Assembly (NCBI GenBank): GCA_036519575.1 | Contig: DATDKZ010000162.1 | Coordinates: 1,628-65,627, forward strand | Length of the DNA stretch: 64,000 bases | Reading direction: 5' to 3' | DNA from: Actinomycetota bacterium | Lineage (GTDB): Bacteria; Actinomycetota; UBA4738; HRBIN12 | Part shown: positions 1 to 64,000 of the stretch, piece by piece | Position numbering within the stretch: position 1 is the stretch's first letter | Layout: each line of letters starts with the position of its first letter | The notes under the pieces: model-generated | Told to the model about the DNA's origin: nothing | What the model saw: the letters and a program-made list of their open reading frames with translations, nothing else | The model's database searches: none | Translations under genes and position numbers: made by a program

Positions 1-100
1 TTCCCGTCGGTCAACAACGGAGCACCGCAGGTGTGCACCGGTGATGTCGACTACAACTCGTTCAACGGGAACGGGCAGGTGAACGCCCTGACCGCTGTGG
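1..100 (+). CDS. 3' end of an upstream CDS (…NGNGQVNALTAVGG, stop TAG 98-100); product unknown
   Basis: Open frame from the window edge to TAG; no recognisable domain in the 33 visible codons. Confidence 0.25.
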
Positions 101-135
101 GCGGGTAGGTCTACATCGTTTCCAGTACGACGCGA

Positions 136-163
136 GGGGGCGGCCGCGAAGCGGCCGTCCCCC
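136..163 (+). terminator. GC-rich hairpin downstream of the partial CDS (GGGGGCGGCCGC-GAAG-GCGGCCGtCCCCC)
   Basis: 12-bp stem with one bulge read directly in the sequence; no U-tract, as is usual in high-GC actinobacteria. Confidence 0.4.
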
Positions 164-259
164 GTCATATTGAGAAACCGCGACGGACCCATGCAGGCCC
201 AGATCCGGTCGAACGTTTGCTGCGCAAAAAGCGCATGATGGTGAAGACAGAACTGCCCC

Positions 260-2470
260 ATGGCCCAACCGATACAACGCGACCGGCCCCACCGGGGACT
301 GCTTCCGGTTCGGCTGCTGCATGCGGCGGCCGGGCGGACACTCCCCCGCCTGCCCGCGAGATGGCGCACGCGCCTGGACGCCCCGCTCGAACCCTCCCGC
401 CTGGACGCGCGTGCCGAACGAGCGATTGGGCACTACGAGGCGCTTGACGGGGAGAGTCGGTTCGGACTCGTTCTGATCGTGGGGATCTTCGTGTTCGCCC
501 TGGCCTTCCTGCCGGTGGTGATGGCCGTGACCACCTCGCTCGCCATGGTCAAAAGCCACTACCTGGTCAACGCCGGCGATCCGCTCAAGCTCCCCCCGCT
601 CCCGCAGCGATCGACCATCCTGGCCAGGGACGGCTCGGTCCTCCAGCACGTGTATTTCGGCGAGAACCGGGTGGTCGTGCCGATCAACCGGTACCGCGAG
701 AGCACCATCGACGCCGTCCTGGCCATCGAGGACGACGGGTTCTTCCAGCACGGTCCGCTGGACTTCTCGGCCATCGTCCGCGCCGCCGTCACCAACCTGA
801 TTGCCGGGGGGATCGTGGAGGGCGGCTCGACCATCTCCCAGCAGCTGGTCAAGGACACGGTCACCGGTGACGCTCCCACGCTCGCTCGGAAGATCCGGGA
901 GGCCGCTGACGCCATCCGCCTGGAGAACACCTACTCCAAGGAGCACATCCTGGGGATGTACCTGAGCGAGGTGTACTTCGGCCACGGCGCATACGGCATG
1001 GCCGCGGCTGCCGAGTACTACTTCGCACGGCGGGCCCCAGAGCTCTCGGTGGCCCAGGCCGCCCTCCTGGCGGGCATGATCCGCTCGCCGTCGTACTACG
1101 ACCCGCTGACCAGGCCCAAGCACGCGCTGCACCGCCGCAACACGGTCCTGGCCCGGATGCTCGAGCTCGGCTGGATCACGAGCGCCCGCTACGACCAGGC
1201 GTCGTCGGCGCCGGTCGTCCTCTCCGCAGCCGATCGGAACGTGGCCCAGGCCGCTCCGAACTCGTACTGGACCCAGTACGTCGTGGACAGCTTCCTGTCC
1301 AACCCGGCCTTCGGTCCCACCGTGAAGGCTCGGATCAGGGCTCTGTATCAGGGCGGCCTGAAGATCTACACGACGCTCGAGCCTTCCATGCAGCGACAGG
1401 CCGAGCAGACCCTCCTGAACCGCATGACCGGGCCAGAGCTGCCACAGTCCGCCCTGGTCAGCATCGTCCCCCAGACCGGCGCAATCATGACCATGGCCGT
1501 CGGGAACGCCCCGTACGGGCCGAGCCAGTACAACCTGGCGGTCGATCCCGGCGGCGGACGGACCGCGGGCAGCGCATTCAAGGTGTTCACCCTGGCCGCC
1601 GCCCTGGAGGCGGGGATCTCGCCGAACGCCGTCTACAGCGGGTACTCCCCCAGGACCATCCCGAACTGCGGCGGGGGAGAGACCTGGACCGTGCATAACG
1701 CTGAGCCCTTCGGGGGTGGAAGCTTTCCGCTGTGGCTGGCCACTGCGGACTCGGTGAACGTCGTGTTCGCCCAGGTGATCGACCAGATCGGGCCGGAACG
1801 CGTGGCGGAGGTGGCGCAGAAGATGGGGATCACCACCGAGCTCACGCCGGTATGTCCGCTCACGCTCGGCACCTCACCGGTCTCGCCACTCGACATGACC
1901 TCTGGCTTCGCCACGCTGGCCAACGACGGTGTGCACTGCCAGCCCTACGCCATCGCCGAGGTCGTCTCGAGCACCGGAAAGACCGTCTACCGCCAGAAGC
2001 CAGAGTGCTCGCGAGCCATCCCGGCATGGGTGGCCCAGCAGGAGACCCACATGCTGGAAGGGGTCGTCGAGTTCGGTACCGGCACCGCGGCCAACATCGG
2101 GCGGCCCCAGGCGGGCAAGACCGGAACGGGCCAGGACTACCAGGACGCGTGGTTCCTCGGCTACGTGCCCCAGCTCGCCACCGGGGTGTGGGTGGGCTAC
2201 GCCAGGGCCGAGATCCCCATGCCCTACGTCCCGGGGTACGGGACTGGGTTCGGAGGGGTGCTCGCCGCACCCATCTGGCACGACTTCATGCTGATGGCCA
2301 CCCAGGGGATGCCCGTCGAGTCCTTCGTCACACCTTCCGTCTCGTATTACACCCCGGCTCCGCCGCCGCTCTCACCCAGCCCGAGCCCCACCCCGGCCCC
2401 CTCGACCGGACCGCCGGGGAACGGGAACAACGGCAACGGCAACGGAAACGGATACGGGCACGGCCACTGA
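260..2470 (+). CDS. Class A penicillin-binding protein (bifunctional transglycosylase/transpeptidase, PonA-like), Pro-rich tail ending GNGNNGNGNGNGYGHGH
   Basis: 736-aa ORF: Arg-rich cytoplasmic N-terminus, one TM helix, GT51 motifs (EDDGFFQHGPLD, GGSTISQQLVK), transpeptidase SAFKVF (SxxK), Pro/Gly/Asn low-complexity C-terminus. Confidence 0.85.
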   Translation: MAQPIQRDRPHRGLLPVRLLHAAAGRTLPRLPARWRTRLDAPLEPSRLDARAERAIGHYEALDGESRFGLVLIVGIFVFALAFLPVVMAVTTSLAMVKSHYLVNAGDPLKLPPLPQRSTILARDGSVLQHVYFGENRVVVPINRYRESTIDAVLAIEDDGFFQHGPLDFSAIVRAAVTNLIAGGIVEGGSTISQQLVKDTVTGDAPTLARKIREAADAIRLENTYSKEHILGMYLSEVYFGHGAYGMAAAAEYYFARRAPELSVAQAALLAGMIRSPSYYDPLTRPKHALHRRNTVLARMLELGWITSARYDQASSAPVVLSAADRNVAQAAPNSYWTQYVVDSFLSNPAFGPTVKARIRALYQGGLKIYTTLEPSMQRQAEQTLLNRMTGPELPQSALVSIVPQTGAIMTMAVGNAPYGPSQYNLAVDPGGGRTAGSAFKVFTLAAALEAGISPNAVYSGYSPRTIPNCGGGETWTVHNAEPFGGGSFPLWLATADSVNVVFAQVIDQIGPERVAEVAQKMGITTELTPVCPLTLGTSPVSPLDMTSGFATLANDGVHCQPYAIAEVVSSTGKTVYRQKPECSRAIPAWVAQQETHMLEGVVEFGTGTAANIGRPQAGKTGTGQDYQDAWFLGYVPQLATGVWVGYARAEIPMPYVPGYGTGFGGVLAAPIWHDFMLMATQGMPVESFVTPSVSYYTPAPPPLSPSPSPTPAPSTGPPGNGNNGNGNGNGYGHGH

Positions 2471-2479
2471 GGCCGCCCA

Positions 2480-2820
2480 TCACAACTCTCCGATCCGCTC
2501 CATGGGGAACGGCGGCTGGGCCAAGGGCTTGACCGCCAACCGAAGCAGCACCAGCGGGTTGTCATCGCCGGCCGTCCGATTGAGGTGGAGCTCGGCACAG
2601 CCGCGGCACCGGTGGACGATGACCCATTCCCCGTCTCCTCGAACGGTGATGGCATCGGTTCCATGAGCGAGCCGCAGTCCGCGGCTCGGTCGCCGGGACT
2701 GTCGTCCAGGTGGCGGCTCCACAGGCAGTTCGTGCAATGGTTGCGGTGAGCGGTGCCAAGGGCGTCGGCCGAGACATCCAAACCGGCAGTGGCCACAGCG
2801 GAACGAGCTTCGTCTCTCAT
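2480..2820 (-). pseudogene. RNHCP-domain zinc-ribbon protein gene interrupted by a 1-nt frameshift near 2655
   Basis: Frame A (ORF 2347..2967) carries HRNHCTNCLWSRHLDD…CGSLMEP. Frame B (ORF 2480..2851) carries …AITVRGDGEWVIVHRCRGCAELHLNRTAGDDNPL. The two halves of one RNHCP-like domain lie in different frames and join at about 2653-2656. Confidence 0.5.
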
Positions 2821-3285
2821 GCCGCTCACCGCGGCGTTGATCGCGTGACATCGGAAGACCTCCAGGAGCGCACGATGGGATACGCCGTCGTGCTCTGAAG
2901 GCTCCCGCCGATCAGGAAGAGCGGGACCGACCGGAGCCGGGGCGCGACTCGACGACCACCTCGGCAACGATCATCGGTCACCTCCTTGCGGTCGGGCCAC
3001 CCAGCGTGGCGAGGTGCGAACCTGGCATCCCGTCCGTGGATGAGGCAATGGGACCAGGGGAAGGCCCGTCTCGGTTCGTCGTCGTGAGGAGGCGGCTGTG
3101 GTGTGCCCTACATCACTTGCGTGTCCCCCGACAGGATCCGAAAATCCGCCGGCCTGGCGATTGATGACGCCGAACCGAGCGACTAGTGTTCGGGCGCCGG
3201 GCAGTTCCGCCGAGCATCCCCCGCAGGACTCTCCCTCGCTTCCCTTCGTTGGCGGTGGTCTTCCCACGAAGTCGATGGAGCGTGC

Positions 3286-4371
3286 ATGGAAGAAGTTGCG
3301 CGGGTGATCCTCGCCCTCGAGGAACACGATGTGGCCGAGGAAGTCATGCACTTCCTCGACCGGACCGGAAGGGCCCGGGTGGTGGCGACCGCCTCGGACG
3401 AGCATCAACTGTCCGAAGCCATTCGACAGCTGGAACCCGACGCCGTCGTGGGTTCGCCCCGGCTCGCAACCTCCGCACGACTGAACGGGAGCGCGTTGCT
3501 CGCCGTCGACACGACCGAGACAGTGCAGACTCTTCGGCGAGCCCTCAATGCGGGAGCGAGGGGCTTCTTCCTCTGGCCGGCCGATCGAGGTGAGCTGGCC
3601 CGCGCCGTCGCCCGCGTCTTTGCTCCCGGAACCCGGGAGCGTCACACGCTTGGACGAGTCGTCGCCGTCCATGGACCACGCGGGGGCGCTGGGGCGACGT
3701 TCCTGGCCACTCACCTCGCGGCGAGCTTCGCACGGCGTGAGCTGCAGTGCGTCCTGGTGGACCTCGATCTGGGGATCGCCGACATCGGACCTGCCGTGGG
3801 GGCTCCCGTGGACGGATCGCCGAGGACCATCGCCGATGCCGTTCCCATGGGCGAGGAACTCACCGCCCGCCACCTCGACGACCTCCTGTGGCCACATCCC
3901 GATGGGTTCCGGGTGCTGTTCGGACCCGCGGACGTGCAGGTGGCGGAACGGGTCACGGCTCGGGACATCGGTCCGGTCCTCGAGGCAGTACGGTCGGCCG
4001 CCGACGTCGTAGTTGTGCACATCCCCCGTGGCATGGACGACACGGTGAGGTTAGGGCTTGGCCTCGCGGATGTGGTGGTGATGGTGCTGGGACTCGACGT
4101 GCTGTCCTTCCGGGCCGCCAAGCGGGTCGTCGATGCCACGGGCCTCGACGATCGCTGTTCGTTCGTCGTCAACCGCGCCACCAGGCGAGAGATCTCGCCT
4201 GACGACGTCAAACGGGTCTTCGGGCGTTCCCCGGTCGCCGTGATCCCCGTGGACCGAAGGGTGCCCGCTGCCCAGGATCACGGTCGTCTGCTCCCCGCGC
4301 GAAGGAGGGCCGGCCGCTCGGTCGACCGGCTGGCCGCGAAGCTGCTCGAGCGGTTGGAGGAAGGCTCCTGA
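3286..4371 (+). CDS. tadZ: TadZ/CpaE-like pilus assembly ATPase (N-terminal receiver-like domain fused to a ParA/MinD-type ATPase)
   Basis: 361 aa: degenerate REC-like N-terminus, then deviant Walker A VVAVHGPRGGAGATFLATHLA. First gene of a tad locus; GGAG lies 5 nt upstream of the ATG. Confidence 0.8.
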   Translation: MEEVARVILALEEHDVAEEVMHFLDRTGRARVVATASDEHQLSEAIRQLEPDAVVGSPRLATSARLNGSALLAVDTTETVQTLRRALNAGARGFFLWPADRGELARAVARVFAPGTRERHTLGRVVAVHGPRGGAGATFLATHLAASFARRELQCVLVDLDLGIADIGPAVGAPVDGSPRTIADAVPMGEELTARHLDDLLWPHPDGFRVLFGPADVQVAERVTARDIGPVLEAVRSAADVVVVHIPRGMDDTVRLGLGLADVVVMVLGLDVLSFRAAKRVVDATGLDDRCSFVVNRATRREISPDDVKRVFGRSPVAVIPVDRRVPAAQDHGRLLPARRRAGRSVDRLAAKLLERLEEGS

Positions 4372-5669
4372 TGCGTGCCGATGCACTCCTGGAGGTTCGT
4401 CGCGGCCTGCACGAGCGGCTGCTTCGTCGGGTCGATGCTCGTGGACTGGAGGAGGTGTCGCGAACCGAGCGGCGTCTGCGGGTGCGCGAGGAGGCACTGG
4501 CCATCCTCCGCGAGGAGAGGCACATCCTGCCGCGGGGTGTGCTGACGAAGGTCATCAACGAGGTTTCGGATGCGGTCGTCGGGCTGGGACCCATCGAGTT
4601 CCTGCTCAAGGATCCCGAGGTCACCGAAGTGATGGTGAACGGGCCCGACGACGTCTACGTGGAGCGGAAGGGGCGGCTCGAGAAGGTGACGGACGGTCTG
4701 TTTGAGGGGGAGGAGGCCGTCCTGCACGTGATCGAGAGGATCGTGGCCCCGCTCGGCCTTCGGGTCGATGAGTCATCACCTTGGGTGGATGCGCGACTGT
4801 CGGACGGCAGTCGGGTGCACGCGATCATCCCGCCCCTTTCGCTCTGCGGTCCCACGCTGAACATCCGCAAGTTCTCTCCCGTGCCCTTCACGCCGGAGGA
4901 ACTCCTGGCGAGAGGAACGCTTGGGCCACGCGCGCTCAGATTTCTGGCCGCCTGTGTTCGAGGTCGGGCGAACCTGATCGTCTCGGGAGGAACGAGCTCG
5001 GGCAAGACGACATTGCTCGGCGTCTTGTCCACGTTCGTCCCCGACGAGGAACGATTGGTGACCATCGAGGATGCGGCTGAGCTCCGCCTGGTCAAGCCAC
5101 ACGTCGTCTCGCTCGAGGCGCGTCCCGCGAACGTGGAGGGCAAGGGCGAGGTGACCGTGCGCGACCTGGTGAGAAACGCGCTTCGCATGCGGCCGGACCG
5201 GATCATCGTGGGTGAGGTTCGAGGGGGAGAGGCCATCGACATGCTCCAGGCCATGAATACCGGCCACGATGGATCGCTGTCGACGGCTCACGCGAACTCA
5301 CCTCGCCATCTTCTTTGGCGGCTGGAGACCATGGCGATGATGTCGGACGTCGGGCTGCCGGTCGGTCACGTGCGCGCGCAGGTGGCCTCGGCCATCGACG
5401 TCATCGCGCACATGGCCCGATTGCCCAGCGGACGACGAGTGGTTCTCGAGGTGGCGACCGTCGATGGGATCCACGAGGGGCAACCCGTCCTCACGCCACT
5501 GTTCCGGTTCCGCCCCCGGCTCGGTACTCATGGCTTGTTCGAGTCGACCGGGGTCGTCCCCGAGGTGGCGATCCAGCTCGCAGACGTCGGGGAGGACCTC
5601 CCCGAGGAGCTGTTCGCCCCAGGGCCAGATGGGGACACGTTCGAGGTCGGAAACGTGGAGAGCGGATGA
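4371..5669 (+). CDS. tadA: TadA/CpaF type II/IV secretion ATPase
   Basis: 432 aa: Walker A GGTSSGKTTLLGVL plus Asp/His boxes of the VirB11/CpaF family. Start overlaps the tadZ stop (ATGA). Confidence 0.9.
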   Translation: MRADALLEVRRGLHERLLRRVDARGLEEVSRTERRLRVREEALAILREERHILPRGVLTKVINEVSDAVVGLGPIEFLLKDPEVTEVMVNGPDDVYVERKGRLEKVTDGLFEGEEAVLHVIERIVAPLGLRVDESSPWVDARLSDGSRVHAIIPPLSLCGPTLNIRKFSPVPFTPEELLARGTLGPRALRFLAACVRGRANLIVSGGTSSGKTTLLGVLSTFVPDEERLVTIEDAAELRLVKPHVVSLEARPANVEGKGEVTVRDLVRNALRMRPDRIIVGEVRGGEAIDMLQAMNTGHDGSLSTAHANSPRHLLWRLETMAMMSDVGLPVGHVRAQVASAIDVIAHMARLPSGRRVVLEVATVDGIHEGQPVLTPLFRFRPRLGTHGLFESTGVVPEVAIQLADVGEDLPEELFAPGPDGDTFEVGNVESG

Positions 5670-6499
5670 GGCCCGAGGTGGCCGCGACGGTCCTTGCCTC
5701 GTTGCCCGGTCTGTTCGCAGCCGTGGCGGCCGATCTGATGGAGCGAGAGCGCGTCCGAGCGCGAGCGGGGGTGAGGAGGCGCGAACGAAGTTGGGGTGGC
5801 GGTGGACGTCGCCTTCGTGCGCCAACCCTTCGAGCGCTCGGCGCGCTCGGAGGCATCGTGGTCGGAGTATCGGTCGCCGGCCTCCCGGGCGCTGTGATGG
5901 GGGGAATCGCGGCGATCATCGTCCCGCTCGTCCGGGCACGGCGGAAGATGGCTCATCGCGCGGAAATGATGGAGGAGCAGCTCGGCCAAGCGGTGTCGGT
6001 GATCGCCGCCGGTCTCCGGACCGGCCTGTCGTTGCTCCAGGCCATCTCACTTTCCGCAGATGAGGTGGGTGCTCCGCTGGGGGCTACGCTCCGCGGGCTC
6101 GCCGACCGTGTTTCGCTGGGGGTTCCGTTCCCACGATCCCTGGACGGTTGGGTTGCCGAGGTTGGCGTCCCGGAGGCCCGGCTGATGGCAGGAGTGCTCA
6201 GCCTTCACCGCCGGACAGGTGGCGACCTGCCCGTGGTTCTCGATCGACTTGCCCGCACCCTCCGAGATCGGCAGGCCGCGGCGCGCGAGGTCCGATCCCT
6301 GACCGCGCAGGCTCGATTGTCGGGCGCGATCCTGGGCTTCCTGCCGATCGGCTTCTTCCTGTTCCTCTCGGTCACGTCGCGACGGGACATCGCCGCCGCC
6401 TATCACTCGTCGACGGGAGCCACGGCCATCGTTGCCGGCCTCCTCATGCAGGGCACGGCGTTCCTGTGGATCCGCCGGCTTCTTCGGGTCGAAGGGTGA
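5666..6499 (+). CDS. tadB: TadB pilus assembly inner-membrane protein
   Basis: 277 aa, polytopic, GspF/T2SSF-like. ATGA overlap with tadA; followed by tadC. Confidence 0.75.
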   Translation: MRPEVAATVLASLPGLFAAVAADLMERERVRARAGVRRRERSWGGGGRRLRAPTLRALGALGGIVVGVSVAGLPGAVMGGIAAIIVPLVRARRKMAHRAEMMEEQLGQAVSVIAAGLRTGLSLLQAISLSADEVGAPLGATLRGLADRVSLGVPFPRSLDGWVAEVGVPEARLMAGVLSLHRRTGGDLPVVLDRLARTLRDRQAAAREVRSLTAQARLSGAILGFLPIGFFLFLSVTSRRDIAAAYHSSTGATAIVAGLLMQGTAFLWIRRLLRVEG

Positions 6500-7341
6500 T
6501 GGACGCGTATCTGGCCCCTGTGGTTGCCGCCGCTGCGGCCATGCTGGCCGCCTCGGCGGCGGCCACGACGGTTGACCGGACGCTCGCTTCCCGCCTGGGA
6601 GCTCCGCCAGTCAACGGGTCGAGTGGCAGGCTTCGGCGCGTGGTGGGCCGCCTCGGCGCCGCTCGCCTCGGTCGTCGCCTTCCGGGCAGGGCGGCCACCC
6701 TCCGGCGGATCACCCATGCCCGCGTGGCGGTCACGGAGGACGAGATGGCGGGGGCGAAGATCCTTTCCGCTAGCCTCCCTGCCCTTGCGGCGCTGTCCGC
6801 GCCCTGGCCCGCCCCATTGCTCGCTCCGGTGCTGGCCGGATGCGGCCTCCTGCTCCCCGACGTCCTGCTCGTCCGGCTCGCTCGCCGCCGCATCGAGCGA
6901 GCCGACCGAGAGGTGCCCCTCCTCCTCGATCTCCTCGCTGCGGCCTCCTCCGCCGGGCTCTCGGGCCAGCTCGCCCTTCGCCGGGCGATCGAGTCGACGG
7001 AGGGACCCCTCTCGGAAGAACTTGCCGAAGTGATCCGGTCCGTGGACTTGGGCGCTCGGTGGCGCGACGAGCTCCGCAGCGCCTCGGACCGATTGCCCCT
7101 CCCGGACCTGCGAAGGGCGGTGGCCACGATGGGCCGGGCCGAATCCCTCGGGTCGTCCCTGGCCGACGCCCTCTCGGAGCTGGCGACCGAAGTCCGCGAC
7201 GCACGACGTTCGGCCGCCACCGAGCGCGCTCGGAAAGCGCCCGTCAAGATGCTGTTCCCTCTGGTGTTCCTCGTGCTCCCGGCATTCCTCCTCCTCACGG
7301 TGGTGCCCGTCTTGATCAGCGCGCTGCAATCGATCCGCTGA
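6499..7341 (+). CDS. tadC: TadC pilus assembly inner-membrane protein
   Basis: 280 aa T2SSF-like membrane protein. ATG overlaps the tadB stop (TGATG). Confidence 0.75.
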   Translation: MDAYLAPVVAAAAAMLAASAAATTVDRTLASRLGAPPVNGSSGRLRRVVGRLGAARLGRRLPGRAATLRRITHARVAVTEDEMAGAKILSASLPALAALSAPWPAPLLAPVLAGCGLLLPDVLLVRLARRRIERADREVPLLLDLLAAASSAGLSGQLALRRAIESTEGPLSEELAEVIRSVDLGARWRDELRSASDRLPLPDLRRAVATMGRAESLGSSLADALSELATEVRDARRSAATERARKAPVKMLFPLVFLVLPAFLLLTVVPVLISALQSIR

Positions 7342-7355
7342 GGGGAGGTGACGTC

Positions 7356-7550
7356 ATGTTGCTTGCGCTCTACATCCGCATCCGAACGCGGATCGCGCGG
7401 GACATCGGCCAGACGACGGCAGAGTACGCCTTGGTGATCCTGGCGGCTGCTGCCATCGCCGTCGTGCTGATCGCCTGGGCTCGTTCCTCGGGCAAGCTCC
7501 CGGCCTTCTTCGACAACATCATCGACCAGGTGGCGGGGAGTGCGCGGTAG
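7356..7550 (+). CDS. flp: Flp-family type IVb prepilin (64 aa)
   Basis: Charged leader, then GQTTAEYALVILAAAAIAVVLI, which matches the Flp G/xTxxEY processing motif and hydrophobic stem. RBS AGGGGAGG lies 8 nt upstream. Confidence 0.7.
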   Translation: MLLALYIRIRTRIARDIGQTTAEYALVILAAAAIAVVLIAWARSSGKLPAFFDNIIDQVAGSAR

Positions 7551-7938
7551 GGCCTGGGGCGGTCGGCTCGAACGAGGTTCGGCCGTCGTGGAGTTCGCGC
7601 TGGTCCTGCCGATCCTGCTCTTGCTCTGCCTGGCCCTCGTGCAGATCGGACTGCTCGCTCGCGATCAGCTTCTCCTGGTGCAGGCGGCCCGGGCGGGCTC
7701 GCGACAGGCAGTGGTCGATCCGGAAGACGATGCCGTTCGATCGGCCGCGCTGCAGGCCGCGCCGGGACTCGACCCGACGAGGGTGGAGGTCACGGTGGAT
7801 CGAACCGGCGGCCTCGGCCAGCCGGTCGAGGTGACGGTGGGTTACGAGGCGACGATCGCCGTCCCGTTGGCCGGGGTGTTCTTCCCGTCAGACGTCTCGT
7901 TGGAGGCCTCAACGGCCATGCGTCAGGAGTTCCCCTGA
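7540..7938 (+). CDS. tadE: TadE-like pseudopilin/pilus assembly protein
   Basis: 132 aa. N-terminal ERGSAVVEFALVLPILLLL is the TadE/TadG signature. GTG start overlaps the flp 3' end. Confidence 0.65.
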   Translation: MRGRAWGGRLERGSAVVEFALVLPILLLLCLALVQIGLLARDQLLLVQAARAGSRQAVVDPEDDAVRSAALQAAPGLDPTRVEVTVDRTGGLGQPVEVTVGYEATIAVPLAGVFFPSDVSLEASTAMRQEFP

Positions 7939-7964
7939 ACCGCGAGGGGGGATCGGTCTCGATC

Positions 7965-8300
7965 GTGGTCGCGGCGCTCGTGGCCATGATCCTGGTTCTC
8001 GGGCTGGGAGCGGCAGACCTGGCCAAGGCGCTCGTCGCGGTGTCGACGGCTCAATCCGCCGCCGACGCGGCGGCCCTGGCTGCCGCGCAGGAGCTAGCGT
8101 TGCCGTCCGGGCGCGAACCGGCCGATGCCGCCTCGGAATACGCCGCTCGCAACGGCGCCGAGCTGATTGAGTGCCGATGCGTGGCCGGGACGTTGGAAGC
8201 TATGGTGCGCGTCCGGGTACCCGTGGGCTACCTGTCGACCCTCGGAGGTGAACGGATCGTCGAAGCGCGAGCCCGCGCCGTCGTGGATCCCGGCTCCTGA
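7965..8300 (+). CDS. Second TadE-like protein (mycobacterial Rv3654c-type helicase/secretion-neighbourhood TadE-like family)
   Basis: 111 aa: hydrophobic N-terminus, then the Ala-rich AAADAAALAAA segment typical of that family. Confidence 0.5.
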   Translation: MVAALVAMILVLGLGAADLAKALVAVSTAQSAADAAALAAAQELALPSGREPADAASEYAARNGAELIECRCVAGTLEAMVRVRVPVGYLSTLGGERIVEARARAVVDPGS

Positions 8301-8376
8301 CCGCTACCGGTGTCGCGGAGCCGGGTCCCGAGGTCCGAACCCCTACGTCAGGGGCCGGGCGTACAATGCCCGCACC

Positions 8377-8772
8377 ATGCAGAACCCACGGCAGATGGCC
8401 AGGGGCCGGCGGGCCCTCCTGGGGGTCGTCGACTACACGCTGGCCAAGCGGGCCCTCCTCAAGGAGGTCCGGGTCGGCTTGCGGTCCCGGGCCGACATCT
8501 GCGACGCCCACCCCGAGCTCATGCGCGCAGCCAAACACGTGGGGGAGGAGACACGTCGGGACTGCCCGGTATGCGGCAGATCCAAGCTCGTGCTGCTGGC
8601 CTACGTCTACGCCGACGGCCTCAGGGCGAACAACGGCCGGGTGTGGACCCTGGACCAGGGCCTGACCCTGGCCACCCGGCATCGCAACGCCTGGTGCTAC
8701 GTGGTGGAGGTGTGCCGCGACTGCGCCTGGAACCACCTGACCGAGGCCTTCGTGGCTCGCGAGGCCGGGTAG
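8377..8772 (+). CDS. DUF5318-family protein (Rv0049-like conserved actinobacterial protein partnered with ponA1)
   Basis: 131 aa with CPVCG…CRDC cysteine pairs, immediately upstream of and co-oriented with a class A PBP, as in mycobacteria. Confidence 0.6.
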   Translation: MQNPRQMARGRRALLGVVDYTLAKRALLKEVRVGLRSRADICDAHPELMRAAKHVGEETRRDCPVCGRSKLVLLAYVYADGLRANNGRVWTLDQGLTLATRHRNAWCYVVEVCRDCAWNHLTEAFVAREAG

Positions 8773-8857
8773 GCGGTCGGCCCAAGGGAAACCTCGCACC
8801 GAAAAGCCACGTCTACCTGGAATGAGATGCAGAGCCCCTGGGTAGAATCGCCCCGGC

Positions 8858-11029
8858 TTGGCCGTCAAGACAACGCCTGAACGGGCTCCCAAGAGCCCCA
8901 AGCGCACTCCCCGGCAGCCCCCGAAGAAGCGAGGGTTCCTCCGCCGGTACTGGTGGGCCTTCGCCGCCGCGCCCTTCGTGCTGCTGTTCCTGCTGCTGGC
9001 CACGCTGCTGTTCGTGTACTCGAGGCTGGACCTGCCGGCCACCCCGCCGCCGCTGCAAACCACCTACATCCTTGACCGGGAGGGCAACGTTCTGGGGACT
9101 TTCCACGCCTCGGTGGACCGCACGATCGTTCCGTTCAACCGGATGCCAAAGAGTCTCCGCGATGCCGTGATCGCCGCCGAGGACCAGGGGTTCTACGAGC
9201 ATTCAGGCATCGACGCTTTGGGCGTCATGCGGGCGGCGTGGAACGACCTCATCGCCCACGAGGTGGTCCAGGGCGGGTCCACCATCACCATGCAGCTGGT
9301 GAAGAACGTCTATGCCGGCCATTACGAAACCGACCGCAAGACTGGCCAGACCACCTACGTGGTCCCGCCCCGGACGTTCACCCAGAAGGTCCGGGAGGCG
9401 CTCCTGGCCATGAAGCTGGAGCGGACCTACTCCAAGGACGAGATCCTGGCCAAGTACCTGAACACGATCTACTTCGGGCACGGCGCGTACGGTGTGGAGG
9501 CGGCGGCCCAGGCGTACTGGGGCATCCACGCGAGCGAGCTCAACATGATCCGCTCGGCCACCCTCGCCGGCCTGATCTCCAGCCCCTCGCTATTCGATCC
9601 GATCGACCACCCCATCGACGCCGAGATCCGCCGGAACTACGTCCTGGACCGGATGGCGGCACTCGGCACCATCTCTCCGGAGCGTGCCGCTCGGCTGAAG
9701 CTCCAGGACGTCCGGACCCATCCCTCCGACGGCAACCTCAGCTTCCCGCCGAAGCTCGGCTACTTCCTCGATTACACCAAGCGGGCCCTGATCGCGAAAT
9801 ACGACGAGGCCCAGGTGTTCGGCGGCGGCCTGAAGGTCATCACCGGCCTGGACCCCCAGATGCAGGCGGCGGCAGAGGCTGCCGTGGCGGCCCGGCTGGA
9901 CACGCCCGGCGACCCGGAGGCGGCGGTGGTGGCCATCGACCCGGCGACCGGCGAGGTCAGGGCCATGTACGGCGGCCGCAACTGGGGGACGTCGCAGGTG
10001 AACCTGGCGACCGGTGACGGAGGCACCGGGAGGCAGGCCGGCTCGGCGTTCAAGCCGTTCACGCTGACCGCGGCGATGGAGGCCAATGTTTCGCTGTCCT
10101 CCCGGTGGTACGGCCCGGGGACCATCACGATCCAGGATCCCCGGTGCTACACCGACGGGGAGCCCTGGACCCTGTCCAACGCCAGTGACGAGGAGAGCGG
10201 CACGTTCAGCCTTGCCACCGCTACCGCCTATTCCGTGAACACCGTCTTCGCCCAAGTCGCCTCCCTGGTCGGCCCCGATGCGGTGGCCGACGCGGCCCAC
10301 CGGATGGGGATCCGATCGAAGCTCCAGCCCGTGTGCTCGATCACCCTCGGCACGCAGGCCGTGACACCGCTGGAGATGACCAACGCCTACGCCACCCTGG
10401 CGGCACGCGGTATCCGGCGGTGGGCCACGCCGGTCCACGCCGTTCGGGATGCGAGCGGCTCGGTCCTCGACCGGACGACGAGCGGCAGGGGCAAGCGGGT
10501 CATCTCTTCCAACGACGCGGACCTGGTGACCTACGCGCTCGAGAACGTGATCCGATACGGGACTGGGACGAGCGCAAGCATCGGCCGGCCGGCGGCCGGC
10601 AAGACCGGCACGGCGCAGGATTACGTCGACGCGTGGTTTTGCGGCTACGTGCCCCGGCTGGCCACCTGCGTATGGATCGGGTACCCGAAGGGCGAGATCC
10701 CGTTGGAGAACGTGGAGGGGTACTCGGCCGTGTACGGCGGCACGATCCCCGCCCTCATCTGGCACGACTTCATGTTGAAGGCGACGGAACGCATGCCTGT
10801 CCAGGAGTTCCCCACGCCCTCGTTCGAGGGATACACGACCGGGGCGCCGACGCCCCCGCCCCCGCCCTCGCCGTCGGAGAGCCCGGAGCCCACGCGGACC
10901 CCGTCCCCGACGCCCTCCCCGCCGCCGAGCCCGATCCCCTCGCCCACCGAGTCCCTCCCGCCGAGCCCGACGCTGCTGCCGACGCCGTCGCCGTCGGGCG
11001 CCGCTGCGGCGCGTGGCCCGGGTGGATGA
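8858..11029 (+). CDS. ponA: Class A penicillin-binding protein (PonA1-like transglycosylase/transpeptidase), Pro-rich C-terminus
   Basis: 723 aa: basic N-terminus, TM helix, GT51 motifs (EDQGFYEHSGID, GGSTITMQLVKN), transpeptidase SAFKPF. TTG is the only start available after the upstream in-frame stop at 8843. Confidence 0.85.
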   Translation: MAVKTTPERAPKSPKRTPRQPPKKRGFLRRYWWAFAAAPFVLLFLLLATLLFVYSRLDLPATPPPLQTTYILDREGNVLGTFHASVDRTIVPFNRMPKSLRDAVIAAEDQGFYEHSGIDALGVMRAAWNDLIAHEVVQGGSTITMQLVKNVYAGHYETDRKTGQTTYVVPPRTFTQKVREALLAMKLERTYSKDEILAKYLNTIYFGHGAYGVEAAAQAYWGIHASELNMIRSATLAGLISSPSLFDPIDHPIDAEIRRNYVLDRMAALGTISPERAARLKLQDVRTHPSDGNLSFPPKLGYFLDYTKRALIAKYDEAQVFGGGLKVITGLDPQMQAAAEAAVAARLDTPGDPEAAVVAIDPATGEVRAMYGGRNWGTSQVNLATGDGGTGRQAGSAFKPFTLTAAMEANVSLSSRWYGPGTITIQDPRCYTDGEPWTLSNASDEESGTFSLATATAYSVNTVFAQVASLVGPDAVADAAHRMGIRSKLQPVCSITLGTQAVTPLEMTNAYATLAARGIRRWATPVHAVRDASGSVLDRTTSGRGKRVISSNDADLVTYALENVIRYGTGTSASIGRPAAGKTGTAQDYVDAWFCGYVPRLATCVWIGYPKGEIPLENVEGYSAVYGGTIPALIWHDFMLKATERMPVQEFPTPSFEGYTTGAPTPPPPPSPSESPEPTRTPSPTPSPPPSPIPSPTESLPPSPTLLPTPSPSGAAAARGPGG

Positions 11030-11047
11030 GAACAGGGCCTGCGAGGC

Positions 11048-13222
11048 CTATGTGACGGCGAACTCTCGGGGTCCCGGGACCGACTCGAGCGGAAGCGTGG
11101 CCACGACCGTCGTCCCCCGTCCCGGGGTGGAATGCACCATGAACGTCCCGTTGGCGAGCTCGACTCGCTCGCGCATGGAGGCCAGGCCGACCCGGCCCAT
11201 CCGGAGGAACTCCCGGGCCTTGGCCGCATCGAAGCCCACGCCGTCGTCGATGATCTCGATCCGGAGCTGGCCGGCGACGGCCTCGACCGCGACCCCGATC
11301 CGCACGGCCTCGGCGTGCTTGCCCGCGTTCGACAGGGCCTCCTGCACCACCCGGTAGGCCAGGGTCTCCAGGTCCTGCGGGACCTCACCGACTCCCTGGG
11401 CGGCGAACTCGGCGTCGAGCTTGTTCTCGCGGCCGAACTTCTCCACGGTCTCCCGGAGGGCGGGCACCAGGCCCCGCTCCTCGAGCAGCGGGGGGCGGAG
11501 GCCGGCCATCAGCCGGCGAAGGTTGTCGGCCTCCTCGGCCAGCTCTTGGCGGACCTTGGTCAGGACCTCCATCCCCTCCCCGTCCTCGCCCGCTTTCAAC
11601 ATCAGGAGCACGGCCTCGAGCGAGAGCGACGCGGCCGACACGCCTTGCACCGGCCCGTCGTGGAGGTCGCGGGCGATGCGGTTGCGCTCGCTCTCGATGG
11701 CCGCGTTGGTCCGGCGCATGATCCGGGTCCGGTCCTCGTCGCGGTCCTGGAGGAACTTGAACAGGGAGCGGATGGTCTGGTCGGCGACGCGCTGGGCCGA
11801 GACGTCACGGACGAGCAGCAGCCGCCTCGGAGGGGCGCCCGGGATCTCCGAGGTGCGTGCCTCGAGATAGGTGGCGTTCCCCTCCTGGAGGAGCTTGCCC
11901 TGGCCGGTCGTCGGGAGGGCGGTGAAGGACTCGTCGGCCTCGATCGCGGCGGCGAGTGCCACCCATGGCTGGCCCTCGACCATGCTCTGGGGCAGGTCGA
12001 GCATGCTGCAGAAGGCCTCGTTGGCCCGAACGATCACGTCCTTGTGGTCCAGCTCCACGATGCCGTCAACAGCAGCTTCGAACACCAGCCGCAGGCGCTC
12101 CTCCGATTCGCGCAGCGTCTCGTTCGCCCGTTGAAGGCGCGCAAGCGCTTTGTCGGTCTCCCGCAGCGCCGCCTCCTTGGCTTCGAGCGCATCCTGGGCG
12201 TCGCGCGTGGCCTGGGTGCTCCGAAGCTGGTTCACCAGGATCCGAACCGCGACGGCCACACCGAGCACGTAGATGAGTCCGGAGGCCTGGACGGAACCGA
12301 TGATCGAGTTCGTCTCCATGGCCGCAACCAATCCCAGTGCGGCGCATGCGGTAGCCACGGCCACCGTGGTCAGTAGGGCGCGGCCAAATCGGGAGGGATG
12401 GGCGACCTGCCCATCGCCCATCCGCCTAGGCGCCGCGGTGACCACGAACGCCAGCCCCAGCGCACCGAGCGCGAGTGGGAGATCCACCGCGGACCGCCCC
12501 GACGTGTAGGTCCCACGGACCCACTGCTCGGCGAAGACCACCGCGCCGGCCGAGAAGGCGGCGATCGTGACGAACTGGCCGAGATGGGCGAGCGACGGGA
12601 CCCACAGGACGAGGGCTCCGTACGCTGTCAGCGCCGTGGCCACCATGATCGCGAACACGCCCGCCGACAGTGACTCGGTCGAGGTCGCCAGGGCGGGACG
12701 AAGTGCGAGGTACAGGATGACGGCGATGGAGGTCGCACCGAGGGCCACGTCGGCCGCGATCTGGCCTCGGAGCTCCTTCCGGAAGTGCTGACGGTACTCG
12801 ATCTCGATGGGGATGAAGAAGATGGCCCCGATGAGCAGGAAGAGGGAGTCGTAGGGGCTCGGTGAATACTCGATGCCGCTGCGAAAGTCATTGAACATGA
12901 ACAGGACGGCCACGACGGCCATCGCCAGGATTCCGAACGCAAGGAACGGCAGGCTCCGGAGGAGGCCGGCGGATCGAACCCTCCATAGGATGACGCCGGC
13001 CGACAGCACACAGGCCGCGGCGAGGACCGCGTCGTGGAGGCCGTCGGCGTCGACCAGCGAGGCACCCTCCAAGAGGTGGGTTGTGACCACCCCCGCCATG
13101 GCGACGCCGAGGACGCCAAGGACGAACCAGGTCGAGCGGCGGCGTGCCGCTTGGGTCGACATCATCGGCCCACTATGTTGCCTCGGAGGAAGGCTGGACT
13201 CCATCACCTGCATGGCGGTCAC
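11048..13222 (-). CDS. Membrane sensor histidine kinase (about 10 TM helices, PAS, HisKA_3, HATPase; NarL-partner type)
   Basis: H-box ARDLHDGPVQ and an ATPase G-box. Downstream of and co-oriented with a LuxR-type response regulator. Start uncertain (GTG 13222 or ATG-ATG at 13167). Confidence 0.8.
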   Translation of the reverse strand: MTAMQVMESSLPPRQHSGPMMSTQAARRRSTWFVLGVLGVAMAGVVTTHLLEGASLVDADGLHDAVLAAACVLSAGVILWRVRSAGLLRSLPFLAFGILAMAVVAVLFMFNDFRSGIEYSPSPYDSLFLLIGAIFFIPIEIEYRQHFRKELRGQIAADVALGATSIAVILYLALRPALATSTESLSAGVFAIMVATALTAYGALVLWVPSLAHLGQFVTIAAFSAGAVVFAEQWVRGTYTSGRSAVDLPLALGALGLAFVVTAAPRRMGDGQVAHPSRFGRALLTTVAVATACAALGLVAAMETNSIIGSVQASGLIYVLGVAVAVRILVNQLRSTQATRDAQDALEAKEAALRETDKALARLQRANETLRESEERLRLVFEAAVDGIVELDHKDVIVRANEAFCSMLDLPQSMVEGQPWVALAAAIEADESFTALPTTGQGKLLQEGNATYLEARTSEIPGAPPRRLLLVRDVSAQRVADQTIRSLFKFLQDRDEDRTRIMRRTNAAIESERNRIARDLHDGPVQGVSAASLSLEAVLLMLKAGEDGEGMEVLTKVRQELAEEADNLRRLMAGLRPPLLEERGLVPALRETVEKFGRENKLDAEFAAQGVGEVPQDLETLAYRVVQEALSNAGKHAEAVRIGVAVEAVAGQLRIEIIDDGVGFDAAKAREFLRMGRVGLASMRERVELANGTFMVHSTPGRGTTVVATLPLESVPGPREFAVT

Positions 13223-13278
13223 CGGGGGATTAGGGCCTAGGCCAGTTGGAGGACGACGAGTGCTGTCCCCCGGCCGAG

Positions 13279-13917
13279 CTACTCGATGAGACGCCGGCGG
13301 AGCGCCTCGGCAACCGCCGCCGTGCGGTCGGACGCCCCGAGCTTCTCGAAGATGTGCTCGAGGTGGGTCTTCACCGTGTCGGGCGAGATGTACAGGCGCT
13401 CGGCGATATCCCGGTTGGTGTGTCCGAACGCGAGCAGCTGGAGGACCTCGATCTCCCGCGCCGTGAGCGTCTCCGCCTTGCGGTCGCGCTCCTTGGCCTG
13501 TGACAGCTCCTCCGCCAGAGCCACCACGAGTTGGGGGTCGATGACCATGTTTCCCCCGGCGACCAGGCGAACGGTCTGGATGAGGTGCTCGGCGTCGCGG
13601 GCTTTCAGCACGTAGCCCCGCGCTCCGGACCGAACCGCCTCCACCACGAACTGGCGGTCGTCGTAGGCGGTCAGCATGATCACGCCGACCTTCGGGAAGC
13701 GGTCACGGATCAGCCTGGCCGCCTCCAGGCCGTCCATCTCCGGCATCCGGATGTCGACCAGGGCGATGTCCGGTTTTTGCTGCTCCACGAGGTCAAGGAG
13801 CTCCTGGCCGTTCGACGCCTCACCCACGACCTCGATGCCATCCGCCATGTCGAGGTATCGGCGAAGGCCCTGCCGAACCAGCGAGTGGTCGTCCGCGATG
13901 CCTACACGTATGGTCAC
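13279..13917 (-). CDS. LuxR/NarL-family response regulator
   Basis: REC domain with IADDHSLVRQG plus a C-terminal LuxR HTH. GTG start preceded by GGAGGGAG. Confidence 0.85.
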   Translation of the reverse strand: MTIRVGIADDHSLVRQGLRRYLDMADGIEVVGEASNGQELLDLVEQQKPDIALVDIRMPEMDGLEAARLIRDRFPKVGVIMLTAYDDRQFVVEAVRSGARGYVLKARDAEHLIQTVRLVAGGNMVIDPQLVVALAEELSQAKERDRKAETLTAREIEVLQLLAFGHTNRDIAERLYISPDTVKTHLEHIFEKLGASDRTAAVAEALRRRLIE

Positions 13918-14203
13918 CCGAGGCTCCCTCCGCCCACGGCCCGACTCCCTGGCCCATCCTATATGTCGGCCCGGCCGGCCTAAAGATGTAGTAACAATCT
14001 TGGCGAGCCCCTGACCAGGGGAGAAGCTCATCCTGCCAACCTGCTGGCAACCGGGTGACCCGCGAGAGCTCTCGATCACGTCGTGGTCTCAGAGCCGCGA
14101 TCCGAGTGACCTCTCGGTGACGCGCATCCTATTCATCCGCCGCAAGAGGACCGGTCTTTTGCAGGTGATCCTTTTTGGCCGAATGGCCTATCCCAGGAAC
14201 GAA

Positions 14204-14256
14204 GGTCCGCTGCTACCCTCGGGGGACAGAAGAATCCCCCGAATGGGGGAAGGACC
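14204..14256 (+). promoter_or_regulatory. Structured RNA-like element: GGUCC/GGACC outer stem enclosing two mutually exclusive G5/C5 hairpins
   Basis: CGGGGGAcagaagaaUCCCCCG and CCCCCGaauGGGGG share the same C5 run. Lies in a lower-GC pocket 20 nt upstream of the small-ORF GTG. Confidence 0.25.
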
Positions 14257-14276
14257 GAAAGAAGGGAAGGCACAGG

Positions 14277-14402
14277 GTGAACACTCATCTCCCCGCGCTG
14301 TGGATCGCATTCGCCGTGGCTGCGGCGCTCGTAATATTCCTGGTCGTTCACACAGCCCTGGAAGCCTTCTCCCAGACCAGCAGCCTGCTGGCAGGCACGT
14401 AG
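14277..14402 (+). CDS. Small membrane peptide (41 aa from GTG; 75 aa if the ATG at 14175 is used)
   Basis: VNTHLPALWIAFAVAAALVIFLVVHTALEAFSQTSSLLAGT gives a single TM helix. GAAGGGAAGG lies upstream of the GTG. Rare codons (GTA ATA) suggest atypical composition. Confidence 0.3.
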   Translation: MNTHLPALWIAFAVAAALVIFLVVHTALEAFSQTSSLLAGT

Positions 14403-14460
14403 TCGCTTCGAGCACCTCCAGGGCTCCAACCGTCGCACGGTGAACCGAGGCGGACGCGGC

Positions 14461-15618
14461 TTAGAAGATGTAGTACCAGTTCACGAACAGCACCACGAGA
14501 AGCGCGAGCCCGGCGGCCCCCACGGCGGCTACGGCCTTCTCGGGGATGCGCCATCGCTCGGTGAGCTCCGCCAAGGCCCAGAACGCCGGGAAGAGGGGAA
14601 GAACGAACCGGGGCATCGACATGAGCGGGCGGTCGGCGAACACGAACGAAAGCGGGATCAGCAGGCCGCCCCACAGGTACACCGAATACGCGGGTCGGTA
14701 CCGGAGCAAAGCGAAGACCGATGCTCCGACCACCGGCACAACGATCAACCAGTCGATCAGCCAGTACCCCCCGTTCGCGTTCCCCAGGTACCGGAACGCA
14801 TCGCGTGTGCCATCGACAACGGTGGCCCACGGCGAGGAGAACGTGCGCTGCCAATTGGCCTGCTGGTCGATGGGAGCCAGCCAATCGCCCACCTTCGCCC
14901 ACCAATATGCGAGGTAGGCAAGCGTGCCGAGCCCGACGGCCACCGCCGCCACGAGACCCGGCAGGACCGACCCGCGACCCTCGCTTCGCTGATGGAAGGC
15001 CTCCACGACCAGGGCAGGCGCCAGCACGATCCCGACGTTCCTGGTCAGGGCGGCCAGCGCCCCGGCGGCGCCGGCCGCCGCCCATCTCCGGGATCTCGCC
15101 GCCCAGAAGGTCGTCGCCGCAAGGAGCAGGAACAACGACTCGCTGTAGGGAGCAAAGAAGAAGAAGGACGTGGGAAACAGCGCGACGAGCAGGACGGTCC
15201 GTCGTGCCGTCGCGATCGAGCGCTCCGACGCCGTAAGGGCGTACACCACGCACAGCCCGCATGCGATCGCGGCGTTCGAGACCAAGAGCGCGGCCCCGAA
15301 CGGGTGGCCCCCCATGACCCACGAGACCGCCCGGATGGCCAGTGGGTACAACGGAAAGAAGGCAGCGCTCCCGTCACCTGTCCGGTACCCGCTCGAGGCG
15401 ATCCGCAGGAACCACAGCGCGTCGAAACGTTCGAAGCTGGTGAAGGCGTTCTGCCATCCGGGGTCGGGAAGGGGCTGCGCTCGCCAGCCGGGGACCGAGA
15501 CGGGCTTGAGCGGAGGGAACAGCTCGACGGCCACGAGCCCGAGGATCAGCAGCCCCAAGCGCACCGCGAGGAAGACCGCCAGGCTGTAGCGGATCCCCTG
15601 CCGTGACTCGGGCCTCAC
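14461..15618 (-). CDS. GT-C fold polytopic membrane glycosyltransferase (PIG-V/Mannosyl_trans2-like)
   Basis: 386 aa from GTG, about 9 TM helices, FFPLYPLAIRAV motif. The GTG overlaps the upstream gene's stop (GTGA). Confidence 0.6.
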   Translation of the reverse strand: MRPESRQGIRYSLAVFLAVRLGLLILGLVAVELFPPLKPVSVPGWRAQPLPDPGWQNAFTSFERFDALWFLRIASSGYRTGDGSAAFFPLYPLAIRAVSWVMGGHPFGAALLVSNAAIACGLCVVYALTASERSIATARRTVLLVALFPTSFFFFAPYSESLFLLLAATTFWAARSRRWAAAGAAGALAALTRNVGIVLAPALVVEAFHQRSEGRGSVLPGLVAAVAVGLGTLAYLAYWWAKVGDWLAPIDQQANWQRTFSSPWATVVDGTRDAFRYLGNANGGYWLIDWLIVVPVVGASVFALLRYRPAYSVYLWGGLLIPLSFVFADRPLMSMPRFVLPLFPAFWALAELTERWRIPEKAVAAVGAAGLALLVVLFVNWYYIF

Positions 15619-16835
15619 GCGGGAACGTCCGCCAGCGCGGGGGCGGGAGACAGATGTACGTCCTCCGACTCCGGCCGGCGAACCCAGGCGACCAGGCACC
15701 ACACCAGGATGGCTGCCCGCACCAGGACGGCCACCTCGAAGGCGCCGATGGGAAGCCCGCCCACGCCCGTGTACCGACCGAACCAGGAGAACCGGGTCAG
15801 GAACACCGCCACGTCGACCGCCTCGAAGGCGGCGAACAGGCGAAGGTTCGGAAGCGCCAGGGCGAACCAGGGGAGCAACCACAACCCGTACTGAGGGGAG
15901 TACACCTTGTTCGTCAGCAGGAACGCCACCAGAAGGGCGAACCCGAACGTCCAGCGGGGGAAGTTCGGCACGACCCTGCGACGGAGCCGGTAGAGGAGGA
16001 TCGAGGCCGCCGCGAACAGGACGAGCGAAAGGACGTTGATGAGAGGTGTGTGGCCGCAGTACAGCTCGCCGGTGAGCCGATGGCAGGCGATGAACCACAG
16101 GCTGTCCCAGTCGGCCGGACGGTCACGGTTGAAAGCGAAGAACTGCCACCAGCCCTTGGGGGCGGCCAACGCGAACGGTAGGTTCACCGCCACCCACGCG
16201 CCGGCCCCGGCCCAGGCGAGATGGATGCCCCGGTCCGGCTCGCGATCCCGGAACCGTCCCAGGACGAACGGCACGACCAAGAGGGCGGGATAGAACTTGG
16301 TCGCGGCTCCCAAGCCGAGCAGCGCTCCGGCCCAGACGTCGCGCCGGTTCAGGTAGGCGAGCGTCGCTCCCGTGGCGAATGCGACCGCCAACAGGTCCCA
16401 GTTCATGAAGCCGTAGATGAGGAGCGTGGGCGCGACTGCGAAGTAGAGGGCCCGGGACCCCACGAGCAGGTACAGGCACACGAGCACGACGAACGCCGCG
16501 ATCGAGAGCAGCAGGACGTTCGAGTAGAAGAACCCTGCGAAACCCACCGACATCCAGGCGGCAACGCGCATGGCGTACATCGAGAGCACCGGGTACTCGT
16601 CGCATTTCTGGCCTCCGTCGGGGACGCAGGCGTCCAGATAGGGGAGCCGGCCGCCGGTGAGGTCCTCGGTTTCGTACAGGGCCACGATGTCCGAATAGCA
16701 GTACGAGCGATACGCCCGGCCGTCGCCCCAGTCGCCGCCGGCGCAGGGAGCCTTGAGCGTGATCCCCAGCGCCAGCGTGCCCGCGAGGCAGGCCATGACC
16801 AGCCCCAGTCCGATCTGCTTCGCGGGCAGCGCCAC
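15615..16835 (-). CDS. GT-C fold membrane glycosyltransferase (DUF2029/GT87-like, polyprenyl-phospho-sugar dependent)
   Basis: 406 aa polytopic protein with periplasmic-loop Asp/Glu motifs and KFYP; GTG start. Confidence 0.6.
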   Translation of the reverse strand: MALPAKQIGLGLVMACLAGTLALGITLKAPCAGGDWGDGRAYRSYCYSDIVALYETEDLTGGRLPYLDACVPDGGQKCDEYPVLSMYAMRVAAWMSVGFAGFFYSNVLLLSIAAFVVLVCLYLLVGSRALYFAVAPTLLIYGFMNWDLLAVAFATGATLAYLNRRDVWAGALLGLGAATKFYPALLVVPFVLGRFRDREPDRGIHLAWAGAGAWVAVNLPFALAAPKGWWQFFAFNRDRPADWDSLWFIACHRLTGELYCGHTPLINVLSLVLFAAASILLYRLRRRVVPNFPRWTFGFALLVAFLLTNKVYSPQYGLWLLPWFALALPNLRLFAAFEAVDVAVFLTRFSWFGRYTGVGGLPIGAFEVAVLVRAAILVWCLVAWVRRPESEDVHLSPAPALADVPA

Positions 16836-17009
16836 GAGGCCGATTATCCGCCCCGGCGAGGTCGGGCCGAGAGGTCGTCACCCCCGAGATGGGGTGCGGG
16901 CCCCCCGAGACGGAGGCGCCGCAGCCTCACCTGTAAGCGCAACGCCGCGCCGTTCGACGGGTAGAAGCAGGGACCCGGTTTGAAGTGGGATTCGGGGGCC
17001 GGGCGCCGA

Positions 17010-17696
17010 CTAGATCGAGATCAAGCCGTGCTTTACGGCGAAGGCCACGGCCTCCAACTTGGAGTGAACCCCGAGCTTGGCCAGCAGGTTCCGGACGTGG
17101 GTCTGGACGGTCTGGGGGCTGATGAAGAGTTTGTGGGCGATGCCTTCGTTCCGCATCCCCTGGGCCAGGAGTTGGAGAACCTCCCGTTCCCGTTCGGTGA
17201 GTTCCCCGAGGAGCGCTTCGGCATCGCGGCGAGCTTCCCGTTCCATCGATACCTGGTGGAGGAGCCGGGTCAGGGTCGCGGGGTCGATCAGCACCTCCCC
17301 CTCGGCCGCAGCCTTTGCTGCGGAGAGGACCTCGCCGGCGGCCTCCTCCTTGCCCAGGAACCCCGATGCCCCCGCCTCGACCGCCTCCACCAGGAGCCGG
17401 TCGTCGTCGTGGGCCGTCATGATGACGACCTTCGTCGCCGGCGAGACCTCCTTGATCATGCGGGTAGCCTTGATGCCGTCCATATGGCCCTTGAACACGA
17501 TGTCCATCAGCACGACATCGGGCTGATGCTCGCGGCACAGCTCGATGGCCTCCTCGGGCACGTGAACGGGGGCGGCGATCATCCGGAGTGAACCGTCCCG
17601 CTCCACCACCATGGCCAGAGCGTCGGTGAGGATCTTGTGGTCGTCGCAGATCAGTAGGGTGGTCGGCCGGTTGGCATCGCTCGACACGTCTGTCAC
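17010..17696 (-). CDS. LuxR/NarL-family response regulator
   Basis: REC domain (LLICDDHKIL…VVLMD) plus LuxR HTH. GTG start overlaps the upstream kinase stop. Confidence 0.85.
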   Translation of the reverse strand: MTDVSSDANRPTTLLICDDHKILTDALAMVVERDGSLRMIAAPVHVPEEAIELCREHQPDVVLMDIVFKGHMDGIKATRMIKEVSPATKVVIMTAHDDDRLLVEAVEAGASGFLGKEEAAGEVLSAAKAAAEGEVLIDPATLTRLLHQVSMEREARRDAEALLGELTEREREVLQLLAQGMRNEGIAHKLFISPQTVQTHVRNLLAKLGVHSKLEAVAFAVKHGLISI

Positions 17697-18487
17697 CTTC
17701 CTGGAAGCGTGACCCTGAGCATGATTCCCCTGTCCCTTTCGTCCTCGATATCGATGCGCCCGCCCATGGCCTTGAGATGCGCCCGACAGATGAACAGCCC
17801 GAGCCCGGCGCCGGGGGTCCCCTCGTACCCAGGGGGGCGCCACTCGTTGAACTGCCCGAAGACCTCTTCCCGGAGCTCCGCGGGGATCCCTGGGCCCCGG
17901 TCGGCAACCTCCACGACCGCCTCCCCACCCGGCGACCGGAAGGCCCTGACCTCGATCGGCGCGTCGGGTGGAGAGAACTTCGATGCGTTGTCGAGCAGGT
18001 GGGCGATGATCTCGGACATGCGTGTCCGGTCGAGCGGCGCGATAAGGCCGTCCTCCACTTCCACCACCATTGCGTGCTGGCCGCTCGGCGTGCGCCACGC
18101 GACCTCCTGGACCAACGCGCCCAGATCCTCGTCTCGGACCTGGTAGGTGAGCTGGCCCGCGTCAATCCGAAGGGCGGTGGAGATCTCATCGGCGATGAGC
18201 CTGAGCCTGTTGGCCTCCGCGTCGATCAGCCGGAAGAACTCGAGTCGCTCGTCGTCGCTCATCGCCTCGTAGAGGCGGATGCCGGATGACGCGAGGCCTT
18301 TCACCGACATGATGGGGTTCTGGAGCTCGTGCCCGATCTTCGAGGTGATGTCGGCGCGCCGTACCACGTCCTCTGCCGGTCCGGCCCTTCGGCGCCTGCG
18401 GGCTCGGGCCAACACGAAGGCGGCGACGGCGAAGGCGACGAGGCCCGCCCCCACGCCGAACAGGAAGGCGCCGGCTGTGTCGCTCAC
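17693..18487 (-). CDS. Small sensor histidine kinase (one TM helix, HisKA, HATPase; no extracytoplasmic sensor domain)
   Basis: H-box SKIGHELQNPI, and G1/G2 boxes DRGPGIP / GLGL. Confidence 0.8.
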   Translation of the reverse strand: MSDTAGAFLFGVGAGLVAFAVAAFVLARARRRRRAGPAEDVVRRADITSKIGHELQNPIMSVKGLASSGIRLYEAMSDDERLEFFRLIDAEANRLRLIADEISTALRIDAGQLTYQVRDEDLGALVQEVAWRTPSGQHAMVVEVEDGLIAPLDRTRMSEIIAHLLDNASKFSPPDAPIEVRAFRSPGGEAVVEVADRGPGIPAELREEVFGQFNEWRPPGYEGTPGAGLGLFICRAHLKAMGGRIDIEDERDRGIMLRVTLPGR

Positions 18488-18563
18488 CGAGGCGGAGTGT
18501 AGGGCCTCCCGCCTGCCGGGCCCGGGAGGCGTGGCCAGACTCCGGTCGTGCTACTCGCGGCGG

Positions 18564-19355
18564 CTACTCGTAGGAGTGATCGGGGTCGGGGAACGTGCCC
18601 GCCTGGACCTCGCGAGCGAACGCTCCTGCGGCCTCCGCGATCTCCTCGCGCAGGTTCGCGTACGCCTTGGCGAACTTGGGCGGCTTGCTCTCCGACAGTC
18701 CCAGCAGATCCGTGATCACGAGCACCTGCGCGTCGCACCCCGGCCCCGCCCCGATGCCGATGGTAGGGATGTGCAGGTGCTCGGTGATCCGCGTTCCGAG
18801 CTCTGCCGGGACGCCTTCCAGGACGATCGAGAACGCGCCTGCCTTCTGGAGGGCGCTCGCTTGCTCGAGGATACGGGTGGCAGCCTCCTCACCGCGGCCC
18901 TGCACCCGATAGCCACCCATCCCGTGCACCGATTGCGGGGTCAGGCCCACGTGTGCCATGACCGGTACACCGAGCTCCACCAGGCGATGGGTCAGCTCGA
19001 CCTGGGGCCCCTCGAGCTTGACGGCGTGAGCCCCGCCTTCCTTCAGGAATCGGCCGGCGTTTCGGACTCCCTCCTCCACAGAAACTTGGTACGAAAGGAA
19101 TGGCATGTCGGCCACGACCATCGCGCTCCGCGCGCCGCGGGTCACCGCGCGGACATGATGGAGCATCTCCTCCATGGTCACGGGCAAGGTGTTCTCATAC
19201 CCCAGCACGTTCTGGGCGAGTGAATCGCCCACCAAGAGCACCGGGATACCTGCCTGGTCGAGGATTCGGGCGGTGGGGAAGTCGTAGGCGGTCAGCATCG
19301 CCCACCGCATGCCCTCCGCCTTCCATCCACGCAGGTCATGGACGGTCACGGTCAT
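18564..19355 (-). CDS. panB: 3-methyl-2-oxobutanoate hydroxymethyltransferase (ketopantoate hydroxymethyltransferase)
   Basis: MTVTVHDLRGWK…AMLTAYDFPTARILDQAGIPVLLVGDSL is a strong PanB signature. Confidence 0.9.
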   Translation of the reverse strand: MTVTVHDLRGWKAEGMRWAMLTAYDFPTARILDQAGIPVLLVGDSLAQNVLGYENTLPVTMEEMLHHVRAVTRGARSAMVVADMPFLSYQVSVEEGVRNAGRFLKEGGAHAVKLEGPQVELTHRLVELGVPVMAHVGLTPQSVHGMGGYRVQGRGEEAATRILEQASALQKAGAFSIVLEGVPAELGTRITEHLHIPTIGIGAGPGCDAQVLVITDLLGLSESKPPKFAKAYANLREEIAEAAGAFAREVQAGTFPDPDHSYE

Positions 19356-19554
19356 CGCTCGCGCCTCCTTTCGCATGAGTGCACGGCTCCGAGAGTGTAA
19401 CCCGCGGCGGATGAGCCACCTTCCAGCTGACCCGGTGGCTGTCGGTGGCCGATGCTAGGGTCGCGCCCGTGGAACAGGAGAACGCTTCGGTGGCAGGCGG
19501 GTGGACCGCCGGTCGACCCGGTAGACTCTGGGGGCCAGCCACGTCCTGCTCCCG

Positions 19555-19875
19555 GTGGGGGCCGTCCAGACCAGAGGAGGTGGGGACCTGAGGTCCTACG
19601 AAGTGATGTTCATCGTTCCCCCCGAGGCCGACGAGTCGGTCGTCGGCGGGGTCATCGATCGGATCGCCAAGATCGTCTCCCAGGCGGGGGGCGAGGTGGG
19701 CAAAGTCGATCGATGGGGGCGGCGGCGCCTGGCCTACGAGATCGCCCGTCAGAGCGAGGGGTATTACGTCGTCGTGGCGTTCACGGCGGAGCCGTCGGTG
19801 ATCGCCGAACTCGAGCGGAGCCTGCACTTCGCCGACGAGGTGCTGCGGTTCAAGGTGGTCCAGAGAGCCGCCTAA
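19555..19875 (+). CDS. rpsF: 30S ribosomal protein S6
   Basis: …LRSYEVMFIVPPEADE…GRRRLAYEI… The conserved S6 N-terminus aligns to an in-frame CTG at 19588, 7 nt after GAGGAGG. The annotated GTG at 19555 would add 11 residues. Confidence 0.85.
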   Translation: MGAVQTRGGGDLRSYEVMFIVPPEADESVVGGVIDRIAKIVSQAGGEVGKVDRWGRRRLAYEIARQSEGYYVVVAFTAEPSVIAELERSLHFADEVLRFKVVQRAA

Positions 19876-19930
19876 GTGACTTCCCCCTCCCCGGCAGGCC
19901 ATTCGCCGAGGAGTGGAAACGGACAGGTAG

Positions 19931-20392
19931 GTGATGGAGATGGCGAGCGACAACCAGATCACGATCGTCGGGAACCTCACGGACGACCCGGAGCTTCGGT
20001 ACACGCCGAACGGTGCGGCAGTGGTGAACTTCTCGGTGGCGGTCACGCCGCGGATCCGGGACGAGGGCGGTGGCTGGAAGGACGGCGACACGTCCTTCTT
20101 CCGTGTGAACGCATGGCGGACCCTGGCCGAGAACACTGCCGAGTCCCTCACCCGGGGCTCCCGGGTGGTCGTGGTGGGCCGCCTCCGCCAGCGCTCATGG
20201 GAGACCCCAGAGGGCGAACGGCGATCGGTGGTCGAGATCGAGGCCGACGAGCTGGGGCCGAGCCTTCGGTGGGCCACAGCCAAGATCGAGCGACAGGGTG
20301 GGAAGACCGGTGGCGACTGGTCGGCCAAGGCCCCCGCCCCGGTCGGTGCCGGCCAGAATTCGGACGAGGAGACGCCGCTGGATGCCCCCTAA
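19931..20392 (+). CDS. ssb: Single-stranded DNA-binding protein
   Basis: OB-fold [30 protein letters not shown]…, Gly-rich linker, acidic C-terminus ending …DEETPLDAP. Confidence 0.9.
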
Positions 20393-20654
20393 GACCAAGA
20401 AGCGACCACCAAGAAAAGAAAAGGAAGAGAAGGCCTGGCAGAAGAAGCAGAAGAGGAAGGTCTGCATCTTCTGCAAGGACCGGATCGAGTACGTCGACTA
20501 CAAGGACGTCATGACGCTGCGCAAGTTCGTCTCCGAGCGGGGCAAGATCCGGGCCCGCCGGGTGACCGGCAACTGCGCCCAGCATCAACGGGACGTGGCT
20601 GTGGCGGTCAAGAACGCGCGCGAGATGGCGCTGCTTCCGTACTCCAGTCGATGA
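20382..20654 (+). CDS. rpsR: 30S ribosomal protein S18 with Lys-rich N-terminal extension
   Basis: [60 protein letters not shown]. Overlaps the ssb 3' end by 11 nt. Confidence 0.9.
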
Positions 20655-21100
20655 AGGTCATCCTCCAGAAGCCCGTCGACAAGCTCGGCGTGCCCGGGGA
20701 TGTGGTCGATGTCGCCGACGGGTATGCCCGTAACTACCTGATGCCCCGGGGCCTGGCGGTCAGGGCTTCCAAGGGCGGCGTGAAGCACGTCGAGAGCCTG
20801 AAACGGGCCCATACCACCAAGGTGTCTCAGGCCCAGGCTGAGGCCCAGGAGGTTGCCGATCGGCTGACCGCGAGCCCGATCAAGGTGAGGGCTCGGGTAG
20901 GCGAGGAGGGCAGGCTATTCGGGAGCGTGACTGCGGCCGAGGTCGCGGAGGAGATCGAGCGCCAGACCGGGGTGAAGGTTGACCGTCGCGACGTCCGCCT
21001 GGACGAGCCCATCCGAAGCGTCGGGGTCCACCAGGTCACGGTGCACCTGTTCACGGATGTGGATCCCGCCGTCCCGGTCGAGGTCGAACCCGCCGAGTAG
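20651..21100 (+). CDS. rplI: 50S ribosomal protein L9
   Basis: [36 protein letters not shown]… is the L9 signature. Confidence 0.9.
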
Positions 21101-21111
21101 CGGGGTGTGCT

Positions 21112-21131
21112 GGGGTCGGCGGTACGACCCC
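21112..21131 (+). terminator. Hairpin after rplI (GGGGTCG-gcggta-CGACCCC)
   Basis: Perfect 7-bp stem 12 nt after the rplI stop. Confidence 0.35.
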
Positions 21132-21196
21132 CCGGCTGAACCAGCGACGCTCCGGTGTCCGTGCGCGCCCCGGACGGGTTCCTGACTTGCCGAATT

Positions 21197-21318
21197 ACAT
21201 GTGTGTCACTATGGGGTTGTACACACGTGTCCACGGCGTTTTCCACAGGTCCAGTGGCAGGTGGACGTGAGTCTGACAACAAACTTTCGGACCCCACCTG
21301 GGGCGGAATTGTCCACAG
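21197..21318 (+). promoter_or_regulatory. dnaB upstream region with three or four DnaA-box-like motifs and an AT-richer inverted repeat
   Basis: TTGTCCACA (21309-21317) matches the actinobacterial DnaA-box consensus. Also TTTTCCACA (21239-21247), TGTCCACG (21228-21235) and GTCCACC on the minus strand (21261-21268). IR ACATGTGTGT…ACACACGTGT at 21197-21230. Confidence 0.35.
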
Positions 21319-21393
21319 GCGATTTCCCCTTCCCTCCTGGGAGGCGGGCGTCTACCGTCTGCACCTCGCCGCGCGTTCGGGAGAGGGGGATCG

Positions 21394-22746
21394 TTGGCGA
21401 CGAGAGCTGACGATGTCCGCCGTCTCCGGCCCGAACGGGTACCGCCCCACAACCTGGAAGCCGAGGAGTCCGTCCTCGGCGCCATGATGCTCTCGACGGA
21501 GGCCATCGCCGACGTCGTCGAGGTGGTCAAGCCCGAGGACTTCTACAAGTCCGCGAACGGCACAATCTTCGACACGCTCCGGGGGATCTACGCGCGGGGT
21601 GATCCGGTCGATGCCATCACCGCAGTCGAGGACCTCCGACGGCGCGGTGTGCTGGAACAGGTCGGCGGGCACCTGTACATCCACGAGCTGGTCGAGCAGG
21701 TGCCGACACCGGCCGCGGCGGGCAACTACGCGCGGATCGTGGCGCAGCACGCGCTCCTGCGGCGACTGATCCAGGCGGCGGGCGACATCATGGAGATGGG
21801 GTACTCGGCCCCTGAGGACCCCGAGCGGGTGGCCGACGAAGCCGAGCAGCGCATCTACGACGTGGCCCGCCACGGCGAGAAGGACCAGGTGGCCTCCCTT
21901 CGGGAGCTGGTGGACCAGGCCATGACCGACCTGGAGCAGATCCAGAACCGGGAGTCGGCCTTCGCCGGCCTGCCGACCGGGTTCCGGGATCTGGACGAGC
22001 TGCTGTCGGGCCTGCAATCGGGCAACCTGGTGATCGTGGCGGCCCGTCCCGGCGTCGGGAAGTCCTCGTTCGCTACGAACGTCGCCAGGAACGCGGCGGT
22101 CGAGTCCAGGGTGCCCGTGGCGATGTTCTCACTCGAGATGTCGAGGTGGGAGATCGGGATGCGCCTCCTGTGCGGCGAGGCGGGGGTCCCTTGGGACCGG
22201 ATCCGGGGGCGGCGCGTGGGCGCCGATGACTGGTCGCGGGTCGTCCAAGCCGCGGAGGTCCTGCACGATGCGCCGCTGTCGATCGTGGACTCGGGCAACG
22301 TCACGATCGTCGATATCAGGGCCAAGGCCCGGCGGCTCGCAGCTCGGAGGCAGGGCCTGGGGCTGATCATCGTGGATTACCTCCAACTGATGTCGCACCA
22401 CCGAAGGGTGGACAACCGTCAGCAGGAGATCGCCGAGATCAGCAGGAGCCTCAAGCTCCTGGCCAAGGAGCTGAAGATCCCGGTCATCGCCGTCTCCCAG
22501 CTGAACCGGGACCCCGAGCGACGGCAGGACAAGCGCCCCCAGCTCTCGGACCTGCGCGAATCTGGTGCGATCGAACAGGATTCCGACGTCGTCATGTTCA
22601 TCCATCGCGATGACTCCGATCCGGCGAAGAAGGGACTCGCCGACCTGATCGTGGCCAAGCACCGGAATGGGCCGACCGACACGGTCCCCGTAACGTTCCT
22701 TCCGCATCTCACGCAGTTCCGGAACTACGCCCCGGCCTCCGCCTAG
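21394..22746 (+). CDS. dnaB: Replicative DNA helicase DnaB (no intein)
   Basis: N-terminal PPHNLEAEESVLGAMM, Walker A GARPGVGKSSFA, RecA-like C-terminal domain. TTG start 3 nt after AGGGGGA. Confidence 0.9.
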   Translation: MATRADDVRRLRPERVPPHNLEAEESVLGAMMLSTEAIADVVEVVKPEDFYKSANGTIFDTLRGIYARGDPVDAITAVEDLRRRGVLEQVGGHLYIHELVEQVPTPAAAGNYARIVAQHALLRRLIQAAGDIMEMGYSAPEDPERVADEAEQRIYDVARHGEKDQVASLRELVDQAMTDLEQIQNRESAFAGLPTGFRDLDELLSGLQSGNLVIVAARPGVGKSSFATNVARNAAVESRVPVAMFSLEMSRWEIGMRLLCGEAGVPWDRIRGRRVGADDWSRVVQAAEVLHDAPLSIVDSGNVTIVDIRAKARRLAARRQGLGLIIVDYLQLMSHHRRVDNRQQEIAEISRSLKLLAKELKIPVIAVSQLNRDPERRQDKRPQLSDLRESGAIEQDSDVVMFIHRDDSDPAKKGLADLIVAKHRNGPTDTVPVTFLPHLTQFRNYAPASA

Positions 22747-22773
22747 CCCTGTCCTGCCCTAGGCTGCCGGGGC

Positions 22774-23463
22774 ATGACGGCCGATGCACGCCGTGTCCGC
22801 GCCATCCACCGCCGGCTGTTGCGGCATTTCGGCTCGCTCGAGCCGCCCCGTCGGAGCGATCCGCTCGACGAGCTCATCCTCACCGTGCTCTCGCAGAACA
22901 CGAGCGACGCCAACAGCTTCAGGGCCTACGAATCGCTTCGGGCCAGGTTCCCGACGTGGGAAGCACTGGCCGGGGCTCGCCCGTCGGAGGTTGCGGCCTC
23001 GATCCGCTCGGGCGGCCTGTCGAACGTGAAGGCGCCGCGCATCCTGGCCATCCTGCGCGCGATCCAGGAACGCGAGGGACATCTCGACCTGTCCCTCCTC
23101 CGCGGCAAGAGCGACGCGGACGCGCGAGACTACCTGACCTCCCTTCCAGGGGTCGGGCCGAAGACAGCGGCCGTTGTGCTGGCGTTCTCGCTCGATCGTC
23201 CGGCCCTCCCGGTGGATACGCACGTCCATCGCGTGGCGAGCCGCCTCGGCCTGATCCCGCCGAACTCGTCCGCGGCCAGGGCGCAGGACATCCTGGAGGC
23301 GATCACACCCGTGGACATCCGGGTCGCGATGCATGTCGGCCTGATCCGCTTAGGCCGGGAGATCTGCAAGCCGGGCCGGCCGAGGTGCGAGGTGTGTCCG
23401 CTCGCCGACCTGTGTCCCACAGCGCCCACGATCCTCGGCGAGAAGCCCCGAGGTGGTGCCTGA
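22774..23463 (+). CDS. nth: Endonuclease III-like HhH-GPD DNA glycosylase with a [4Fe-4S] cluster loop
   Basis: HhH-GPD motif LPGVGPKTAAVVL, catalytic D at PVDTHV, and C-x6-C-x2-C-x5-C (CKPGRPRCEVCPLADLC). Confidence 0.8.
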   Translation: MTADARRVRAIHRRLLRHFGSLEPPRRSDPLDELILTVLSQNTSDANSFRAYESLRARFPTWEALAGARPSEVAASIRSGGLSNVKAPRILAILRAIQEREGHLDLSLLRGKSDADARDYLTSLPGVGPKTAAVVLAFSLDRPALPVDTHVHRVASRLGLIPPNSSAARAQDILEAITPVDIRVAMHVGLIRLGREICKPGRPRCEVCPLADLCPTAPTILGEKPRGGA

Positions 23464-23491
23464 GCGAGCGGCGCCCGCGACCCTACCTGGA

Positions 23492-23565
23492 TGGAGCGGG
23501 CGAGGGGAATCGAACCCCCGTCTCGAGCTTGGGAAGCTCACGTTCTGCCATTGAACCACGCCCGC
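23492..23565 (-). tRNA. tRNA-Gly (anticodon CCC), 74 nt, CCA encoded
   Basis: Cloverleaf folded by hand: acceptor GCGGGCG/CGCCCGC, anticodon arm TGAGC-TTCCCAA-GCTCG, T-arm GGGGG-TTCGATT-CCCCT, then CCA. Confidence 0.85.
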
Positions 23566-23684
23566 TTGGCGCAACACCGGCCGGTCGCCGGCCTCGATCG
23601 GGCAGTGTATCGAGGCCTCGGGGCCCCTGCTTCGAGGCGGACTCGGGCTTCGGTTCTGGGCGACCTGTTAGCGTTCCTGCTCCC

Positions 23685-24731
23685 ATGCAGGACCAGGTTG
23701 CCGGGCAGGACCCCACTTTCTGGCCGACCCTTCTCTTGCGGCTGACCGGAGGGCAGTCCCTCTCGTCGGAGCAGGCCGCCCGGGCCATGCTGGCGATCAT
23801 GGAAGGAAACGCCACGCCGGCGCAGGTCGGCGGATTCTTGATGGCCCTTCGCACGAAGGGTGAGACCGTCGACGAGATCGAGGGCCTGTCCCGCACCGCC
23901 CTCGAGCTGGCGCAGCCGGTGCGCTCATCCGAGCCCGTTGTCGACACCTGCGGGACCGGAGGTGACCGGTCGGAGACGTTCAACATCTCCACGCTCGCCG
24001 CCATCGTGGTTGCGGGCGCCGGGGTCGCCGTCGCCAAGCACGGCAATCGAGCGGCCTCGTCGCACTGCGGGTCGGCGGACCTGCTCGAAGCTCTCGGCGT
24101 TCGGATCGACCTCGGATCGGACGGAGTCGAGCGATGCCTTGCCGAGGCGGGGATCGCGTTCATGTTCGCCCCCGTCTTCCATCCCGGCGCCGCGTATGCA
24201 GCACCGGTCCGCCGGGAGCTGCGCGTGCCCACAGCGTTCAACTTCCTCGGCCCTCTCACGAACCCGGCCCGGCCGCATGCCCAGGTGGTCGGGGTGTCCG
24301 ACCAGCGGATGCTGCCGCTCATCGCGGAGGTTCTGGCCCGGCGGAGGATCAGAGCCAAGGTCTTCCGAGGGCAGGACGGCCTGGACGAGCTCACGACGAC
24401 CGGGCCGTCCACGGTCTACGAGACCGCGAACGGCGACGTCAAGGAACGGCTCCTCGACCCCGGAGACCTCGGACTCGCCCGAGCAACGGGTGCCGACCTG
24501 AAAGGCGGCGACGCGGCGACGAATGCCGGCATCGCGCGGTCCGTGCTCGCGGGCGAGCACGGACCGCCGCGCGACGTGGTGGTCCTCAACGCCGGTGCTG
24601 CCCTGGAGGTGGCGGGGCGCGCCACGAGCGTCAAGGACGGGATGGCCGCCGCGTCCGAATCGATCGACTCCGGGGCCGCTGCGCGAGCGCTCGAACGATG
24701 GGTCGAGATCTCTCAGCGAGCCGCGGGGTGA
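23685..24731 (+). CDS. trpD: Anthranilate phosphoribosyltransferase
   Basis: 348 aa. GTGGD motif ([17 protein letters not shown]) and KHGNRA are TrpD signatures. Confidence 0.9.
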
Positions 24732-24774
24732 GCCACGACGCAGGTCTCCGGTTCGACCCGGTAGCATCGCGCCG

Positions 24775-25353
24775 ATGATCCTCTCGGACGTCGACATCCG
24801 AAAGGAGATCGAATCGGGCCGCATCGTGATCGACCCGTTCGACCCGGCCGCGATCCAGCCGTCCTCGATCGACCTCCACGTCGACGACCGATTCCGTGTG
24901 TTCGCCAACTCACGGTACCCCTACATCGACGTGAAGAAGGAGATGCCCGGCCTCACCGAGGTGGTCGAGGTCGCCGACCCGGACCCGTTCATCCTGCACC
25001 CCGGTGAATTCGTGCTGGGGTCGACCCTCGAACGCGTCGCCATCCCCGACGACATGGTCGCCAGGCTGGAGGGCAAGTCGTCTCTCGGACGACTCGGTCT
25101 CCTGATCCACTCGACTGCCGGGTACGTGGATCCAGGGTGGGACGGCTTCCTCACCCTGGAGCTGTCGAACGTGGCCAATCTCCCCATCACGATCTACCCG
25201 GGAATGAAGATCGGACAGATCTCGTTCTTCCGGCTCTCGACCCCCGCCGAGCGGCCGTACGGGTCCAGCGAGACCAGGAGCAAGTACCAGGGGCAGCGCG
25301 GTCCGACGGCCAGCCGGTTCTTCGAGGAGTTCGGCGAGCCGGGAACTCGCTGA
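24775..25353 (+). CDS. dcd: dCTP deaminase
   Basis: 192 aa: [12 protein letters not shown]…SSIDLHV…[12 protein letters not shown] is the dUTPase-fold Dcd family. Confidence 0.9.
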
Positions 25354-25372
25354 CGCCGGACCGACTCGCCGC

Positions 25373-28300
25373 TCAGCCGATCTGAGGATCGCCCGACCGG
25401 GCGCCCAGCCGGTACAGGGCTCCCTCGGCCGCGGCCACGACCTCCGGCACGGGGTCGTTGAGGACCGCCGCGACGATCGCATCCGCACCGCGCGGATCCC
25501 CCAGCGTGGCCAGGAACTGCGTGGAGCGGAGCCGGATCCGCTCGTCCGGATCCGAGAGCACCCCGATCAGGGCGTCGACGGCCTCGGGGCCACCGACCGC
25601 TCCGATGGCCTCGACGGCCCGTAACCGCGCATCCGCTTCCGTGGAGTCGAGGCGTCCCGCGAGCCGGGCCACCCCGACCACGTCTCGGAGCAAGCCACCC
25701 ACGATGGGCACCACTTCGGCGGTCCCGTGGAGCAACACGTCGATGAGCAACTCCTGCGACGAGGGCCCGATCTTCCTCAGAAGGTCGGTGGCGGCATCGC
25801 GCAGGTTGGGAACGGCCAGCACACCGGCCAGCCGCTTGGCAACCGCTGGCGAGCTCCATTGAGTGAGGACCTCGCTGGCAGCCGTTCGCACCCCCGCATC
25901 GTCGTCCTGGAGCGCAGCCACCAGGAAGCCGAGCACCGCCTCGTCGTCGATGACGCCCAGGGCTCGCACGGCCTCCACCCGAACCTCGGGGAACGAATCG
26001 CCGATGGCATTGCCCAGCGCTTGCACCGCGGACGTGTCGCGGAGGCGCCCGAGAGCCGACGCGGCCGCCGCCCGAACCGCGGGGACCGGATCCTGGAGGG
26101 ACTGGATCGATGCCTCGAGGCAAGCCTGGCTCCCGCTCCATCCGGCCAGCTCGAGGGCCAGCACCCGTTCGTCCTGGTCGGGCGACGCGTGGTGCTTGAG
26201 CGCGAGCTCGGTCAGGGCGGCTTCGTTGGTGTGGGAGAACACCGAGCCGAGCTCGGTCCGCTCCTCGGGTCGGCACTGGCGAAGGGCCGACCACACGAAC
26301 TCGTGATCGTTATCCTCCCTGGTAGCGAGCTGGTTCATGGCCGCGCGCCTGACCGATTCTTCCCCATCGGACAATCCCTGGAGAACGAAGGGATCGGCCT
26401 CCCGACCCAGGCCCGGCGCGAGCTCATCGAGGGCCGCGGCCCGAACGACCGGATCGAGATCGGCCATCGCCCGGGTCATGGCAGCGGAGGTATCGATGTT
26501 GGCCATGGCGATCACGTGGACGGCTGCGGCTCGAAGGGGCGCCGACTGATCGGTCTCAAGCACGAACCGGGCGATGTCCACGTAGCTCGGGTCGCCGGAT
26601 TCACCCATCACCTCCAGGACCGCCATGCGGACCGGAACCGACGAGTCGTCGAGATGTCCCCGAAGGTAGGGCATCACGGTCGGACCCGACGCGCTCCAGA
26701 GCACTCGGATCGCCTCTGGTTTGCGAGATTCGTCCACCTGCCCCAGCAGGCCGATGAGGTCCTCCAGCCGCACCCGGGCGAGGGCCTTCAGGAACGGGTC
26801 GCGCGCCTCGAGCGGAAGCTCCATCGCTCGGTTCAGGATGTCTAGTCCGAGCTCGTAAAGGCGGAGCGCGCCCACGGTCTCCGCCGCGGCGGACGCCATC
26901 TCCACGTCACCGGTGCGCATGGCTTCGCGGGCCCACGCCAGCACACGGCCTCGCTCCACCCCTCCCAGGCTCGACCGTGCGAGGTAGCGGACCGCCTCGT
27001 CTGCATCGTGCAACGACCGGGCGAGTGACGCGATGCGTTCGGCCTCCACCGGAGCAAGGGACGCGTCGTCGGCGAACTCCGTTCCGGCGACCGCGGACTC
27101 GTCGGTTCGGGCGATGGCGTCGGCGGCGACCTCCGCCACTTCGCGGATCTCGTCCAGGGGGTCCGAGACCAGGGTGGCCAGCGCCCGGAGGATCTCCGGA
27201 GCCTCTTCGCCCTCCACCAGGATCCGGACGGCCCCCAGACGCCTGACGTCGGGCAGCGACAGGCTACCGACCAGTCGCGAGATGCCGATGGCCCGGCTGA
27301 GCCGCGCGATCGATGTGCCTTCTGCGGTTGTGGGCGGGGAATCCATCTCGCCGATCGAGGTCAGGAGCAGGTCGAGCTCGGTCTCATCGAGGGTGGACGT
27401 CGATGCCAAGAGCTCGGGCAGCAGCTCGAGCGCTGCCGCTTGGGTGAGCGGCCAGCGGCGTGCGGCGATCAGCGGAGCAAGTAGCACGAGATCCCGAGAA
27501 CCACGTTCGGCTGCAAGGCGAACCGCCGCGGCCCGAACCTCGTCGGCTGGGTCCATGAGTGCCTGCTTGATCGTGGCGTCGTCGACACGGTCGGCCCGGT
27601 TCGACAGGACCCCTAGGGCCAACCGGCGGACCTCCTGATCCGGGTCGAGCAACAAGCCAACGACCTGCTCCAGCTCGCTATCGCCCGGGCCGCGCTCGTT
27701 AAGCTCCCGGAGGGCACGGCGCCGCTCGTCCGGATCGCGAGCGGCAAGCGAAGGGCCGACGGACTCCGGCTGGGGCTCCGGCGCCGGCTCCGGACGCGGC
27801 TCGTCAGCTTGGCTGGGCGCAACATCGGCTTTCCAAGCGCCGGCTTCGACAGCTTCAACGGCTTGGGCAGGTCCGCCCGGCTCGGCCGCGACGGCACGAT
27901 CCGGTTCGACGGGCTCGGGGCTGTGAGGAGCCTCCGGCTTTGCCGCCCTGAGCGCACTCAGCCGTCGCTGCAGGATTTCGACGGCCGAGGGCTTCGAGAC
28001 ATCCGCCGCAGGTTGCTCGGGCTCAACCGGCGCTGGCGGCTCGGGGATCTCCGCCGCAGGTTGCTCGGGCTCAACCGGCGCGGGCGGCTCGAGGATCTCC
28101 GCCGCAGGTTGCTCGGGCTCAACCGGTGCTGGCGCCTCTGACGTCTGGGGGGCAGGCTGCTCGAGCTTCGGCGGTGCCTGCGGCTCATCCTCGGACGAGC
28201 GCTGATCAGGCGGTTGCGAGGCGGCGGGGGCCTCCTCCTCATCCTCCTCCGCGATCTTGGCGCGGCGCTCTGCCAGCGCCTTCAAGCTCCGGTACCAATC

Positions 28301-28450
28301 CTCCTCGTACGCGTCCACCTGTTTGCCCTTCGGAGGTGAGCCATCCGCTTCGGAGCCCCCGGCTGCGCCGGAGGAGGCGTCACTGTCCTCGGATCCGTCT
28401 TCTCCCTTCTGGCCGAGGAAGCCGCCGATCAGACCCTGCTTGCGTTCCAT
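25373..28450 (-). CDS. Large HEAT-repeat (PBS-lyase/E-Z type) protein with an approximately 270-aa acidic Pro/Glu-rich disordered N-terminal region
   Basis: 1,025 aa with more than 15 degenerate HEAT units (DPxxEVRxxAxxxLGxLG). N-terminus MERKQGLIGGFLGQKGE…DWYRSLKALAERRAKIAEE, followed by 16-aa tandem repeats PPAPVEPEQPAAEIxE. Confidence 0.75.
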   Translation of the reverse strand: MERKQGLIGGFLGQKGEDGSEDSDASSGAAGGSEADGSPPKGKQVDAYEEDWYRSLKALAERRAKIAEEDEEEAPAASQPPDQRSSEDEPQAPPKLEQPAPQTSEAPAPVEPEQPAAEILEPPAPVEPEQPAAEIPEPPAPVEPEQPAADVSKPSAVEILQRRLSALRAAKPEAPHSPEPVEPDRAVAAEPGGPAQAVEAVEAGAWKADVAPSQADEPRPEPAPEPQPESVGPSLAARDPDERRRALRELNERGPGDSELEQVVGLLLDPDQEVRRLALGVLSNRADRVDDATIKQALMDPADEVRAAAVRLAAERGSRDLVLLAPLIAARRWPLTQAAALELLPELLASTSTLDETELDLLLTSIGEMDSPPTTAEGTSIARLSRAIGISRLVGSLSLPDVRRLGAVRILVEGEEAPEILRALATLVSDPLDEIREVAEVAADAIARTDESAVAGTEFADDASLAPVEAERIASLARSLHDADEAVRYLARSSLGGVERGRVLAWAREAMRTGDVEMASAAAETVGALRLYELGLDILNRAMELPLEARDPFLKALARVRLEDLIGLLGQVDESRKPEAIRVLWSASGPTVMPYLRGHLDDSSVPVRMAVLEVMGESGDPSYVDIARFVLETDQSAPLRAAAVHVIAMANIDTSAAMTRAMADLDPVVRAAALDELAPGLGREADPFVLQGLSDGEESVRRAAMNQLATREDNDHEFVWSALRQCRPEERTELGSVFSHTNEAALTELALKHHASPDQDERVLALELAGWSGSQACLEASIQSLQDPVPAVRAAAASALGRLRDTSAVQALGNAIGDSFPEVRVEAVRALGVIDDEAVLGFLVAALQDDDAGVRTAASEVLTQWSSPAVAKRLAGVLAVPNLRDAATDLLRKIGPSSQELLIDVLLHGTAEVVPIVGGLLRDVVGVARLAGRLDSTEADARLRAVEAIGAVGGPEAVDALIGVLSDPDERIRLRSTQFLATLGDPRGADAIVAAVLNDPVPEVVAAAEGALYRLGARSGDPQIG
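27992..28135. repeat. 48-bp coding tandem repeat, about three copies, inside the HEAT-protein gene
   Basis: The motif ccgccgcagg recurs at 48-nt intervals (period 48) with near-identical units that diverge in the third copy. Encodes 3 x PPAPVEPEQPAAEI. Confidence 0.7.
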
Positions 28451-28589
28451 CTATCCGCCGCCTCCGGCCGTCCCCTTCCCGCTCCGCGATGCGGGCGCCC
28501 GTCGTCCATCTCCGGCCGTGCCCGAGCCTCTCCGGGCTCGCCCGGATCCACTCCTCACCGCCGCCGGCATCTCGGTGACCACGGGGGGG

Positions 28590-29297
28590 TCACCGCCGCG
28601 TCGTTGCGTTGGAGGGCTCCACATGCTCCGGGTCCATCGCGAACGGCGTCGGACCGATCCCCATCGAGACCGCGGCCATCGCGGCCTGCGTGCGATTGCT
28701 CACGCCGAGCTTCCGGAAGACCGCTGCGAGGTGCGCTTTCACGGTCTTCTCGGACAGGAACAGGGCCCGGGAGATGTCTCGGTTGCTCTTTCCCTCGGCC
28801 AGCAGAGCCAGGATGTCGGTCTCTCGCTGCGTGAGGCTGGTCGACGGACGGCTGTGCGTCTCGCTTTGGTCGCCGCTTCCTACCTCCATGGCGTCGAACA
28901 GGTTCTGGATGACCCTTGGCGACAGGACGTTGCCGCCACCTGAGATCGCCACCTTGATCGCTTGCTCCAGGTCCTCCGGCGTCGCGTCCTTCAGCAGGTA
29001 CCCGGCGGCGCCCTCAGCCAGGGCTCGCCGCACGTAATGCGCATGGTCGAACGTGGTGAGCACGATCACGGGCACCTTGGGCCATCTGGTCCGCAGATCG
29101 TGGAGCAGCTCGAGCCCGTCTGTGTTCGGCATCCGCACGTCTACGAGGGCGACGTCAACCGGGTCTGCCTCCATCACCCGAAGAGCTTCGTCCGCGCCCG
29201 CAGTCTCCTCGACGTCCGCTTCGCTGAAGCATTCGCGCACGACGTGAGCCATGCCGCGACGCACCAGCGCGTGATCGTCAACGATCATGATCCTCAA
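28590..29297 (-). CDS. LuxR/NarL-family response regulator
   Basis: REC (MIVDDHALVRRG…VALVDVRMP) plus LuxR HTH (TQRETDILALLAEGKSNRDISRALFLSEKTVKAH). Confidence 0.85.
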   Translation of the reverse strand: MRIMIVDDHALVRRGMAHVVRECFSEADVEETAGADEALRVMEADPVDVALVDVRMPNTDGLELLHDLRTRWPKVPVIVLTTFDHAHYVRRALAEGAAGYLLKDATPEDLEQAIKVAISGGGNVLSPRVIQNLFDAMEVGSGDQSETHSRPSTSLTQRETDILALLAEGKSNRDISRALFLSEKTVKAHLAAVFRKLGVSNRTQAAMAAVSMGIGPTPFAMDPEHVEPSNATTRR

Positions 29298-30265
29298 GGT
29301 TCGTCTCCTTGCTCGTCGACGGGTAGCCGGGCGACCACCCGAGTCCCGCGCCCAGGGGACGACTCGATGTCGACGGTGCCGCGCACCTCCGCCACCAGGC
29401 GTCGCATCATCTCCAGACCCAGATGGCCCTCCCCCGGCTCCTCCGGGGAGGCCTCAAAGCCTTGTCCCCGGTCTTCGACCTGCACCTCGATGCGCCGTGG
29501 GGTCGCTTGAACCCTCACAGCCACGTCCTTTGATGCCGAATGCTTGGCCGCGTTGGCCACCCCTTCCCGGATGACGGAGGAGGCCGCCTGGAGGATCGGA
29601 CCGTGAACGGCGCGGACGTCGCCCTCGATCGACCAGGAGGCGGGGAGCCGCCACCGCTCCAGCACCTTCTGCACGACCAGCTCGAGCGATTCCTCCTGGC
29701 GCGATCCGTCCTCCGACGATCCATCAGGCGACAGGGCGGCCAGCATCCGCCGGATCTCCTCCAGAGCTCGTCGGAGCTCGGTCGCCGCCTCGGCCAGAGC
29801 CGCCGTGGCCTGCGTGGGGTCGAGCTCGACCCGTCTTGCCATCCACTCCAGTTCGAGCACCGACGCCGTCACGACCTGCGTGAGCCCATCGTGGATTGCA
29901 TAGGCCCACCGGGTGCGCTCCTTCGCGTATGGATCGTCGAGTCCCTCCGAGGCGGAGGGTCTCCGGCCCGCGAGCGACGAAAGCATCCCTCGCAACGCGG
30001 CGACCGAGCGGACGGAAGACTTCGGAGTGAGGCGGGCGAACACCAGGTCGTCACCGCGCGGGCATGCGATCCAGCCCTCGGCCCGTCCTTCGAGCACATC
30101 GTCGAGGTGAAGGGGAAGCGGTCCCGACCCGGGTGTGGCCCACCAGGCGATCCTCCGAGAGGACTGGCCGGATCGCATGATGCCCACGGCGTCGAGGTTC
30201 AAGAGCTCGGCGAGGCGCCGGCATTCGGCGGCTTCGTCGGCCTCGTGGACGACAGCTGTCTCCAC
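29294..30265 (-). CDS. Cytoplasmic sensor histidine kinase (N-terminal GAF-like/unknown sensory domain, HisKA_3, HATPase)
   Basis: H-box RWAYAIHDGLTQ; G-boxes DRGQGF / GLGLEMM; no TM segment. GTG 30265 preceded by AAGGAAGGG. ATGA overlap with the regulator gene. Confidence 0.75.
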   Translation of the reverse strand: METAVVHEADEAAECRRLAELLNLDAVGIMRSGQSSRRIAWWATPGSGPLPLHLDDVLEGRAEGWIACPRGDDLVFARLTPKSSVRSVAALRGMLSSLAGRRPSASEGLDDPYAKERTRWAYAIHDGLTQVVTASVLELEWMARRVELDPTQATAALAEAATELRRALEEIRRMLAALSPDGSSEDGSRQEESLELVVQKVLERWRLPASWSIEGDVRAVHGPILQAASSVIREGVANAAKHSASKDVAVRVQATPRRIEVQVEDRGQGFEASPEEPGEGHLGLEMMRRLVAEVRGTVDIESSPGRGTRVVARLPVDEQGDEP

Positions 30266-30502
30266 CCGTTCCCTTCCTTCTCGGCCGGCACGGCCCACGG
30301 TCGTGCTGCCTGCCTCTCGCCCTTGATATCGCGGACGACACCGGGGGTCGTCCGTTCGACCAAGCCAAGCCGTTCGGTCTAGTTCTTCCTTCGGAAAGTT
30401 CAGGGGCGCGCTTGAACCGGCGCCCCGAGGCAACCGCGGCGATGGAAGTCGCGGGGGGGTCGGCGAGCGCGACCCGTCGGTCCAAGAGGACCAGGGAGGG
30501 GG

Positions 30503-32515
30503 CTACTCCGAAGGGACTAGGTGATCCCTCGACATGGCCAGGATCTGCGCGACGTCGGCTACTTCCACGTCGTCGCCCCGGGCCCGGGCTCCATCGTCCA
30601 ACATCACGAGGCAGAAGGGACAGGCCACACCGACCATGTCCGCGCCGGTGGAAGCGGCCTCGTCCATGCGCTCCCGGTTGATGCGCTTCCCGATCCGCTC
30701 CTCCATCCACATCCGGGCTCCCCCCGCACCGCAACACAGGCCCCGGGTCCCGTGGCGGGGCATCTCAACGGTCGACAGGCCGGGTACCGAATCCAGGAGC
30801 TGCCGCGGCTCCCCGTAGACGCCGTTGTGCCGCCCCAGGTAGCAGGGGTCGTGATAGGCGAGCAGGGCCCGCACCGGGCCCGTTGGTCGGAGGCGGCCGT
30901 CCTCGACCAGTTGGGCGAGCAGCTGGGTGTGATGGAGCACCTCGTACCGACCCCCATAGTCCGGGTACTCGTTGCGGAGCACGTTGAAGCAGTGAGGGCA
31001 GTTGGCCACGATCTTGGTGACTCCCGAGCCGTCGAGCGTGGCCACGTTCTGCTCCGCCAACGTCTGGAAAAGGTACTCGTTCCCGATGCGGCGAGCCGGG
31101 TCGCCGGTGCACAGCTCCTGCGGTCCAAGGATGGCGAAGGACACTCCGGCATCGCGGAGGAGGCCGGCCACGGCGCGCGAGACTCCGCGGGCTCGGTCGT
31201 CGAACGAGCCGGCGCATCCTACCCAGTAGATGAACTCCGGAGCTTGCTCGCCCGGGCCGAGCTGAGGCACATCCATCCCCTCGGCCCACGTCGCGCGCTG
31301 TGACTGGGGCTGACCCCACGGGTTCCCGGAAGTCTCCAGGTTCCGAAGGAGCTCGGCCGACTCGGGAGGGAATCGTGACTCACCCATCACCAGGTTCCGA
31401 CGGAGGTCGACGATGTGGTCGATGTGCTCGATGTCCACGGGACACTCCTGCATGCACGCGCCGCACGTCGTGCAGGCCCACACGACCTCTTCGTCCACGA
31501 TCTCTGGGACGAGCGGGGTCTTCCGGATATCGCCGGACGTCGTTCCGGCCTCGAGGATCTTCGGTCCTTCCTCGAACAGGTGGTCCCGGAGGTTCATGAT
31601 CAAGAGCTTCGGCGACAGCGGCTTGCCGGTGTTCCAAGCCGGACACGCGCTCTGACATCTCCCGCATTCGGTGCACGCGTAGAGGTCCAGGGCCTCCTTC
31701 CACGTGAGGTCCTCGACCGTCGCGGCGCCGAGCCGCATCTGGTCGGTGTCGGGCGCGTCCACGTCGATCCGGAGCGGCGTCAAGTACCCCCGGGGTTTGG
31801 TGTTCGAGAAGAACACGTTGATCGAACTGGTGAAGATGTGCAGGTGCTTCGAATACGGGATGTAGACCAGGAACCCCAGGATGAGCAGGAGATGTGTCCA
31901 CAGGAAGAACGGCTCGTAGAGACGAAGCACCGTCGGGGTCATGGGCTCGAACACGCGAGCGAGCCCGCGCGAGAGGGGTGTCCACGTGGGGTCGGCCTCG
32001 GCGATGCCCCGGGCGATCCGGATCGCGTTCAGCGCGAACAGCGTGAGCATGATGCCGAGGATCCACACCAGGATGAGGTCCGCCTCCTGCATGTGGCTGC
32101 CCACGAACCGCTCCGGGCGTTGGACCTTGCGGATGGCGAAGGCCATGAGGACCCCGATCACGACCAGGAGGGCGAACAGGTCCTGGAGAAGCCCGAGCCA
32201 CCCGCTGCGACCGATCAACGGCAGGGCGAAATCCGGCTCGACTGCCTGCCCCATGGCTTCGATGATCGTGGTCAGAAGCACCAGGAAGCCCCAGAAGATG
32301 AGCGCGTGCATCACCCCGGGCAGGAGGCGCTGGAGAAGCTTTCGCTGGCCGAGCACGACGGTCACCTCGCGCTCCACCCTCACCGGCACGTCGCGCGTTC
32401 GATCCACGGCCCGGCCCAGACGCACCAGCCCGTACAGCAGGCGGGCGCGCCGGGCGAAGAGTCCCGCCGCAGCGGCAACGAGGGCCAGGAGGATCGCCGC
32501 AGGCAGGAGCATCAA
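30503..32515 (-). CDS. Membrane-bound Fe-S oxidoreductase (NarI-like heme-b membrane domain fused to HdrD/GlpC-like domain; mycobacterial Rv0338c-type)
   Basis: 670 aa: 5-6 N-terminal TM helices, CxxCxxCxxxCP ferredoxin motifs (CTECGRCQSACP, CTTCGACMQECP), C-terminal Cys-rich CCG repeats. Confidence 0.7.
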   Translation of the reverse strand: MMLLPAAILLALVAAAAGLFARRARLLYGLVRLGRAVDRTRDVPVRVEREVTVVLGQRKLLQRLLPGVMHALIFWGFLVLLTTIIEAMGQAVEPDFALPLIGRSGWLGLLQDLFALLVVIGVLMAFAIRKVQRPERFVGSHMQEADLILVWILGIMLTLFALNAIRIARGIAEADPTWTPLSRGLARVFEPMTPTVLRLYEPFFLWTHLLLILGFLVYIPYSKHLHIFTSSINVFFSNTKPRGYLTPLRIDVDAPDTDQMRLGAATVEDLTWKEALDLYACTECGRCQSACPAWNTGKPLSPKLLIMNLRDHLFEEGPKILEAGTTSGDIRKTPLVPEIVDEEVVWACTTCGACMQECPVDIEHIDHIVDLRRNLVMGESRFPPESAELLRNLETSGNPWGQPQSQRATWAEGMDVPQLGPGEQAPEFIYWVGCAGSFDDRARGVSRAVAGLLRDAGVSFAILGPQELCTGDPARRIGNEYLFQTLAEQNVATLDGSGVTKIVANCPHCFNVLRNEYPDYGGRYEVLHHTQLLAQLVEDGRLRPTGPVRALLAYHDPCYLGRHNGVYGEPRQLLDSVPGLSTVEMPRHGTRGLCCGAGGARMWMEERIGKRINRERMDEAASTGADMVGVACPFCLVMLDDGARARGDDVEVADVAQILAMSRDHLVPSE

Positions 32516-32660
32516 TTGGCGAGTGTATATGCGGAGCCGACGGCAGGTTCACCTCCCTTGGGGCGCCTCCCCGGGCCTTGCCGCCCACCCGAGGGCCCCT
32601 TGCCCTCCGCGGTGTTCAGTGCTCAGACCTCATGCCCGTCACAGTCTGGTCATGCCTAAC

Positions 32661-32721
32661 CTTGACACTAAAGGACTCAGACTTTATTCTGCGATTCAGA
32701 TCAAGAACTTACTCAGGAGGG
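32661..32721 (+). promoter_or_regulatory. dnaK promoter/operator: -35 TTGACA (32662-67), 17-nt spacer, -10 TATTCT (32685-90); HAIR-like IR CTTGACA-N7-ACTCAGA (32661-81); RBS AGGAGGG (32715-21)
   Basis: Read directly. The IR resembles the HspR operator consensus CTTGAGT-N7-ACTCAAG (5/7 and 5/7), and hspR is the last gene of the operon. Confidence 0.45.
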
Positions 32722-32728
32722 TTCACTC

Positions 32729-34576
32729 ATGCCACGAGCGGTAGGAATCGACCTGGGGACGACCAACTCCGTGGTGTCCGTCCTGGAGGCGGGCGAGCCG
32801 GTGGTCATCCCCAATGCGGAGGGCTCCCGGACCACCCCATCGGTGGTCGGGTTCTCAAGGAACGGCGAGATCCTGGTCGGTGAGGTCGCGAAGCGTCAGG
32901 CCATCACCAACCCGGACCGGACCGTGCGTTCCGTGAAGCGCGAGATGGGCCGGAAGGACTGGAACGTCGAGGTCGACGGGAAGCGTTGGACTCCTCAGGA
33001 GATCTCCGCCCAGATCCTGACGAAGTTGAAGCGGGACGCCGAGGCCTACCTGGGCGATTCGGTCGCACAGGCTGTCATCACCGTCCCCGCCTACTTCGAC
33101 GACGCGCAGCGCCAGGCCACCAAGGAAGCGGGCCAGATCGCAGGCCTGGAGGTCCTTCGGATCATCAACGAGCCGACCGCGGCCTCCCTCGCCTACGGCC
33201 TGGACAAGCAACACGATCAGACCATCCTCGTGTTCGACCTGGGCGGCGGGACGTTCGACGTGTCGCTGCTGGAGATCGGCGAGGGGGTCTTCGAGGTCAA
33301 GGCCACGCATGGCGACACGCACCTCGGTGGCGACGACTGGGATCAGCGGGTCATCGACTGGATGGTGAGGGAGTTCAAGAACGCTCACGGCGTGGACCTG
33401 GCGGCCGACCGCATGGCCCTCCAGCGGCTGAAGGAGGCCGCCGAGAAGGCGAAGATCGAGCTGTCCCAAGTGGCAGAGACCACGATCAACCTCCCGTTCG
33501 TCACCGCGACGGCGGAGGGTCCGCTGCACCTGGAGATGAAGCTCACCCGATCGGAGTTCGAGCGCATGACCGCCGACCTGGTCGAGCGGACCGAGGGGCC
33601 ATTCCGCCAGGCCGTGAAGGATTGGGGCAAGGACGTCTCGGCCATCGACCACGTGATCCTGGTCGGCGGGGCCACGCGCATGCCGATGATCCAGGACCTG
33701 ATCCGCAAGCTCACCGGCGGCCAGGAGCCGCACAAGGGAGTGAACCCCGACGAGGTCGTCGCGGTCGGCGCCGCCGTCCAGGCGGGCGTGCTGAAGGGCG
33801 ACGTCAAGGACATCCTGCTCCTCGACGTCACGCCGCTCACGCTCGGCGTGGAGACGAAGGGCGGGATCTTCACCAAGCTCATTGAGCGGAACACGACCAT
33901 CCCCACCCGCAAGAGCGAGATCTTCACGACCGCGGACGACAACCAGACCACGGTCGAGATCCACGTCCTCCAGGGCGAGGCCGAGACCGTGTTCTCGCCG
34001 GGCGTGCGTTCGCTCGGGAAGTTCCACCTGATGGGCATCCCGCCGGCGCCCCGCGGCATGCCGCAGATCGAGGTGGCGTTCGACATCGACGCGAACGGGA
34101 TCGCGAACGTCTCCGCCAAGGACCTGGCCACCGGCAAGGAGCAGCAGATGACTATCACCGGGGGTACGGCCCTGTCGAAGGACGACATCGACCGCATGGT
34201 CAAGGACGCGGAGAAGTTCGCGGCCGAGGACCACACGCGGCGGGAGGCGGCCGAAGCCCGGAACGCCGGGGACCAGCTCAGCTACCAGATCGACCGGTCG
34301 CTCCAGGAGTGGGGCGACAAGGTCCCAGAAGGCGACCGTGAGGAGCTCAAGAAGACGAATGACGAGCTCAAGGAGGCGCTGAAGGGGGAGGACGTCGCGC
34401 GGATCCGTTCGGCGACGGAGGCCACCATGCAGGTCTTCCAGCGCATCGGCCAGGCCATGTATCAGCAGACCCAGGCTCAGGCCGGACCGCAGCAGGGCCC
34501 GGCCGAGAGCGCGCCCCAGGGCGGCGAGGGAGATGTCGTCGAGGGCGAGATCGTGGACGAGGGAAGCGGTTCATGA
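32729..34576 (+). CDS. dnaK: Molecular chaperone DnaK (Hsp70)
   Basis: 615 aa with canonical Hsp70 motifs IDLGTTNS and DLGGGTFD. Confidence 0.95.
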
Positions 34577-35181
34577 GCGAGAACGACCGCACCGGCGAGC
34601 GCCCGGCCGCCCGGCCCAAGGTCAAGGTCACCGATCGCCGGCGAGTCCGCCAGGAGGAGGCCGCTCCGCCGACGCCTCCGTCGACCCCCTCGGACACGCC
34701 GGAGTCGGGAAACCGGCCGTCCACCCCGGAGCCGGAGCTCGCGGTGGCCCGCAAGGAGGCCGCCGAGTATCGGGATCACCTGATGCGCCTGCAGGCCGAG
34801 TTCGCCAACTACCGTAAGCGCGTCCTGAAGGAACAGACCCGGGCCCTGGAGCTCGCCGCCGAGCCGATCGTCCGACGGATGCTCGAGGTTCTCGACGAGT
34901 TCGAGCTCGCCCTGATGGCGGCCGAGCAGCGGCCGGACTTCGAGAAGTTCCTCCACGGCGTCGAGCTCGTGTACGCGAAGCTCGTCGAGACACTCAAGTC
35001 CGAGGGACTCGAGCGGATCGACGCCGAGGGCAAGCCGTTCGACCCGGAACGCCACGAGGCCCTCATGGGGTCGGGCGCCGGCGACGGCGAGCCCGTGGTT
35101 GCCGACGTCCTCCGCCAGGGCTATGTGCTGAAGGGTCGGGTCGTCCGCCCCGCGGGCGTGCGCGTCACGCACGAGCGCTGA
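34573..35181 (+). CDS. grpE: Nucleotide exchange factor GrpE
   Basis: 202 aa coiled-coil protein overlapping the dnaK stop (ATGA), with GrpE C-terminal beta domain. Confidence 0.9.
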
Positions 35182-35192
35182 GGGGGTCGCCG

Positions 35193-36332
35193 ATGAACGG
35201 CGACGTCCGGCGTGAGTGGTTCGACAAGGACTACTACCAGATCCTCGGCGTGGCGAAGAACGCGTCGCAGCCGGAGATCAAGAAGGCATACCGCAAGCTC
35301 GCGCAGCAGTACCACCCCGACGCCAACGCCGGAGACAAGTCCGCCGAGGAGCGGTTCAAGGAGATCTCGGCGGCCTACGACGTCGTCGGCGACGAGGACA
35401 AGCGCAAGCAATACGACCAGGTCCGGGACATGGCCGCCTCGGGCTTCGGAGCCGGCGGCTTCCCCGGTGGGGGCCGCCCGGGATCCGGAGGAAGGGTCCG
35501 GGTCGAGGACTTCGGGTTCGGCGACGTCGGCGACCTGGGGGACCTGTTCAGCGTGTTCACCGGCCGGGGCCGGGGGGAGCGGGCGGCTGCACGCGGCGCC
35601 GACCTCGAGACGGAGGTTCGGGTCTCCTTCGACGAGGCCATGCGTGGGACCACGGTTCCGGTGCGCATCCAGGGGCCCGCGCCATGTCCAACCTGCGGGG
35701 GGTCGGGCGCTGAGCCGGGGACGACGCCCGTCACCTGTCCCCAGTGCGGTGGCCTGGGATCGGTCAGCGTCAACCAGGGGTTCTTCCAGATGTCGCAGAC
35801 CTGTCCTCGGTGCCGGGGTGCCGGTCGCATCGTGGAGCACCCTTGCTCGACGTGCCGAGGCTCGGGCAGCGTCCGGACGACGCGCAGTTTCCAGGTGAAG
35901 GTCCCGGCCGGCGTGAGAGACGGAGCCCGGATCCGGCTCTCGGGCCGCGGCGAGGCCGGACCCCCGGGCGGGTCTGCCGGCGATCTGTACGTCGTCGTGC
36001 ACGTCGCGCCGCACAAGCTGTTCGGACGGAAGGGCAGCGACCTCACCCTCGCGCTCCCCATCACGTTTGCCGAGGCGGCCCTGGGCGCGAACGTCGACGT
36101 TCCCACCCTGAACGGGCCGGTGACGCTCAAGATCCCCTCGGGCACGCAGTCGGGCAGGACTTTCCGGATCCGGGGCAAGGGCGCGCCGAGGAAGGGCGGC
36201 CACGGCGACCTGCTGGTCACTGTGAACGTGGAGGTGCCGCAGCGGTTGTCGCGCGACGAGAAGCACCTGCTGAGGCAGCTCCAGGATGCGGAGCGCGACT
36301 CGCCTCGCAGAGGTCTCGGGGTCGACGCGTAG
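35193..36332 (+). CDS. dnaJ: Chaperone DnaJ (Hsp40)
   Basis: J-domain KDYYQILGV…HPD, Gly-rich linker, four CxxCxGxG zinc-finger repeats. Confidence 0.9.
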
Positions 36333-36348
36333 GGGAGGAGCGGAGTCC

Positions 36349-36774
36349 ATGACAGCGCGAGGGAATAGAAGCGACCGGGCGGAAGACCGAGCGGTCTACA
36401 TCATCAGCGTCGCGGCGGAGCTCGCGGGCGTGCATCCACAGACGCTTCGCATCTACGAGCGGAAGGGCCTGCTGAGTCCCAAGCGGACGTCGGGCAACAC
36501 CCGCCGGTATTCCGAGCGAGATATCGACAGGCTCCAGATGATCCAGGCGCTTACGCAAGGCCAGGGGATCAACCTGGCGGGTGTGAAGATGATCATGGAG
36601 CTCGAGGCGCAGTTGGAGGACCTTCGGCGGCGGGCGGTGGAGCTGGAGGCCGAGCTCCGGCGGGTTCGCCGGGGGCGTCCCGTCGCGCTCGGCCCGTCCT
36701 CTGCGACCGTGGATATCGTGCCGCTTCGCACGCTCTCGGCGTTCCCCTGGCTGAGCGGGAGCCCGTCTCGGTGA
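36349..36774 (+). CDS. hspR: MerR-family heat-shock repressor HspR
   Basis: MerR HTH ([27 protein letters not shown]) plus coiled-coil; terminal gene of the dnaK operon. Confidence 0.85.
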
Positions 36775-37319
36775 TCGTCCTTTCGGGAGCGCGCGTGCGC
36801 TTGCGTCCGCTTCGGTCCGAGGAGTTCGAGGTGCTGCGATCCGCCAGGCAGCGGGCGGATGCCAGCGCGTCCCCCGCAAGCTTGGGCGACCAGGAGCTCC
36901 GCGAGCGCATCGAGCTCTCCGGAACGCTGACGGGCTGGGGTCTGGTCCTGGGTATCGAGGCGGATGGTGTCCTCGTCGGCCAGATCCAGGCCTACCGGGC
37001 CCAGTTGCCGCAAGGAGTATTCGGCATCGGGATCGAGCTGTTCGACCAGGACGACCGGGGCAAGGGATACGGCACGGAAGCGGTGGCCATGCTCGTCCGG
37101 CACCTGTTCGACCGGGAAGAGGCGCGGCGGGTCGAGGGGGGCACGACGACGGAAAACGCCGCCATGCGCCACCTGTTCGAACGAGTGGGTTTCCGGGAGG
37201 AAGGCGTGCAACGCCAGTTCCTCCCGGCGGCCGACGGTGGGGGCGCCGATTGTGTGATGTACGGGATGACAAGGACCGATTACGAGGGAGTGAGGGACTA
37301 TTGGATCCGAACAAGCTGA
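36771..37319 (+). CDS. GNAT-family N-acetyltransferase
   Basis: 182 aa; acetyl-CoA pocket [13 protein letters not shown]; start overlaps the hspR stop. Confidence 0.7.
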
Positions 37320-39886
37320 CGATGAAGTCACAGGCCGCGTTGGAGGCGGCCCGGGAGCAGGCGGTTGCCCGCAGCCACCAGGCCATCGAACCCGAGCACG
37401 TCCTGTTGGCGCTTCTCTCGGACGCCGACGGGGTGATCTATCCGCTCCTGCACCGCCTGGGGATGTCGCCGCGCGCACTCAGGGACCAGGTCGACGAGGC
37501 GCTGGACCGGATCCCGAAGGTGTACGCGCAGGGCGCTGAGGTTCGGGTGTCGCCGGCCACGGGGATGCTGCTGGAGCGAGCGTTCGCGGAGGCGAAGAAG
37601 CTGACCGACGAATACGTCTCCACCGAGCACCTGTTCCTTGCCCTCCTCGATGGGGACACGGGCCCCGCCCGGCTGCTCCGCGAGGCGGGTTTGAACCCCG
37701 ACACGGTCTTGTCGGCCCTGGCGGAAGTGCGCGGCCGGCAGCGCGTGACCGACCAGACCCCGGAGGAGAAGTATCAGGCCCTCGAGCGGTACGGACGAGA
37801 TCTCACCGACCTCGCGCGGCGTGGGAGGCTGGATCCCGTCATCGGCCGGGACGACGAGATACGCCGGGTCATCCAGGTGCTCTCCCGAAGGACGAAGAAC
37901 AACCCGGTGCTGATCGGCGAGCCCGGGGTGGGGAAGACCGCCATCGTCGAGGGACTGGCTCAGCGGATCGTGGCCGGGGACGTGCCCGAATCGTTGAAGG
38001 ACAAACGCGTGGTCGCCCTGGACATCGGGGCACTGATCGCGGGCTCGAAGTACCGGGGCGAGTTCGAGGAACGGTTCAAGGCGGTGTTGCGGGAGATCGC
38101 CGAGAGCGAGGGCCAGATCATCACGTTCATCGACGAACTGCACACGGTCGTGGGCGCCGGCGCGGCAGAAGGTGCGGTCGACGCCGGCAATATGCTGAAG
38201 CCCATGCTCGCCCGAGGCGAGCTCAGGGCGATCGGCGCGACCACGCTCGATGAGTATCGCAAGCATGTGGAGAAGGACCCGGCGCTGGAGCGCAGATTCC
38301 AGCCGGTCCTGGTGGAGGAGCCCGCGATCGAGGACACGATCGCCATCCTTCGGGGTTTGAAGGAGCGGTACGAGGTGCACCACGGGGTCAGGATCCAGGA
38401 CTCCGCCCTGGTCGCGGCGGCCGTGCTTTCCAGTCGGTACGTGAGCGGTCGGTTCCTCCCCGATAAGGCGATCGATCTCGTCGACGAAGCCGGGTCAAGG
38501 CTTCGGATCGAGATCGATTCCATGCCGACGGAGATCGACGAGGTCGAGCGGCGGATGAAGCAGCTCGAGATCGAGCGGGCCGCCCTTCGGAAGGAGACGG
38601 ACGACGCGTCGAAGGACCGGCTGGCCCGCCTGGAGCGGGACCTGGCCGACCTCCAGGAGCGTTCGGCCGCCATGAAGGCTCACTGGCACCGGGAGAAGGA
38701 CCACATCGACCGGATCCGGAGGATCGGCTCGGACATCGAGGCGGCCAGGACGGACGCCGAGCGGGCCGAACGCGACGGGGATCTGGAGCGGGCGGCGGAG
38801 CTCCGATACGGAAGGCTCGTGGAGCTGGCGAGCTCGATGGACGAGGAGAACGCGAAGCTCGCGGAGATCCAGCGAGACCACAAGATGCTGAAGGAGGAGG
38901 TCGACGAGGAGGACGTGGCGGAGGTCGTCTCGACGTGGACCGGCATCCCGGTGTCGCGCCTCATGGAGGGCGAGATCCAGAAGCTGGTCCGGATGGAGGA
39001 CGAACTGCACAAGCGGGTCGTCGACCAACACGAGGCGGTCGAGGCCGTGGCGAACGCCATCCGCCGCGCCCGGGCCGGGCTCTCCGACCCGAGCAGGCCG
39101 ATTGGCTCGTTCGTGTTCCTGGGGCCTACCGGCGTGGGGAAGACCGAGCTGGCCCGAGCGCTCGCGGAGTTCCTGTTCGACGACGAGCGGGCCATGGTTC
39201 GGATCGACATGAGTGAGTATCAGGAGCGGCACACCGTGTCACGGCTAATCGGGGCGCCGCCCGGATATGTCGGCTACGACGAGGGAGGGCAGCTCACCGA
39301 GGCGGTGCGAAGGCGCCCGTACTCCGTCGTGCTGCTGGACGAGATCGAGAAGGCGCACCAAGACGCGTTCAACGTGCTGTTGCAACTGCTGGACGACGGT
39401 CGCCTCACCGACGGGCAGGGCCGGACGGTGGACTTCCGCAACACGGTGGTCATCATGACGTCGAATCTCGGCGGGTTCCTGTTCGCTGATCCGGGCTCGT
39501 CCGCTGAAGAGCGGACGGAGAAGGTGATGGCCGAGGTCCGCGCCACCTTCCGACCCGAATTCGTGAACCGTGTCGACGAGATCATCGTGTTCCAGCCGCT
39601 CGGGCGGGACGAGATCGCTCAGATCGTGGACATCCAGGTCCGCATGCTCCGGCGCCGGCTGGAGGGTCGCAGGCTCGTGATCAGCATCACCGACGCCGCT
39701 CGCGACTACCTGACGAACAAGGGATTCGACCCCACCTATGGGGCGCGGCCCCTGAAGCGGCTCATCCAGCGGGAGATCCAGGACGCGCTGGCGGTCAAGC
39801 TGCTGTCCGGCGAGCTCGCGGAGGGGGACGAGGTGGAGGTCGACGCCGACGGCGGCGGCCTCACGTTCGGGGTGCAGCGCGCGTAA
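37301..39886 (+). CDS. clpB: ATP-dependent chaperone ClpB
   Basis: TTG start gives the conserved [12 protein letters not shown]-terminus. Two AAA+ modules ([16 protein letters not shown]) with a coiled-coil middle domain. Confidence 0.9.
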
Positions 39887-39918
39887 AGCGCGACGCACGC
39901 CGTCCCGATACTCGCCCC

Positions 39919-40689
39919 ATGAAGGGTTGGGGGCTCGTTATCGGACTGCTCGCCGCAGTCGCGCTGGTCGCGGTTGCCCTCAAGGCCCTCCCACCCGGCA
40001 TCGTCGTGGTGGCGGCCTTGGGGGGATGTGCGTACGGCAGCTACCGGTTCAACCTGCGCAAGAAGAGCGTCGAGGCGAACCTGGAGCCAGGGGCGCTTGG
40101 GTTGCAGCGCGCCGATGGCGACCCGTTCGGCCTGGCCGGCCTGCCGCTCGAGCTGCTGCGGCGGGGATCGGTCGCTGGGAGTGTCGACAACGTCCTGTGG
40201 GGGAGCTGGCGGGCCGAGGACGTGAGGGTGTTCGACTTCCGATACACCTCGGATGACGACGGCGACCGCCGGTTCACCTGCGCGCTGATAGCACTCGAGC
40301 GCGACGTACCGCCGGTCGTGGTCGAGCCGAAGATGTTCTTCACCCCGCACGCAGAGCGCGGACAGCTGCCCGTCGTCGAGATGGAGGACCGAGCGTTCGA
40401 GGAGACCTTCGACGTGCGGGCCCAGGATCCGAGGCTCGTCGCCAGCCTCCTCGACGACGACACGAGGCAGTGGATGGAACGCCAGAACGACATGGCGTTC
40501 GAGATGAACGGCCGGATGCTGCTCGCGTACGTGCAGTGGGAACGTCGGGACCTGTTCCCGCTCCTCGAGGCCGCGGCCGAGCTCGGGCGGCGTCTTTCGG
40601 TGGGGCTCGTCCCCGAGTCCGGGCGGCCGGGACCGGAGCGGCCAACGGCATCGATGGAGTCCGAGGGATCGCCTGACGTCCCGGCTTGA
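39919..40689 (+). CDS. Hypothetical membrane-anchored protein (one N-terminal TM helix; possibly a DUF3137-like LemA-associated family)
   Basis: 256 aa; TM helix then a soluble domain with no recognisable catalytic motif; neighbours PspC/LemA genes. Confidence 0.45.
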   Translation: MKGWGLVIGLLAAVALVAVALKALPPGIVVVAALGGCAYGSYRFNLRKKSVEANLEPGALGLQRADGDPFGLAGLPLELLRRGSVAGSVDNVLWGSWRAEDVRVFDFRYTSDDDGDRRFTCALIALERDVPPVVVEPKMFFTPHAERGQLPVVEMEDRAFEETFDVRAQDPRLVASLLDDDTRQWMERQNDMAFEMNGRMLLAYVQWERRDLFPLLEAAAELGRRLSVGLVPESGRPGPERPTASMESEGSPDVPA

Positions 40690-40720
40690 GGCCCCGTCCG
40701 ACGGACCGTAGGGTGGCCGG

Positions 40721-41116
40721 GTGGCCGACGCACCCGGTAGCACGAGGCTCCTTCGCCGAAGCCGCACCGACCGCGTCATCGCCGGCGTGTGCGGCGGCGT
40801 CGGGCGCTATCTGGGCGTCGACCCCGTGCTCATCCGAGTCGCGCTCGTGGTGCTGGCGATCGTGGGGGGCGGTGGCATCCTGCTCTACATCCTTGGCTGG
40901 ATCCTGATCCCCGAGGAGAAGGAGGGGGAGGACCTCGGTGAGGCCCCTCCACCCAGCGCCGACATGGCGCGGTTGGTGTTCGGCGGGGCCCTGATCGCGA
41001 TCGGCGTGATCCTGTTGCTCGGCCTGTCGATTCCGAGGATCGGGAAGTACCTGTGGCCGCTGGCCCTGATCGCGGTCGGCGTGGCCCTGATCGTCCGGGC
41101 GTCCTCCAGGCGATGA
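40721..41116 (+). CDS. PspC-domain membrane protein
   Basis: RSRTDRVIAGVCGGVGRYLGVDPVLIRVALVVL is the canonical PspC N-terminal domain, followed by a TM helix. Confidence 0.7.
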   Translation: MADAPGSTRLLRRSRTDRVIAGVCGGVGRYLGVDPVLIRVALVVLAIVGGGGILLYILGWILIPEEKEGEDLGEAPPPSADMARLVFGGALIAIGVILLLGLSIPRIGKYLWPLALIAVGVALIVRASSRR

Positions 41117-41766
41117 GCGACCTCCCGGACCCTCCTGCTTCGCCGCCGCCCTCATCACGATTCCACGCCGGACGGTTGGTGCTTGGCCTCGTGATCGTGG
41201 TGATCGGCGTAACGGCGCTTCTCCAGGCCGCGGGGGTTAGCGACGTGCCGTGGAAGGCCGTGCTGCCCGGCTCGTTGATCGCCGTCGGGCTGGGACTGGT
41301 GATCGCCGGCCAGCGTTCCGAGAGCGGTCAGGGCGGACTCATCGCCATCGGGATCGTCCTCACGATCCTGCTTGCGGGGGCGTCCGCTGTGGACATCCCT
41401 CTGGAAGGAGGGGTGGGCGAGCGGACCGAGCGCCCCATGTCGCTATCCGCGGTGCGGTCCGACTATCGGCTGGCCGTCGGGCAGCTCACCCTGGATCTCA
41501 CGAGCGTATCGGTGCCCGTCACGGGCGCGGCGCGGACGGTCCGAGCCCGCGTCGGCGTTGGCCAGCTCGTCGTGGAGCTCCCGTCGGACCAGCTGGCCGT
41601 GATCCGGGGTCACGCTGGGATGGGCCAGGTGACGATCTTCGGCCAGAGCGAGCAGGGCTTCGGCGTCGACAAGGACGTCGCGCCGAGCGTGCCGGCAGGT
41701 GAGCCGATCCCGTTCTCGCTCGAGTTATCGGTGGGCATCGGGGAGGTGCGCGTCCAGCATGGCTGA
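41113..41766 (+). CDS. LiaF-like membrane protein (TM helices plus C-terminal beta-rich DUF2154/putative adhesin-like domain)
   Basis: ATGA overlap with the pspC-like gene. C-terminal periodic GxGxhxh strands (VGQLTLDL, VGVGQLVVEL, AGMGQVTIFG, VGIGEVRVQ). Confidence 0.5.
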   Translation: MSDLPDPPASPPPSSRFHAGRLVLGLVIVVIGVTALLQAAGVSDVPWKAVLPGSLIAVGLGLVIAGQRSESGQGGLIAIGIVLTILLAGASAVDIPLEGGVGERTERPMSLSAVRSDYRLAVGQLTLDLTSVSVPVTGAARTVRARVGVGQLVVELPSDQLAVIRGHAGMGQVTIFGQSEQGFGVDKDVAPSVPAGEPIPFSLELSVGIGEVRVQHG

Positions 41767-41950
41767 TCGCGGAAACCGAACGGCGGTCGTGTGGGGCGTG
41801 TTCTTCATCGGGGCCGGGATCGCTTTCCTGCTCGACCGGCTCGACGTCTGGACCCTCCGGGCCCGGTACGTGCTTCCGGTCTTGCTGATCGTGCTGGGAG
41901 CGGCGATCCTGCTCGGTGGGCGAGGTTGGGTGCGCGGCGGGCCCGACTAG
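41759..41950 (+). CDS. Small two-TM membrane protein
   Basis: 63 aa MADRGNRTAVVWGVFFIGAGIAFLL…; the ATG overlaps the preceding stop by 8 nt. Confidence 0.4.
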   Translation: MADRGNRTAVVWGVFFIGAGIAFLLDRLDVWTLRARYVLPVLLIVLGAAILLGGRGWVRGGPD

Positions 41951-42061
41951 CACCAAGCAGGTCATCGCCCGTGTCCCCGTCGTGTTCGAGCTGTACGGGA
42001 CCGGAGCGGACCAGTAGGCTGTAGCTCGTCGTTCACGGGATCGCTCAGAAGGGACTTCATC

Positions 42062-42763
42062 GTGGCCTGGCTGTGGATCGCCCTCGGCGTGGTGGCGCTC
42101 CTCGTCATCCTCGGCATCCTCTCCTACAACCGCTTCGTCTCCGGACGCCAGCTCATCAAGGACTCATGGGCCAACATCGACACCGAGCTTCGCCGACGGT
42201 ACGACCTCATCCCCAACCTGGTCGAAACGGTGAAGGGCTACGCCGCGCACGAGCGTGGAGTCTTCGAGGAGGTGACCCGGGCCCGGGCAGCGGCCGTCTC
42301 GGCCACCGGCAGCCCGGCTGAGCAAGCCGCGGCTGAGGGACCGTTCGTCGCCGCACTGCGCCAGCTGTTCGCCGTAGCCGAGAACTATCCGGAGCTGAAG
42401 GCGAACCAGAACTTCTTGGCCCTGCAGACCGAGCTGTCCAACACCGAGGATCGGCTCCAGACGGCGCGGCGGTTCTACAACGCGAATGTGCGTGAGTTCA
42501 ATCGGCGGGTCCAGTCGTTCCCGTCGAACGTGGTCGCGCGGAGCTTCGGATTCAAGGAGGAGCAGTTCTTCGAGGTGGAGGAGACCCTTCGGGAGGCCGG
42601 CCCCCCCCAGGTGAGCTTTGCGCCCGGAACCCCGTCCGTCTCGTTCGGGGCCCCCGGCGGCTCGTCGTCCGCGCCGGCCGCCCCACCCTCCGCGGGGGGG
42701 GCGCCGCCACCGCCTCCACCTCCACCCGGCGACCCCACGCCACCCACAGGATCCGCTCCTTAG
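42062..42763 (+). CDS. lemA: LemA-family protein with Pro-rich C-terminal tail
   Basis: N-terminal TM then the conserved LemA core (YNRFVSGRQLIKDSWANIDTELRRRYDLIPNLVETVKGYA…RRFYNANVREFN). Confidence 0.8.
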   Translation: MAWLWIALGVVALLVILGILSYNRFVSGRQLIKDSWANIDTELRRRYDLIPNLVETVKGYAAHERGVFEEVTRARAAAVSATGSPAEQAAAEGPFVAALRQLFAVAENYPELKANQNFLALQTELSNTEDRLQTARRFYNANVREFNRRVQSFPSNVVARSFGFKEEQFFEVEETLREAGPPQVSFAPGTPSVSFGAPGGSSSAPAAPPSAGGAPPPPPPPPGDPTPPTGSAP

Positions 42764-44055
42764 GCCGCTTCCCTCTCGGCTGTCGCCGTTCCGCAGCCCT
42801 CGAGCATGGTGGCCCGGCGAACATCTGTCGTGAGCAGCGACCAGACGGCGGCCCAGCCCATGGCCACCGCGCCCATGCCCACGGCGGTGACTCGAGGGCC
42901 GAAGGACTCGGCCAGCCACCCCGTCAGCAGGCTCGAGAGCCCGAACGTGAGCGTCACGAGCATTCCGTCGAAGGCGAAGATCCGTCCGCGGATGCGGTCG
43001 GGGACGATCCGCTGGAGCCCATAGGAGGAGAGCGTCCACTGCGCGCCCCCGCCCACGTGCGCGAGCGCAACGGTGGGCATGGCCAGCAGCAGCCCCGGGA
43101 CCAGCCCGAGGAGCGTGTAGCCCAGGCCGAAGACCGCGAGTGCGAGGGCGATCGCGCCGAAGATCCGCCGATCCTGCGGCCCGAGTGCCGACCGCCCGAC
43201 GAACGGACCGATCAGCGCACCCACTCCCCGGGAGGCCATGAGCAGGCCGATGCCGACGTCGCCGGCGTGGTATTGGCCATGCGCCAGGAGCGGGATCAAC
43301 ACGAGGACGCCCCCGGCGATCCCCCACCCGAACTTCACGGCGAGCAGGGCCAGCACCCGGTGATCCTTCCGCGCGTACCGGATCGTCTCCACCGTCGCCT
43401 CCGCGACGCCGGCGTGGTCCTCTGCCTCGCGCTGCTCGGCGAACGGCCGGCGGATCCGCCAGATGAGCCACGCCGAGGCGAGGAAGGACACCGCATCCAG
43501 GATGAATGCGGTGTCCCTGCCGAACACGGCGGCCACGACGCCGCCGAGCGCGGCGCCAACCGCGAGCATCGTGCCCCACAGGGACCCCGACAAGGCATTG
43601 GCCGTGGCCAGGTCCTCCTCGTCAACCAAGTTGGGCAACGCGGCCAATGACGCGGGCTCGAAGGCGGCGCTGAACGAGGCCATGACCGCGAGCAGGACAA
43701 ACGCGAGCCATAGCAGCGAGTCGGTTCGGATCAGCAGGAAGCCGAGGCACACGACGGCCCGGGCCAGATCGGCGCCCACCATCAACCGGCGCCGATCGAT
43801 CCGGTCCGCCAGCACACCGGCGACCGGCGAGAGCAGGAAGTACATGAGGTCCTCCACGGCGATGACCAGGGCCACCGCGATGGCCGAGTCCGTGAAGTGG
43901 ATGACCAGCCCGAACAGGGCGACGAGCAAGAACCAGTCGCCCCCCAGCGAGATCAGGGAGGCCACGTAGAGCCGCCGGAAATCGCGGTTTCGGCGAAGCA
44001 GGGAGAGGCTGGCCCGAAGGCCTCCCTGGACGTCGACCGGTTCGCGCGCTGACAC
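42760..44055 (-). CDS. MFS transporter
   Basis: 12-TM pattern with GxLaDRxGrR-like loop motifs. Start uncertain (GTG 44055 chosen to avoid overlapping the divergent gene at 44111). Confidence 0.7.
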   Translation of the reverse strand: MSAREPVDVQGGLRASLSLLRRNRDFRRLYVASLISLGGDWFLLVALFGLVIHFTDSAIAVALVIAVEDLMYFLLSPVAGVLADRIDRRRLMVGADLARAVVCLGFLLIRTDSLLWLAFVLLAVMASFSAAFEPASLAALPNLVDEEDLATANALSGSLWGTMLAVGAALGGVVAAVFGRDTAFILDAVSFLASAWLIWRIRRPFAEQREAEDHAGVAEATVETIRYARKDHRVLALLAVKFGWGIAGGVLVLIPLLAHGQYHAGDVGIGLLMASRGVGALIGPFVGRSALGPQDRRIFGAIALALAVFGLGYTLLGLVPGLLLAMPTVALAHVGGGAQWTLSSYGLQRIVPDRIRGRIFAFDGMLVTLTFGLSSLLTGWLAESFGPRVTAVGMGAVAMGWAAVWSLLTTDVRRATMLEGCGTATAEREAA

Positions 44056-44110
44056 GGCGATTTGCCAGACTACAGGCAAGCGCCTGCCGACCGAAGGGGG
44101 AGAGGAGGCC

Positions 44111-44755
44111 ATGCTCGAGCGGTTCACGTGGTTCCGGCAGTCGGCCCTACGGTTCGCCGGCGAGGGGTTCACCGTCTACATCGATCCGTGGGGGACCACT
44201 GGGGAGGACCCGCCAGCCGACGTCATCTTCATCACGCACGCCCACTCCGACCATTTCCAGCCACGCGAGATCGAGCGGCTCAGTGGGGCGGGGACCAAGC
44301 TCGTCGCTCCACACGACGTGGCCAGGGAGCTCTCGGGGGAGGTCTCCGCGGTCGCGCCGGGCGACTCGATCGAGGTCTCCGGGATCAGGGTGCAGGCCGT
44401 GCCTGCCTACAACGTGCATCCCGATCGCCTGGACAAACATCCAAAGGCCAACCGGTGGGTGGGCTACATCTTGGAGCTCGACGGGAAGGCCTACTACCAC
44501 GCCGGCGACACCGACCACGTGCCCGAGCTCGACGAGGTGAGGACGGATGTAGCATTCCTGCCGATCGGGGGAACCTTCACGATGGAGCCGGCCGAAGCGG
44601 CCGGGCTGGCCAAGTCGATCTCGCCGCAGATCGCGGTGCCCATGCATTACGGGTTCGTCGTCGGCTCGCCAAAGGACGCCGAGACCTTCCGCCAGGAGGC
44701 GGAGCCGGTGACCGTCGAGGTGCTCACGCCGGTGAACCCGTTCGAGCGGGACTGA
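44111..44755 (+). CDS. MBL-fold metallo-hydrolase
   Basis: HAHSDH zinc-binding motif plus downstream Asp/His ligands; 214 aa; RBS GGGGGAGAGGAGG. Confidence 0.8.
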   Translation: MLERFTWFRQSALRFAGEGFTVYIDPWGTTGEDPPADVIFITHAHSDHFQPREIERLSGAGTKLVAPHDVARELSGEVSAVAPGDSIEVSGIRVQAVPAYNVHPDRLDKHPKANRWVGYILELDGKAYYHAGDTDHVPELDEVRTDVAFLPIGGTFTMEPAEAAGLAKSISPQIAVPMHYGFVVGSPKDAETFRQEAEPVTVEVLTPVNPFERD

Positions 44756-44773
44756 AGGAAGGAGAGAATCGCG

Positions 44774-45679
44774 ATGGAGCTCGGATATGACGGGCCCCTG
44801 TTCATCCTGGCGTTCGACCACCGCGGCTCGTTCCAGAAGAAGTTCTTCGGCGTCACGGGGGAGCCCACGGCGCAAGAGGCTGAGCGGATCTCCGATGCGA
44901 AGCACGTCATCTTCGAGGGATTCCTGCGCGCGCTGGATGAAGGGGCGGACCGGACGAGCGCCGGACTGCTCGTCGACGAGCAGTTCGGCGCTGCGATCGC
45001 CCGCACGGCCAAGGCGGATGGGCTGATCCTGGCCATGCCCGTTGAGAAGTCGGGTCAGGACGAGTTCGACTTCGAGTACGGCGACGAATACGGCAAGCAC
45101 ATCGAGGAATTCGACCCCGTCTTCACCAAGGTCCTCGTCAGGTACAACCCGGCGGGGGACGGCGCGATGAACGAGCGCCAGACCGAGCGACTGCGAGAGC
45201 TCTCGGACTGGCTGCACGAGCGGGGCCGGAAGTTCCTGTTCGAGCTGCTGGTCCCGCCCACGAAAGAGCAGCTTGCAACGGTGAGCGACGACCCCGACCG
45301 ATTCGACACGGAGCTCCGTCCCCAGCTCATGCTGGCGGCCATCGCCGAGCTCCAGCAATCCGGCGTGGAGCCCGACGTCTGGAAGATCGAGGGGATCGAC
45401 CGGCGGGAGGACTGCGAGGCCATCGCCACGCAGACCCGAATGGGTGGCCGGGACGCGGTGGCCTGCGTCGTCCTGGGCCGAGGGGCCGACGAGGCCGCCG
45501 TGGACCACTGGCTCCGAACGGGGGCCGGCGTTCCCGGATACATCGGGTTCGCCATCGGTCGGACCATCTGGTGGAACCCGCTGAAGGAGTTCGTGGACGG
45601 CACGGCCATGCGCGAGGATGCCGCGGCCCGCATCTCCGCGAACTACCGGCGGTTCGTCGACGTGTACATGGGAAGGTAG
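44774..45679 (+). CDS. DUF2090-family protein (IolC C-terminal-like putative aldolase domain)
   Basis: 301 aa; N-terminal LFILAFDHRGSF motif resembles the DUF2090 domain fused to 5-dehydro-2-deoxygluconokinase in some species. Confidence 0.5.
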   Translation: MELGYDGPLFILAFDHRGSFQKKFFGVTGEPTAQEAERISDAKHVIFEGFLRALDEGADRTSAGLLVDEQFGAAIARTAKADGLILAMPVEKSGQDEFDFEYGDEYGKHIEEFDPVFTKVLVRYNPAGDGAMNERQTERLRELSDWLHERGRKFLFELLVPPTKEQLATVSDDPDRFDTELRPQLMLAAIAELQQSGVEPDVWKIEGIDRREDCEAIATQTRMGGRDAVACVVLGRGADEAAVDHWLRTGAGVPGYIGFAIGRTIWWNPLKEFVDGTAMREDAAARISANYRRFVDVYMGR

Positions 45680-45691
45680 AAGGGAGATGCG

Positions 45692-45895
45692 ATGGCGGTC
45701 ATCAAGACGATCGACTTGGTCGGCGTGTCCTCGGAGTCGTGGAGGGACGCCGCCCATCAGGCGCTGAACGAGGCGTCGAAGACGATCCGCGGGATCGAGG
45801 GGATGGACATCGTCGGAACCTCGGCCGTGGTCGACGGCAACAAGATCACCGAGTACCACACGCACGTGGAGATCCGGTTCCGCCTGGAGCGATAA
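45692..45895 (+). CDS. Dodecin-family flavin-binding protein
   Basis: 67 aa MAVIKTIDLVGVSSESWRDAA…HVEIRFRLE matches dodecin length and beta-alpha-beta-beta pattern. Confidence 0.7.
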   Translation: MAVIKTIDLVGVSSESWRDAAHQALNEASKTIRGIEGMDIVGTSAVVDGNKITEYHTHVEIRFRLER

Positions 45896-45907
45896 AGCAG
45901 GGCGGTC

Positions 45908-47182
45908 ATGCCGGCCTCGATCGTCGTCGGGACCCAGTGGGGGGACGAGGGCAAGGGCAAGGTCACCGACTACCTGGCCGACCACATGCGGTTCGTGGTT
46001 CGGTACCAGGGCGGCAACAACGCCGGACACACCGTGGTGGCCGAAGGGCACCTGTTGAAGCTTCACCTCGTCCCCTCCGGGATCCTGTATCCCCACCTCA
46101 CCTCGGTTATCGCCGACGGCGTGGTCGTGGATCCCGGCGTCCTCTTGGGAGAGATGGACACGTTGTCCGGCCTGGGGATCGACGTCTCGCGCCTCGTCGT
46201 GTCGGGCAACGCGCACCTGATCATGCCCTATCACCTCGAGCTGGAGAAGGTGACCGAGCGCTATCTGGGCAAGCATGCGCTGGGGACGACCAAGCGAGGC
46301 ATCGGGCCCACCTATGCCGACAAGGCGGCTCGGATCGGCCTCCGACTCCAGGATCTGTTCGACCCGAAGATTTTCCGTGAGAAGTTGGAGGTCGTTCTGA
46401 AGGAGAAGAACCTCCTCTTGACCAAGATCTACAACCGGCTGCCGCTCTCGGCCGACACCATCGTCGAGCAGTATCGGGCCTACGGCGAGCGACTTCGACC
46501 GCACGTGGCCGACACGTCCAGGCTGCTCTACGAAGGCCTCCGAGCCGGGGAGAACGTCCTGTTCGAGGGGGCGCAGGGAACGCTCCTCGACCTGGACCAC
46601 GGGACCTATCCGTTCGTCACGTCCTCCAACCCCGTGGCAGGGTTCGCCCTAGCCTCGGCCGGCGTCGGCCCGATGGAGGTGGACCGGGTGATCGGCGTGA
46701 CGAAAGCCTATGTGACCAGGGTTGGAACGGGACCCTTCCCTACCGAGGATCCGGGTCCCGACGGCGAGCGTTTGGGGGAGGCGGGGAAGGAGTTCGGCAC
46801 CACCACCGGACGCAAGCGACGGTGCGGATGGTTCGACGCTGTCCTCGTTCGGTACGCAGCTCGCCTGAACGGCCTGTCCGAGATCTTCCTCACCAAGCTC
46901 GACGTGCTTTCGGGGTTCCGCTCGATCGAGGTCTGTACCGGATACGTCGCCGATGGCGAGACCTTCGAGGACGTCCCGCCTAACCAGTCGCTGTTCCATC
47001 GGGCGCAGCCGATATATGAAGAGTTGGAGGGGTGGGACGAGTCGCTGTCCGAGGCTCGTTCGTTCGGCAACCTTCCCCCGGCGGCCCGTAAGTACGTGGA
47101 ACGTCTCCAGGACCTGGCCGGGGTGCGGATCGGGGTGGTGTCGGTCGGCCCGGCCCGCGAGCAGAGCCTGCCCGTCGCATGA
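45908..47182 (+). CDS. purA: Adenylosuccinate synthetase
   Basis: GTQWGDEGKGKVTD P-loop, GGNNAGHT, TTKRGIGPTY. Confidence 0.9.
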   Translation: MPASIVVGTQWGDEGKGKVTDYLADHMRFVVRYQGGNNAGHTVVAEGHLLKLHLVPSGILYPHLTSVIADGVVVDPGVLLGEMDTLSGLGIDVSRLVVSGNAHLIMPYHLELEKVTERYLGKHALGTTKRGIGPTYADKAARIGLRLQDLFDPKIFREKLEVVLKEKNLLLTKIYNRLPLSADTIVEQYRAYGERLRPHVADTSRLLYEGLRAGENVLFEGAQGTLLDLDHGTYPFVTSSNPVAGFALASAGVGPMEVDRVIGVTKAYVTRVGTGPFPTEDPGPDGERLGEAGKEFGTTTGRKRRCGWFDAVLVRYAARLNGLSEIFLTKLDVLSGFRSIEVCTGYVADGETFEDVPPNQSLFHRAQPIYEELEGWDESLSEARSFGNLPPAARKYVERLQDLAGVRIGVVSVGPAREQSLPVA

Positions 47183-48453
47183 GGATCCTCGTCGTCGGCG
47201 GTGGAGGGCGGGAGCACGCCATCGTGTGGCGCCTGGCCCAGAACCCAACGGTCGACCGGATCTTCGCTGCACCGGGCAACCCCGGGATCGCCGTCGATGC
47301 CACCTGCGTTCCGGTGGATCCGGACGACGTGCGCGGACTCCTCGAGCTTGTCCAGCGGGAGTCGATCGACCTCACCGTGGTGGGCCCGGAGACGCCGCTC
47401 GTGAGGGGCCTGGTGGACGAGCTGGACGCCGATGGGCACCGGGCCTTCGGCCCCACGGGGGCGGCGGCCAGGATCGAGGGATCCAAGGCGTGGGCCAAAG
47501 AGCTGTGCCACAAGTACGGGATCCCCGCCGGTCGTTCCCGGTCGTTCACCGACATGGAGGAGGCCGTCGCATATCTGGACGAGCTGGCGCCGCCCTACGT
47601 GATCAAGGCCGACGGCCTTGCCGCAGGCAAGGGTGTGGTCATCGCGGACGATCGGGGCGCCGCCGTCGCCGCTCTGCGAGCATGCCTCATCGAGCGAGCC
47701 TTCGGTGAGGCTGGGGCGGTGGTCCTGGTCGAGGAGCACCTCATCGGCAGGGAGGTCTCGGCCTTCGGGCTGACCGACGGCCGCGAGGTGGTCCCACTCG
47801 TCCTGGCCCAGGACTACAAGCGGGTCGGCAACGGCGACTCGGGACCCAACACCGGAGGTATGGGGGCCTACTCCCCGGTCCCCTGGGTCACCGAGGCAGT
47901 GGAGCGGCGAATCTGGGACGACGTGCTGGTCCGCACGGTACGGGCCATGGAGTCCGAAGGAGTCCGATACGCGGGCATGCTCTATGCCGGGCTCATGGTC
48001 ACCGAGGAGGGTCCCAAGGTCCTCGAGTTCAACTGCCGGTTCGGCGACCCCGAGACTCAGGCGATCGTCCCCCGCCTCCGTTCAGACCTCGGCGAGATGC
48101 TGCTGGCTTCGGTCGAAGGCAACATCGGCAACTACAAGGCGCTGTGGACGCCGGACGTCTGCGTCACCGTCGTGCTGGCTTCGGGGGGGTACCCGGGGCC
48201 GTACGAGACCGGCTTCGTGATCGATGGCCTCGACGAAGCAGGCGCGATCGACGACGTCGTCATCTTCCACGCCGGCACGGCGGAACGACGGGGTAGAGTG
48301 GTCACCGCGGGAGGACGGGTCCTCGCGGTGAGTGCTCTCGGGGCCACGGCGAGGGAGGCACGGGATCGCGTGTACCGGGCGTGTTCGCGCATCTCTTTCC
48401 CCGGGATGCGTTTCCGCAGGGACATCGGGGCGGACGTAACGGAGGCTGGATGA
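47179..48453 (+). CDS. purD: Phosphoribosylamine-glycine ligase
   Basis: MRILVVGGGGREHA start and ATP-grasp motifs; ATGA overlap with purA. Confidence 0.9.
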   Translation: MRILVVGGGGREHAIVWRLAQNPTVDRIFAAPGNPGIAVDATCVPVDPDDVRGLLELVQRESIDLTVVGPETPLVRGLVDELDADGHRAFGPTGAAARIEGSKAWAKELCHKYGIPAGRSRSFTDMEEAVAYLDELAPPYVIKADGLAAGKGVVIADDRGAAVAALRACLIERAFGEAGAVVLVEEHLIGREVSAFGLTDGREVVPLVLAQDYKRVGNGDSGPNTGGMGAYSPVPWVTEAVERRIWDDVLVRTVRAMESEGVRYAGMLYAGLMVTEEGPKVLEFNCRFGDPETQAIVPRLRSDLGEMLLASVEGNIGNYKALWTPDVCVTVVLASGGYPGPYETGFVIDGLDEAGAIDDVVIFHAGTAERRGRVVTAGGRVLAVSALGATAREARDRVYRACSRISFPGMRFRRDIGADVTEAG

Positions 48454-48923
48454 GAAAGGACACCGCGGTGGTCGGCGTGCTGGCCGCATCCCCCGCCGAG
48501 CTCTCCGTCATGCAGCAGGCCACGGCGATCCTGGAGAAGCTGGAGCTCCCCCACGAGATCCGAGTGATGTCATCCTCTCGCAACCCCGACCTCGTGGACG
48601 AGTACGTGCGAACGGCCTTCGATCGTGGGCTGAAGGTGCTGGTCTGCACAACCGGCATCACGGGCCATCTGGCCGCCGCCGCCGCCGCGCGTACGGTGCT
48701 CCCGGTGATCGGTGTCCCCATCGCCAGCGACCAGATGGGGGGCGAGCAGGCCCTGATGGTGACCGCGCAGATGCCGGCCGGCGTTCCGGTGGCCGCCGTG
48801 GGCGTGGATGCTGCCGTGAACGCGGCCGTGCTGGCGGCGGAGATCGTGGGGGTGGCCGAGCCGGAGATCCAGGCCCGGCTGTGGAAATTCAAGGACGACC
48901 TGGCGGAGGGCCTCAGGCTGTGA
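48450..48923 (+). CDS. purE: N5-carboxyaminoimidazole ribonucleotide mutase (PurE)
   Basis: 157 aa PurE fold (…TGHLAAAAAARTVLPVIGVP…); no purK in this window. Confidence 0.8.
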   Translation: MRKDTAVVGVLAASPAELSVMQQATAILEKLELPHEIRVMSSSRNPDLVDEYVRTAFDRGLKVLVCTTGITGHLAAAAAARTVLPVIGVPIASDQMGGEQALMVTAQMPAGVPVAAVGVDAAVNAAVLAAEIVGVAEPEIQARLWKFKDDLAEGLRL

Positions 48924-48957
48924 GGGCCGGCTCCCGCCTGCTGCGGGGTGGGCGGCC

Positions 48958-50267
<1,310 letters not shown>

Positions 50268-50271
<4 letters not shown>

Positions 50272-51170
50272 CCGAAGCTGCAAAGCTCCGGACCAGGGGC
50301 AAGGTTCGCGACATCTACGACGCGGGGGACGATCGCCTGTTGCTCGTGGCCACCGACCGTATCTCCGCGTTCGACGTCGTTCTTCCCAACCCCATCCCCG
50401 ACAAGGGCAGGGTGCTGTGCGGGCTCTCGCTGTTCTGGTTCGGCAAGACAGGGGATGTCGTCGGCAGCCACCTCCTGAGCGCCGACCGGCAGGACTTCCC
50501 CGAGCCGTTCCGGGGCGACCCGTCACTCGCCGGCCGGTCCATGCTGGTCCGCAGGGCGAAGGTGGTCCCGGTCGAGTGCGTCGCCCGGGGGTACCTGACC
50601 GGGTCGGGGCTCAAGCAGTACCTGGCCGAGGGCCACGTGTGCGGGGTGCCGCTCCCGCCGGGTCTGGGTGAGGCCGATCGGCTGCCAGAGCCCATCTTCA
50701 CGCCCACCACGAAGGCCGCGGAAGGGCACGACCTGCCGCTCACGTTCCAAGAGACCGCGGACCTGGTGGGCGAGGGCCTCGCCGAGCACCTCCGCGAGTT
50801 GACTGTTGGTCTGTACGAGCGAGGGGCGGAGATCGCGCGTGAGCGCGGCATCATCGTGGCGGACACGAAGTTCGAGTTCGGGTTCGCCGGCGGCGATCTG
50901 ATCCTGGTGGACGAGGTGCTCACACCGGACTCTTCTCGTTTCTGGCCGGCGGACGGTTACGCGCCCGGCACCCCACAACCGTCGTTCGACAAGCAGTACG
51001 TCCGGGACTGGCTCGATGCGAGCGGATGGGATCACGAGCCGCCGCCCCCGGACCTCCCGGCCGGCGTGGTCGAGCGGACTGCACGTACCTATCGGGAGGC
51101 TTACGAGCGGATCACCGACAAGAGGTTCGACTGGTACCGTCGGCGCATGGGAGTGTCTGACCGGGGATGA
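50268..51170 (+). CDS. purC: SAICAR synthetase
   Basis: GKVRDIYD…LLLVATDRISAFDVVL; GTGA overlap with purB. Confidence 0.9.
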
Positions 51171-51442
51171 AGTACCGATTCCGGGTCGTCGTGTCGTTGA
51201 AGCCGGGGCTCCTCGATCCTCAGGGCAAGGCCATCGAAGGATCCCTTCCCTCGATGGGCTGGGCCAATGCCTCGAACGTGCGCGTGGGCAAGTACGTGGA
51301 GCTCGTGGTGGACGCGGGAACGGAAGCGGCGGCCGCCTCGCAAGTGGATGAGATGGCGCGGCGACTCCTGTCGAACCCAGTGATCGAGAACTATCGCATC
51401 GTGGGGTCGGCCACCGAGCTTCGGTTCGAGGACGTTCAATGA
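51167..51442 (+). CDS. purS: FGAM synthase PurS subunit
   Basis: 91 aa MKYRFRVVVSLKPGLLDPQGKAIEGSL…. Confidence 0.85.
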   Translation: MKYRFRVVVSLKPGLLDPQGKAIEGSLPSMGWANASNVRVGKYVELVVDAGTEAAAASQVDEMARRLLSNPVIENYRIVGSATELRFEDVQ

Positions 51443-52149
51443 GCGCGGGCACGCCCAGGGTGGGCGTGGTGACGTTCCCCGGCTCCCTTGACGATCGGGA
51501 CGCGGTTCGCGCCATTGCGTTCATGGGTGGCATCGGCGTGACGTTGTGGCACGCCGATCGCGATCTTCGCCGTGTTGATGCCGTCATTTTGCCCGGCGGG
51601 TTCTCCTACGGTGACTACCTGCGGACCGGCGCACTGGCCCGATTCGCCCCGATCATGGACGAGGTCCGAGCCTTCGCCGACCGGGGCGGGCCGGTGGTCG
51701 GCATCTGCAACGGCTTCCAGATCCTGTGCGAGGCCGGGCTGCTGTCGGGAGCCCTGATCCGTAACCGCTGGCTTCGATTCGTGTGCCGGTTCGTGGACGT
51801 GCGGGTCGAGACCTCGCTCTCCCCGCTCACCGAGGGACTGGTTCCCGGCGAGGTGCTGCGGATCCCCGTGAAGCACGGGGAGGGGCAATTCACTGCTCGC
51901 CCAGAGGACCTCGCCCGGATCGAGGCCGAGGCGCTGGTCACGTTTCGATACTGCGGTCCAGGTGGAGAGCTCGACGACGAGCACAACGTGAACGGGAGCG
52001 CTGGCTCGATCGCGGGGATCAGGAACCCGCAGGGCAACGTGGTCGGGCTCATGCCGCACCCGGAGCACGCCGTCGATCCCGACGTCGGGTCCACGGGGGG
52101 TCAACCCCTCTTCGCCTCGCTCCTCGCGTACGCGCTCGCCAGGGTGTGA
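51439..52149 (+). CDS. purQ: FGAM synthase glutaminase subunit PurQ
   Basis: Class I GATase with the Cys in GICNGFQIL and the His/Glu dyad. Confidence 0.9.
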   Translation: MSAGTPRVGVVTFPGSLDDRDAVRAIAFMGGIGVTLWHADRDLRRVDAVILPGGFSYGDYLRTGALARFAPIMDEVRAFADRGGPVVGICNGFQILCEAGLLSGALIRNRWLRFVCRFVDVRVETSLSPLTEGLVPGEVLRIPVKHGEGQFTARPEDLARIEAEALVTFRYCGPGGELDDEHNVNGSAGSIAGIRNPQGNVVGLMPHPEHAVDPDVGSTGGQPLFASLLAYALARV

Positions 52150-52150
52150 G

Positions 52151-54352
52151 GTGAAGGTCGTCCAGCCGCTTCATCGCGCCCTGGGCCTGACCGACGAGGA
52201 GCTCGACCGGATCCACGCGACGCTCGGTCGCGACCCCAACCGAACCGAGCTGGCGATGTACGCGGCCATGTGGTCGGAGCACTGCTCGTACAAGTCGAGC
52301 AAGGTCCACCTTCGCACCCTGCCCACCGAAGGACCGCGGGTGCTGGTGGGCCCGGGACAGGACGCCGGCGCCGTGGACATCGGGGAAGGCCTGGCCGCGG
52401 TGTTCAAGATGGAGTCGCATTCGCATCCATCCGCCGTCGAGCCTTATCAGGGCGCCGCCACCGGGGTGGGCGGCATCGTCCGAGACATCGTGTCGATGGG
52501 AGCCCGGCCCGTTGCGCTCCTCGATCCCCTCCGGTTCGGACCGCTCACCGAGGAGCGCAACCGGGTCCTGTTCGCCGGCGTGGTTGCCGGGATCGGCGGC
52601 TACGGCAACTGCATCGGGGTGCCGACGGTGGGGGGCGAGATTCGCTTCGCCGAGCCCCACTCGTCGAATCCCACGGTGAATGTGATGTGCGTGGGGGTGG
52701 CGCCGGCCGACAGGCTGGTGACGAGGGCGAACGAGGTGCGCGAGGGATCGAGGTTGCTCCTGATCGGCGCCGCCACCGGCCGGGACGGGATCGGCGGCGT
52801 TTCGGTGCTCGCGTCGCGAACCATCGAGGATCAGGCGGCGGACGCCCGACCGAGCGTACAGATCGGCGACCCCTTCGCCGGGAAGCTGCTGATCGAGACC
52901 TGTCTGGAGCTCGTCGAGGGCGGACTGCTGCTTGGTCTGCAGGATCTGGGCGGAGCCGGGCTGACCTGCGCGGCCAGCGAGACCGCGTCCGGGGCGGGAA
53001 TGGGGGCGGAGCTGGACCTGGACGCCGTTCCACTCCGTGAGGCGGGCCTCGAGCCGTTCGAGATCCTGACGAGCGAGTCCCAGGAACGGATGCTCGCGGT
53101 GGTGGATCCCTCCCGGCTCGACGAGGTCCGGGGCGTCTGCGAGAAGTGGGGCCTGACCTCCGCGGTCGTGGGAACGCTGGTGGACGGCGGCCGGCTCGCC
53201 GTCCGCATGGGGGGAGCGATCGTCGCCGATGTACCGGCCCGGTCCCTGTCGGACGATGGACCGGCCTACGACCGACGCAGGGAGCGGCCGGCTGGGCGGC
53301 ACGAGATCCTGGAGGACGATCCCACGTTCGCTCCCGTCGATACCGACCCACGGGACGCGTTCCTCGCCGTCCTGTCCTCGCCGAACGTGGCGTCGAAGCG
53401 GTGGGCGTTCGAACAGTACGACCAACTCGTGCAAGGGGCCACGGTGGCGCCTCCCGGCAGCGACGCCGCCGTGATCCGCATCGAGGGGACGTTGAGGGCC
53501 TTGGCGCTCTCCTGCGACGGCAACGGCCGGTTCGGGCATCTCGACCCATACCTCGGGGCGGCCCACGCGGTGGCCGAAGCCGCACGGAACGTGGCGGTTG
53601 TGGGCGCCACTCCTCTGGCCATCACGAACTGCATGAACTTCGGCAACCCAGAACGGCCCGAGGTGATGTGGGAGTTCGCCGAGTCGATCCGGGGGATGGC
53701 GGACGCTTGCCGGGGGCTCGGCACCCCCGTGACCGGGGGGAACGTGAGCTTCTACAACGAGTCGGGCGGATCCGCGATCTGGCCCACGCCGATCGTGGGC
53801 ATGCTCGGGCTCATCGAGGATTACCGGTTGCTCGTGCAACCGGGCTTCCCAAGTGCTGGGCTCCTCGTCTATCTGTTGGGGGAGACGTTTCCCGAGCTCG
53901 GGGGCTCGGAGTTCGCCCAGGTCGCGCTTCGGAGCGTCTCCGGGCATCCACCGGCCCTCGACCTGGCCCGGGAGGCCTCGCTCCATCAGATGCTGCTGGA
54001 GGCGGCCCGGGGTGATCTCCTGGCCTCGGCTCACGACTGTTCCGATGGAGGCCTTGCCGTCGCCTTGGCCGAGTCGGCCCTTGCCGGGGACACCGGGTTC
54101 GCGGTATCGCTTCCCGGGGACGAACCCTGGTACGTCGCGCTGTTCTCCGAATCGGCATCGCGTGCGGTCGTCTCGGTGGCCCCCGAGAAGGCGGAGGCCG
54201 TGGAAGCCCTGGCGTCGGCACATCACCTGCCGCTCTCGCGCCTTGGCGAGACCGGCGGACCCGGGATGGTTTTCGACTCGCTCCTTGAGATCACGGTCGA
54301 GGACGCGCGCTCCGCCCACGAAGGCGCGATCCCAAAGCTGCTCGCGGGCTGA
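52151..54352 (+). CDS. purL: FGAM synthase large subunit PurL
   Basis: 733 aa with PurM-like duplicated domains (…AMWSEHCSYKSS…). Confidence 0.9.
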   Translation: MKVVQPLHRALGLTDEELDRIHATLGRDPNRTELAMYAAMWSEHCSYKSSKVHLRTLPTEGPRVLVGPGQDAGAVDIGEGLAAVFKMESHSHPSAVEPYQGAATGVGGIVRDIVSMGARPVALLDPLRFGPLTEERNRVLFAGVVAGIGGYGNCIGVPTVGGEIRFAEPHSSNPTVNVMCVGVAPADRLVTRANEVREGSRLLLIGAATGRDGIGGVSVLASRTIEDQAADARPSVQIGDPFAGKLLIETCLELVEGGLLLGLQDLGGAGLTCAASETASGAGMGAELDLDAVPLREAGLEPFEILTSESQERMLAVVDPSRLDEVRGVCEKWGLTSAVVGTLVDGGRLAVRMGGAIVADVPARSLSDDGPAYDRRRERPAGRHEILEDDPTFAPVDTDPRDAFLAVLSSPNVASKRWAFEQYDQLVQGATVAPPGSDAAVIRIEGTLRALALSCDGNGRFGHLDPYLGAAHAVAEAARNVAVVGATPLAITNCMNFGNPERPEVMWEFAESIRGMADACRGLGTPVTGGNVSFYNESGGSAIWPTPIVGMLGLIEDYRLLVQPGFPSAGLLVYLLGETFPELGGSEFAQVALRSVSGHPPALDLAREASLHQMLLEAARGDLLASAHDCSDGGLAVALAESALAGDTGFAVSLPGDEPWYVALFSESASRAVVSVAPEKAEAVEALASAHHLPLSRLGETGGPGMVFDSLLEITVEDARSAHEGAIPKLLAG

Positions 54353-54377
54353 CGGGCCCTGTTAGCATCGCGAACAG

Positions 54378-55778
54378 GTGGGAGCGGAGAGCCCGAAGGA
54401 GGAATGCGGCCTCTTCGGCGTGTGGGCGCCGGGAGAGGACGTCTCCAGGCTCACATACTTCGGCCTCTTCGCCCAGCAGCACCGGGGACAGGAGTCGGCC
54501 GGCATGGCCGTCTCGGACGGGCAGAACCTCCTGGTCTACAAGGAGCTCGGCCTTGTTTCGCAGGTGTTCGACGAGGCCACGCTTGGAACCCTCCAAGGGG
54601 ATCTCGGCATCGGGCATACGCGGTACTCCACGACCGGCTCGACCACCTGGGAGAACGCGCAGCCCGCGTTCAAGACCGACGGTGAGCGCTCGCTGGCCCT
54701 CGGCCACAACGGCAACCTGGTCAACACGTTGGAGCTCGCGGAGCGGTCCGGTCGGGCGGCGCCAGCCACCACGGACTCGGACCTCGTCGCCGGCATCCTG
54801 GCCGGCCGTCTGGAGGCCGGCCTGTGGGAGGCGTCCTTGGCCGTGCTCCCGGATCTGCGCGGCGCGTTCTGCTTCGTGATGATGGACGAGCGGAGCGTCT
54901 ATGCCGCCCGCGATCCCCACGGCCTGCGGCCCTTGTCCATCGGAAGGCTCCCGAGCGGCTACTGCGTCGCGTCGGAGACGTGCGCGCTCGACATCGTCGG
55001 GGCAACCTTCATCCGTGACGTCGAGCCCGGCGAACTGATCAGGTTCGACGACCGGGGACCCCGATCCGCCCGCTTCGCGGAGAGTCCGCGGAAGGCGCTG
55101 TGTATCTTCGAGTTCGTGTATTTGGCCCGGGCGGACTCCCGGATCCAGGGGGCCACGGTGCACGAGGTTCGGCGCACGCTCGGCCGGCGCCTGGCGATGG
55201 AGGCGCCGGCCGACGCCGACATGGTGATGCCCGTCCCGGACACCGCCCACTCGGCCGCGCAGGGGTACGCGGAGGTCTCGGGCATCCCGTACGGCGAGGG
55301 CCTGATGAAGAACCGTTATGTAGGCCGAACCTTCATCCAGCCGTCCCAATCGCTTCGAGAGCGCGGTGTGAAGCTCAAGCTGAATCCGATCCCCGACGCC
55401 ATTCGGGGAAAGCGCCTGGTGGTGATCGACGACTCGATCGTGCGAGGCACGACGACCCGCCAGATCGTGCAGGCCCTCCGGGAGGCCGGTGCGGCGGAGG
55501 TGCACACCCGGATCACCTGCCCGCCGATCCAATGGCCGTGTTTCTACGGCATCGACATGCCCACCCGATACGAGCTGGTCGCCTCGGACCTGTCAGTGGA
55601 GGAGATCAGGCAGTTCGTGGGCGCCGACTCGCTCGGCTACCTGTCGCTCGATGGGATGGTGGCGGCGACCGGGGCTCCCGGAGGGGACTTCTGTCGGGCC
55701 TGCTTCGACGGCGAGTACCCGATCGAGGTTCCCGAGGGCGCGGGCAAGTTCCTGCTGGAGCAGCCCGCCAGGTCGTGA
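54378..55778 (+). CDS. purF: Amidophosphoribosyltransferase with short propeptide
   Basis: …SPKEECGLFGV gives the catalytic N-terminal Cys after a propeptide; PRT motif VVIDDSIVRGTT; Fe-S Cys ligands at the C-terminus. Confidence 0.9.
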   Translation: MGAESPKEECGLFGVWAPGEDVSRLTYFGLFAQQHRGQESAGMAVSDGQNLLVYKELGLVSQVFDEATLGTLQGDLGIGHTRYSTTGSTTWENAQPAFKTDGERSLALGHNGNLVNTLELAERSGRAAPATTDSDLVAGILAGRLEAGLWEASLAVLPDLRGAFCFVMMDERSVYAARDPHGLRPLSIGRLPSGYCVASETCALDIVGATFIRDVEPGELIRFDDRGPRSARFAESPRKALCIFEFVYLARADSRIQGATVHEVRRTLGRRLAMEAPADADMVMPVPDTAHSAAQGYAEVSGIPYGEGLMKNRYVGRTFIQPSQSLRERGVKLKLNPIPDAIRGKRLVVIDDSIVRGTTTRQIVQALREAGAAEVHTRITCPPIQWPCFYGIDMPTRYELVASDLSVEEIRQFVGADSLGYLSLDGMVAATGAPGGDFCRACFDGEYPIEVPEGAGKFLLEQPARS

Positions 55779-56788
55779 GCGGCGCCTACCGCAGGGCGGG
55801 CGTCGACCTGGAGGCTGCGGGCAGAGCCGTGACGCTCATCCGAGAGCTGGCCAAGAGCGCGACGCGGCCCGAAGTCCTCGAGGGGGTCGGCGGCTTCGCC
55901 GGGCTGTTCCGGATCGGGGAGGGACGGTACCTCGCCGCCGCCACGGACGGGATAGGGACGAAGCTCGACGTGGCGCGGATGGCCGATCGCCTGTCCACGG
56001 TCGGTATCGACCTCGTAGCCATGTGCGCCGACGACGTGGCGTGCACTGGGGCCGAGCCGCTCTTCTTCCTCGACTACCTGGCGACGGGGAACCTCGTCCC
56101 GGAAGAGGCCGCGGCCATCGTCGAAGGGATCGCCGAGGGCTGCCGGCGTGCCGGGTGTGCGCTCCTCGGCGGCGAGACGGCCGAGCATCCCGGCGTGATG
56201 GCCGAGCGGCAGCTCGACCTGGCGGGGTTCTGCGTGGGGGTCGTCGACGACGAGGGGCTGATCGGGCCTCACCGCGTCCTCGAGGGCGATGTGCTGGTCG
56301 GCCTGGCCTCGAGCGGCGTGCACGCGAACGGATTCAGCCTGATCCGTTCCGCGCTCCTGGTGGAAGGTCCGCAGATGCTCGACGCCGTGCCGGACGGCTT
56401 CCACCGATCCCTGGCCGACGAGCTGCTCGAGCCGACGGTGATCTACGCGCCACTCGTCGTGTCGCTCGCGCGCGGCGGACTGGTGCACGCGGCCGCGCAC
56501 GTGACCGGAGGCGGCCTTCCGGAGAACGTACCTCGTGCCCTCCCCGGTGGACTTGGGGCCGAGATCGATCTCGGCAGCTGGGCCGTTCCCGCGATCTTCG
56601 AGCTGGTACGCACGGCGGCGGACGTATCGGACAACGACATGTTCGCCACGTTCAACATGGGCGTGGGAATGGTGCTCGTGGTGCCGCCGAGCCGGGCGGA
56701 CGACGTGATCGGGCAGGCCGCCGACGCCGGCATCCAGGCCTTTGGGATCGGGCGCGTGGGCGTGGGACCTGGGCTCTCCCTGCGTTAG
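55775..56788 (+). CDS. purM: AIR synthetase (phosphoribosylformylglycinamidine cyclo-ligase)
   Basis: GTGA overlap with purF; YRRAGVDLEAAG…GGFAGLF motifs. Confidence 0.9.
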   Translation: MSGAYRRAGVDLEAAGRAVTLIRELAKSATRPEVLEGVGGFAGLFRIGEGRYLAAATDGIGTKLDVARMADRLSTVGIDLVAMCADDVACTGAEPLFFLDYLATGNLVPEEAAAIVEGIAEGCRRAGCALLGGETAEHPGVMAERQLDLAGFCVGVVDDEGLIGPHRVLEGDVLVGLASSGVHANGFSLIRSALLVEGPQMLDAVPDGFHRSLADELLEPTVIYAPLVVSLARGGLVHAAAHVTGGGLPENVPRALPGGLGAEIDLGSWAVPAIFELVRTAADVSDNDMFATFNMGVGMVLVVPPSRADDVIGQAADAGIQAFGIGRVGVGPGLSLR

Positions 56789-56898
56789 CCAAGAAGGACT
56801 ACGACCATCTGTCTCCGGGTCTACTTCGACCGGTCCTTGAAAAACGGTAGCCCGGGCGATTCCGGCGATGGATACACCTGCCTACCCTCGAATCCGGG

Positions 56899-57282
56899 AT
56901 GGATGCGCCCGTGCAGACCAGCGTGCTCGTCGTCGACGACGAACCCCAAGTCGTCTGGATGCTCCAGTTCAGCCTGGAGGCCGAGGGGTTCCAGACCTTC
57001 GCCGCGCGTGACGGCCGGACGGCCCTCGACGAGCTCCGCGAGCATCGCCCGCAGCTCATGCTCTTGGACATCATGATGCCGGTCATGGACGGCTGGAGCG
57101 TGCTCCAGGAGATCCGGGACCTCCCCGAGACCGAACGCCCCCGCGTGGTCGTGGTCTCGGCGCGGGCAACCCTTCGCGACCGGGCCAAGGCCGCCGAGCT
57201 CGGGGCCATCGCATTCGTGGCCAAGCCGTTCAACGTCGATGACTTGCTGGGCGTCCTCAACCGACTGAAGAAGGCCAGCTAG
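56899..57282 (+). CDS. Single-domain CheY-like response regulator (orphan)
   Basis: 127 aa REC only: VLVVDDEPQ…LMLLDIMMPVMDGW…KPF. Confidence 0.75.
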   Translation: MDAPVQTSVLVVDDEPQVVWMLQFSLEAEGFQTFAARDGRTALDELREHRPQLMLLDIMMPVMDGWSVLQEIRDLPETERPRVVVVSARATLRDRAKAAELGAIAFVAKPFNVDDLLGVLNRLKKAS

Positions 57283-57300
57283 GTCGTTCGCGCGTACGGC

Positions 57301-57702
57301 TCAGCGCGGGAAGCGCTGGTGGTCCTTCGGCACGACCGTCGTCCCCACGGCCCTGCACGTTAGGATGGGTTCTTGCAGGAACTCCGCGGCGGACTCGGAC
57401 ACGTCGGACCGGGGCCCACCGATCTTCCACACCTCGAACTCGCACCGTCGCGATGTGGTTCCCACCGACACGATCCGGCCATTCGCCTCGATCCAGTCTC
57501 CCGCGAACAGCGGATGGAGGAACTCGACCGACTCATAGGCGCGGAACAGGCCCTCGTCGCCGTCGTAGCGCATGGCCAGCTCGGTGATGAGGTCGCCGAT
57601 CACCTCGAGCTGCTTGGCCCCGGCCACCAGGTTGCCACCGTAGTGCGAGTCCTCGTTTCCCAGTCGGCGGCGGATGAAGGCGGTGGGAAGCTCTTCGGCC
57701 AT
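57301..57702 (-). CDS. Hotdog-fold protein (PaaI/4HBT thioesterase-like or 3-aminobutyryl-CoA ammonia-lyase-like)
   Basis: 133 aa. HYGG…A(x6)GD motif and central AxGxVVxxGRR strand pattern typical of hotdog thioesterases. RBS GGGGAGGT lies 10 nt upstream of the ATG. Confidence 0.5.
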   Translation of the reverse strand: MAEELPTAFIRRRLGNEDSHYGGNLVAGAKQLEVIGDLITELAMRYDGDEGLFRAYESVEFLHPLFAGDWIEANGRIVSVGTTSRRCEFEVWKIGGPRSDVSESAAEFLQEPILTCRAVGTTVVPKDHQRFPR

Positions 57703-57720
57703 CGGCTGTGACCTCCCCAC

Positions 57721-57930
57721 CTAGCGAGAGACGACCTTGCCGAAGCGCACGCCGCGCCTCGGCACCCGGGCCAGCTCGCCGTCCTTCCTCCGAACCAGGT
57801 ACGTCTCGGCGGCCTCATCGTAGGCCACGAGGATCCCCACGACCTCGCCCACATAGCCGTTGGGGAGCTCGAACTGGAACGAGACGCGAGTACCGATGTC
57901 ATCCGGCGACACCTGGTTCGGGGCCTTCAT
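57721..57930 (-). CDS. Small hypothetical beta-rich protein (69 aa)
   Basis: ORF packed between the binding-fold gene and the hotdog gene (24-nt and 18-nt gaps); no Shine-Dalgarno seen; weak resemblance to Tudor/KOW-like small domains. Confidence 0.35.
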   Translation of the reverse strand: MKAPNQVSPDDIGTRVSFQFELPNGYVGEVVGILVAYDEAAETYLVRRKDGELARVPRRGVRFGKVVSR

Positions 57931-57954
57931 CGCCGGGAGGATACCGGACCTCGC

Positions 57955-58872
57955 TTACGGCTCGACGCGGGTGATCGATCCGTCCGGCGGCTCGGGGAAG
58001 GCCTGCGGGTGCACGGCCCAGGCCAGGATCTCCAGGCCATCGACGATCCGCGGCCCGGGGCGGGAGAAGAACGAGGTCGCGTCGACCGCGAACACCGTCC
58101 CCTCACGAGCCGCCGGGGTCTCGACGAATTCGGCGTTGCGGTAGAGCTGGGCGGCCTCCCCCTCCGCCTCCTCCAGGTAGTAGCCGCAGGGCATGAACAC
58201 CACGACCTCGGGGTTGGCATCCCGGATCTCCCGCCAGGTCACCACCCGGGAGGGGTGTTCCTTCTCGGTCAGCAGGTTCACCCCGCCGACCGTCTCCACC
58301 ATGTCGGGGACCCAATGGCCCGCGGCGAACGGCGGATCGAGCCACTCCTGGCACAGGACCCGGATCGAGGGGAGTCGGACCGCCTTGGCCCGTACCGCTT
58401 CGACACGAGCGCGGAGCGCGCCGACGATCTCGTCGGCGCGCTCCGCCCTTCCAAGCGTTGTGCCCACCGCCCGGATACCTTCCAGCACCTCGTCGAACGT
58501 GTGCGGATCGAGCGAGAGGACCTTCGCATCGCGAACGCCGATCTCCTCGAGCGCCTCCTGCACCTGTCCGCTGGGGACGGCGCACACGCGGCAGAGGTCT
58601 TGCGTCAGGATCACGTCCGGCTCGAGCTGTTGGATCAGCTCCTTCTCCAGGACGTAGATCGGCTCCTGGCGGTCCATCCGGTCTCGGACCTCCTCGTCGA
58701 TCTCGCGGGAGGAGAGCGGCCGTCCCTGAGGGAGCGCGCTCTTCACCACCACGGGCTTGGAAGTGGCCTCGGGCGGGTAGTCGCATTCGTACGTCACCCC
58801 GACGAGATCGTCGCCCAGGCCCAGCGCGTACACGATCTCCGTGGCGGAGGGCAGGAGCGACACGATCCTCAT
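57955..58872 (-). CDS. Cytoplasmic periplasmic-binding-protein-fold protein (TroA/BtuF class III-like, no signal peptide)
   Basis: 305 aa. N-terminal MRIVSLLPSATEIVYALGL…LVGVT is the class III SBP signature but without leader or lipobox. ATGA overlap with the E2 gene. Confidence 0.6.
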   Translation of the reverse strand: MRIVSLLPSATEIVYALGLGDDLVGVTYECDYPPEATSKPVVVKSALPQGRPLSSREIDEEVRDRMDRQEPIYVLEKELIQQLEPDVILTQDLCRVCAVPSGQVQEALEEIGVRDAKVLSLDPHTFDEVLEGIRAVGTTLGRAERADEIVGALRARVEAVRAKAVRLPSIRVLCQEWLDPPFAAGHWVPDMVETVGGVNLLTEKEHPSRVVTWREIRDANPEVVVFMPCGYYLEEAEGEAAQLYRNAEFVETPAAREGTVFAVDATSFFSRPGPRIVDGLEILAWAVHPQAFPEPPDGSITRVEP

Positions 58873-60086
58873 CGGGGGAGTGCCTCCAGCCGGTCGGGGG
58901 AGGAGAGGGCCGCGACCAGGTCGCCGAACGCCCGGCCGGCGGTCGCACCGTCCAGCAGTCGGTGATCGAAGGTCAGCGAGAGCGTGCACGCGGGCCGGGC
59001 CACCACCTGCCCATCGACGATCAGCGCCCGGGGGGCGATGGCGCCCAGGCCGAGGATCGCGGCCTGGGCCCGATTGATGATGGGCGTGCCGAACTCTGAG
59101 CCGTAGCTCCCGGTGTTCGTCACCGTGATCGTTCCGCCGGTCATCTCCTCGATCCGGATGGAGCCGTCGCGCGCCGCCGAGGCCAGTCGCTGGATCTCGG
59201 CCGCGACCTCGCCCAGCGTCAGGTCCCCGACGTCTCGAACCACCGGCACCAGGAGCCCTCGTTCGGTGTCGGTGGCGATGCCGACGTGGACCCGCCGGTG
59301 CAGCCAGATCTGGCCCTGCTCGGCCATATACGACGCGTTGAGGCTTCGATGGTCCTTGCACACGTCGGCTAGGGCCCGGACGACGATCGGCAGTGGCGAC
59401 AGGCCGGCTTCTCGACGGAACGCCTCCAGAGCCGTGGAGTCGAGCGTCCGAAACGTGGTGACCTGTGGCACTTCCCGAACGACCCGAGTGAGGTTCTCGG
59501 CGATCGTTCTCCGGATCATCGAGATGGGTCTGACCTCGGCGTCGGTGGGCATCATCATCGTCCACAGGGCGCGGGCTCCGGCCCGCTGCCCCTGCTCGAG
59601 GGCCGGAGCCATCCCCACGCCGGGCGATGCCTGCCCTTCCTCGGCGGGCGCGCGGACCTCCGCCGCCACCGGCGTGCCCGACCGAGCGGCTCGATCCACG
59701 TCCTCGTGAGTGACCCTTCCACCCGGACCGGATCCGGCGATCACGCCCAGCTCCACCCCGAGCTCCTTGGCTCGCCGGCGAACGGCCGGGGTGGCCGGCA
59801 CTGTGGCCGGCCCTGCATCCTCTTCCGCCGCCGCCTCCCCGTCCTCCTCGACCTCGAAGGTGACTAGGGGCGCTCCCACCTTGACGGTCTCTCCCACCTT
59901 CCCGTGCAGTTGGTCGATCGTCCCGGCGAAGGGTGAGGGGATCTCCACGGTTGCCTTGGCCGTCTCCACCTCGACGATCGGCTGGTTCAGCGAGACCGGG
60001 TCGCCCTCCTTCACCAACCAGGCAGTGATCGTGGCCTCCTCGAGGCCCTCGCCCAGGTCCGGCAAGGCGAAGACTCGCTCGGCCAT
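58869..60086 (-). CDS. Dihydrolipoamide acyltransferase (E2) of a 2-oxoacid dehydrogenase complex
   Basis: Lipoyl domain (VEVETAKATVEIPSP, lipoyl-Lys), E3-binding segment, catalytic DHRLLDGA. Confidence 0.85.
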   Translation of the reverse strand: MAERVFALPDLGEGLEEATITAWLVKEGDPVSLNQPIVEVETAKATVEIPSPFAGTIDQLHGKVGETVKVGAPLVTFEVEEDGEAAAEEDAGPATVPATPAVRRRAKELGVELGVIAGSGPGGRVTHEDVDRAARSGTPVAAEVRAPAEEGQASPGVGMAPALEQGQRAGARALWTMMMPTDAEVRPISMIRRTIAENLTRVVREVPQVTTFRTLDSTALEAFRREAGLSPLPIVVRALADVCKDHRSLNASYMAEQGQIWLHRRVHVGIATDTERGLLVPVVRDVGDLTLGEVAAEIQRLASAARDGSIRIEEMTGGTITVTNTGSYGSEFGTPIINRAQAAILGLGAIAPRALIVDGQVVARPACTLSLTFDHRLLDGATAGRAFGDLVAALSSPDRLEALPR

Positions 60087-61060
60087 CAGTGGCTCACCAC
60101 CGTGCGCACGGCGGCCGTGATCCGCTCGATGCTGGGCAGGTACCGCTGTTCGAGGGCCGCCGGCGGATACGGTACGTCGTAGCCCGTCACCCGAAGAACC
60201 GGCGCCTCCAGGTAGTCGAACCCCTCCTCCATGACCCGGGCGGCGATCTCGGCGCCCATCCCCAACGTCCGAGGTGCCTCGTGTACCACGACGACGCGGC
60301 CGGTCCTCCGCACGGACTCGGCGAGCGTCTGGAGGTCGAGGGGAACGAGCGAGCGGAGGTCGAGCACGCGGCAGGAGAGGCGTTCACGCGCAAGGACCTC
60401 GGCCGCCTCGAGACATCGCGTGACCATGGCCCCATAGGTGACGAGTGTGCAGGCGTCGCCCTCCCGCCGGATCCACGCCCTGCCGATGGGCGGCCCATCC
60501 ACCGCGAGCTCGCCATGTTCCTTGGCCCAGTACCGGCTCTTCGGCTCGAGAAAGATCACCGGGTCGGGGTCGGCGATCGCGAGCGCCAGCAATCGGTAGG
60601 CGTCCAGCGCGCCTGATGGGACCACCACCTTCAGCCCGGCTGTATGCGCGTAATAGGTCTCCGGGCTCTCGCCGTGGTGCTCCTTGCCCCGGATACCGCC
60701 GAACGAGGGGATCCGTATGACGATCGGCATCGAGGTCCGGCCCCGCGTGCGCGTCCGGTACTTGGCGATATGGCTGACGATCTGGTCAAGCGCCGGATAG
60801 GAGAACCCATCGAACTGCATCTCGGCGACGGGCCGCCAGCCGGCCAGCGAGAGGCCGACGCAGATCCCGGCGATTCCGGCCTCCGCGATCGGCGTGTTGA
60901 ACACCCGTTCCGGGCCGAATGCGCGCTGCAGGCCCTCGGTGACGCGATACACTCCGCCGAGCTCACCGACGTCCTCACCGAACACCAGCGTCCGGGGGTC
61001 GTTGTTCAGGGCATCGCGGAGCGCGGCGTTCAGCGCGGCGACCATCGTGTACTCAGCCAT
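60086..61060 (-). CDS. 2-oxoacid dehydrogenase E1 component beta subunit
   Basis: 324 aa transketolase-like C-terminal fold; MAEYTMVAALNAALRDALNNDPRTLVFGEDVG. Confidence 0.9.
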   Translation of the reverse strand: MAEYTMVAALNAALRDALNNDPRTLVFGEDVGELGGVYRVTEGLQRAFGPERVFNTPIAEAGIAGICVGLSLAGWRPVAEMQFDGFSYPALDQIVSHIAKYRTRTRGRTSMPIVIRIPSFGGIRGKEHHGESPETYYAHTAGLKVVVPSGALDAYRLLALAIADPDPVIFLEPKSRYWAKEHGELAVDGPPIGRAWIRREGDACTLVTYGAMVTRCLEAAEVLARERLSCRVLDLRSLVPLDLQTLAESVRRTGRVVVVHEAPRTLGMGAEIAARVMEEGFDYLEAPVLRVTGYDVPYPPAALEQRYLPSIERITAAVRTVVSH

Positions 61061-62123
61061 CCGGCCCCTCGGTCACCGATCGCCGGTCGCGCTCCAGGCT
61101 TTCGGGCGGCTCCGCATAGGCGAAGGCGAAAAGCTCCTCGGGCGGCGGCGGCCCGAGGGAGGTGATCCCGGCCCGAACGTCGGCCACCCACTCCTTCGCC
61201 TCGTCCTCGCAATCGGCCACGAACGACTCGTCGGCAATCCCCGAGGCCAGCAAGTGCTTCAGGTACCGGTCGATGGGATCGCGCTCGCGCCACAGCCCGA
61301 CCTCGTCCGCGCTCCGGTACCTCGTCGCGTCGTCGGCGGTGGAATGCGGCCCCATCCGATAGGTCAACGCCTCGATCAGCGTGGGACCGTCGCCGGCCCG
61401 GGCCCGTTCGGCCGCCGCCCTCGTGACCGAGTACACGGCCAGGACGTCGTTCCCGTCGACGAGCACGCCGGGCATGCCGTACCCTTCGGCCCGAGCGTGG
61501 ATCGGCCCCGCCGCCTGCTCCCGGAGCGGGACCGAGATGGCCCACCCGTTGTTCTGACAGAACAGGATGGCGGGGGCGCCGAACACTGCGGCCATGTTGG
61601 CCGCCTCGTGGAAGTCGCCTTCCGACGTGGCTCCATCGCCGAAGTACGCCAGGGCGCACACGGGTAGATCGTCGAACCTTGCGCCCATGGCCCACCCAAC
61701 GGCGTGCACGATCTGGGTGGCGACCGGGACGCAGATCGGCGCGAACCGGCTGGCGATGGGGTCGTACGGACCCCCGTGCCAGACTCCTCGATGATATTGG
61801 AGGTACTCGACGACGTCGACGCCTCTGGCCACGGCCGCGGCGAGCTCGCGGAAGGACGGGAACACGAAGTCGTCGGGCTCCAGGGCGAAGGCGCTTCCCA
61901 CCTGGGCCGCCTCCTGGCCCTCGAATGGCGGGTACACGGTGAGCTCGCCCTGACGCTGGAGCGCCATGCACTCGCGATCCAGGCGGCGGGACAGGATCAT
62001 CAGCCGCAACAGGTCGCGAAGCTCATCGGCCTTCAGACCAACGTCGGTGTCGCCGACCGCCGTTCCGTCGGGCGCGACCAGCCGCACCGGGGCGGCGTCG
62101 TGCAGGTCCTCGTGCATGGCCAT
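61053..62123 (-). CDS. 2-oxoacid dehydrogenase E1 component alpha subunit (TPP-binding; PDH/BCKDH/acetoin type)
   Basis: TPP motif GDGATSEGDFHEAANMA…NNGWAIS; start MAMHEDL preceded by GAGGT. Confidence 0.85.
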   Translation of the reverse strand: MAMHEDLHDAAPVRLVAPDGTAVGDTDVGLKADELRDLLRLMILSRRLDRECMALQRQGELTVYPPFEGQEAAQVGSAFALEPDDFVFPSFRELAAAVARGVDVVEYLQYHRGVWHGGPYDPIASRFAPICVPVATQIVHAVGWAMGARFDDLPVCALAYFGDGATSEGDFHEAANMAAVFGAPAILFCQNNGWAISVPLREQAAGPIHARAEGYGMPGVLVDGNDVLAVYSVTRAAAERARAGDGPTLIEALTYRMGPHSTADDATRYRSADEVGLWRERDPIDRYLKHLLASGIADESFVADCEDEAKEWVADVRAGITSLGPPPPEELFAFAYAEPPESLERDRRSVTEGPDG

Positions 62124-62164
62124 GGTCACCGACCTCGGACGGCGGCGGGTGTGCGAGAGCATAT

Positions 62165-62983
62165 ATGCTGCTCCGCGACGTGGTCCCTTGCGCCTACCTC
62201 CGCGCGTTCCAGCCTCTGGAGGCGTTCCCGCTCGATGAGCAGGCCCGGTGGGAGCGCTACATCGTCGGAGGAGGGATGCTCCGCCGGCCGCGGCCCACCT
62301 ACCGGCAGTGGATGAGCGGCCGGCGCCTCGGCGTCCTGGCCGCTTCGGAATCCGACGGCGCCGATATCCGACTCGAGAAGGGCGCCTACTTCGTGTGCCC
62401 ATGGCGGACCAGGCTCCGGGTGCTGGCCAGCCTGTTGTCCTTCCGCGAGGCTGCACAGTTCGAGGGGAGCGAAGCGTTCGTGAGCGACCGGGAGGCCCGC
62501 CGGGCTTCCAGGGAGCTGGCCAGGATCCGGCGGCGGGATCCGAAGGCCGTCTCGTTCATCATGCAGAGCCCCTGGCACGTCCCCGTCAGGTGGTTCGTGC
62601 TGTTCGGGGAGGGCGATCGGCGGCTCGAGGAGCACGGGGGCCGCCATCGGCTCCGGTACCTGACCACCGTGCGCAAAGCGGCGCGTCGGGCTGAGCGGGC
62701 CATCCCCGGGCTCCGGCGGACGGACCTGGGGCCGGTGGCCGACATGATCGTCGAGCTCTATGAGTGGCTCGGTGCCTTCGACCGCCGATCGCTGCTCGAG
62801 CTGGATTACGGTGGCCTGAGCGACCTCATGACATGGGACGAGCTCGACGACGATCATTCTGCCCGCGACATCCAGACGGCGCTGAAGGCTCTCTCGTCTG
62901 AGGAGTTCCCGCGCTCGGCCGAGCTGTACCAGTCGGTCATCAGCCGGTGGGCCGAGGTCCGGGGCCACGAGGCCTTGAACTGA
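62165..62983 (+). CDS. Conserved hypothetical protein (272 aa)
   Basis: Clean ORF diverging from the E1alpha gene; no motif I can name. Confidence 0.45.
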   Translation: MLLRDVVPCAYLRAFQPLEAFPLDEQARWERYIVGGGMLRRPRPTYRQWMSGRRLGVLAASESDGADIRLEKGAYFVCPWRTRLRVLASLLSFREAAQFEGSEAFVSDREARRASRELARIRRRDPKAVSFIMQSPWHVPVRWFVLFGEGDRRLEEHGGRHRLRYLTTVRKAARRAERAIPGLRRTDLGPVADMIVELYEWLGAFDRRSLLELDYGGLSDLMTWDELDDDHSARDIQTALKALSSEEFPRSAELYQSVISRWAEVRGHEALN

Positions 62984-63009
62984 CGGGCCTCGCCCACGCC
63001 GCGACCTCG

Positions 63010-63082
63010 TGGCCAGGGGCAGAATCGAACTGCCGACACCGCGGTTTTCAGCCGCGTGCTCTGCCAACTGAGCTACCTGGCC
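63010..63082 (-). tRNA. tRNA-Phe (anticodon GAA), 73 nt, CCA not encoded
   Basis: GGCCAGGTAGCTCAGTTGGCAGAGCACGCGGCTGAAAACCGCGGTGTCGGCAGTTCGATTCTGCCCCTGGCCA folds as a canonical cloverleaf with anticodon loop CUGAAAA. Confidence 0.85.
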
Positions 63083-63120
63083 GGACACGGTCACGCCGGC
63101 GCGAGCGCCGGCACTCCCAG

Positions 63121-63175
63121 CGCGGGTGACGGGATTTGAACCCGCGATTACCGCCTTGACAGGGCCTCCACCCGC
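63121..63175 (-). other. 55-nt tRNA-Asp(GUC)-like element lacking a D-arm (mini-tRNA or pseudo-tRNA)
   Basis: GCGGGTG-GA-GGCCCTGTCAAGGCGG-TAATC-GCGGGTTCAAATCCCGT-CACCCGC-G has a perfect 7-bp acceptor stem, tRNA-Asp-like anticodon loop CUGUCAA and a canonical T-arm. Positions 10-26 are absent. Confidence 0.3.
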
Positions 63176-63382
63176 GTCCTGAAGGTTACCGCACCGTCCC
63201 GCCGAATTGTGCTTGTCCAGCTGGAGCGGCGGATGGCTTCCCGGTTCGACCTGGTCCGTTTGGGGTATGCGGCGGGGGGACGGTGATGACGCCGCCTTGC
63301 AAATACCCATCGCATCCCCGTACGGTTAGCAGAGGAGCAATTCAAGGGAGGCCCGCGCGGGCCCGTTGACAAGGGGGTTGAC

Positions 63383-64000
63383 ATGCTTCGGAAGATTCTT
63401 TCTATCAGACTGATCGTCGTGCTGATCGTGGCGGTCGCTCTCAGCGTGCCGTTAGCAGCGACGGCGAGCGCGCCGTCCGGCTTCACCGATTCTCTCGTCG
63501 CATCTGTGGCGGCGCCCACGGCACTGGCTTTCACGCCGGACGGGCGCCTGCTCGTGACGAGCCAATCGGGGGCGCTTCAGGTCGTGCAAGACGGCACACT
63601 TCTTGCCACGCCGGCGCTCAATTTGGGGCCAAGGATCTGTTCGGACGACGAGCGAGGCCTGCTTGGCATCGCGACTGACCCGGCGTTCGCGACGAATCAC
63701 TTCATCTATCTCTACTACACGGCCGCCATTGCGACGGGCTGCGTGAATCGGGTTTCCCGCTTCGTCCTCTCGGATGCCAATATCGTCGATCCGACGAGTG
63801 AGATTGCCCTGCTCGACAACATCCCCTCGCCCGCAGGCAACCATAACGGCGGCGACATTCAGTTCGGCCATGACGGGTATCTGTATGTGAGCGTCGGCGA
63901 CGGCGGCTGCGACTACGACGGGGACAGCGGCTGCGCGGGGGACAACGCAGCAGCGCGCGATCTGAACGTCCTGCTCGGGAAGGTGCTGCGCATCACGAGC
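63383..64000 (+). CDS. Secreted PQQ-dependent sugar dehydrogenase (GSDH/SGL beta-propeller family), 5' part; continues beyond the window
   Basis: Signal peptide MLRKILSIRLIVVLIVAVALSVPLAATASA, then …ERGLLGIA…NHNGGDIQFGHDGYLYVSVGDGG…; RBS AAGGGGG; no stop before the window end. Confidence 0.65.
   Translation, partial: MLRKILSIRLIVVLIVAVALSVPLAATASAPSGFTDSLVASVAAPTALAFTPDGRLLVTSQSGALQVVQDGTLLATPALNLGPRICSDDERGLLGIATDPAFATNHFIYLYYTAAIATGCVNRVSRFVLSDANIVDPTSEIALLDNIPSPAGNHNGGDIQFGHDGYLYVSVGDGGCDYDGDSGCAGDNAAARDLNVLLGKVLRITS

Follow-up and report, generated by a model that had tools for sequence, protein, structure and literature searches.

A D-arm-less tRNA-Asp-like sequence beside an actinobacterial tRNA-Phe gene is very probably the attachment-site scar of an integrative element

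A 64,000-nucleotide stretch of an Actinomycetota contig (the window) contains, 38 nt upstream of tRNA-Phe(GAA) and on the same strand, a 55-nt sequence that looks like a tRNA-Asp without its D arm. From comparison with homologous loci in other assemblies (designated L001, L002 and so on), we consider it highly probable that this sequence is the displaced-fragment junction (P-O-B′, attR-type) of an integrative element in the 3′ half of tRNA-Asp(GUC). A tyrosine integrase would recombine the attP of the element, which carries a 44-nt copy of the 3′ part of tRNA-Asp, with the tRNA gene. Integration would restore a complete tRNA-Asp at the distal junction (B-O-P′) and leave the original 3′ end stranded by the old spacer and tRNA-Phe, now joined to the P arm. 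As the P arm carries 11 nt resembling a tRNA 5′ end, the junction would mimic a D-armless tRNA.

The original prediction had described the position of this sequence relative to tRNA-Phe, its stem, loop and T arm, and all of these were confirmed (Table 1). By segment it reads GCGGGTG-GAGG-CC-CTGTCAA-GGCGG-TAATC-GCGGG-TTCAAAT-CCCGT-CACCCGC-G. The acceptor stem (GCGGGTG/CACCCGC) forms 7 of 7 pairs and the T arm is intact and canonical; the D arm is absent, and the anticodon stem closing the CUGUCAA loop (anticodon GUC) is cut to 3 bp (GCC/GGC). The Rfam tRNA model (RF00005) aligned to it end to end with 27.3 bits (E = 0.0055 for 2 kb searched), less than 2 bits below the gathering score of 29, with the D arm deleted and 5 of 5 anticodon-stem pairs flagged as non-canonical. 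ARAGORN, run on the window, left it uncalled. Taking a tRNA to be a cloverleaf that scores at or above the curated threshold and is called by a tRNA finder, we do not count the element as one. The Rfam mascRNA model gave 18 bits, compared with a gathering score of 42.5, and the fold z-score against shuffles was a modest –2.1. The likeness to a tRNA exceeds chance: the 55 nt equal linear positions 1–7, 10–13 and 33–76 of the tRNA-Asp of the lineage with zero substitutions. The predicted resemblance of the 3′ half to tRNA-Asp proved to be an identity, the last 44 nt matching the 76-nt tRNA-Asp(GUC) of the lineage at 44 of 44 positions, a stretch that begins with the final two bases of the 5′ strand of the anticodon stem and ends with the discriminator base.

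A comparison with orthologous tRNA clusters, called for by the original prediction, revealed intact 76-nt tRNA-Asp genes and both empty and occupied sites. The ancestral order in relatives is the DUF8083 gene followed, on the opposite strand, by tRNA-Phe, tRNA-Asp and tRNA-Glu. The DUF8083 proteins are 90% identical to that of the window in L001, L002 and L004, 71% in L005 and 70% in L008. Empty sites, with tRNA-Glu, a 76-nt tRNA-Asp and tRNA-Phe beside DUF8083, are present in L001, L002, L004 and L005, and L002 has the spacer of the window. The expected Glu-Asp-Phe order was seen in L001, L005 and L008. The tRNA-Asp gene, GCGGGTG TG GAGG AGCCTGGCCGT CCTC A CCGCC CTGTCAA GGCGG TAATC GCGGG TTCAAAT CCCGT CACCCGC G, is identical in L001, L002, L004, L008 and L011. 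The DNA 5′ of the window element differs from the tRNA-Glu and CACAACCGAAGACTC spacer of the relatives.

Several features of these loci may be recorded in their own right. The tRNA-Asp of the lineage has an 11-nt D loop (AGCCTGGCCGT), C2-G71 and A38. An encoded CCA follows the gene in L001 (1429–1507), L004 (3125–3203) and the regenerated copy of L011, and is absent in L002 and L008. The Asp-Phe spacers of the window, L002, L011 and L012 have a conserved GC-rich palindrome in common, GCCGGCGCTCGCGCCGGC, a candidate processing or structural signal of the tRNA operon. L003 (77% DUF8083 identity; 4817–5850 of a 132-kb contig) has tRNA-Phe alone at the locus, with no tRNA-Asp, tRNA-Glu or scar within 4 kb of it; the Glu-Asp pair can therefore reside elsewhere in this clade. 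Finally, two independent contigs, L006 (at 4002) and L007 (at 1788), end at the same base, at the GGCGG with which both the 3′ anticodon-stem strand of tRNA-Asp and the L008-type identity block begin. The coincidence suggests a fork in the assembly graph at the att identity block, caused by polymorphic insertion in those populations.

Table 1. Coordinates of the features at the window locus and at related loci.
Sequence	Feature	Position	Strand	Basis or remark
Window	tRNA-Gly(CCC), the sole other tRNA of the window	23492-23565		ARAGORN, Rfam
Window	DUF8083 flanking gene	62165-62983		Homologues in many uncultured Actinomycetota
Window	tRNA-Phe(GAA), intact	63009..63082	-	ARAGORN; Rfam RF00005, 69 bits; identical in all relatives
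Window	Host spacer Asp-Phe, 38 nt, putative B′ side of the attachment site	63083..63120	-	Near-identical to L002 and L011/L012
Window	55-nt tRNA-Asp-like element	63121..63175	-	Reads GCGGGTGGAGGCCCTGTCAAGGCGGTAATCGCGGGTTCAAATCCCGTCACCCGCG
Window	44-nt block, 3′ part of tRNA-Asp(GUC)	63121..63164	-	44/44 versus L001, L002, L004, L008, L011
Window	GCGGGTGGAGG, 11 nt, element-borne, equal to tRNA-Asp positions 1-7 and 10-13	63165..63175	-	Identical in L026 and L011/L012
Window	P-arm remnant, 84 nt of non-tRNA DNA in place of tRNA-Glu and spacer	63176..63259	-	BLASTN to L026
Window	PQQ-dependent sugar dehydrogenase gene, 5′ part	63383..64000	+	ORF; Pfam PF07995 relatives; runs off the window
L026	Integrase gene	145-819
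L026	Shorter tRNA-Asp 3′ fragment	1265-1296		GAGTTCAAATCCCGTCACCCACG
L026	Exact copy of the window 55-mer	1458-1512
L026	Putative P-O-P′ site	1373-1579		P arm matches window and L011 attR; P′ arm matches L011 attL
L011	Full tRNA-Asp	2818-2896
L011	55-nt copy	168-222
L008	Full tRNA-Asp	4523-4599
L008	54-nt short copy	3910-3963		GCGGGTCGAAGCCCTAAAGGGCGG...
L027	3′ fragment of another tRNA	6790-6850		...CTTCTAATCCTCAGGTCGCAGGTTCGAATCCTGCCCGGCGCGCA
L011	TTGCTGCCA-like repeats	2568/2580 and 153		tRNA-direction coordinates
L016	TTGCTGCCA-like repeats	4589/4601
L019	TTGCTGCCA-like repeats	2160/2172
L027	TTGCTGCCA-like repeats	6674/6686
L026	TTGCTGCCA-like repeat	1571

Occupied versions of the locus display both ends of the insertion. 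L011 and L012, one an NCBI WGS and the other a JGI contig, were obtained by scanning metagenomes for the acceptor strand followed by a short gap and the 3′ part of tRNA-Asp. L011 carries, in this order, a partial tRNA-Glu, a full tRNA-Asp, a 2.6-kb insert, a 55-nt copy with one mismatch to that of the window, a window-type spacer and tRNA-Phe. The spacer of the window resembles the one 3′ of the full tRNA-Asp in the uninterrupted L002 and 3′ of the short copy in L011/L012. In L008, a full tRNA-Asp is followed by an insert of ~560 nt and a 54-nt short copy, with tRNA-Phe 4 nt further on; the 5′ flank of this copy, GCGGTAACCTTCAGG, is that of the window, and the counterpart of GCGGGTGGAGG reads GCGGGTCGAAG. 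Both inserts are bracketed by a full tRNA-Asp and a fragment in the same orientation, so that the 44-nt block recurs as a direct repeat of the full gene; the window displays the fragment side alone. On homology, the 44-nt block is the putative displaced tDNA fragment, that is, the segment of identity between attP and attB.

The end of the L011 insert, ~350 nt from the short copy, encodes the frameshifted C-terminus of a tyrosine integrase (...VRLHDLRDGFAS...LGH...TMDTYAHV); the single ORF matched PF00589 weakly, and the stitched translation scored 32 bits (cut-off 27.1). Pfam scans of the 103-aa ORF of L008 and the 193-aa ORF of L011 returned no match. Homologous integrase genes precede the same site in L016–L019 and L026, and the order integrase, 101-aa ORF, diverged 55-nt copy, tRNA-Phe is common to L016–L025. 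In L027 the gene of a related integrase precedes a 3′ fragment of another tRNA, apparently Arg(TCT), that has no 5′ acceptor-like strand. The different tRNA suggests a switch of targets within the integrase family. Searching viral contigs with the family integrase yielded a single relative of 30% identity, and a pattern search of viral contigs for the mini-tRNA found no match.

For this integrase family, the called ORFs, of ~220 aa, cover the catalytic domain only (L026 1–819; L027 5546–6660; L016–L025). A SAM-like N-terminal ORF of 152 aa and the 219-aa ORF of L027 overlap by 4 nt, and in L026 the N-terminal domain lies upstream in a different frame. An identical 220-aa integrase ORF is present in 11 contigs of the L016–L025 group from different samples, with no N-terminal-domain ORF called upstream. 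Either recurrent decay or an integrase that is truly split could account for these calls.

L026, an independent JGI assembly, contains the exact 55-mer of the window away from tRNA-Phe, after an integrase gene and an ORF termed ORF179. BLASTN aligned window positions 63118–63259 with L026 1373–1515 (87% over 143 nt, E = 1.6e-45). For the P arm alone, the local alignment between the window and L026 scored 79, compared with 16.9 ± 2.3 for shuffles, none of 1000 reaching it; the P arms of the window and L011 share a 29-nt match (score 43; 0 of 1000 shuffles). On its 3′ side, the L026 55-mer continues into a P′ arm and not into the host spacer and tRNA-Phe. This P′ arm is homologous to the DNA that follows the full tRNA-Asp of L011 (score 33; shuffles 16.2 ± 2.3; 0 of 1000). 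Four configurations of the site are thus present in independent assemblies: attB (L002), P-O-P′ (L026), B-O-P′ (L011 and L008) and P-O-B′ (the window, L011, L012, L008 and L016). Because all four are observed, we read the 55-nt element as an att junction, and from these configurations and homologies we infer the recombination that would connect them.

The arms contain further candidate features. Pairs of TTGCTGCCA-type repeats, 12 nt apart, occupy positions –144/–132 in the P arms of several members, and a single copy lies at about +94 in the P′ arms; the background of TTGCTGCCA-like sequences in the window is 0.11 per kb. The repeats are consistent with arm-type integrase binding sites. In the P arm of the window the pair is unrecognisable. 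A second, shorter 3′ fragment of tRNA-Asp, GAGTTCAAATCCCGTCACCCACG, was noticed in L026 inside the called ORF179, followed by CTGGTCAGGGG, a sequence similar to that 3′ of the full tRNA-Asp of L008. Tandem accretion of several related elements with two types of P′ arm is likely in L026, because this second partial att copy (about 1265–1291) leads into an L008-type P′ start. The L026 site may therefore be an internal junction of a tandem array and not a free attP.

On the other side of the window scar stands a gene for a PQQ-dependent sugar dehydrogenase, probably cargo of the inserted DNA. Its product is 100% identical to HEY6678836.1 (210 aa, annotated as partial) on a 65,640-bp MAG contig, and GC content falls from ~0.70 to ~0.63 beyond the scar, at the dehydrogenase region, in keeping with an insertion. 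The dehydrogenase gene next to the P′ arm of L026 is 96.6% identical in nucleotide sequence to window positions 63704–64000. Relative to the site, the gene lies downstream in L026, where it adjoins P′, and upstream in the window, where it adjoins P, the two sides coming from different assemblies. This circular permutation is what Campbell-type integration, or elements arrayed in tandem, would be expected to produce. Homology between the window and L026 jumps from the end of the P arm at 63259 to the region upstream of the dehydrogenase gene, skipping the integrase and ORF179.

The source contig ends ~12 nt beyond the window and ~840 nt upstream of the 55-nt element, and these ~840 nt of insert hold no integrase gene. 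Since neither an integrase nor arm-type repeats are recognisable in the window, we regard the site as a presumably inert scar, or at most one mobilisable in trans, bordering a PQQ-dehydrogenase cassette, and not as a tRNA. With one junction visible, the window copy would qualify as an island through its homology to other assemblies. ARAGORN and Rfam found neither tRNA-Asp nor tRNA-Glu within the 64-kb window, and the original prediction had warned that, if tRNA-Asp(GUC) were not encoded elsewhere, this would be odd at the level of an essential gene. That concern lapses: L011 and L008 have an intact tRNA-Asp at the other end of the insertion, and the window contig ends ~840 nt upstream of the scar. 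By analogy, the working tRNA-Asp of the window genome should lie at the opposite end of the island, past the contig end and at least 2.3 kb upstream. The next att copy would lie ~2.3 kb upstream of the scar and would be the full tRNA-Asp, or a mini copy if elements stand in tandem; this estimate allows for the rest of the dehydrogenase gene (~644 codons in total) plus a P′ arm, by analogy with L026. Exact-protein look-ups found no record for the window DUF8083 protein or P0121, and recorded the E1-beta protein solely on contigs too short to span the locus. A contig pattern search with the flank GGTAACCTTCAGGNNGCGGGT gave one chance match, in a Rhizobiales coding region.

Three points count against reading the element as a scar: the single junction visible in the window, the possible tandem array in L026, and a 5′ acceptor-like strand, which typical displaced fragments do not have. 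Here, GCGGGTGGAGG pairs with the 3′ acceptor strand and so creates the D-armless look. Its match to tRNA positions 1–7 and 10–13 is too good for chance (a rough base-composition estimate gives well below 1e-4 at that position). The 11 nt belong to the arm of the element, because they are present in L026, and, being element-borne, they indicate that attP probably descends from a copy of the whole tRNA-Asp minus 21 bp. Two deletions, of 2 and 19 nt, would turn the 76-nt gene into the 55-mer; a single-deletion origin was rejected, as it would need a 21-nt deletion plus 2 mismatches.

We think it improbable that the element is a functional tRNA-like RNA co-transcribed with tRNA-Phe, be it a D-armless tRNA-Asp or a substrate of RNase P or the CCA enzyme (for example, a processing signal that lets tRNA-Phe mature normally despite the insertion). 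Such a role would fit its location on the same strand directly 5′ of tRNA-Phe, whose original promoter the insertion would displace, its Rfam tRNA scores of 27–28 bits, and the fold of acceptor stem, central hairpin and T arm common to three variants (window/L026, L011 and L008; z from –2.1 to –2.8). These scores are, however, below the Rfam gathering threshold, with no ARAGORN call, the anticodon stem has 3 bp, and no promoter or terminator signal was found in a scan of the tRNA strand of the window locus. In the L016-type copy the fold is lost (z = –0.5), and the L008 copy went undetected by the tRNA model. Among 4 distinct sequences, a number that gives a covariation test low power, 0 of 15 pairs changed on both sides, and variation broke three acceptor pairs and one hairpin pair. 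Selection for an RNA finds no support in these four sequences, a small sample. The armless tRNA-like RNA offered by the original prediction is thus disfavoured by the missing compensatory changes and by variants that break the acceptor stem.

A comparably slim chance attaches to the D-armless fold being a selected feature of attP. By bringing its own 5′ acceptor-like strand, the element would form an acceptor/T-arm minihelix both in attP and once integrated. As RNA, the minihelix could be an RNase P/Z signal that frees the integrase transcript and keeps tRNA-Phe maturing after the operon is split; as folded single-stranded DNA, it could, by analogy with integron attC sites, be a recombination substrate for single-gene cassettes such as the PQQ dehydrogenase.

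Marginally less probable still is a pseudogene formed in place, by loss of the D arm from the resident tRNA-Asp through internal deletions (2 + 19 nt) with no mobile element. The element does sit at the exact position of tRNA-Asp relative to tRNA-Phe, with the 38-nt spacer of L002, and two deletions of a 76-nt gene yield all 55 nt. Its 5′ flank, however, is the arm common to integrase-bearing insertions and not tRNA-Glu plus spacer, the similarity of the window arm to the Glu region being of a size reached by 108 of 1000 shuffles. Moreover, L026 has the identical 55-mer away from tRNA-Phe, and L011 and L008 hold both the full gene and a short copy. Of the deletion-derived pseudo-tRNA of the original prediction, there remains a relic that derives from tRNA-Asp and almost certainly does not work; its origin by deletion in the resident gene does not stand, given the element arm at its 5′ flank and L026. 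A relic of tRNA-Glu, represented by TTGCAAGGCGGCGTCA upstream of the element, was considered separately and rejected as a chance likeness by the same 108 of 1000 shuffles; Rfam gave no further tRNA-like match at E ≤ 10.

An assembly artefact of a short-read MAG, whether a collapse of 21 nt or a chimeric join, is scarcely credible: the metagenome-assembled contig does end 840 nt away, and L006 and L007 break inside tRNA-Asp as if the locus were hard to assemble, but the exact 55-mer with the same 5′ flank recurs in the independent JGI assembly L026 and one-mismatch versions in NCBI WGS and JGI contigs (L011, L012), so that, with L008, four independent assemblies speak against the lesion once suspected.

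Reading the element as an att junction removes a false alarm, in that the genome has not been shown to lack tRNA-Asp and an armless bacterial tRNA is without evidence. It also brings to light a family of integrative elements, not described before, that target tRNA-Asp in uncultured soil Actinomycetota and are small and for the most part decayed; all four of its att configurations were recovered from metagenomes. For annotation, a caveat follows: where the element arm is tRNA-derived, an att junction can look like a truncated tRNA and miss the Rfam tRNA threshold by less than 2 bits.

The likeness to metazoan mitochondrial D-arm-less tRNAs and to mascRNA, consisting of an acceptor stem, a T arm and a short extra hairpin, is superficial; unlike them, the element has no intact anticodon stem and no covariation, and its context is a bacterial chromosome. 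Another parallel is provided by CIMEs (cis-mobilizable elements), stretches of DNA with att sites at both ends that lack genes for recombination and are frequently accreted in tandem with an ICE (PMC5704250, PMC7563491). CIMEs resemble the PQQ-dehydrogenase gene, which appears bounded by att sites (in L026 on one side, in the window on the other) with no integrase of its own, and the accreted att copies of L026. They differ in that the two flanks of the dehydrogenase gene come from separate assemblies and that the arm-type repeats in the window are degenerate.

The attP sites of pSAM2-type actinomycete elements share tens of base pairs with the 3′ part of a tRNA gene, as is the case here. Actinomycete integrative (and conjugative) elements and actinophages, such as pSAM2, SLP1 and pMEA300 (PMC2440964), also have in common with this family an actinobacterial host and an integrase of the lambda (tyrosine) family. 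Unlike pSAM2-type elements, the inserts described here are tiny (~0.6–5 kb) and decayed, with no replication or transfer genes seen, the hosts are uncultured Actinomycetota, and the target is tRNA-Asp.

An established precedent is that of islands targeting tRNA genes, which leave a regenerated tDNA and a displaced fragment that mark the island ends, the signature used by Islander (PMC4383910). Like tyrosine-integrase islands of this kind (PMC4383910), the loci of the relatives have a full tRNA at one end and a 3′ fragment in the same orientation at the other, an identity block running from the anticodon-loop region to the 3′ end, an integrase gene beside one of the att sites, relatives whose site is empty, and copies that are partial or in tandem. 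Unlike in those islands, the window copy is without an integrase and displays one junction, and 11 nt of the P arm equal the 5′ acceptor strand plus the beginning of the D stem, which gives both the junction and attP a D-armless look. The probable scar belongs to a familiar kind of feature and does not represent a novel tRNA type; its one curiosity is the resemblance of attP to a D-armless tRNA.
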